Part shown: positions 1 to 32,000 of the stretch, piece after piece
Layout: every line of letters begins with the position of its first letter
Numbering within the stretch: position 1 is the stretch's first letter
Assembly (NCBI GenBank): GCA_965204245.1
Contig: CBDBED010000006.1
Location: 112,029-144,028 of the forward strand
Direction of reading: 5' to 3'
DNA length: 32,000 bases
From: Dehalococcoidia bacterium
Lineage (GTDB): Bacteria > Chloroflexota > Dehalococcoidia > Lucifugimonadales > JAAXIE01
Position numbers and translations under genes: made by a program
The notes under the pieces: generated by a model
What the model was told of the DNA's origin: nothing
Database searches by the model: none
Seen by the model: only the letters and a program-made list of their open reading frames with translations

Positions 1-906
1 CTGGAACTTCATGCCGAGCTTGGCTAGGGAACAGCCGCCAACCACGGCTACCTGATCATAGAGGCCGGAGTTCACCAAGGCGGCCGCCATCACCAAGCCG
101 TGGACGGGGCCGCAGCAGAAGGCTTTGACGTCAGTGCCGGTGGCGTTCTCGCATCCGCAGGCTTCGGCCACGGCCTTAGCTAGATTGCCTCCGCCACGCT
201 GGTAGCGGTCGCCGACGGCTTCCTCACCGCAGTTAATCACGTAGTCGATGCTGGCGGGGTCGATCTTCTCATGATCGATGAGGGTGCGCAGCGCGGCAAC
301 TGCGGTGGCCTTGCACGACAGGTTTTCCAGCAGCACATCTGCGGTGAGTGAGGCATCTTCGGCATGTCCGGATGAGATGCAGCCGACCAAGCGGCCGTCG
401 CGGAGATGGAGGGGGAGGGCGCCCGTGGCGGGATCATGGAGGCTGCCTTCGATGCCACTCAGGGGTTGGTAGGAAGACGCAAGGGCCGGGGCGCCAGCGG
501 ATTCAGCGGAACCGACCTCGGCTGCGAATTCCTCCTCGAGGGACATCAGGTTGAAGGGATCGCATTGCTTGAGGAGGGCGTAAAACTGCTGCTCGGATAG
601 CAGGTTGCCATGGGGGCCGTTGGGCGATGTCTCATTGTCCGCTTGATGCCAAGGGCCTTGGTGCCACGGACGCTCGATGCCCCAGAGTTCGTCGGGCTGG
701 AGATGGCCCAAGAGGACACGATGGGGCGGGTAGGCAGCGGCTTCTTGGAAGCTCCTGAGACGATCCCGAATGAGTGCCAGGAGGCTGGGGTTCTTGGCCA
801 ATTCGCGGCTGGGCTTGGAGCCGTGTTGCACCAAGCCTGGGGCGTGGGCCAAGGAAAAGCGGGCACCCCGCAAGACAGCTTGGCGTGGCCCGTTCCGGGA
901 TGTCAT
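1..906 (-). CDS. thiolase-fold protein (possibly glycine-reductase protein C-like); 3' end runs off the window
   Basis: Hand translation of the minus strand from ATG 904-906 stays open for all 302 codons to position 1. It is absent from the ORF track because no stop lies in the window. An in-frame TAG sits 8 codons upstream of the ATG. The visible C-terminal part EEAVGDRYQRGGGNLAKAVAEACGCENATGTDVKAFCCGPVHGLVMAAALVNSGLYDQVAVVGGCSLAKLG follows the thiolase N-domain layout: nucleophile Cys, then a small-residue helix, then VVGG. Confidence 0.6.
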   Translation of the reverse strand, partial: MTSRNGPRQAVLRGARFSLAHAPGLVQHGSKPSRELAKNPSLLALIRDRLRSFQEAAAYPPHRVLLGHLQPDELWGIERPWHQGPWHQADNETSPNGPHGNLLSEQQFYALLKQCDPFNLMSLEEEFAAEVGSAESAGAPALASSYQPLSGIEGSLHDPATGALPLHLRDGRLVGCISSGHAEDASLTADVLLENLSCKATAVAALRTLIDHEKIDPASIDYVINCGEEAVGDRYQRGGGNLAKAVAEACGCENATGTDVKAFCCGPVHGLVMAAALVNSGLYDQVAVVGGCSLAKLGMKFQ

Positions 907-915
907 GGCGGGAGA

Positions 916-947
916 GACACAGGGGCGCTAGTGTCGCGCCCCGTGTC
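916..947 (-). other. intercistronic GC-rich stem-loop directly after the selenoprotein stop codon
   Basis: Minus-strand RNA GGACACGGGGCGC-GACACUA-GCGCCCCUGUGUC forms about 12 bp with one bulged U. It starts right after TAG (948-950) and ends about 10 nt before ATG 906. No U-tract follows. Confidence 0.45.
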
Positions 948-2135
948 CTACCGGGACAGCCCGAAGGCCGTGCCTTTGACGTCTGAGTCTTCAGAGGAGT
1001 CCATGTGCTTGCCTAGGTCGACGATGAGGTTGCCCATGGCGGTCTCGCCCCAGAACCAGCGATGCAACTCCTCCTCGCCTGCGCTGGGGCGCTGCTCCAT
1101 GCGGGCCTCATAGTAGAAAGCCTTGAGATCGTCGACGCACCAGCGAATGTACAGGGGCTCGGAGACGCCATCGGGACGCTGCGGGGCGTTGCCGTTCTGG
1201 CCTTGGGAGTAGTCCTGCAGGTAGCGGACAATGCCACGAAACTGCCTCTGGGGTACGCCTGTGAGGCCGACGAGAGTGCGTCCGTCCTGATTCTCCACCC
1301 AGCGTTCGTAGTACTCACGGAGGGAGGTCAACTCGTCGGCGGGGTCGGACAGTGCCTTGGTGCCTTCGGCTTGCACCGCCGAGGCTTGCAGCAGGTTGAC
1401 CGGGCCCTCGCCATCCTCGGGGAACTCGGCTAGGACAGGAACATCGTTGCTGGTCAGCAGGTCGAGGGCGGCAGCAATGACCTTGTGCTGGAAGGCAGCG
1501 TCGTTGGCACGGCCAAGAGCAGAGCCGTAGGGGAAGGGGACGGCCAAGGCCCGCGGTGCCTTCACCCGGGCGGCGTGTTCCTTGACCAAGGCGACACAGG
1601 TGGTGCTGAGGCCGGCCTCTTCGAAAACCCTAGCAATCACACAGACTGTGTGGGTGCAGAGGGGTCAAGTGGGTGTCAGGATGACGGCGTCGACTCCTTC
1701 GGCCAAGAGACGCTGGGCGACCTCGGGTGCGCCGTCGGAGAGGATGCGGCTGGGGTCGCGCTGGGCCCCCATGAAGGAGTAGAAGTTCTGAGAGAGGCTG
1801 CCGACCCGCCCTTGGTCTTTGAGTTCCCGCATGCGGTCGACGGGAAAGGTGATGTTGGCGTCTTTATAGAAAGGGACGTGATCGTAGCCGATGCTGCTGT
1901 GGCTCATCAGCACGTCTTTGGCGGCGGCATCGGCGGGGATGACGCGAAAGCCGGAGTCGCCACGCCCGAAGGGCTGGTCGCCACGGAGGTGCAAGCCCGC
2001 GCTGGTGACGAGGGCGACCTTGGCTTGGGAGAGGTCCTTGCTCATAGGGGTGACGGGAGAATCGTCGTGTTCCATGCAGGGGAACATGAGGGCTTGGTTG
2101 CGCTGGGCTTCGCTGAGGTCTTCGAGTCGTGGCAT
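948..2135 (-). CDS. glycine/sarcosine/betaine/D-proline reductase selenoprotein B family (GrdB/PrdB-like) protein with in-frame UGA (Sec) at 1665-1667
   Basis: ORF 1665-2135 and ORF 948-1640 are in the same frame, separated only by TGA plus 8 sense codons. Joined product: ...EGVDAVILTPT-U-PLCTHTVCVIARVFEEAGLSTTCVALV... SD AAGAGGA lies 7 nt before ATG 2135. The GTG at 1640 has no SD and sits inside the hairpin. Confidence 0.75.
1633..1657 (-). promoter_or_regulatory. candidate bacterial SECIS stem-loop
   Basis: RNA after UGA reads CCCCUCU-GCA-CC-CACACA-GUC-UGUGUG-AU-UGC. That gives a 3-bp lower stem, a small internal loop, a perfect 6-bp upper stem and an apical loop GUC about 21-23 nt after the U of UGA. 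Confidence 0.55.
1665..1667 (-). other. in-frame UGA, candidate selenocysteine codon
   Basis: Forward tca at 1665-1667. The reading frame continues unbroken on both sides, and family-typical sequence spans the junction. Confidence 0.7.
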
Positions 2136-2203
2136 CTGTTGTCCTCTTTCTCGTGTCTCGGAGGGGCTGGCGCGCTATGGCGAGGCACCGTGCACCAGAG
2201 AAT

Positions 2204-2548
2204 TCAATCCGAAGAAGCTACTGCCCCCCGTTCGGGCTCCGTTATCGCCTCCTCAACAGTAGCGGTTGCTGCTGGTTTGCACTTAAGAAGGGCCCCTGGA
2301 GGAGGAGTCCCCGCCGTCCGCCCGAAAGCATAGGCCTCTCTGATTTCCTCTTCGGTGTATTGCACCTCGGTCAGGTAGACCACCTTGCCATCCTGCCATG
2401 CGGGGAAGGAGCCAAGCATGGCGATAGCCTCGCACTCGGCCTTGATGGCGGCCCTACGGAGGGCGGCTACGGCGCCTAGGGTGTCCGCGCTTGGCTCATT
2501 GGTAGTTATTACGTAGTTCCTCTTTTGCGCACCATTGGCATCAGACAT
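2204..2548 (-). CDS. hypothetical protein translationally coupled to the zeta-like kinase (candidate cognate partner or antitoxin)
   Basis: ATG at 2546-2548 (MSDANGAQKRNYVITTNEPS...) overlaps the upstream gene stop by 8 nt (ATGTCTGA). The ORF-track entry 2204-2614 is trimmed to this start. No recognisable domain. Confidence 0.5.
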   Translation of the reverse strand: MSDANGAQKRNYVITTNEPSADTLGAVAALRRAAIKAECEAIAMLGSFPAWQDGKVVYLTEVQYTEEEIREAYAFGRTAGTPPPGALLKCKPAATATVEEAITEPERGAVASSD

Positions 2549-3071
2549 CGGCGCGCCTCCCTTCCTCCAGGAGTATCGGTGGAAACTTAGTAGCATCATG
2601 TAGAGCCCACTCATCCACCAAGTCCTTGTATATTAGCTCAAAATTGCGCAAGCCGGAATCGAATCTACGGCGGATTTCCTCTTCGGGCACGTGATGCCCG
2701 CCCCTGCGTACACGATGGGCCACGCGGTCTACAGCTACGTCGGCGCTTGGCAGACGCAGAAAATGAAGTTTCACCCAATAGCCCTGCTGCTGCCATTGCG
2801 GAATCATGCGAGCGAAGCCTCGGCCGCTGAGGGTGATCTCGAAGGCAAAGCTCTCGCCCTGGCGCACGTAGTCGTCGATCATCTCCAGCATGAGCCTGCC
2901 AGCGCGAACGGCTGAAAGCTCTGGTTGGAAGGGGTTGAGGCCTGCGGCTATGAGGTCGGCGTTGATGAAGGTAGGGCAGTCTGCTTCGTTCAACAGGAAC
3001 TCGTTGGCGAAGGTGGTCTTACCTGCTCCGTTGGGGCCGGCGATTATGAGAATCTTCTTGGATGGAGTCAC
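2541..3071 (-). CDS. zeta-toxin-like P-loop kinase / AAA ATPase (COG4185-type)
   Basis: The Walker A motif IIAGPNGAGKTT lies at the N-terminus. The segment FAFEITLSG, the overall size and the layout are typical of zeta/PezT-like kinases. GTG start. Confidence 0.8.
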   Translation of the reverse strand: MTPSKKILIIAGPNGAGKTTFANEFLLNEADCPTFINADLIAAGLNPFQPELSAVRAGRLMLEMIDDYVRQGESFAFEITLSGRGFARMIPQWQQQGYWVKLHFLRLPSADVAVDRVAHRVRRGGHHVPEEEIRRRFDSGLRNFELIYKDLVDEWALHDATKFPPILLEEGRRADV

Positions 3072-3244
3072 GAGGGCGAATCATACTCCGTCCCGGGGCG
3101 ACTGCAAGGTAGTTCGGAGATGGCTTTGGGGAAGAGAGGTGTATTGGTCTGTGACAAATTCAGGTTGCCGAGGAACGATAGGCGGCTTATACTCTGCCCG
3201 AATCGGGCCTCTTGGCCCATGGGCGAAATCGAGGAGGAGAGCGC

Positions 3245-4261
3245 ATGGCGGACTACAAGATTATCGATTCCGACGGGCACATCATTGAGTCGGTGGAGGG
3301 CATACGCAAGTACATCGAGCCCAAATTCGACCGACCCCGGCTGTTCGGCGGCGACACTTGGGACCGGAACCTGCACGACAAGCTGGGCGCGAACCCGCAG
3401 TCTCCGCAGGAGCAGTTGGACGCCATGGACCAGGATGGCGTGGACGTGGCGATTCTGTATCCCAGCGCACTGCTGTCGCTGGCCTTCTACAAGGAGCCGG
3501 GTTATGCGCTGGCCCTGTCGCAAGCCTATAACAGCTGGCTGCACAACTTCTGCCAAGCTGACCCGGACCGGCTGAAGTTCTCGGCGGTGCTGGCTCCGCA
3601 GGACTCCGAGGGGGCAGCCAAGGAGTTGCGTCGGTCGATCACGGAGTTGGGCGCGGTGGGCGGTATGGTGCCCATCAATGTGCCCCAGCGCCCGGACTGG
3701 AGCCACACCTACTACGACCCCATTTATGCCGAGGCGCAGGACTTGGACGTAGCGCTGTCGTACCATCCGGGGACCGGGGTGTTCTCCATTGGGAACTCCC
3801 GGTTCGACAACTTCATCAACGTGCATACCATCGATTTCCCGGTGGAGAACATGATTGCCCTGTGCAGCGCGGTAGTCGGCGGGGTGCTGGAGCGGTTCCC
3901 CACGCTGAGGCTGGCCTTCTTGGAGTCGGGCATCGGCTGGGTGCCCTACATGATGGACCGGCTGGATGAAGAGGTGGAGAAGCGGGGTGAGGATGAGGCC
4001 CCGTGGCTGACCATGAAGCCCAGCGAGTACATCACGAGCGGGCGCTGCTACTTCGGGGTGGAATGTGGCGAGAAGACGATCCCGGACGCGATACGCACGA
4101 CGGGCGATGACTGCGTGATATTCGCCTCGGACTATCCCCACTGGGATGCGGACTGGCCTTACACGGTGAGCACGGCCCAAGGCCGGCAGGACCTCATGCA
4201 GACCACGAAGCGCAAGTGGATGCACGATAATATCAGGCGGTTGTACAAGCTGGAGGTCTAG
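3245..4261 (+). CDS. amidohydrolase family 2 (ACMSD-like metal-dependent hydrolase/decarboxylase)
   Basis: MADYKIIDSDGHIIES... N-terminal metal-binding motif (D-x-H-x-H type) and C-terminal FASDYPHWD. SD GAGGAGGAGAG lies before ATG 3245. The ORF-track start 3212 was rejected for lack of an SD. Confidence 0.85.
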   Translation: MADYKIIDSDGHIIESVEGIRKYIEPKFDRPRLFGGDTWDRNLHDKLGANPQSPQEQLDAMDQDGVDVAILYPSALLSLAFYKEPGYALALSQAYNSWLHNFCQADPDRLKFSAVLAPQDSEGAAKELRRSITELGAVGGMVPINVPQRPDWSHTYYDPIYAEAQDLDVALSYHPGTGVFSIGNSRFDNFINVHTIDFPVENMIALCSAVVGGVLERFPTLRLAFLESGIGWVPYMMDRLDEEVEKRGEDEAPWLTMKPSEYITSGRCYFGVECGEKTIPDAIRTTGDDCVIFASDYPHWDADWPYTVSTAQGRQDLMQTTKRKWMHDNIRRLYKLEV

Positions 4262-4287
4262 GCCTCTCGGCTAGACTAAGGAACAGG

Positions 4288-4324
4288 GAGAGGGGCAGTG
4301 TTCACTGCTCCTCTCTTTGGGTTT
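4288..4324 (+). terminator. rho-independent terminator after the amidohydrolase gene
   Basis: GAGAGGGGCAGT/ACTGCTCCTCTC forms an approximately 12-bp stem (one G-U pair) with a 4-nt loop, followed by TTTGGGTTT. Confidence 0.6.
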
Positions 4325-4680
4325 GCGGATGGGCCAAAGAAAAGTCCTAAAGCCCTAGTTGAACAACGATAGCGCGTATGACTCCCTGCATATCTGCCTC
4401 AGATAGTTCTCCTGATTTTGGGCGAATCGAAGTTTACCGACTGTGGCCACCTGATCCGCCATTGCTTGGGACGAACCCCGTTGACCTCCACCAGCGCTTC
4501 TCCGGGATGTTCCATATCTGAATAAAACGAGTTTGACAATCATGTTGAAATGGAACATCACTTCCTCCGAGCAGGTGACACGCCCCTGCTGGGGCCGTAG
4601 ACAATTGAAACAGGAGCTAGTGAAGCCAGATGCAATGGAACGGTAGGGCCTACCCACAGCCCCCACACGCTCGCTTCAGC

Positions 4681-5811
4681 ATGAACATCCGCTGGTTCGT
4701 CACCATCGCCTTGGCGCTCGCCACCTTGGTCGTCATCGTTAGCTGTGGGCCGGATGTGACTCCCACGCCTACGCCTATGGCGACTCCGGCCGCCCTGCCT
4801 ATGCCCACACCTGAAACGACCTCGACCGCCACACCCACGCCCATAACTACGCCGACCCCCACGCCCACGCCCATAACTACGCCGACTCCCACACCCACGC
4901 CTACAGAGACCGCCACACCAACATCTGAGCCAACAGCCTCTCTGGCGGATCTGTTCCTCACCGATACCACACTGGGCGGCGAGGTTATGTCCCGCCTCTC
5001 CGGGTCAGAGACGGACTGCATCCGCGCAGCGCTCGGAGAAGCCGTGTACGCAGCCGTTCTAAACCTCCCGATGGCGACATTGGTCAGGGAAAGTGGGGGC
5101 GGAGGCGCCGGTTCATTCCTCCGATGTCTAACGGAAGACAACCTGGTGCTGATGGGCGAGGTGCTTATAGACTCCCATCACGGGAGGACCGACATTGAGG
5201 CGCGTGCATGCCGCGTCGCCGCAGGGCGGGCGAACCCGGACGTGGTCCGCATCAGGTTTGCCCTGCTGCGCTCGGAGATGGGGACGCTCGACGCTGAGTC
5301 GCTGTTATCCTCTGCCAAGGAACAGTTCGACTGCCTCAACGCGCTGGATCAAGCGAACCTCCTCGTCCGCCTTACTACGACGCTGGACGAGGAGGATACG
5401 TTCACCGGGCAGGATATCGTTGAGATGGTCTCCGAAGGAGAGGTGTCTTGCATACGCGAAGGGGTCGGCGATGCGCTATTCGCCGGATTCCTGAGTTCCA
5501 CGGTCACCGGAGCGTTCGCACCGTCAGCCTCCCTGCTTGATTGCCTCACGCTGGAAAGCAAGACAGCGATATTCGCGGCATTTACGGCATCAAGGGTGGC
5601 AGGGCTGCGTGAAGAGTCTGTGCTATGCATGGCCAACCTCGTCGCGGACAGCCCCAACATCCTAGCCCTCGGGTTCGGGACCCTTGATGTGGACCAGGTG
5701 GAAGAAAGCGAACTGGCTGGCCTCGGCGACGAGGCTGCCAAGTTCTTCGACTGCCTCAACTCGGAAGAGGTAATCCAGGTATTGACGTTGCCTGCAGTCG
5801 TTGAACAGTAG
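4681..5811 (+). CDS. secreted lipoprotein with Thr/Pro-rich linker and two 4-Cys repeat modules, function unknown
   Basis: MNIRWFVTIALALATLVVIVSCG is a signal peptide plus lipobox-like Cys. A TPTP linker follows, then 8 Cys in a duplicated pattern. An alternative upstream ATG lies at 4630. Confidence 0.7.
   Translation: MNIRWFVTIALALATLVVIVSCGPDVTPTPTPMATPAALPMPTPETTSTATPTPITTPTPTPTPITTPTPTPTPTETATPTSEPTASLADLFLTDTTLGGEVMSRLSGSETDCIRAALGEAVYAAVLNLPMATLVRESGGGGAGSFLRCLTEDNLVLMGEVLIDSHHGRTDIEARACRVAAGRANPDVVRIRFALLRSEMGTLDAESLLSSAKEQFDCLNALDQANLLVRLTTTLDEEDTFTGQDIVEMVSEGEVSCIREGVGDALFAGFLSSTVTGAFAPSASLLDCLTLESKTAIFAAFTASRVAGLREESVLCMANLVADSPNILALGFGTLDVDQVEESELAGLGDEAAKFFDCLNSEEVIQVLTLPAVVEQ
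4831..4904 (+). repeat. 30-bp tandem repeat (about 2.4 copies) encoding TPTPITTPTP inside the lipoprotein linker
   Basis: 4831-4860 acacccacgcccataactacgccgaccccc and 4861-4890 acgcccacgcccataactacgccgactccc differ at 2 positions. A partial third copy follows. Confidence 0.85.
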
Positions 5812-6102
5812 ACATCCGTAAGGTGCAACACAAGCGCGAAATCGGTCTCGCCGCCTTGCTGGGAGAGGCCGCCATCTGCAATGTCGAGCACGCGGCTCCA
5901 AAGAGCGAGGACTTCCAGGCCATGTGGCACCAGTTATTGTGAGGGGACGAGCCTTTCCTAGACAGATCGAGACATGCGGTACGCTACCGTCTAACTATCT
6001 GACCTGGCTTGAATGGACCCAAGACGACCGCCCACGAGTACCTGACCTTTCCGTGTCTAATTGAATTCATCAAAAGAAGGTAGCGAGATTTACCGCGTGA
6101 CG

Positions 6103-6951
6103 CTATGTCATATTTGATCCGCCAGCTACGCTGATGGAGAGGCCGGTGAGGTAGTCGGATTGGTCGGAAGCCAGGTAGGCGGCGGTGCGGGCGATGTCGT
6201 CGGCTTGGGCGACACGGCCTAGGGGGACGCGCTGATCGCCCTCGCGGATCATGAGGGCGTGCTGCTCCTTGGCTGATACGCCTTCGGGGGCTAGGGCTGC
6301 CGCGATGTATTCGGGGCGCTCGGTGTCGACTAGGCCTGGGCAGATGGCGTTGACGTTGATATTGTGGGGGGCCAATTCCAGGGCTAGGGCTTGGGTGAAG
6401 CCGACGAGGGCGAACTTGGAGGCGCAGTAGGCGGCATAGCGGGCGACGCCGCGTTTTCCGGCGACGGAAGAGATGATAATGATCTTGCCGCCTTGGCCCC
6501 GTCTGACCATTTCACGGGCCACGGCTTGGGAGCAGAGGAAGGTGCCTTTCACGTTGATTCGCTGGACTTCGTCGAAGGCCGACTCTTCAAGGTCAACCAC
6601 CGGAACGCGGTCAGGGCCGGGGCGGGAGCCTGCGTTGTTGACCAAAATGTCGATGTGGCCGAAGTGGGCGAGGGCCCGTCGCACCATCTGTTGCACTTGA
6701 GTGGAGTCGGAGACATCGGCCATGACTGATATGGCCTGCCTGCCCATTGCCTCTATCTCTTCCACTACTTGGGCGATGCCTCCCCATTCCGACCCGGAGT
6801 CGCTGGCGCGGTCGGAGTAGGGGTTGGCTGCGATGTCGTTGACGACGACGTCGGCCCCTTCCTGGGCTAGCCGTGTGGCGATGGCCCTGCCCATGCCACG
6901 CTGTCCTCCGGCACCGGTGACCAAGGCAACTTTTCCTTCCAAGTTGTACAT
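6103..6951 (-). CDS. short-chain dehydrogenase/reductase (FabG-like SDR)
   Basis: TGAGGQRGMG glycine-rich NAD(P) motif, NNAG, and catalytic S...YCASK. SD AGGAG lies 7 nt upstream of ATG 6951. Confidence 0.9.
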   Translation of the reverse strand: MYNLEGKVALVTGAGGQRGMGRAIATRLAQEGADVVVNDIAANPYSDRASDSGSEWGGIAQVVEEIEAMGRQAISVMADVSDSTQVQQMVRRALAHFGHIDILVNNAGSRPGPDRVPVVDLEESAFDEVQRINVKGTFLCSQAVAREMVRRGQGGKIIIISSVAGKRGVARYAAYCASKFALVGFTQALALELAPHNINVNAICPGLVDTERPEYIAAALAPEGVSAKEQHALMIREGDQRVPLGRVAQADDIARTAAYLASDQSDYLTGLSISVAGGSNMT

Positions 6952-6993
6952 TGCAGGCTCCTTTCCGGGCTACAGCCGACATGACTGGGCGTC

Positions 6994-7176
6994 ATGACGG
7001 GCTGGGCGGCAAGGCTAGGGATGAAGCCCATTATAGCCACCTCTTTGCCTCAAGACATTGTGTGTTATTCCGTGACGAATCCCTACGACGGGCTGGCGGA
7101 CCACGTTTACGTGATGAGCAAGGGCAGGATAGTATACGAGTCGTCTCCTTGGGAGCTTTGGGAGGTAAGCTATTAA
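6994..7176 (+). pseudogene. possible remnant of the C-terminus of an ABC-transporter ATPase (LivF/LivG-like)
   Basis: The 60-aa ORF ends ...LADHVYVMSKGRIVYESSPWELWEVSY. This resembles the D-loop/H-loop-distal tail (aDrvyVl..GrIv..G.p.eL) of ABC ATPases. No Walker or signature region lies upstream, and a stop sits at 6982-6984. Confidence 0.35.
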
Positions 7177-7178
7177 CC

Positions 7179-7826
7179 ATGCGTGTCGTCATGATTCACG
7201 CCATTGCCGAGTCCATCCCTCCGGTGAACACGGCTTTTGGCGAGGTGTTCCCCGAAACCGAGGTCGTGAACCTGCTGGATGAGGGCCTGTTCCTCGATTT
7301 CGATGACCACATCACCCCTGCGCTGAGGCGCCGCATGAGCGGGCTGATCTGCTACGGGGCCGAGCATGGGGCCGACGCCGTGGGGCTGGCCTGCTCGGTA
7401 TATGCGCCCGTGGTGGACTCGGCGTGCGACTTGGTGGATGTGCCGGTGGTGTCTTCTTATGGGCCTGTGGTGGAGGAGGCCTTGGACCACGGCAACCGCG
7501 TGGGTGTCATTGCGTCGGTGCCAGCGACGCTACGGGATGCGGAGTATTACCTGCGACGGTCGGCTACGGCAAGGGGTATCGAGTTGGAGCCCCACTTGGC
7601 CCTGGCGGAAGACCTCATTCCGGTGATACGCAGCGAGGGCGTGACGGGCTTGGAGCGGCGGTTGGTGGAAGAGGTGGGTAAGCTGGCCCCGCAAGTGGAC
7701 TTGGTGGTGCTGGGGCAGTTCTCCTTCGCGGCGGCTTATGCGCAGGTAGCGGCCAAGGCATCGGTGCCCGTGCTGTCGGCACCGCATAGCAGTGCCAGGT
7801 TGCTGAAGAAGCTGGTGACAAAGTAG
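7179..7826 (+). CDS. Asp/Glu/hydantoin racemase superfamily protein
   Basis: MRVVMIHAIAE..., GADAVGLACSVYAP, RVGVIAS and DLVVLGQFSFA follow the layout of PF01177-type enzymes. SD GGGAGG lies upstream of ATG 7179. The ORF-track start 6951 was rejected. Confidence 0.7.
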   Translation: MRVVMIHAIAESIPPVNTAFGEVFPETEVVNLLDEGLFLDFDDHITPALRRRMSGLICYGAEHGADAVGLACSVYAPVVDSACDLVDVPVVSSYGPVVEEALDHGNRVGVIASVPATLRDAEYYLRRSATARGIELEPHLALAEDLIPVIRSEGVTGLERRLVEEVGKLAPQVDLVVLGQFSFAAAYAQVAAKASVPVLSAPHSSARLLKKLVTK

Positions 7827-7870
7827 CGGGAAGTCGAGGCCGTTTTCGAGGTCCGGCATCACACTTGGCC

Positions 7871-8315
7871 CTACTCAGCAAGGAAGTCTTCCAAAACGGC
7901 GATGGGCAAACCAACGACACCACGAAAGTCGGTGTCGTTGGTGATGAAGAGAGCGCACCCAGCTCGAAGTGCCGTCGCAGCGTGAAGTGCGTCGGGCGTC
8001 GCCAAGCCTGTCTCGGCCCGAATGTGCGCGGCGTCTTCGAAGACTGGATAGGAGGCTTCCAGCAGTCTCACTGCATTTGACTCGAATAGCTCGCGATATT
8101 GCATTTCGATCTCTGTATTGCCATCGCGAAGCGACTTGACCAGTGCTTCCACGATGAGGATAGGACTGCTTACGATGGTGAGATTGCCGTCCTTGTGCTT
8201 CCTGCCACATCGGTTCCAGCAGCGTACGGTACGGCTCCACCCGTTCGACGCTGTAGATAAGGCTGCTGGCATCCAAATAGACCAAGCCAGTTAACGGCAG
8301 GATTAACGGTCCCAC
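7871..8315 (-). pseudogene. vapC: PIN-domain VapC toxin interrupted by a frameshift
   Basis: The N-terminal part (GPLILPLTGLVYLDASSLIYSVERVEPYRTLLEPMWQEA) is in the frame of ORF 7875-8315. The C-terminal part (KDGNLTIVSSPILIVEALV...TPDALHAATA...FITNDTDF) is in the frame of ORF 7871-8272. The switch lies around 8190-8206. Confidence 0.7.
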
Positions 8316-8536
8316 GACGCCTTCTCTTCCGCCAAGTATGCTTTCACCTCCTCGGCTGTCTGAAAAAGGCGTCGATCAGGGCCATCGTTGAGGATTTCCA
8401 TCACAGAACGCCCCTTCGTGTTGGACTCGTGCAGCACCACCACATCCACCGTCTGCCCCGCATCCAACTCCGGGCTGACTATTTCCACCTTCCCCCCAGG
8501 CAACACCATCGTCCGTACGTGTAGTGCTCTCCGCAT
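8303..8536 (-). CDS. putative VapB-type antitoxin of the adjacent PIN gene
   Basis: The 77-aa ORF overlaps the PIN GTG start by 13 nt. SD AAGGAAGAGG lies just before ATG 8536. Its small size and position upstream of the toxin fit an antitoxin. Confidence 0.6.
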   Translation of the reverse strand: MRRALHVRTMVLPGGKVEIVSPELDAGQTVDVVVLHESNTKGRSVMEILNDGPDRRLFQTAEEVKAYLAEEKASWDR

Positions 8537-8711
8537 CGCCTCTTCCTTAATTTGCTGGTTAGTCGTCCCGCCTTCAGCCGACAGCGGATGCCGCAGAGGT
8601 AGCCTCAGACGGAATTCGCAAATCGGTACGTCATGATGGCCTATCTTTCCCGAAGGGGCAATGGTTCCTTATGGATCGGAGTGACGACGACTCAGGCGTA
8701 ATGGGTCTTGA

Positions 8712-9620
8712 CTAAGACTCCCTGGGGGGGCCACCGCAACAGGGAGAGTCTGCTCGAACTCCCAGCAAGAGTCTCTGGTCCAGGATCTGATCGGCTATAG
8801 AACGCCAGAGTTCCGTAACCGTAGACTTGTCAAGAGGGACGGAACAGCCTTTGACGCCCTGACTCAGGCCGGGAGTGAAGTACTCCCGAGGCAATTCAAT
8901 CCAAGGGCGCGGGCAAGACATCTCTGTCTCCGCAGGGAGGCAAGGGAAGAAGCTGAACATGCCATCAACTGGCACATCATGCGTCGCCCCTCGATACATT
9001 CTGCGATTGTTCGGAGGCTGAACGCCTTGGTGCGTCGGAGCCATCGCCACATCCCAGTAATACGAAGGAACTCGTCCCTCAAGAAGGGGCTTATAGTCTT
9101 CAGATGTGTGGTCCACATAGTCGGCGACCACAAACACGGTGTCCATTACCCAACGGGCGTTCTTTTTGCTTCCAAAGACTATGACCGAACCACGTTCCAG
9201 TTGCCGGAGACCCTTATATGCGTGTTGTTTGCAATCGGTGTAGTAGAAGCCTCCGAATATGGAAGGGTCCGTATTTTGCATTCCCCAATAGTCTGGTTTG
9301 GGCAGCCATGTGGGTTCCCACAAGTAGCGGGGCGAATCTGCGTCTGATGGTTCAAAACAGCGCAGAACTCGAGATTCGGCTTCCCATTCTGCCCATGCCC
9401 AGAGTTTTCCTTCTTGAGCCCTCGATCCCAATGACTCTAGCCAGGCTCCGCCAATCTCCACGAACTTCCGGCCATTGCCTTGCCGGTTCCACTTCTTCCA
9501 GTCGCCGAAATCCGGAGAGTGTTCACGGCCGGGATGGGGGAATTGCACGAAATAACGATTATCGGATACCGCCCTGCGAGCGTGTTCTCTCGCAATTGCC
9601 CTACCTGACCCTCTTCTCAT
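8712..9620 (-). CDS. hypothetical protein, no family recognised
   Basis: Long clean ORF (302 aa) in an A/T-richer stretch, 37 nt downstream of the RHD beta gene on the same strand. Motifs: FVQFPHPGREH, WAWAEWEAES, QNTDPSIFGG and GSVIVFGSKKNARWVMDTVFVVADY. Confidence 0.65.
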   Translation of the reverse strand: MRRGSGRAIAREHARRAVSDNRYFVQFPHPGREHSPDFGDWKKWNRQGNGRKFVEIGGAWLESLGSRAQEGKLWAWAEWEAESRVLRCFEPSDADSPRYLWEPTWLPKPDYWGMQNTDPSIFGGFYYTDCKQHAYKGLRQLERGSVIVFGSKKNARWVMDTVFVVADYVDHTSEDYKPLLEGRVPSYYWDVAMAPTHQGVQPPNNRRMYRGATHDVPVDGMFSFFPCLPAETEMSCPRPWIELPREYFTPGLSQGVKGCSVPLDKSTVTELWRSIADQILDQRLLLGVRADSPCCGGPPRES

Positions 9621-9657
9621 GGCTCACTATGCTTCACGACATAGGTCCTGCCACTGG

Positions 9658-10200
9658 CTAGAAGAAGTTGCTGACGTTCTTGGCCAAGAGGACGTTCTGG
9701 TCGAGGACGGCCTTGCGGCGGCATATCTTCCAAGAGTCGTCGATCCGGCGCAGGGTATCCTCACGGCAGCCAACGTAGAAGTCCTGCTCCGTCTCGCCAC
9801 GGGTGCGGTACATGATGAAGTTGGAGAACACCTGCACCTCGTCGCTCTTGTCGGTTTCGTGCACCTCGATGTTGGTGATGAGATGGCGGGTGCGGGAGGG
9901 CGGGTCCTCGGCCCACGCCATGCCCGTGTCCAAGCGGGCTACACGGCGCTCCAAGCTGTCCTTGTCCTCGTCGAGAATGGCGAGTTCGTCTTCCTTGGAG
10001 ATTTCGTCCTCCACGTAGCGCTCTTGGTCGGCGATGGATATGGCCTTGCTGATGCGGGGGTAGCGGGTGGTGCGCACTGGCACCCAGTAGTGGGCGTCCT
10101 CCGTCCAGAGTTCCAGCCACTCGTGCAGGCGCCGGTTGTCCAGAAGGCGCACCTCCTGGTACATGAATTGCTCTATTTCGCGTGCCGTATCCTGATCCAT
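9658..10200 (-). CDS. aromatic ring-hydroxylating dioxygenase beta subunit (set 1)
   Basis: MDQDTAREIEQFMYQEVRLLDNRRLHEWLELWTEDAHYWVP... and C-terminal LDQNVLLAKNVSNFF are typical of Ring_hydroxyl_B (NTF2-like) subunits. SD GGGAGGAAGG lies before ATG 10200. Confidence 0.9.
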   Translation of the reverse strand: MDQDTAREIEQFMYQEVRLLDNRRLHEWLELWTEDAHYWVPVRTTRYPRISKAISIADQERYVEDEISKEDELAILDEDKDSLERRVARLDTGMAWAEDPPSRTRHLITNIEVHETDKSDEVQVFSNFIMYRTRGETEQDFYVGCREDTLRRIDDSWKICRRKAVLDQNVLLAKNVSNFF

Positions 10201-10261
10201 GGCTACCGCCTTCCTCCCGTTGAATCCTGGTTGATGAGTGCGCCTGCCATTATATCCGGTA

Positions 10262-11542
10262 TCAAGGCTGGTTTGTCCCAATGTCAGCCCAGCTATCAGC
10301 CTCCATGAAGTGGGCCCACCGCGAGTAGAAGCGCCGGTGGGTGTTCTCGCTCATGCGGAAATCACTGGTCCACGACATCAAATCCTCGTTGAAGGAGTCG
10401 TGTCCGATGCCCATCTGGTTGTTGAGAGGGATGCGCCGTGACACGGGCCCCTTGGCGGTGACGGTGCATTCCTGCCAGTTGTCCATATCATCCTGCTCGA
10501 AGGTGCCCGACGGGCTGAACCCGCGGATAGCCCCCAAGCGGACCATCTCCTTGATCTCCGGCGGGGCTGCCTTGTCGCAGAAGGCCCACGCCCTGACCTC
10601 CACCTTGTCGGGCCCCTTGGGATGCCACACCCGGAAGGTGCGGGAGCCAGCACGCAACATGGAGAAGTTGGGGAAGACCGTGGCGACGAAGGGGTTGAGC
10701 AGGTCGCGCCTCGGCCCCAAGCGGTCCCTGATTTCCTGCTTGACGTCCGCCTCGTACTGGCGGAGGGCAGGTATAGGCGGCGTGGGGTCGTCGTCGGGGC
10801 CGAAACAAATCATATTGGCGGGCCCAGCGGCAACGATGGAGCCTCCCGTCTCAGGCTCGATGGCTGTTGAGCTGGCGAACGCGTTCCTAATGGCCGACAG
10901 ATGGCTCCATCCCACATGGTAGGCGTCACCACCGAAATTCTCGGCAGCGAACTTCCAGTTGCAGGGGATTGTCCACTTGAACATGCCCCCGAACACCTCC
11001 ACCCCGCCCTCGCGCCGGTCGAAGAAGTTGTCGAGGTACCAAGTCGCCTCACCCAAGTAGTCCAGCAGTGGCGGGGCGTCGGCATCGAAAGTGGCGAACA
11101 CCAGACCCTTGTACATCTCCAGCTTGGCCACGGGCACGAGGCCCCACTTGGAGGTGTCAAGCTCGTCGTAGTAAGCCTCTTTCAAACTGGGGACCGCAAT
11201 GAGCTTGCCATCGGTGCCATAGGTCCAGCCGTGATAGGCGCAGACGAAAGCGGACGCGTTACCCGCATCGGCCCGGCACACCCGGTTCCCTCTATGACGG
11301 CAGATATTGAGGAAGGCCCCGATCCTGCCCGTGGAATCGCGGGTGACCAGCACGGGGTCCTCGCCCATATAGGTGGAGAAGAAGTCCCCCGGTTGGGCCA
11401 CTTGGCTTTCATGACAGAGAAACAGCCAGGAGCGGGCAAAAATCTGCTCCAGTTCCTGCTGGTAAATCTCGTCATCAATGAATATGCGCCGGTCCACCAG
11501 CCCATCGCGCGCATTGACCAGTCCCCTGACTTCGGTAGCCAT
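10262..11542 (-). CDS. Rieske ring-hydroxylating dioxygenase alpha subunit (set 1, biphenyl/toluene-type)
   Basis: Rieske motif CRHRGNRVC...CAYHGW. Catalytic domain NWKFAAENFGGDAYHVGWSH. Start trimmed to ATG 11542 (MATEVRG...). Confidence 0.9.
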   Translation of the reverse strand: MATEVRGLVNARDGLVDRRIFIDDEIYQQELEQIFARSWLFLCHESQVAQPGDFFSTYMGEDPVLVTRDSTGRIGAFLNICRHRGNRVCRADAGNASAFVCAYHGWTYGTDGKLIAVPSLKEAYYDELDTSKWGLVPVAKLEMYKGLVFATFDADAPPLLDYLGEATWYLDNFFDRREGGVEVFGGMFKWTIPCNWKFAAENFGGDAYHVGWSHLSAIRNAFASSTAIEPETGGSIVAAGPANMICFGPDDDPTPPIPALRQYEADVKQEIRDRLGPRRDLLNPFVATVFPNFSMLRAGSRTFRVWHPKGPDKVEVRAWAFCDKAAPPEIKEMVRLGAIRGFSPSGTFEQDDMDNWQECTVTAKGPVSRRIPLNNQMGIGHDSFNEDLMSWTSDFRMSENTHRRFYSRWAHFMEADSWADIGTNQP

Positions 11543-11666
11543 GAACCCACCTACGCCATACCTGCTGGAACCTTGACAACGGCCCAGTTCACTACCGGCC
11601 GCCCGTATGGACGGGTGTAGCATGGGGTGTTGGGGTTGTCAAGCTAAGTCCTGACTGACCTCGCCC

Positions 11667-12473
11667 TTAAACCGTCGGCACAGGCCTCCTCACCCTCAAT
11701 GAACTCCCCGAATCATTCAGCACCGTGGTGCCGGTGATGGTCCCCGAAAGCTCCTTGCAGGCTAGGAAGAGGTAGGAGCCGACTAGGTCGTCGGGGTAGA
11801 GGGCCTTTTGCATGGGGGCGTTGGCGCGGATGCGCTCCACGTTCTCGGGGCGGGAGGAGTGGGAGGTCATGTGCTGGTCCAGCGTCTCCAGACCGCGCAG
11901 GTCGGTGGCAACGCCTCCGGGAGCCACGCCATTGACACGAACGTCCGGGGCAAGCTCGGAGGCTAGCTGCCGTATCATGCCCAGCACCGCGTGCTTGGAC
12001 GCCGTATAGAGCACACCGCCACCGCCGGAGTTGAAGCTGGCTACCGAGGCGGTGAACACCATGCAGCCTTGGGTCTTGGCCAGCTCCTCGTGGGCTGCCT
12101 TGGCCCCGAACAGGATGCCCTTGGCATTGACCGCCATCTGCTCGTCGAAGGCATCGCCCAGCTTGTCCTCAGGGAAATCGGCCAGAGTCATGAACTGGTC
12201 GAATATGCCAGCGTTGCCCACGAAGATGTCCAGTTGGCCAAAGACGCGAATGGCCTCGGCCACGGCAGCCTTGTTGTCCTCCAAACGGGATACGTCGCCG
12301 TGGAAAACGGCCACTTCTTCACCGAACTCACCGCGAAGCTGTTCCACACGGTCGGCCATGCGCTCCACCACCACGACGCGGGCCCCTTCTTCAACGAACC
12401 GTTGCAGGATGCCCTTGCCGATACCCGAGCCTGCTCCGGTGATTAGTGCAACTCTGCCTTCGAGTACGCCCAT
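11667..12473 (-). CDS. cis-dihydrodiol dehydrogenase-like SDR (BphB/TodD-like)
   Basis: LEGRVALITGAGSGIGK, NAGI and YTASKHAVLGMIRQLASELAPDVRVNGVAPGGVATDLRG closely follow the BphB pattern. SD GGAGG lies 8 nt upstream of the start. Confidence 0.85.
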   Translation of the reverse strand: MGVLEGRVALITGAGSGIGKGILQRFVEEGARVVVVERMADRVEQLRGEFGEEVAVFHGDVSRLEDNKAAVAEAIRVFGQLDIFVGNAGIFDQFMTLADFPEDKLGDAFDEQMAVNAKGILFGAKAAHEELAKTQGCMVFTASVASFNSGGGGVLYTASKHAVLGMIRQLASELAPDVRVNGVAPGGVATDLRGLETLDQHMTSHSSRPENVERIRANAPMQKALYPDDLVGSYLFLACKELSGTITGTTVLNDSGSSLRVRRPVPTV

Positions 12474-12536
12474 TTGCCTGACCTCCGATATATTCCGTGA
12501 TTCTGTTTGCCGTCGTCGCTATTTGAATGGCCGCCC

Positions 12537-13607
12537 CTACTTGAAATAGGGGATGATGTATTTCCCGTACAGCTTGATGGAGTCCATAATCCGGGAGTGG
12601 GCTAGATTGCCCATCTGCATGAAGCAGAGTATCTGGTCAACGCCCGCGGCCTCATAGCCCTTGAGCACCTTGATGACGGTGTCGGGGTCACCCATGGCAA
12701 AGGCACCCGAGTCGAGGTGGTCTTGGGCCGTTTTCTGGGCACGCTCGTCCTGCACCGCGTCCACGGCGAACTTGTAGGAATCGGGGACGTTGCGGCCCTG
12801 CCATGGACCGTACAATTCGAGGGCTTTGTGGACGAACCATGCACCTTCCGGGGCTGCCACACGGCGGGCCTCCTCGTCATCCTCGCCGCAGTGGGTGACG
12901 CACAGGGCCGCCACATTCGGGTTGACGAACGCGCCCACGGGGTTTGCACTCTTCAATCCCTGCCGGTACACGCCGACCCGCTCTTCCATCTGCTCATAAC
13001 CGCCCAAGTTGAAGCAGAGGACGCCCAGACCCATCTCGCCTGCAGAGCGGAAGCTGTCAGGCTGGCTGCAGGCCACCCACATGGGCGGATGGGGCTGCTG
13101 CACAGGCTTGGGGATGACCGAGCGTGGCGGGATGCTGTAGTACTGGCCCTCGTGGGAGAAGGGGTCCTCGGTCCACATGCGGGGAATCATGCCGATGGCT
13201 TCCCTCCACTGGCCCCGGGTGTCCTCTGGGTCGACCTCGAAGCCGTCCATCTCAATGAGGGTCGTGGAGCGTCCCGTGCCCAAGTCCATGCGCCCGTCGC
13301 TCACGATATCCAGCACGGCCGCCCGCTCCGCCACGCGCACCGGGTGGTTGTAGCGTCCCGGCAAGAGTGCAACGGCGTGGCCTATGCGCATCCGCTTGGT
13401 GCGTTGGGAAATGGCCCCATACAGCACTTCCGGCGCGGAGCAGTGGGAGAACTCGCGCAGGAAATGGTGTTCCACCGTCCAGAAGTAGTCGAACCCCACC
13501 TCGTCGGCCAGCTCGGCTTGGGCCAGCACCTGCTGGTACCGCTCGTACTCAATGCCGGGATAATGGGGTTCGGGTATCTGAATCTCATACATCATGCCGA
13601 ACTTCAT
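12537..13607 (-). CDS. LLM-class (luciferase-like) flavin-dependent monooxygenase
   Basis: MKFGMMYEIQ...GFDYFWTVEHHF...MRIGHAV...NHPVRVAERAAVLDIVSDGRMDLGTGRS. SD GGAGGC lies before ATG 13607. Confidence 0.9.
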   Translation of the reverse strand: MKFGMMYEIQIPEPHYPGIEYERYQQVLAQAELADEVGFDYFWTVEHHFLREFSHCSAPEVLYGAISQRTKRMRIGHAVALLPGRYNHPVRVAERAAVLDIVSDGRMDLGTGRSTTLIEMDGFEVDPEDTRGQWREAIGMIPRMWTEDPFSHEGQYYSIPPRSVIPKPVQQPHPPMWVACSQPDSFRSAGEMGLGVLCFNLGGYEQMEERVGVYRQGLKSANPVGAFVNPNVAALCVTHCGEDDEEARRVAAPEGAWFVHKALELYGPWQGRNVPDSYKFAVDAVQDERAQKTAQDHLDSGAFAMGDPDTVIKVLKGYEAAGVDQILCFMQMGNLAHSRIMDSIKLYGKYIIPYFK

Positions 13608-13795
13608 GCGATGCCTCCGGCCATGAGGGTGGGATGACGTGGCTAAAATAACCCATTTGAACTGGTTTTGCACTGTTATGGATAGGGCCGAGCCTAGGTT
13701 GACAACGGCCAGCGACGCCGCGTTGACGCCCACTGGCGATTGCAGTAGCTTTAGCGGCAATCGCTGCCCAGCAGAGAACGGTGAGGAGGTCTCTT

Positions 13796-15022
13796 ATGTT
13801 CATCATGAGGTTCACCGAACGGGCTTACACCAACTACACCGAGGACGACGTCAAGAACAGCTTCAACAGCGCATCCCGCGTGACCTTTCCCAACACACAT
13901 TTCGACCCGTCCGTCGGCTCGCGAATCTACAACGAGCATCTGGACGAGTGGGAGTTCTGCGAGGACATCGGGTTCGATGGCCTGATGCTGAACGAGCACC
14001 ACAACACCCCGACATGCCTCGGCGCCGCCATGAACCTCGAGGCTGCTATCCTTGCCCGCATCACCAAGGACCCCAAGATAGTGCTCATGGGCAACATCCT
14101 GCCCATCCACGAAAACCCGGTGCGCTTGGCCGAAGAGCTTGCCGAAATCGACATGATTTCCGGCGGCAGGCTGGTGTCCGGCTTCGTGCGGGGCGTCGGC
14201 ACTGAGACATGGGCCACCAACATCAACCCCGTCCACAACCGGGAGCGGTTCGAGGAGGCCCACGACCTCATCCTGAAGATCTGGAGCGAGCCGGGCCCCT
14301 TCCGCTGGGAAGGCAAGCACTACCAGTTCCGGGTGGTCAACCCCTTCGTCAGGCCCTTGCAGGTGCCCCACCCGCCAGTGTGGGCCCCCGGCACCGGCAG
14401 CGAGGACACCGTCCTGTGGTGCGCCGAGCGCCACTACCCCTACTTCTACTTGGGCCTCGTCCCCTCCTCCTTCAATCAAATGCAATCCATCTACCGGGAC
14501 GCCGCCCGTGAACACGGCTACGAGGCAGGGCCGGAACACTTCGGCTACATGCTGCCGGTGTTCGTGCAGGACACCGACGAGGAGGCCAAGGAAAACGGCC
14601 GCGGCTTCTTGGAGGCCTTGGTCGGCGTGGGGCGTGTACCCCTGCCGAAGGAGTACCAAGCCCCGCCGGGTTACATGACCTTCCGCAAGGCTGCCGAGGG
14701 CGCCGACCCCCGCGCCGCCGCCGTGCGCGCCGCCCGGGGCGGCGACCTGCTGCGCTACGGCCACATCAGCGATGAAGACTACCAAGCCATGATCGATGAC
14801 AACCGCTTGGTCATGGGCAGCCCGGAAACCGTCATCCGCAAGATCCGGGAAGTCCTCAGTGAGATTCAGCCCGGCGTCCTCTGCATGTGGACCAACGACG
14901 GCTCCATCACCCACGAGCATGCCATGCGCTGCCTGCAGCTAATCGACCAAGAGGTCCTGCCCGCCACCCGCGAGATGGCCAAGGATATGGAGCTCGTCAG
15001 CCCCTTCGAGCGCGCGCCGTAG
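13796..15022 (+). CDS. LLM-class flavin-dependent oxidoreductase (second, divergent paralog)
   Basis: GFDGLMLNEHHNTP...NPVRLAEELAEIDMISGGRLVSGFVRG. SD GAGGAGG lies 6-7 nt before ATG 13796. Confidence 0.85.
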   Translation: MFIMRFTERAYTNYTEDDVKNSFNSASRVTFPNTHFDPSVGSRIYNEHLDEWEFCEDIGFDGLMLNEHHNTPTCLGAAMNLEAAILARITKDPKIVLMGNILPIHENPVRLAEELAEIDMISGGRLVSGFVRGVGTETWATNINPVHNRERFEEAHDLILKIWSEPGPFRWEGKHYQFRVVNPFVRPLQVPHPPVWAPGTGSEDTVLWCAERHYPYFYLGLVPSSFNQMQSIYRDAAREHGYEAGPEHFGYMLPVFVQDTDEEAKENGRGFLEALVGVGRVPLPKEYQAPPGYMTFRKAAEGADPRAAAVRAARGGDLLRYGHISDEDYQAMIDDNRLVMGSPETVIRKIREVLSEIQPGVLCMWTNDGSITHEHAMRCLQLIDQEVLPATREMAKDMELVSPFERAP

Positions 15023-15092
15023 CACTTTACCCGGTGGCAACATACGGGGCGCTGGCCCGCCCTCCTTCGCAACCTCGACGCAGGACGGCTGA

Positions 15093-16136
15093 ATGGAACC
15101 GTTGTCACACACTGGGAAACCCGTGGCGCTTTTCGCGGTTTGCTTGGTGTTGGCGGCCTTGGTTGTCTTCCGCGTTCCCGAAGTTGCGCGGGTCTCATTT
15201 GTGTCCTTGGCCGCGGCGCTGCCCTTGGTTGGACTACTGTTTGTCCAACGCCACGCACTTGAGTTGCAGACTCGGAGAGTCCTGTTATGGGCAGTGCTTG
15301 CCGCTATCTGCTTCTTCTTCACAGTCCAAGCGATTAGGATCATCCAGTCTGCCTTGTCTGACTTTCCCCTCGCTTACCTCCTGATTGAGGAACCCGAGTT
15401 AACGGGTATCGCACCTAAAGCTCTTTCCCTATTGGGCCAAATATCGGTTTTCAACGCCCTATCACTGGCATTCTTCTTGGGAGCTATCGCCGGTTTTCGC
15501 TGGCCTGACGGCTTGATTGTCCCTTTGGGCGCCTCACGCACACGCTTGGAACTCAGGGTTGCTGCCAACATCGTGGCAATAGTCCTGATGGCCATCTTGT
15601 TCGCCTACACAATAATACCCGGCTACTCATATCCCATTGGCATCCTCTGGTTTCATTTCCCAGACCTTTACAGAGAATGGCAACTCGGGGCCAACTTAGC
15701 CGAACTACTCGCGGTGTCATTGGCGATGATTGCTCTGGCCGAGTGGCCCATGACCACACCGCAACTGCGCCGCGTCATTCTTGGAGGACTAGCCGGCATG
15801 GTGGTCATGGTGGTGCTGGGAGGCCTGCTTGTTACATGGATGGAGGTCGAGTTCGCCATAGTTGGAGAAGGCAACCCAGAGCGACTCGGCCTCATTTCCT
15901 GGATGCCAGAGGTATTTGGCCTCAGCACACAGGTGTTCATTTGGGTGGGACTCGCCATAGGAGCGTGGGCAGGACTGCGATGGCCGGAGAGACTGTGGCT
16001 GCCGACCAATTTCAGGGCTGAGGCGCGGTCCATTGGACTCGAGAGATGCGCGACTGCACTGGTCCTGTATTCGGTACTCGCCGTGCTCATCTACATCCTT
16101 GCCTCGTTGGCAATAGTCAACATCACCCACGAATAG
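15093..16136 (+). CDS. polytopic membrane protein, unknown family (paralog A)
   Basis: About 9-10 hydrophobic spans. Shares the motifs (V)xRHxLELQTxRV, AG(F/L)(R/K)WP and (A/V)EWP...RRV(I/V)LGGL with the next gene. Confidence 0.7.
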   Translation: MEPLSHTGKPVALFAVCLVLAALVVFRVPEVARVSFVSLAAALPLVGLLFVQRHALELQTRRVLLWAVLAAICFFFTVQAIRIIQSALSDFPLAYLLIEEPELTGIAPKALSLLGQISVFNALSLAFFLGAIAGFRWPDGLIVPLGASRTRLELRVAANIVAIVLMAILFAYTIIPGYSYPIGILWFHFPDLYREWQLGANLAELLAVSLAMIALAEWPMTTPQLRRVILGGLAGMVVMVVLGGLLVTWMEVEFAIVGEGNPERLGLISWMPEVFGLSTQVFIWVGLAIGAWAGLRWPERLWLPTNFRAEARSIGLERCATALVLYSVLAVLIYILASLAIVNITHE

Positions 16137-16150
16137 CGGGAGAACCCTGA

Positions 16151-17131
16151 GTGGTCATCTCGCTGCTCACATTCAAGACCGTGCTGCTCCTCTCGGTGTG
16201 GGTCTTGATTTCTGCTTTTTTCGCTGGATTCCTCTCGATTCCTCTCCTTCTCCTGTGTGCCTTAACTTTGATGTTCGTTCATCGCCATTTCTTGGAACTT
16301 CAGACTGTGCGAGTAATGGCGTGGATAATCGCTGCCTTCGTTTGCGTTTCCTTTTTCTCTGCAGGTGTGCGGATGTTGACCACAATCGACATATTTGAGA
16401 GCACTCCTTGGTTAGGCGCGTCGCTCCGATCTCCAAGTACATACTGGTTCGAATTATTCCTCGGAACCGTGGCAGGCCTGAAATGGCCTAAGGCGTTGTT
16501 CCCATCCTTTCAATTGCTACAAACCCGTCGGGAGTTCAGCATCGCCGCCAATATCGTCGTGATAGCCCCCTTCGCATTCATTAGCGGATTCTTGCTAACA
16601 CTGAACGGCATCTGGCCGTTGTGGATACCTCTGGCGCTGGAATGGTTTCCAGTACTCAGTGTTGTGTGGTATTTCGGGTCTGTAGCCTCCGCATTACTGG
16701 TTGTTGTACTGCTGGCGGCAATATCAGTAGAGTGGCCCGGCTTCACAGCACAAACACGGCGTGTGGTTCTCGGTGGGCTCTCCGCGATCGCCGTGACGAC
16801 CATTTTGCAGGTGCCTTTGCGTGAGTTAGCGGATGTTGTAGTCCAACTGGCCCAGCAGAGTGTTTACTTCTCCCAACCCCGCGTTACCGCCGGTACCGTG
16901 ATTCTGATCTGGGTCTCAAGTGCAAAGGTGGTCTCCGGGTTGGGACTCATCTTGGGAATTTGGGCGGGATTGCGATGGCCGTACCGGCTATTGTTGCCTG
17001 CCCGGCTATCGGAAGGCACGCCGAGGGTTAGGTTTGCTAAGAATGTTGCAGCGGTGGTGGTCTACTTGATACTGGCTCTCCTCGCACACGTCACCATCTC
17101 ACTTTGGATGACATTTCTGGTTTGGGACTAG
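16151..17131 (+). CDS. polytopic membrane protein, unknown family (paralog B)
   Basis: GTG start with SD GGGAGAA 6-7 nt upstream. Collinear motif matches to paralog A. Confidence 0.7.
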   Translation: MVISLLTFKTVLLLSVWVLISAFFAGFLSIPLLLLCALTLMFVHRHFLELQTVRVMAWIIAAFVCVSFFSAGVRMLTTIDIFESTPWLGASLRSPSTYWFELFLGTVAGLKWPKALFPSFQLLQTRREFSIAANIVVIAPFAFISGFLLTLNGIWPLWIPLALEWFPVLSVVWYFGSVASALLVVVLLAAISVEWPGFTAQTRRVVLGGLSAIAVTTILQVPLRELADVVVQLAQQSVYFSQPRVTAGTVILIWVSSAKVVSGLGLILGIWAGLRWPYRLLLPARLSEGTPRVRFAKNVAAVVVYLILALLAHVTISLWMTFLVWD

Positions 17132-17199
17132 TCACCCGCTTCAACTCTTTCCACAATCAACATCTTGACATCAAAAACACACGACATCATGATGCCTGT

Positions 17200-17463
17200 A
17201 TGAGAACCACACTCACACTCGACGACGACGTAGCCAACTACCTCAAGGAGCAGTCCCTGCTCCTGAACAAGCCCTTCAAGCAGGTGGTCAACGACACCCT
17301 GCGCCGGGGGATGTCGCCCACCGGGCCCACCGAGCGGCCTAAGTTCAAGGTCAGGCCCTTCAGCAGTGGCGGGTTCCTTCCGGGGGTAGACCCTGACAAC
17401 CCTAAGAAGTACATGGAAGACCTCGAGATTCAAGAGTTCTTCAGAAAGAATCCCGACTGGTGA
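17200..17463 (+). CDS. vapB: VapB-family antitoxin (MRTTLxLDDD type)
   Basis: MRTTLTLDDDVANYLKEQ... is the hallmark N-terminus of the VapB antitoxin family. The stop overlaps a GTGA junction with the toxin-start remnant. Confidence 0.75.
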   Translation: MRTTLTLDDDVANYLKEQSLLLNKPFKQVVNDTLRRGMSPTGPTERPKFKVRPFSSGGFLPGVDPDNPKKYMEDLEIQEFFRKNPDW

Positions 17464-17510
17464 TCATACCCGACACCAACCTGCTTTGCCCTTGCCCTCC
17501 GATAACGTAG
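17460..17510 (+). pseudogene. 5' remnant (16 codons) of a PIN toxin gene
   Basis: GTGATCATACCCGACACCAACCTGCT (VIIPDTNLL) matches the start of the intact vapC at 17738 in 23 of 26 nt. It then diverges and stops at TAG 17508-17510. Confidence 0.7.
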
Positions 17511-17522
17511 GAGAAACGTGAG

Positions 17523-17741
17523 ATGTTAGAGATTACCTGTTTGAATTGCCAGCAAATTGTGAAGTGCGACACGCTTCACCATACTTGCCCCAATGACAAG
17601 TGCGGTGTGAAGTGGCAAGTTCTGGATGGTGACCCTAAGTTCATCGTAACCGGCTACGCGCCGGGTATCAATCCATTGAAACTCAATCAACTGCTCGATG
17701 AGCTTGAAACCGAGGATTTCCTGAGCAAGAACTCGAAGTGA
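17523..17741 (+). CDS. zinc-ribbon antitoxin-like protein (chimeric VapB C-terminus)
   Basis: N-terminal CLNC...CPNDKC. The C-terminus PGINPLKLNQLLDELETEDFLSKN parallels PGVDPDNPKKYMEDLEIQEFFRKN of the preceding VapB. SD GGAGAA lies upstream. The junction with vapC is a GTGA overlap. Confidence 0.65.
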   Translation: MLEITCLNCQQIVKCDTLHHTCPNDKCGVKWQVLDGDPKFIVTGYAPGINPLKLNQLLDELETEDFLSKNSK

Positions 17742-18166
17742 TCATTCCCGACACCAACTTGTTAGTCTACGCCCACAACACCGCCGACCCTAACTACGGG
17801 CTGGCCCACGACTGGTGGAATGAACTTATGGAAGGCAGTGAGCAGGTTGGCCTCCCTTGGGTCGTCACGACAGGATTCGCGCGGCTGATGACGAGTTCCA
17901 GGTTGCTCAGTCGACCACTTACACCGGAAGCAGTATTCGATTCCGTACAGGAGTGGTTCCAATTCCCCCACATCTCCCCCATCAACCCCGGCGCCGACCA
18001 TCTCACTCTCTTCAGGCAGAACCTCACCGCAGCGGGCGTCGGCGGCAACCTTGTCACCGATGCCCACATAGCCGCCCTCGCCATGGAACACCAAGCCGAG
18101 GTCCACTCCAACGATGCCGACTTCTCCCGCTTCCCCGGCCTTCGCTGGCGCAACCCGCTCCGATGA
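17738..18166 (+). CDS. vapC: PIN-domain ribonuclease toxin VapC
   Basis: IIPDTNLLVYA (first Asp), the GLPWVVTTGF region, TDAHIAALA and SNDADF give the four conserved acidic positions of PIN. Confidence 0.85.
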   Translation: MIIPDTNLLVYAHNTADPNYGLAHDWWNELMEGSEQVGLPWVVTTGFARLMTSSRLLSRPLTPEAVFDSVQEWFQFPHISPINPGADHLTLFRQNLTAAGVGGNLVTDAHIAALAMEHQAEVHSNDADFSRFPGLRWRNPLR

Positions 18167-18210
18167 CCCGTGCGGGAGAGCCCTGCGCGACTCCTCACAT
18201 CACCCTCAAC

Positions 18211-18239
18211 TTGAATGAAATCCGGTCTCAGGTTACAAT
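18211..18239 (+). promoter_or_regulatory. sigma70-like promoter for the GlcG-like gene pair
   Basis: TTGAAT, a 17-nt spacer, then TACAAT, about 70 nt upstream of ATG 18308. Confidence 0.45.
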
Positions 18240-18307
18240 AACAACCGCCGATTAGCCGTGACTCCTACCGAGCGTCCGGCTACCCTGAAGCTATAGGAGT
18301 TGAGACC

Positions 18308-18772
18308 ATGGCCGACCGTCTTACCTTGGATGAAGCTCGCGCCATTATCGACCGTGCCGTCGAGAAGGGCACGGAGGTGGGCTACAACTCCTGCTGGGCC
18401 ATCACCGACGAGGGCGGAAACGTCCTCTCCATCTCCAGGATGGACGGGGCCCCAGCGGCCGCCGTGCCCACCGCGCGGGCAAAGGCCTACTTGGCTGCCG
18501 TGATGAAGGGCCCCACGGGCGGCTTCTCCGAGCGCATGCACCGCGTCCCCGAACGCTGGGCTGCCTACCAGCAGTTCCTCCCCCAGCCGGGCTTCCCCGG
18601 CCCAGGCGGTATGCCCATCCACAAGGACGGCGATGTGGTCGGCGGCTTCTCCAGCAGCCTGTCGGTGCGTGTGCCCGACAAAGAAGTGCCCAAGGAGGAC
18701 GGGCAGGACGTCAACCTAGAGGACTATGTCACCTGCTACGCCCTCGATGTCCCCTACAAGACCCAGCATTAG
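18308..18772 (+). CDS. GlcG/HbpS-like (DUF336) heme-binding protein
   Basis: LTLDEARAIIDRAVEKG...AITDEGGNVLSISRMDGA...ARAKAY...GGMPI..DGDVVGG. SD TAGGAG. Confidence 0.8.
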   Translation: MADRLTLDEARAIIDRAVEKGTEVGYNSCWAITDEGGNVLSISRMDGAPAAAVPTARAKAYLAAVMKGPTGGFSERMHRVPERWAAYQQFLPQPGFPGPGGMPIHKDGDVVGGFSSSLSVRVPDKEVPKEDGQDVNLEDYVTCYALDVPYKTQH

Positions 18773-18816
18773 TCAAGACAAGCGCGGGCGCACTGCCCGC
18801 CAGAGGTTGTACGAAA

Positions 18817-19206
18817 ATGCCGATGACACTGGCCGAGGCCCGAGGCTACGCAGACAAGGCGATCTCCAAGGCCCGCGAAATGGGACTCCAGATATCCCTA
18901 GCCGTGGTGGATGAGTTCGGACAACTCGTTCAAATGGACCGCATGGACGGCGCGTCCCTCATGTCGCCCGACATCGCCGAGGCCAAGGCCGTCACCGCCC
19001 TCAACTTCCGCCGTCCCACCAGTGCCGTTGCCCAGCAGGTCAACCCCGACATCCTGCGCAGCATCCAAGCCTCGGTCCACTTCAACATCCTAGCCGCCGC
19101 TGGTGGCGTCCCCATCTACAGGGACGGCGACCTGGCCGGGGCCATAGGCGTCAGCGGGGCCACCGGGGAGCAGGACGAGGAAGTGGCGAGCGCAGGGGCG
19201 GCATAA
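18817..19206 (+). CDS. GlcG/HbpS-like (DUF336) heme-binding protein, tandem paralog
   Basis: MTLAEARGYADKAISKAREMGLQISLAVVDEFGQLVQMDRMDGA...GGVPIYRDGDLAGAIGVSGATGEQDEE. Confidence 0.85.
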   Translation: MPMTLAEARGYADKAISKAREMGLQISLAVVDEFGQLVQMDRMDGASLMSPDIAEAKAVTALNFRRPTSAVAQQVNPDILRSIQASVHFNILAAAGGVPIYRDGDLAGAIGVSGATGEQDEEVASAGAA

Positions 19207-19239
19207 CTCCGGCACCCCCCACAGACGAAACACATCAAG

Positions 19240-19276
19240 AAAGCCCTCCCCGAATCGGGGAGGGCTTTGCTTTTTC
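19240..19276. terminator. intrinsic terminator between convergent genes
   Basis: AAAGCCCTCCCCG-AAT-CGGGGAGGGCTTT is a perfect 13-bp stem followed by GCTTTTTCT on the + strand. On the - strand the trailing tract is weaker. Confidence 0.7.
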
Positions 19277-19292
19277 TAAGAACGACCACCGG

Positions 19293-20495
19293 CTACCAAG
19301 GCTTGGTCGTAAGCCTCAGATACCGCGCAGCGTTCTCCCACATCATCTTGTCCAACACCTTCTTGCCCAAGATTCCCTCCCAGCCGATTGCCATGTCGGT
19401 GTGGTCGGGGTAGATGGTCTCCGGGTGCGGGTAGTCCGATTCATACATGAGCACATGGTCGCCAAGAATGTCCGCCACCGCCTTGGTCATCTCTGCGCCC
19501 TCAAAGAGGTCCACGCTGCAGAAGACGCGCCCCTGCTCGGTGTATTCCAAGGGACTGTATTTCAGGTCGGGCGAGACGGACCCTCGCACATAGTCAATCT
19601 GCCGGGTCAGGCGCAGCAGCCACTGCGGTAGCCACCCATGTCCGCACTCCATGGTCCCGATGCGCAGGTTGGGGTAGCGGTCCAGCATCCCACCCATCAG
19701 CATGAATGACATGAAGCGCTGCCCTCCCCAAGTCTGCCCGGCGCAGCGACCCATGGCAGGGTTGTCCCAGATGTCGCGATAGCCCGGGAAATAGGGAGGC
19801 TCGATGTGGAACCCGTGGTACATGATGGGGAAGTTGCCCTCATTCGAGGCCTTCCAGATTGGCTCCAAGTCCGGGTCATCTATGGGCATATCCGTCGGCA
19901 GCAGGGGCCACACCGCAGCAGCCCAGTCCTGGTTTATGTGGTCGCGTATCACTTGGGCCGACCACTCAGGGTCCCGCCCCGGCACCAGCACCATGCTCTT
20001 CAAGCGCCGGCTATCGGCAGAGCAGTAATCAGCCATGTACTGGTGGTATGCACGGTACAGGCCCTTCTCCAGCCCCAAGTCCATGGCGGGAGCGCCATAA
20101 GCCCACGGGCCGGGGATGATGAAGTCGATATCCCGCCCCTCCACATCCATATCTTCCAACCGGCCCGTCGGGTTGTCCTCCGCGGCACCGACCGCGATGG
20201 GTATTCGGTTTGCCATCTGGGTGCGCCCTGCTAGGTTGTGCGTGCCGCTCGTGTCGGCATCCGTTGGGGGTTTCGCGCCCGCTATCCTCTGATACCGCAC
20301 CGGAGCAATGGAGATAATGGATATCTCCTCCCTGTCCTCCGCGTCCCCCTGCCCCGGCCGTGGCGTTACCGCCCGCAGGTACGGCTTCAGGTCATTCATG
20401 CGGTTCTTCATATCCTGGTCGGCATGGTCCAGCAACACTTCAACACAGGGATTCACATGGGTATCGATATCTATCACTCGGTAGCCTTGCCTCAA
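19293..20495 (-). CDS. amidohydrolase family 2 protein (second copy)
   Basis: YRVIDIDTHVNP..., ...HGFH..., ECGHGWLP and ESDYPHPE. Start set to TTG 20493-20495 because SD GAAGGAGG lies 6 nt upstream. No ATG precedes the conserved N-terminus. Confidence 0.85.
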   Translation of the reverse strand: MRQGYRVIDIDTHVNPCVEVLLDHADQDMKNRMNDLKPYLRAVTPRPGQGDAEDREEISIISIAPVRYQRIAGAKPPTDADTSGTHNLAGRTQMANRIPIAVGAAEDNPTGRLEDMDVEGRDIDFIIPGPWAYGAPAMDLGLEKGLYRAYHQYMADYCSADSRRLKSMVLVPGRDPEWSAQVIRDHINQDWAAAVWPLLPTDMPIDDPDLEPIWKASNEGNFPIMYHGFHIEPPYFPGYRDIWDNPAMGRCAGQTWGGQRFMSFMLMGGMLDRYPNLRIGTMECGHGWLPQWLLRLTRQIDYVRGSVSPDLKYSPLEYTEQGRVFCSVDLFEGAEMTKAVADILGDHVLMYESDYPHPETIYPDHTDMAIGWEGILGKKVLDKMMWENAARYLRLTTKPW

Positions 20496-20615
20496 GGGAG
20501 ACCTCCTTCGAGTTTCAGCCCTACCGTCAACGGCAGGCGGATTTGAGCCGATTTTAGTGCCATGGCAGGCATGGAGCAACACGGCATTGACTCTATCGCC
20601 CGTTGGGCCCCTCTA

Positions 20616-20644
20616 TTGGCAACAGACCGCGCCGGGCGTATAAC
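20616..20644 (+). promoter_or_regulatory. sigma70-like promoter upstream of small ORF 20666
   Basis: TTGGCA, a 17-nt spacer, then TATAAC, ending about 20 nt before ATG 20666. Confidence 0.4.
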
Positions 20645-20665
20645 TAGGCTGAAGGTGCATAAGCC

Positions 20666-20872
20666 ATGAGCGACGACAAGAAAACCGACCCGTTCGACAA
20701 GCATCGGGACGCCGAAGGGCATGTCCTACGCCGCTGGGGCCACCTTGAGGTGACCGACGAGCAGCGCGACATCGTAGCAAAGAGCATGGAAGCTTGGCGG
20801 GTCTACAACGAAACCGGCGATGCCAGCCTGCTCAAGGAACTTGGCATTCTCCCGCCACCCAAGCCTCAATGA
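20666..20872 (+). CDS. small hypothetical protein (68 aa)
   Basis: ATG preceded by GAAGGTG and the promoter-like element above. The sequence is charged and non-repetitive. No family recognised. Confidence 0.5.
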   Translation: MSDDKKTDPFDKHRDAEGHVLRRWGHLEVTDEQRDIVAKSMEAWRVYNETGDASLLKELGILPPPKPQ

Positions 20873-20904
20873 GGCCCTAGCAGGACCAGCCTGCCCAGCG
20901 TGGA

Positions 20905-21147
20905 CTACGAAAGGGGCGGAGTAGCCCAAGCACCCTCAGACTCGCCGGGCCGCAAGTCCGGGTCAAGCCAGCGGGCAAAGACGCTGTGAGGCGCACGGGT
21001 CAGCGCTTCCAGTTCCAGCGGGTCCAAGTAGACTTCGCGCCCCGTCTGCACGTCGCGGATATGCAGACGGCTGCCATTGGCCGAGTCATCACGCGCCACC
21101 TCTACCGTGGCGAACTCGTTCTTCAGTACCACCCGCTCCTGTTCCAT
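20905..21147 (-). CDS. small hypothetical protein (80 aa) trailing RHD set 2
   Basis: Starts 22 nt after the beta-subunit stop, on the same strand. MEQERVVLKNEFATVEVARDDSANGSRLHIRDVQTGREVYLDPLELEAL. Confidence 0.55.
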   Translation of the reverse strand: MEQERVVLKNEFATVEVARDDSANGSRLHIRDVQTGREVYLDPLELEALTRAPHSVFARWLDPDLRPGESEGAWATPPLS

Positions 21148-21169
21148 CGTCTGCCTGCAAGCCCTTCGC

Positions 21170-21685
21170 TCAGAGAATAAAGGTGAGGTTATAAAGAGGC
21201 ATATCCCGGTCTATCAGCAGCACCTTCTTCAGTGCTATGCGCCAGCCGCCATCCTGCGACACCAACCGATAGAAGCAGCGCCCCGCCAGCGCCCGCTGGT
21301 TCCCAAGCCCTCTCTGTAGCGCTTGGTGGTCCCCAGGGCGCAACTCAAGGATGAGCACATTGCACCGCAGGTGCGCTTCCCCATCCGGGGCAGGCTCCAC
21401 TTCAACATTCGACAGATAGTGGATTGTGCGCGAGGCGGGCAACTGGGAATACCGCGCGCCCTGCCGTAGCTGGTGTACCCGCTTTTCCCGCTGCAATGGG
21501 TCGTCGTGTATCACCGAGGCTTGCCGCTCCGGGTCATCCTCCTCGTCAATGGGCAGCCAGTACATGCCATCGGAGGTGAAGAGCCCCAGCCACTCCTCCA
21601 ACCGGTCTTCGTCCAGCAGACGAGCCTCCATGTAAAGGAAGTCCTCGGCCTCTTGGCGGGTCATGTTGCGTGCTAGGGTAGCCAT
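21170..21685 (-). CDS. aromatic ring-hydroxylating dioxygenase beta subunit (set 2)
   Basis: QEAEDFLYMEARLLDEDRLEEWLGLFTSDGMYWLP is the NTF2-like beta-subunit signature. ATG lies 3 nt after the alpha stop. Confidence 0.9.
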   Translation of the reverse strand: MATLARNMTRQEAEDFLYMEARLLDEDRLEEWLGLFTSDGMYWLPIDEEDDPERQASVIHDDPLQREKRVHQLRQGARYSQLPASRTIHYLSNVEVEPAPDGEAHLRCNVLILELRPGDHQALQRGLGNQRALAGRCFYRLVSQDGGWRIALKKVLLIDRDMPLYNLTFIL

Positions 21686-21688
21686 CCG

Positions 21689-22969
21689 TTAGCCCCCATG
21701 CCCATTGCCGTTCCCCATGATCCTCGACCAAGCGCGCCAGACCGCCCGCTGCGGCACTTCATCCATGCGGCCCCCCACCGTCTCCCCATCAGGCCGTCGC
21801 TCCTCCCGCATCAAGCCACGGGACAAATGCAGCCAGTCCAGCTTGTTGGCCGCCAGCCCGCTCTGTACGCGGGCATATATCTCCGCATCGTCGGTATTCA
21901 CCGCTCCGGATATGAACGACCCTGAAGACACCGATATGTCTTGGGCGATGCGCCGGAAGATCGCCTTGTTCACCCGGTCAGGGACTTCCTCCAGTTCCAC
22001 GGGGTATTCATAGATGATGGTGCGGTCCACTGCCACCGGCTGTATCACCCGGAACTTGAACTCCATCAAGTGCAGGTTCGGAAACAGCGCGATATGGCGC
22101 CTCATATAGAGTTGGTCCGCCTTGTCCTTGCCGTAAGTCTCCCGCAGCAAGTCCAAGTGCTGGTCAAACTCCTCTCCCACCTCAGGAGGCACATCATTAC
22201 GCTCAGCCTCCAGCAGGCCATGCCCCTGTGGGAACCCGCGGGTGCAGCCCGGCCAGCCCACGGTCCTGCCGCGAGAGCCATACTCCTCGATGGTCTGCAG
22301 GGCCGATTCGTGTACGTAGCGGGCATGCCACCCATCGGTGGAGTTCTCGATTTGGCACTTCCAGTTGGCAGGGAAATACGCCCGGTATGGCTTGCCCAAC
22401 TGCACCCGGCCCACTGGTGAATGGTCAAACCAGTAGTCCACGTAGGTCTTCAGGGCACCCAGGTGCTCTTCCAACGAGGGCACGTTCTCATTGAAACTGG
22501 CGAAAATCATACCCCGGCACGACTCCACTCTCGGGGCCATCACCAGACCGCCGATTCCGTCTTCCCAACCTTCCGGGTATCCCTCGCGGTCAGCCACGCC
22601 CACCACTGCGCCGTCGTTCCGGTAGACCCAACTATGGTACGGACACCGGAAAAAGCGCGAGTTGCCCCGCTCGTCACGACATACGGCAGCCCCACGGTGG
22701 CGGCAGATGTTCAGCAGCACGTGGACTTGGTCTTCAGAACTTCGGGTAACGATTACCGGCATCCGGCCGATGGCCGCAGTGCGGTAATCTCCAGGCTGAG
22801 CAATCTCACTCTCATGGGCCACATACACCCAGTTGTTCTCGAAGATGTTCCGCATCTCCTGCTCGAACACGGCAGGGTCTGCATAGGCCCTGGTGTGCAC
22901 CCTGAAGTTGTCTCTCTCCTCCGACACCAAGTGGTCGTAGGTAGTCCCCAAGTGAGTCTCCGAAATCAT
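21689..22969 (-). CDS. Rieske ring-hydroxylating dioxygenase alpha subunit (set 2, divergent type)
   Basis: CRHRGAAVC...CPYHSW, then NWKCQIENSTDGWHARYVHES. ATG 22969 with SD GGAGG 8 nt upstream is preferred over TTG 22984. Confidence 0.9.
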   Translation of the reverse strand: MISETHLGTTYDHLVSEERDNFRVHTRAYADPAVFEQEMRNIFENNWVYVAHESEIAQPGDYRTAAIGRMPVIVTRSSEDQVHVLLNICRHRGAAVCRDERGNSRFFRCPYHSWVYRNDGAVVGVADREGYPEGWEDGIGGLVMAPRVESCRGMIFASFNENVPSLEEHLGALKTYVDYWFDHSPVGRVQLGKPYRAYFPANWKCQIENSTDGWHARYVHESALQTIEEYGSRGRTVGWPGCTRGFPQGHGLLEAERNDVPPEVGEEFDQHLDLLRETYGKDKADQLYMRRHIALFPNLHLMEFKFRVIQPVAVDRTIIYEYPVELEEVPDRVNKAIFRRIAQDISVSSGSFISGAVNTDDAEIYARVQSGLAANKLDWLHLSRGLMREERRPDGETVGGRMDEVPQRAVWRAWSRIMGNGNGHGG

Positions 22970-23039
22970 ACTAGTAGCCTCCAAAGGCGTTACTTGGATT
23001 CGACGGTGCGTGGGAGCAGCGACGAGGATTAGCCTATTC

Positions 23040-23792
23040 CTAAGATTCTCGTAGACGCCGGATCTCCTCTTTCAGCCTCATCACTTGCTCCTCCGCAGCC
23101 TGACGGGCTTGGTCCGCAGCCTCACGGGCTTCAGCTTCGGCTTGGCGAGCGCGGATTTCTGCTTGGTGGGCGGCTCTCTCCTCCTCAAACGTGGGCAAGT
23201 AGTCTTCCGCCTGCCAGTCCCAGAATCGCAGGTTTCCGTCTTCCCAACAGAGGGCTAGGTTAAGGGCCTCGCTGTGGCCCCAGTAGCCGCCTGACGCTGT
23301 GCGGTGAATTTCGATGGGCTGGTAGACGCCCTGCACCAAGCGTTCTCCCGCTAAAGCCGTCTCGTACTGCTCACCGTCCGTGGGGTCGAACCGCCAATAC
23401 TCCCCCACCTGCATGGAAGCGTAACCTTCCTTTTTTACCGTCTCGTCCCTCGATGCAGTAGTCTTCGACGCCACCTCCATGACGAAGTCCGGCGGCTTTC
23501 CCTGCTCGGGGATTAGATAGCCGTTTCGTGCTCGATAGGCAGGCGGGTTCACATCGAAGGCCACCAGCAAATCGGGGAAGAGAATGCCCTCATAACTTGC
23601 GGTCGGCCTCACCCCGCTGGCCAACTCGCTGCTGATGATGGTGGTCTCAGGCTTTCCAAAATGCAGCATCAGGCACGCAGGATAGGCAGGGTAGTTAACG
23701 TGATGGAACGCAGTCATCTCTTCGGGTGGCGGGTCGGGAAATTGGACAATCTCCGCTGCGTCCTGTGTTGGAATAACGGGCTTCGTGGTCAT
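23040..23792 (-). CDS. Uma2-family (DUF820) putative endonuclease with C-terminal coiled-coil tail
   Basis: Core PDLLVAFD...PDFVMEVAS...KKEGYASMQVGEYWRFDP matches the Uma2 PD-(D/E)xK-like pattern. The tail AEIRARQAEAEAREAADQARQAAEEQVMRLKEEIRRLRES is heptad-like. Start trimmed to ATG 23792. Confidence 0.85.
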   Translation of the reverse strand: MTTKPVIPTQDAAEIVQFPDPPPEEMTAFHHVNYPAYPACLMLHFGKPETTIISSELASGVRPTASYEGILFPDLLVAFDVNPPAYRARNGYLIPEQGKPPDFVMEVASKTTASRDETVKKEGYASMQVGEYWRFDPTDGEQYETALAGERLVQGVYQPIEIHRTASGGYWGHSEALNLALCWEDGNLRFWDWQAEDYLPTFEEERAAHQAEIRARQAEAEAREAADQARQAAEEQVMRLKEEIRRLRES

Positions 23793-23857
23793 GGTGGCCT
23801 CAGACCAGGGGAGTGTGCCTGCATTATACCGACCGGCCCCTGCCCCGTCACCTAACC

Positions 23858-23886
23858 TTGACCCCTCAAATACCCATTGATACGAT
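23858..23886 (+). promoter_or_regulatory. sigma70-like promoter for RHD set 3
   Basis: TTGACC, a 17-nt spacer, then TACGAT, about 40 nt before ATG 23928, which has SD AAGGAGG. Confidence 0.45.
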
Positions 23887-23927
23887 GCCCCCAGCCAGAG
23901 CCCACACCATAAGGAGGGCGCACCCGC

Positions 23928-25274
23928 ATGGCCATCCACCCCGGCGCCGCTGCTACCGGGAACCTCGTCGACCTCTCCCAGGGCACCATCAGCCGCGAGG
24001 TCTTCGTCAACAACTCCATCTACCAACAGGAACAGGAGCAGGTTTTCGCCCGTAGCTGGCTCTTCGTCGGCCATGAGAGCCAGATACCCTCGCCCGGCGA
24101 CTATTTCGTCTCATCCATGGGCGAGGAGTCGGTGATAATGTGCCGCGACCGCCAAAACCAGATACACGTGTTCCTCAACACCTGCATGCACCGCGGCATG
24201 AAGGTCTGCCGCTACGACGAGGGCAACACCGCCGTATTCACCTGCCCCTACCACGGCTGGAGCTACGCCACCGACGGCCAGCTTGTCGGTGTCCCCTACT
24301 TCAAGGAAGCCTACCGCGAGCAGCTCGACAAGTCCCAGTGGGGCCTCATCGAGGTCCCCCAACTCGCCAACTACAAGGGCACCATCTGGGCCAACTGGGA
24401 CGCCTCAGCCCCCAGCCTCACCGACTACCTCGGCGACATGAAGACATACCTCGACACCGCCTTGGACGCCCGCGACGGCAGCGAGGGCGGCTCCGAAGTC
24501 CTCATGGGCATCCAGAAATGGGTCATCCCCAGCAACTGGAAATTCGCCGCCGAGAACTTCTCCGGCGACGCCTACCACAACATCAGCCACCGCTCCGTCG
24601 ACATGGTCGGCATAGGCCCCAGCGGCCGCAACCGACGCGACACCGACGAGCGTGACAGCGCATTCCGCATCTGCACCGCAGTACCCGAAGGGGGCCATGG
24701 CGCCCTGTCCTACTGGCAGGCTGAAGACATCCCCTATTCGTCCGGCTACCAGAACCACCCAGTCGTCGACGAATACTTCCGTCACTGCTACGAGGAGCGC
24801 AAGCGCCGCATGGGCAAGGATGCCGGGCTGCTGGGATCCGTGGGCACCGTCTTTCCCAACGCCTCCTACCTGGCACGGCAGCCCCGCTCCATCGCGGTCT
24901 GGCATCCCCGCGGCACAATGAAGACCGAGGCCTGGCGCTGGTTCCTCGTGGACAAGGACGCCCCCAACGAGGTCAAGGAAATCCTCCGCCACTACTACAT
25001 GCGCTACTCCGGCCCCGCAGGCATGACCGAGCAGGACGACATGGAGAACTGGAACTACGCCTCGGCAGCCAGCAAGGGTGTCATCGCCCGGCGCTACCCC
25101 TACAACTACCAGATGGGCATGGGCTACGAGGGATCGGACGTCCCCCTCCCTGGCTTGATCACCCCCAACATCACCGAGCAGAACCAGCGAAACTTCTACA
25201 AGCGCTGGGCCGAATACATGGATGCCGACAACTGGGAGGACCTCCTGACTCCCAATGGCAGCCACACCAAGTAA
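23928..25274 (+). CDS. Rieske ring-hydroxylating dioxygenase alpha subunit (set 3, paralog of set 1)
   Basis: CMHRGMKVC...CPYHGW and NWKFAAENFSGDAYHNISH. Long collinear similarity to the 10262-11542 product. Confidence 0.9.
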   Translation: MAIHPGAAATGNLVDLSQGTISREVFVNNSIYQQEQEQVFARSWLFVGHESQIPSPGDYFVSSMGEESVIMCRDRQNQIHVFLNTCMHRGMKVCRYDEGNTAVFTCPYHGWSYATDGQLVGVPYFKEAYREQLDKSQWGLIEVPQLANYKGTIWANWDASAPSLTDYLGDMKTYLDTALDARDGSEGGSEVLMGIQKWVIPSNWKFAAENFSGDAYHNISHRSVDMVGIGPSGRNRRDTDERDSAFRICTAVPEGGHGALSYWQAEDIPYSSGYQNHPVVDEYFRHCYEERKRRMGKDAGLLGSVGTVFPNASYLARQPRSIAVWHPRGTMKTEAWRWFLVDKDAPNEVKEILRHYYMRYSGPAGMTEQDDMENWNYASAASKGVIARRYPYNYQMGMGYEGSDVPLPGLITPNITEQNQRNFYKRWAEYMDADNWEDLLTPNGSHTK

Positions 25275-25311
25275 CTGCGCGTCAACCGGCGACGCAGCAA
25301 GGAGCCTATTC

Positions 25312-26199
25312 ATGCGTGTAGGATTCATCGGAACAGGCACCATGGGCCACCCCATGTGTAGCTGCCTGCTGGACGCCGGCTACGACCTCACTGTCAACGA
25401 CCTCCGCCGCGAGGCCACCACCGACCTCTGCGAGCGTGGCGCTAACTGGGCCGACACCGCGCGGCAGGTGGCAGAAGCGTGCGAAGTTGTCTTCACTTCG
25501 CTACCGGGCCCCTACGAGATGGAAAAAGTCGCCCTCGACCCCGAAAACGGCATCCTCGCAGGCCTCGCCCCCGGCAGTGCCTATTTCGACATGACCACCA
25601 ACTCCCCCAACGTCGTCCAGCGCGTCGCCGAGGCCTTCGCCGCCAAGGGTGTCGACCTCATGGACGCCCCCGTAAGCCAACGCCCCCCCAACATGACCAT
25701 CATGGCAGCGGGCCGCCGCGAGACCTTCGACAAATACAAGCCCGTGCTGGATGCCATGGGCAAGAACGTCTTCTACGTCGGCGAGAGCACTAAGGGCTGC
25801 ACCGCCAAGCTGGTGACCCAGCACCTCGGCTACACCAACTTCATCGCTGCCGCCGAGGGTCTCCTCATGGCCGTCAAGTCGGGCGTGGACCTCAACGTCC
25901 TAGCCCAGATCGTCCCCGTCAGCGCTGGCGCATCCCGCGCTTTCGACCACTACCCACGCTCCGTGTACGACGGCGTGTTCCCCTCCATCGGCAGCCTCGA
26001 CATCGTGGCCAAAGACCTCTCTCTTGCCTGCGACCTAGCCCGCCAACTCGCCGTGCCCTCTCCCATCGGCGACATCGCCGACAACGTCTTCAAGCGTGCC
26101 CAAGCTCAAGGCCTGGGCGAGAAGGGCTTCCCAGCCGCCGTACAGATTCTCGAGCAGATGGCCGACGCCGAAATTCGCGCCCCCAAAGAAGGCGAGTAA
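25312..26199 (+). CDS. NAD(P)-dependent 3-hydroxyisobutyrate/6-phosphogluconate dehydrogenase-family oxidoreductase
   Basis: MRVGFIGTGTMGHPM Rossmann motif and the central segment GESTKGCTAKLVTQ, which sits where HIBADH-family enzymes carry their conserved lysine. SD AAGGAG lies before ATG 25312. Confidence 0.9.
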   Translation: MRVGFIGTGTMGHPMCSCLLDAGYDLTVNDLRREATTDLCERGANWADTARQVAEACEVVFTSLPGPYEMEKVALDPENGILAGLAPGSAYFDMTTNSPNVVQRVAEAFAAKGVDLMDAPVSQRPPNMTIMAAGRRETFDKYKPVLDAMGKNVFYVGESTKGCTAKLVTQHLGYTNFIAAAEGLLMAVKSGVDLNVLAQIVPVSAGASRAFDHYPRSVYDGVFPSIGSLDIVAKDLSLACDLARQLAVPSPIGDIADNVFKRAQAQGLGEKGFPAAVQILEQMADAEIRAPKEGE

Positions 26200-26732
26200 T
26201 GTCCGAGCAACTGTCCCCTGCGATACAGCGCCTGCTTCTTACAAAAGAAGTAGAGGAGTTCTTTTACAACGAGGCCGAACTCCTTGACCAGCGCCGCTAC
26301 GAGGAGTGGCTCGACCTCTTTACCGACGACACCCACTACTTCATGCCCATGCGCCGCAACGTCAAGTTCGATCAGACAGCCCGCGAAAACACCACCGGGG
26401 TCGGCGACATGTCATGGTTCGACGAGGGCAAGGAGACCCTGAGCCAGCGCGTCCGCCAGATCCTCACCGGCATTCACTGGGCCGAGGAGCCCCAGTCCCG
26501 CGTCTGCCACATCGTCTCCAACGTCCAAGTCCTGCGGGAAGAAGGCGACGAGGTAACCACCAAGAGCCGCTTCGTCGTCTACCGCAACCGCGTCGAGACC
26601 GAGACCGACTTCTTCGTCGGCAAACGCCAGGACGTGCTGCGCAAAGTCGACGGCCAGTGGAAAATAGCCAGCCGCGAAATCACCCTCGACCAGAACGTCC
26701 TCCTAGCCAAGAACCTCACTGTCTTCTTCTAG
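26199..26732 (+). CDS. aromatic ring-hydroxylating dioxygenase beta subunit (set 3, paralog of set 1)
   Basis: EEFFYNEAELLDQRRYEEWLDLFTDDTHYFMP... and LDQNVLLAKNLTVFF. ATG overlaps the upstream TAA (TAATG). Confidence 0.9.
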   Translation: MSEQLSPAIQRLLLTKEVEEFFYNEAELLDQRRYEEWLDLFTDDTHYFMPMRRNVKFDQTARENTTGVGDMSWFDEGKETLSQRVRQILTGIHWAEEPQSRVCHIVSNVQVLREEGDEVTTKSRFVVYRNRVETETDFFVGKRQDVLRKVDGQWKIASREITLDQNVLLAKNLTVFF

Positions 26733-26771
26733 GACGCTCTAGCTCTGCTGTCTCTTAGCACCACACGTCCA

Positions 26772-27029
26772 CTACGGCAGCGCCTCAAACACCTCAACAA
26801 TATCCTCAGCGAACGCCAACCCCTCCGTACCGTTCTGTGAAGAATCCGACGCAGATTCCAGAAACAGCACCATCACCCACATCCCGTCCCGCGGGTTGGA
26901 CACCACCTCAGCCGTCGTGCCGTCGGCAAGCCGTAACCGCTCGCCGGTCTCTAGGTTGACCACGTTGAAGTCCGTCTTGGGGGCCCCGAACTGTGGGGAG
27001 TCGGTCATCTCTGCCATGGCTATCGGCAC
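26772..27029 (-). CDS. small hypothetical protein (about 81-85 aa) downstream of the VOC gene
   Basis: Same strand, 52 nt after the VOC stop. The start is uncertain (GTG 27029 or ATG 27017). Acidic, with no recognised family. Confidence 0.5.
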   Translation of the reverse strand: MPIAMAEMTDSPQFGAPKTDFNVVNLETGERLRLADGTTAEVVSNPRDGMWVMVLFLESASDSSQNGTEGLAFAEDIVEVFEALP

Positions 27030-27081
27030 CGCCTGCTTTTAGTCAAAGCTATCGGAGCTATAGGGCAAGAACGGCTGTCCC

Positions 27082-27462
27082 CTAGGCCGGGGCCTTCCTG
27101 TCCGAGTCCACCATCTGCAACCTCCACCCATCCGGGTCCCGCAAATTGACGTTCGTTCGCCCCGTCTCCGCCACATAATGCGGTGCCCGCTCCGGGGTCA
27201 GGCCCTTCTGCAACATCTCCTCGTGAATGCCCTGCGCGCTTTCCACCTTGAAGGCAATGTGGTTGACCCCGATGTTCTCCTCGCCGCTCACCGTGTGGAT
27301 TTCGAACACCGGCTGGTTCTCTCCGGGAAGCTTCAATTCAGCCGAGCCCCCGTGATGGCTCGTCCGCATCAGCACCTCAAACCCCAGCTTCTCGTAAAAA
27401 TCGACGAACTCGTCCACATCCCGCACTATCAACTCAATATGGTCAATGCCCAGTACTGCCAT
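27082..27462 (-). CDS. VOC-family protein (glyoxalase / extradiol dioxygenase fold)
   Basis: LGIDHIELIVRDVDEFVDFYEKLGF and GVNHIAFKV...DPDGWRLQ form the paired beta-alpha-beta-beta-beta metal-binding pattern. ATG 27462 follows GGGAGGG. Confidence 0.85.
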   Translation of the reverse strand: MAVLGIDHIELIVRDVDEFVDFYEKLGFEVLMRTSHHGGSAELKLPGENQPVFEIHTVSGEENIGVNHIAFKVESAQGIHEEMLQKGLTPERAPHYVAETGRTNVNLRDPDGWRLQMVDSDRKAPA

Positions 27463-27596
27463 GTTCCCTCCCATTAGCCCTCAAAGCTCGGATACTTCAG
27501 CCAAGCCGAAATCCAAGAGGCCATTAGCTTGGAACATAGCTGGTAGGGCATGGGGTGTCAATGCAGACCTGACAGTCCTCCTCGATGAGGCCAAGG

Positions 27597-27605
27597 TGCT
27601 AAAAT
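27597..27605 (+). promoter_or_regulatory. possible extended -10 promoter element for the E1 operon
   Basis: TGcTAAAAT lies about 40 nt upstream of ATG 27648. No clear -35 element. Confidence 0.3.
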
Positions 27606-27647
27606 GCCCCCAACTTCATCCCAACCCATCACACCTTGGAGGCCGCC

Positions 27648-28616
27648 ATGGAGCTGGACCAGCGACGCCTCATCTCCATGTACCAGCGCATGTACACCAT
27701 CCGCGTCTTCGACCAGACCGCCGTCGACGAGTTCCACGCTGGCACCATACCCGGCGCGGTCCACTCTTATGTCGGCCAGGAAGCCGTAGCCGTCGGCGTC
27801 TGCTTCGCCCTGCGCGAGGACGACATGATTGTCAGCACCCATCGCGGCCACGGCCACACCATCGCCAAGGGGGCCGACATCCGCCGCATGATGGCCGAGC
27901 TTCTCGGCAAGAGCAATGGCTACTGCAAGGGCAAGGGCGGTTCCATGCACATCGCCGACTTCTCCATCGGCATGCTCGGGGCCAACGGCATCGTCGGCGC
28001 GGGCCTCCCCATCGCCACTGGCGCAGCCCTAGCCGCCCAACTCGAGGGCAGCGACCGCGTCTCCGTCGCCTTCTTCGGCGACGGGGCCAGCAACGAGGGA
28101 GCCTTCCATGAAGCCCTGAACCTAGCAGCCGTCTGGAACCTGCCCATCATCTTCGTTTGCGAGAACAACCTCTGGGCTTCCAGCGTCTCCTCCACCGAGA
28201 CCGTCTCCGTGGAGGACATCTCCGCCCGCGCTGTCAGCTACAACATCCCCGGCGTCACCGTCGACGGCAACGACGTGATGGCAGTCCACGAAGCCGCCTC
28301 CGCCGCCATCGACCACGCCCGCCGCGGCCTCGGCCCCACCCTCCTCGAATGCAAGACCTACCGCTGGCACGTCCACAACGCCCAGCGCGGCCCCATCGCC
28401 GACCCTCGCCCCGAGGAAGAAATCGAAGAGTGGAAGCGCCGCGACCCCATCGCCCGCTTCGGCGCATACCTCATCGACACCCGCTCCACCGACTCCGAGG
28501 TCCTCGAACACCTCCACCTCCAAGTCCACGAGCGCGTGGCCCACGCCCTCTCCTGGGCCAAAGTAGCCCCATCCCCCGCCCCCGAAGACGCCCTCCAAGA
28601 CGTATTCGCCAACTAG
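27648..28616 (+). CDS. thiamine-diphosphate-dependent 2-oxoacid/acetoin dehydrogenase E1 alpha subunit
   Basis: YVGQEAV..., HRGHGH and the TPP motif FFGDGASNEGAFHEALNLAAVWNLPIIFVCENN. SD GGAGG lies 5 nt before ATG 27648. Confidence 0.9.
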   Translation: MELDQRRLISMYQRMYTIRVFDQTAVDEFHAGTIPGAVHSYVGQEAVAVGVCFALREDDMIVSTHRGHGHTIAKGADIRRMMAELLGKSNGYCKGKGGSMHIADFSIGMLGANGIVGAGLPIATGAALAAQLEGSDRVSVAFFGDGASNEGAFHEALNLAAVWNLPIIFVCENNLWASSVSSTETVSVEDISARAVSYNIPGVTVDGNDVMAVHEAASAAIDHARRGLGPTLLECKTYRWHVHNAQRGPIADPRPEEEIEEWKRRDPIARFGAYLIDTRSTDSEVLEHLHLQVHERVAHALSWAKVAPSPAPEDALQDVFAN

Positions 28617-28634
28617 CGTGAGGGTGAGAACATC

Positions 28635-29606
28635 ATGCCCGAACTGACCTACACCCAAGCCACCATAGAAGCCTTCCGCGAGGAAATGCGCCGCGACCCC
28701 AAGGTATTCCACCTCTGTGGCGGCCTCGGCCCCCTTGCCTCCCTCATCCCCGAATTCGGCGAGCAGCGCGTCCGCGTCTGCCCCATCTCCGAGTCCGCCT
28801 ACGTGGGCGCCGCCGTCGGCGCCGCTGGCGCGGGTTTCCGCCCTATCGTCAGCCCCGGCATGATGACCTTCGCCTTCACCGCCATGGACCAGATAGTCAA
28901 CCAGATGGCCAAGATTCACTACATGTTCGGCGGCCAGACGCCCTTCCCCATCGTCTTCCGCGCCTCCATCGGCGCAGGCCGCGCCGCCGCTGCCCAGCAC
29001 TCCCAGAGCCCCCACCCCCTCTTCATCAACATCGCTGGCCTCAAGGTCCTCATGCCCTCCACCCCCTACGACGCCAAGGGCCTCATGAAAAGCGCCATAC
29101 GCGACAACAACCCCGTCGTAGTCCTCGAAGACCAGATGTTTGGCATCGACAGCCTCAGCCAGGAAGTCCCCGATGACGAATACCTCATCCCCATCGGCAC
29201 CGCCGAGGTCAAGCGCGAGGGCACCGACGTCACCATCATCGCCCTCTCCAAGATGGTCCACCGCGCCCTCGAAGCCGCCGACCAACTGTCCACTGAAGGC
29301 ATCTCCGCCGAGGTAGTCGACCCACGCACCCTAGTCCCCATGGACAAGGACACCCTCCGCGCCTCCGTCCAGAAAACCGGCCACCTAGTAGTCGTCGACG
29401 AAGCCTGCCTCACCGGCAGCGCAGCCGCAGAAATCTCCGCCATGGTCGTCGAAGACCCCGCCACCTTCCGCGCCCTCAAGTCCCCACCCATCCGAGTCTG
29501 CGCCCCCGACGTCCCCATGCCCTACGCCCCCATCATGGAGCAATACTGCATCCCCAACACCACCCGCATCATCGAAGCCGTGCGCGAAGCCCTATCCGGG
29601 TGTTAA
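28635..29606 (+). CDS. 2-oxoacid/acetoin dehydrogenase E1 beta subunit
   Basis: PISESAYVGAAVGAAGAGFRPIV, MDQIVNQMAK, HSQS, LKVLMPSTPYDAKGLMKSAIRDNNPVVVLE and VVDPRTLVPMD. Confidence 0.9.
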   Translation: MPELTYTQATIEAFREEMRRDPKVFHLCGGLGPLASLIPEFGEQRVRVCPISESAYVGAAVGAAGAGFRPIVSPGMMTFAFTAMDQIVNQMAKIHYMFGGQTPFPIVFRASIGAGRAAAAQHSQSPHPLFINIAGLKVLMPSTPYDAKGLMKSAIRDNNPVVVLEDQMFGIDSLSQEVPDDEYLIPIGTAEVKREGTDVTIIALSKMVHRALEAADQLSTEGISAEVVDPRTLVPMDKDTLRASVQKTGHLVVVDEACLTGSAAAEISAMVVEDPATFRALKSPPIRVCAPDVPMPYAPIMEQYCIPNTTRIIEAVREALSGC

Positions 29607-29656
29607 CCTTCCTTAGTGGGGGAAAGCCGAACGAATCAGCCGAGAAGGATGTCTAC

Positions 29657-31174
29657 TCACCCTATCCCATAGTAGTCCAAGAACCAGAAAATCAACGGTG
29701 TCGCTACATCTCCATCTCTAAAGGCGTTGATGCGGTTTATCACCCCACGTCGTGCGGCCCCGCATAAAGCTGGATGGCAAGTGTCATTTGCATACGCAAC
29801 GGCCAATAATGTCATGAGCCCATCATCACGATATAAGTTGGATCGAGCAAGCGTACATGGGTCGTCGGCTTTCCGGTCACTGTAGTCGGCCAATGTTTCT
29901 TCACTATCCGGCAGGAGGCCTCTGCGCTGGAGCATACGCACGCCCTCTGCTATTTCTCCACGTTCAACTACATAGCCTCTCAGCCCAAGATAGTCGCGAA
30001 ACGAGGGATAACCCAACGGGTTTGCGACGGCCTGGACCACGTAGGCACTTCCAACTTTCATAAACTGCCTTTCTAAAAGCCCACGTGCTTCATTCGCGAC
30101 CGATTGATAGTATGGATCGGCAGCCAAGAATCTCGTATAGATGACTTCCATTTCTTCCACGGACTCCAAGGTGACCACACTACAAGGATGCGGAGTCGGT
30201 GTCGGTTTCGGAGCAGGCGCGACATTAGGCGTCCCAGGTAGTGGAGTCCCCACGAACGGGGAGGTAGCCACCGCTGGACTCGGTGTCTGTCTAAGCTCCC
30301 TCTCCAGCCGCTCGATACGCGCTTCCAAAGCACTGTCGTCAGACGTTGGAAGCGCCGCCGGAACTGCTGTCGGCGTTGGAGTTAAGAGTGAGACCGCAGT
30401 CGGCAAGGCGGGAACCACTGCCGCACTCCCCGACAACGACGGCAGTTGCGCCAACACAACATCGCTGGAAACAGCAAACCCCAATCCTTCCGCATCGGTT
30501 ATCTTGAAGGTGTTGATGCCTAGGACCTCTCCATTCAGAGAAACCATAGCCCCGCCACTGTTTCCTGGGTTGATGGCCGCATCCGTCTGAATCACCTCTG
30601 CCTGATACCGGGAGTCATAGCGCACCGCCGAAACAATCCCTTTGGTCGCCGTGGCTGTGCCGGGTATGCCTAGAGGGTATCCAATTAACACAACCTCAGT
30701 GGTGGGCTTGAGGTCAGCCACATCCGCAAAGGTGGCCTTCTGGAAATTGCCGCAGCATATCATCACCACCGCCAAGTCCCGCACAGCATCCGACCCGAGC
30801 ATTTGTCCTTCGTAGGTATCCCTGTCACCCACCGTTACCTGAATCCGTGTCGCCCCATCTATCACATGATGATTGGTGACCACATACCCCGTAGACCCCT
30901 GTGTCTGCGCAATGACGCCCGACCCCGACATCACGTCGGTATTGATTCTCACCACCGTTGGCCACACTTGATCCACTATGGCATCAGAGGAGAACAATCC
31001 CATGCGTGAGTCAGGAGCGCCCGGCATCGATACGGGCATGGACACGTCATCACCAAAGCCCGTAGCCCCAAAGCCGTCCGAAGAGGTGCCATCTGCGCTG
31101 TCCTGCCCACACCCCAATAGCAAGAGCGCAAACAAACAGACCACCATCACCGCTGCTAGTCGATGCAGCCTCAC
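29657..31174 (-). CDS. trypsin-like (S1C/HtrA-type) serine protease lipoprotein with non-PDZ C-terminal domain
   Basis: Triad contexts are TNHHVIDG, VRDLAVV and GNSGGAM. The N-terminal signal has LLLLGCG. GTG 31174 with SD AGAGG is preferred; the alternative is ATG 31225. Confidence 0.8.
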   Translation of the reverse strand: MRLHRLAAVMVVCLFALLLLGCGQDSADGTSSDGFGATGFGDDVSMPVSMPGAPDSRMGLFSSDAIVDQVWPTVVRINTDVMSGSGVIAQTQGSTGYVVTNHHVIDGATRIQVTVGDRDTYEGQMLGSDAVRDLAVVMICCGNFQKATFADVADLKPTTEVVLIGYPLGIPGTATATKGIVSAVRYDSRYQAEVIQTDAAINPGNSGGAMVSLNGEVLGINTFKITDAEGLGFAVSSDVVLAQLPSLSGSAAVVPALPTAVSLLTPTPTAVPAALPTSDDSALEARIERLERELRQTPSPAVATSPFVGTPLPGTPNVAPAPKPTPTPHPCSVVTLESVEEMEVIYTRFLAADPYYQSVANEARGLLERQFMKVGSAYVVQAVANPLGYPSFRDYLGLRGYVVERGEIAEGVRMLQRRGLLPDSEETLADYSDRKADDPCTLARSNLYRDDGLMTLLAVAYANDTCHPALCGAARRGVINRINAFRDGDVATPLIFWFLDYYGIG

Positions 31175-31205
31175 GCTAACCTCTGAATCGGGGTTGGGGG
31201 TCAGT

Positions 31206-31496
31206 TCATTCGTCCCGCGGCCCAACCGGCAACCTCCTCACCACCTCCCCTACCTCACGCTCCGCCACCACCAAATCAAACTGCGTCTGCAGGTTCATCC
31301 AAAACTGCGGCTCCACCCCAAACCAGTGCCCAAACCGCAACGCCGTCTCCGCTGTCACCGACCGTTTCCCAGCAATAATCCGGTTAACCCGATTAGCTGG
31401 AGTCCCAATCTGACGCGCGAACTCGGCCCGGCTAACCCCCAACTCCTCCAACTCCCCTGCCAACACCACTCCCGGGTGCACCACTCGCTTTAACAT
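31206..31496 (-). CDS. higA: HigA-family HTH (XRE) antitoxin-like protein, no adjacent HigB
   Basis: HPGVVLAGELEELGVSRAEFARQIGTPANRVNRIIAGKRSVTAETALRFGHWFGVEPQFWMNLQTQFDL is the canonical HigA/VapI pattern. SD GAAGGAA lies before ATG 31496. Confidence 0.8.
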   Translation of the reverse strand: MLKRVVHPGVVLAGELEELGVSRAEFARQIGTPANRVNRIIAGKRSVTAETALRFGHWFGVEPQFWMNLQTQFDLVVAEREVGEVVRRLPVGPRDE

Positions 31497-31554
31497 TCCC
31501 TGTTCCTTCAACCAAGCATGTCCTACCCCCATTGTGCAACTACTCACCCCTCCA

Positions 31555-31583
31555 TGCAAAACCCCACCCCCACCCGCTATAAT
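31555..31583 (+). promoter_or_regulatory. candidate promoter for the acyl-CoA dehydrogenase gene
   Basis: Perfect TATAAT at 31578-31583 and a weak -35 TGCAAA 17 nt upstream. It lies 30 nt before GTG 31613. Confidence 0.3.
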
Positions 31584-31612
31584 CCCCCCAAACACACCCC
31601 CAAGGAGCCCAA

Positions 31613-32000
31613 GTGGACTATTCACTAGCCGAACTCCCCGACGAACACCTCCAACTCAAGAACATGGTCCGCGACGTCGTCGAGCGCGAATGCATGCCCC
31701 TCGAAGTCGAATACCTCAAGGAAGACCTCTACGACGAACTCAAGCCCGAACACGAACCCCACCTCCGCAAGGTCTCCCAAGACACCGGCATCTGGGACGC
31801 CCATGTGCCCAAGGAGCACGGCGGCGGTGGCATGGGCATCCTCGGCCTCTGCGTCATCGACGAGGAGATTTACCGCAGCGCCGTCCTCCTCCCCAAGAGT
31901 CCCGTCAACGTCATCCTCTACGAGTGCAACGACCAGCAGGCCCCCACCTACCTCGAACCCGTCATCCGCGGCGAAAAGCGCACAGCCTTCGCCCAGACCG
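31613..32000 (+). CDS. acyl-CoA dehydrogenase, N-terminal part (runs off the window)
   Basis: Hand translation from GTG 31613 (SD AAGGAG 5 nt upstream): VDYSLAELPDEHLQLKNMVRDVVERECMPLE...GGGGMGILGLCVIDEEIYRS...YLEPVIRGEKRTAFAQT. This is the typical ACAD N-terminal helical domain. Confidence 0.8.
   Translation, partial: MDYSLAELPDEHLQLKNMVRDVVERECMPLEVEYLKEDLYDELKPEHEPHLRKVSQDTGIWDAHVPKEHGGGGMGILGLCVIDEEIYRSAVLLPKSPVNVILYECNDQQAPTYLEPVIRGEKRTAFAQT

What the first reader, a model, noticed from the sequence alone, without database searches (positions are those of the whole stretch)
948..2135. Two ORFs are one GrdB/PrdB-family gene read through an in-frame TGA: probable selenoprotein
ORF 1665-2135 ends ...EGVDAVILTPT-TGA. 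ORF 948-1640 is in the same frame only 8 sense codons later. Family-typical sequence runs straight across the junction: TPT-U-PLCTHTVCVIARVFEEAGLSTTCVALV...ALAVPFPYGSALG. In the glycine/sarcosine/betaine/D-proline reductase B family, the redox-active Sec sits just before an xxC and the ...R..E.aG.pT.. segment. The annotated GTG start at 1640 has no SD and lies inside a hairpin. TGA is a genuine stop elsewhere in the window (2541, 17461, 17739), so this is local recoding rather than a reassigned code.
Basis: partly seen in the sequence, partly recalled or inferred. Interest (0 to 1): 0.75.

Follow-up and report, generated by a model that had tools for sequence, protein, structure and literature searches.

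The report
PrdB-family selenoprotein gene split by TGA
Two adjacent open reading frames are really one 395-residue gene of the glycine/proline-reductase "selenoprotein B" family, in which an in-frame TGA most likely encodes selenocysteine; this is a correct call, but the selenoprotein family has been known from marine metagenomes since 2005.

Summary
On the minus strand, ORF 2135..1665 ends in TGA (1667-1665). The same frame runs on to TAG (950-948), giving 395 codons.

NCBIfam models for PrdB and for the selenoprotein-B subfamily align straight across the TGA. The Pfam GRDB model ends exactly one residue before it.

All 81 TGA-carrying relatives examined keep TGA at this exact column, with both halves in one frame and an invariant U-P-x-C motif. 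They are mostly Dehalococcoidia/SAR202, with some Entotheonella, at 54-86% identity. Full-length homologues mostly carry Cys there, and so does a bona fide PrdB (C151).

Thirteen bases after the TGA lies a 5-bp hairpin with an N-G-U-N-N loop. It is paired in all 80 distinct sequences. One pair switches G-C/A-U at least three times independently, linking a non-synonymous site to a synonymous one. This fits a bacterial SECIS element.

TGA is an ordinary stop for 6 of 20 other genes in the window. Four sister genomes carry grdA and a grdB-like gene with in-frame TGA immediately downstream.

The protein is not a true PrdB or GrdB. It scores below both cut-offs, has no PrdA neighbour, and carries an extra uncharacterised helical C-terminal domain. 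"PrdB" selenoproteins of this kind are already catalogued, so this is a new member of a known kind.

The parts
948..2135 (-). Single coding sequence of 395 codons (ATG 2135-2133, UGA-Sec 1667-1665, stop TAG 950-948): a PrdB/GrdB-superfamily selenoprotein
2142..2147 (-). Shine-Dalgarno-like AGAGGA, 6 nt upstream of the ATG
   Evidence: sequence read directly
1665..1667 (-). In-frame TGA = codon 157, predicted selenocysteine; first residue of the invariant U-P-x-C motif (Cys160 = 1658-1656)
   Evidence: TGA at this column in 81/81 relatives and TGT in the Cys form. Cys in full-length homologues and in true PrdB.
1638..1652 (-). Core of the predicted bacterial SECIS element: 5-bp helix (1652-1648 with 1642-1638) closing the loop 1647-1643 (A-G-U-C-U; family consensus N-G-U-N-N). 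It begins 13 nt after the UGA.
   Evidence: Paired in 80/80 distinct sequences. One pair is G-C 43 / A-U 36 / G-U 1 / broken 0, with at least 3 independent switches on a tree. It is absent from the Cys form L002.
1621..1668 (-). Extended lower stems of the hairpin in this sequence (1668-1665/1624-1621, 1663-1660/1631-1628, 1657-1655/1635-1633); less conserved
   Evidence: lower helix cells 50-95% paired; pair 21:37 shows G-C, U-A and A-U
1449..2081 (-). PrdB-like alpha/beta catalytic domain (residues about 19-229)
   Evidence: Pfam PF07355 (58.4 bits), TIGR04483 (152 bits) and TIGR01918 (75.1 bits). AlphaFold model of homologue P0022 with pLDDT above 85 over this domain.
951..1343 (-). Family-specific all-helical C-terminal domain (residues about 265-395) after a disordered linker; absent from PrdB and GrdB; no known family
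   Evidence: Conserved in relatives. Helices 266-393 in the model. No Pfam, PDB-sequence or Foldseek match.
1..906 (-). Next gene downstream, cut by the window edge: grdC (glycine/sarcosine/betaine reductase complex component C, beta subunit). This is context and possibly the same operon.
   Evidence: NF040746 E = 2.7e-89 over model positions 1-294 of 477. The full-length orthologue in L001 scores 607 bits against a cut-off of 450.

Best explanation
Window 2135..948 (minus strand) is one gene for a 395-residue selenoprotein of the glycine/sarcosine/betaine/D-proline reductase 'protein B' superfamily.

**Recoding.** During translation, the UGA at codon 157 is read as selenocysteine. A hairpin 13-27 nt downstream (a 5-bp apical helix with a G-U-containing loop) acts as a bacterial SECIS element. 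It recruits SelB carrying Sec-tRNA(Sec) to the ribosome.

**Chemistry.** Sec157 and Cys160 (U-P-L-C) sit at the position of the catalytic Sec and resolving Cys of PrdB and GrdB. They most likely cycle between selenol/thiol and selenenyl-sulfide while reducing a substrate.

**What is shown.** One reading frame; conservation of the TGA; Sec/Cys correspondence with homologues; a covarying hairpin; superfamily membership.

**What is inferred.** SelB dependence, the redox cycle, and the partners.

**What is unknown.** The substrate. In this lineage the gene sits directly upstream of grdC, and in sister genomes upstream of grdC-grdA-grdE-like-grdB-like. It may therefore serve that divergent Grd-type reductase. 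In 75 more distant relatives it stands alone, so an autonomous redox function for the family is at least as likely.
For: - **One frame, good start.** A single frame with a good SD and ATG at 2135. There is no SD before the internal GTG.
- **Family models span the TGA.** TIGR04483 covers residues 28-228. TIGR01918 scores 75.1 bits against a cut-off of 65.45. Pfam GRDB ends at residue 156, just before the TGA.
- **TGA conserved.** It sits at the same column in 80 species-level genomes plus L001, at 54-86% identity. Both halves are in frame, and the 8 codons between the TGA and the supposed start are conserved as protein.
- **Cys in homologues.** The column is Cys in full-length homologues and in a true PrdB. 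It aligns with the TGA of a GrdB-like gene.
- **Hairpin.** Paired in 80/80 distinct sequences. It shows a G-C/A-U switch between a non-synonymous first codon position and a synonymous third position, at least 3 independent events, one G-U intermediate, and an invariant loop G. The hairpin is absent in the Cys form.
- **TGA is a normal stop elsewhere.** It ends 6 of 20 other ORFs in the window.
- **Sec use in the clade.** Four sister genomes have grdA (CFV-U-T) and a grdB-like gene with in-frame TGA right downstream.
- **No conserved internal start.** The GTG is GTT in L079, and gene callers chose different starts for the downstream half.
Against: - No selA, selB, selD or tRNA-Sec lies in the 32-kb window. 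The source genome could not be retrieved.
- The hairpin's folding energy in this single sequence is unremarkable (z = -1.25), and it lies in conserved coding sequence.
- Only one distinct Cys-form DNA sequence was available as a no-hairpin control.
- No proteomic or 75Se evidence exists.
- The link to the grd cluster is seen only in one closely related clade, so it is not independent evidence of function.
Confidence: 0.92

Rival explanations
1. The TGA is a real stop. The gene is split or decayed, and the two halves are made as separate polypeptides (156 aa and 230 aa from the GTG at 1640), or only the first is made.
For: Gene callers in public data annotate exactly these two pieces (156-161 aa and 229-232 aa) in hundreds of assemblies. 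TGA is a genuine stop elsewhere in the window.
Against: - A decayed gene would not keep TGA at one column in 81 lineages while the flanking codons diverge to 54% identity.
- The 8 codons between the TGA and the GTG are conserved as protein, including the invariant P-x-C.
- There is no SD before the GTG.
- The GTG is not conserved as a start (GTT in L079).
- Cys-containing homologues are single 380-420-aa chains.
- The split would cut the active-site motif.
Confidence: 0.03
2. The TGA is a sequencing or assembly error for TGT/TGC (Cys).
For: A single-base difference separates TGA from the TGT seen in the Cys form (L002).
Against: The same TGA is present in 81 independent assemblies, many of them complete long-read MAG chromosomes. 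A covarying hairpin accompanies it and is absent from the Cys form.
Confidence: 0.01
3. The UGA is read through, but not as selenocysteine. It could be decoded by a near-cognate tRNA as Cys or Trp, or by the Sec machinery loaded with Cys when selenium is scarce.
For: The Sec machinery was not observed for this genome. Cys is functionally tolerated at this position in homologues.
Against: The SECIS-type hairpin is placed at the canonical distance and has a conserved G-U loop. GrdA, which the 2005 survey reported as having no known Cys homologs (PMC1088965), also has an in-frame TGA in the sister genomes. Efficient SECIS-independent read-through of a stop that is used normally in the same genome would be unusual.
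Confidence: 0.04

Closest known systems
D-proline reductase subunit PrdB (TIGR04483; Clostridium sticklandii / C. difficile type)
   Same: Best-scoring specific model (152 bits, residues 28-228). It has the same alpha/beta domain with Sec/Cys at the same column followed by x-x-C (U-G-T-C in PrdB, U-P-L-C here). Like PrdB, it lacks the N-terminal half of GrdB.
   Different: The score is half the equivalog cut-off (300). No PrdA proprotein gene is adjacent in the window or in any of the 80 loci examined. It carries an extra helical C-terminal domain of about 130 aa. The hosts are Dehalococcoidia/SAR202 and Entotheonella rather than Stickland-fermenting clostridia.
Glycine/sarcosine/betaine reductase selenoprotein B (GrdB/GrdF/GrdH; TIGR01918 subfamily, Pfam PF07355)
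   Same: It passes the subfamily cut-off (75.1 against 65.45 bits) and the Pfam GRDB cut-off (58.4 against 22). The Sec column is identical to the TGA of the GrdB-like gene in sister genomes. In this lineage the gene lies next to grdC and, in sister genomes, grdA, grdE-like and grdB-like genes.
   Different: It lacks the first roughly 200 residues of GrdB. The motif is UxxC, not UxxCxxC. It scores 75 bits against equivalog cut-offs of 602-800. Most family members are not near any grd gene.
'Proline reductase PrdB' selenoprotein family of marine metagenomes (Zhang, Fomenko & Gladyshev 2005, PMC1088965; Zhang & Gladyshev 2008, PMC2398784)
   Same: These are UxxC selenoproteins with Pfam PF07355, abundant in ocean samples (42 sequences in the Sargasso Sea; 235 Sec and 110 Cys forms in GOS). 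At least one listed Sargasso sequence (AACY01584242...LLTPVuPLCTRT...) has the same motif and a long C-terminal extension.
   Different: Most of the listed Sargasso sequences inspected are the short form, about 250 aa, ending in a P-F/Y-R-W motif. Those papers treat the family as PrdB. They do not describe the C-terminal domain, the Dehalococcoidia hosts or the missing PrdA partner.

Membership tests
Bacterial selenoprotein (UGA-Sec recoding) | In-frame UGA with conserved coding sequence on both sides in one frame | tested here: met
   81/81 relatives have TGA at the same column, with both halves in frame.
Bacterial selenoprotein (UGA-Sec recoding) | Homologues carry Cys at the position aligned with the UGA | tested here: met
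   Cys in P0022, P0023, P0241, P0242 and most of the 28 aligned homologues. C151 of a true PrdB also aligns there.
Bacterial selenoprotein (UGA-Sec recoding) | SECIS hairpin immediately downstream of the UGA, with G/U in the apical loop about 16-37 nt from the UGA (criterion recalled from the bSECISearch model, not checked in a paper here) | tested here: met
   The helix at 1652-1648/1642-1638 is 100% paired, with compensatory G-C/A-U changes. The loop G is 21 nt from the U of the UGA and is invariant. No Rfam family covers bacterial SECIS elements, so searches are uninformative.
Bacterial selenoprotein (UGA-Sec recoding) | Genome encodes selA, selB, selD and tRNA-Sec | not testable with these tools
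   None lies in the window, and the source genome was not retrievable. Indirect support: four sister genomes have grdA and a grdB-like gene with in-frame TGA.
Bacterial selenoprotein (UGA-Sec recoding) | Selenium demonstrated in the protein | not testable with these tools
   This needs 75Se labelling or mass spectrometry.
GrdB/PrdB superfamily (TIGR01918 / PF07355) | Score above the curated cut-off of the family model | tested here: met
   TIGR01918 scores 75.1 bits against 65.45. PF07355 scores 58.4 bits against 22.
D-proline reductase PrdB (TIGR04483 equivalog) | Score above the equivalog cut-off (300 bits) | tested here: not met
   The target scores 152.4 bits. A true PrdB (P0334) scores 453 bits.
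D-proline reductase PrdB (TIGR04483 equivalog) | Partner proprotein PrdA (pyruvoyl enzyme) encoded nearby | tested here: not met
   No PrdA or Gly_reductase-family gene is adjacent in the window. No conserved neighbour appears across the 80 loci. The GrdE-like gene in sister genomes belongs to the grd cluster.
Glycine reductase GrdB (TIGR01917) / GrdF / GrdH | Full-length protein of about 430 aa including the N-terminal half, a UxxCxxC motif, and an equivalog score | tested here: not met
   Only model positions of about 204-422 are matched. Scores are 69-75 bits against cut-offs of 602-800. The motif is U-P-L-C-T-H-T, and the later Cys165 is not conserved.

The most novel reading that the evidence does not exclude
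The long two-domain proteins may be a functionally distinct, stand-alone selenoenzyme family rather than D-proline reductase subunits. They consist of a PrdB-like U-P-x-C domain plus a unique helical C-terminal domain. They are found in at least 276 species-level genomes of Dehalococcoidia/SAR202, Entotheonella and allies, without PrdA. They would use a protein partner or substrate supplied by the C-terminal domain. In this particular lineage the family would have been recruited into a divergent Grd-type reductase whose GrdB-like subunit has lost both Cys of the UxxCxxC motif (U-G-T-S-T-R-S). The protein might then supply the missing resolving thiol.
Probability: 0.25. Interest if true: 0.55.

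Novelty: new member of a known kind. Interest (0 to 1): 0.3.

Why it matters
**Annotation.** Gene callers split this gene into a "PrdB" or "selenoprotein B family" fragment and a "hypothetical protein" in hundreds of public Dehalococcoidia/SAR202 and Entotheonella assemblies. Joining the pieces restores a complete enzyme and marks these genomes as selenocysteine users.

**Biology.** The find is modest. PrdB-type UxxC selenoproteins have been listed among the most abundant marine selenoproteins since 2005.

**What remains open.**
- What a PrdB-like selenoprotein does in organisms without PrdA.
- What its conserved helical C-terminal domain is for.
- Whether its position at the head of a divergent grd-like cluster in this lineage is functional.

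Tried and rejected
- **Sec machinery in the window.** ARAGORN found no tRNA at all. Pfam scans of about 30 ORFs found no SelA, SelB or SelD.
- **tRNA-Sec near the gene in relatives.** None was found in 60 related loci.
- **Source contig by exact protein look-up.** It is not on record. The nearest relative is a 1.3-kb TARA scaffold.
- **Rfam.** No hits at gathering threshold for the window, and only noise around the TGA. Bacterial SECIS elements are not modelled there.
- **C-terminal domain alone against Pfam.** Nothing, even at E = 10.
- **A conserved partner gene.** Clustering all flanking ORFs of 80 loci showed only clade-level synteny (lactamase_B, glyoxalase, cobalamin genes in about 30 loci) and no universal neighbour. 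Adjacency to the grd cluster is limited to the 85%-identity clade.
- **Submitting the joined protein (U written as C).** The full-length Cys homologue P0022 was used instead for that search and for structure prediction.
- **Single-sequence folding of the hairpin.** It is not significant on its own (z = -1.25). The case for a SECIS element rests on the comparative data.

Full report
**1. What the sequence shows**

Read on the minus strand, an ATG at 2135-2133 is preceded by AGAGGA six bases upstream (2147-2142). It opens a frame that reaches TGA at 1667-1665. The same frame continues through eight sense codons (P-L-C-T-H-T-V-C), past the GTG at 1640-1638 that mechanical ORF finding takes as a start, and ends at TAG 950-948. 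The joined product has 395 residues, with the TGA at position 157.

No Shine-Dalgarno sequence precedes the GTG. TGA terminates 6 of 20 other ORFs in the window (most Pfam-supported), so the genetic code is not reassigned.

**2. Family assignment across the junction**

With Cys written at position 157:
- Pfam GRDB (PF07355) matches residues 19-156 to model positions 207-347 of 347. The model ends exactly before the TGA.
- The NCBIfam models are built on full selenoproteins and run straight through it. PrdB (TIGR04483) covers residues 28-228 at 152 bits. The subfamily model TIGR01918 ([quoted passage not shown]) covers 18-229 at 75.1 bits, above its cut-off of 65.45.
- All specific equivalogs are missed by a wide margin. 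PrdB scores 152 against 300. GrdB, GrdF and GrdH score about 70-75 against 602-800.

**3. Comparative test of the TGA**

A protein search returned almost only 229-232-aa C-terminal pieces and 156-161-aa N-terminal pieces, so the same split occurs in hundreds of assemblies. JGI calls the N-terminal pieces "D-proline reductase (dithiol) PrdB". NCBI calls them [quoted passage not shown].

A scan of one genome per species found 276 genomes with a relative. The best 80 are mostly Dehalococcoidia (including SAR202), with several Candidatus Entotheonella, at 54-86% identity.

In all 80, and in L001, the codon aligned with residue 157 is TGA. The N- and C-terminal halves share one frame, and U-P-x-C is invariant. 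The only exception among the loci held is the full-length Cys form (P0023; L002 and L003), which has TGT.

A sensitive search from the Cys form P0022 found 2,327 relatives. In an alignment of 28 of them, most of the 380-420-aa two-domain proteins have Cys at this column. So does P0334, a bona fide PrdB (453 bits against a cut-off of 300), at C151 in G-G-C-G-T-C. The column also coincides with the in-frame TGA of a GrdB-like gene in a sister genome (GVDAVVLTSA-U against GVDAVILTPT-U). This is the classical Sec/Cys signature.

**4. The recoding signal**

Thirteen bases after the UGA there is a hairpin. In the window, 1652-1648 pairs with 1642-1638 around the loop 1647-1643, and weaker lower stems reach back to the UGA.

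On an ungapped alignment of 81 sequences, the five apical pairs form standard pairs in every one of 80 distinct sequences. The loop is N-G-U-N-N with the G invariant, 21 nt from the U of the UGA.

One pair is G-C in 43 sequences, A-U in 36, G-U in 1 and broken in none. The 5' partner is the first base of codon 163 (Thr ACN or Ala GCN). The 3' partner is the third base of codon 165 (AGU/UGU or AGC). A non-synonymous change is thus matched by a synonymous one, which protein-level selection does not explain.

On a neighbour-joining tree the pair changes state at least four times. That corresponds to at least three independent double changes plus the G-U intermediate L066. Another pair (21:37) shows G-C, U-A and A-U. 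The Cys-form sequence cannot form the helix, although only one such sequence was available.

The single-sequence folding energy is unremarkable (z = -1.25), and Rfam has no model for bacterial SECIS elements. The SECIS assignment therefore rests on the comparative evidence. It also rests on agreement with the published bacterial SECIS geometry, which I cite from memory.

**5. Is the lineage a selenocysteine user?**

The window has no tRNA genes and no SelA, SelB or SelD. Its own proteins are not in the exact-match collection, so the machinery could not be checked directly.

The window is syntenic with L001, a 3.4-Mb Dehalococcoidia chromosome at 85% identity. Both have Rieske oxygenase, racemase, SDR, amidohydrolase and zeta-toxin-like ATPase genes, a small ORF, then the split gene, then grdC.

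In L001, L004, L005 and L006 the cluster continues with:
- grdA, carrying C-F-V-TGA-T;
- a GrdE-like gene;
- a GrdB-like gene, carrying L-T-S-A-TGA-G.

That makes three in-frame TGAs at known Sec positions within 6-7 kb in four species. In the window only the first 302 residues of grdC are visible (906..1; NF040746, E = 2.7e-89).

**6. What kind of protein it is**

An AlphaFold model of the Cys homologue P0022 (47% identical, same length) has a mean pLDDT of 85.6. It shows an alpha/beta domain (about 1-240) with the U/C-x-x-C at the start of a helix after a beta strand, a disordered linker (243-262), and an all-helical domain (266-393).

The helical domain is conserved in the family (R-x-C-x-D-D-L-K-A-F-Y-Y-E-A-R; W-F-W-G-x-T). 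It has no Pfam match, no PDB relative by sequence or profile and no convincing Foldseek match (TM 0.26 or lower). True PrdB (about 240 aa) lacks it.

No PrdA-type gene is adjacent. Clustering of all flanking ORFs in 80 loci found no universally conserved neighbour. The grd genes are adjacent only in the closely related 85%-identity clade.

The protein is therefore a member of the GrdB/PrdB superfamily, but not PrdB and not GrdB.

The most likely chemistry, by analogy with the family (established knowledge, not tested here), is a Sec157 nucleophile resolved by Cys160 to a selenenyl-sulfide, which an external reductant then reduces. Whether it acts within the neighbouring Grd-type complex of this lineage or alone is open. 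I put about 0.3 on the former and 0.6 on the latter.

**7. Comparison with the literature**

- "Proline reductase PrdB" with a UxxC motif was the third most abundant known selenoprotein family in the Sargasso Sea (42 sequences; PMC1088965).
- It was among the top families in the GOS data (235 Sec and 110 Cys forms, PF07355; PMC2398784).
- "Proline reductase" selenoproteins were also listed in non-clostridial genomes such as Anaeromyxobacter and Geobacter (PMC1794560).
- The Sargasso supplement includes short forms and at least one long form with the same ...L-T-P-V-u-P-L-C-T-R-T... motif and a C-terminal extension (AACY01584242).
- Full-text searches for PrdB-like, selenoprotein plus SAR202, and PrdB plus sponge symbionts returned nothing. 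I found no paper that describes the C-terminal domain, the Dehalococcoidia distribution or the missing PrdA partner.

**8. Verdict**

The probability that this is a single Sec-encoding gene is about 0.92. Rivals are a true split gene (0.03), an assembly error (0.01) and non-Sec read-through (0.04).

It is a new member of a known kind. Interest is low to moderate (0.3). The practical value is correcting a systematic mis-annotation, and the open question is the function of the two-domain PrdB-like family.

Noticed in passing
L001:10742-15740 (also L004, L005, L006); window 1-906 is its first gene: Directly downstream of the target, sister genomes carry grdC, grdA (Sec), a GrdE-like gene and a GrdB-like gene (Sec). 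The GrdE-like and GrdB-like proteins score far below the glycine, sarcosine and betaine equivalog cut-offs. The best GrdE-like hits are GrdG (185 bits) and the fluoroacetate reductase subunit FarE (175 bits). No GrdD-type gene lies within 10 kb. This looks like a divergent Grd-type reductase of unknown substrate in Dehalococcoidia.
   Followed up: partly
L001:15444-15540 (the same in L004, L005, L006): The GrdB-like selenoprotein has U-G-T-S-T-R-S after the Sec codon. Both Cys residues of the canonical GrdB UxxCxxC motif are Ser, and this is conserved in four species. The adjacent PrdB-like protein keeps U-P-L-C.
   Followed up: partly
window 907-953 (minus strand): The 41-nt spacer between the target's stop and the grdC start contains a strong hairpin (-29.7 kcal/mol, z = -4.3, 0 of 200 shuffles as stable) with no T-run. 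It is not conserved in L001, L005 or L006.
   Followed up: partly
window 951-1343 (minus strand): The conserved all-helical C-terminal domain of the family, about 130 aa, has no Pfam family, no PDB relative and no Foldseek match. It is also present in many Cys-containing 380-420-aa homologues.
   Followed up: partly
window 2204-3071 (minus strand): A zeta-toxin/AAA_33-like P-loop ATPase (2541-3071) overlaps a 136-aa ORF without known domains (2204-2614) immediately upstream of the target. The same pair occurs in L001. It may be a toxin-antitoxin-like module.
   Followed up: no
window 7871-8272 (-), 17738-18166 (+): Two PIN-domain genes. The second is preceded by a 119-aa ORF (17104-17463) with no family. 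They are probably VapBC-type toxin-antitoxin pairs.
   Followed up: no
window 10262-11623, 21170-22984, 26199-26732: Several Rieske ring-hydroxylating oxygenase alpha and beta subunit genes occur, together with luciferase-like monooxygenase, SDR and amidohydrolase genes. This paralogue-rich catabolic repertoire is of the kind reported for SAR202 Chloroflexota (from memory).
   Followed up: no
window 4630-5811 (+): A 393-aa predicted secreted or anchored protein has a long Thr/Pro-rich repeat (TPTPTP...) after an N-terminal hydrophobic segment. It has no Pfam match.
   Followed up: no
window 18308-19206 (+): Two tandem HbpS-like (PF03928) haem-degrading/GlcG-type genes.
   Followed up: no
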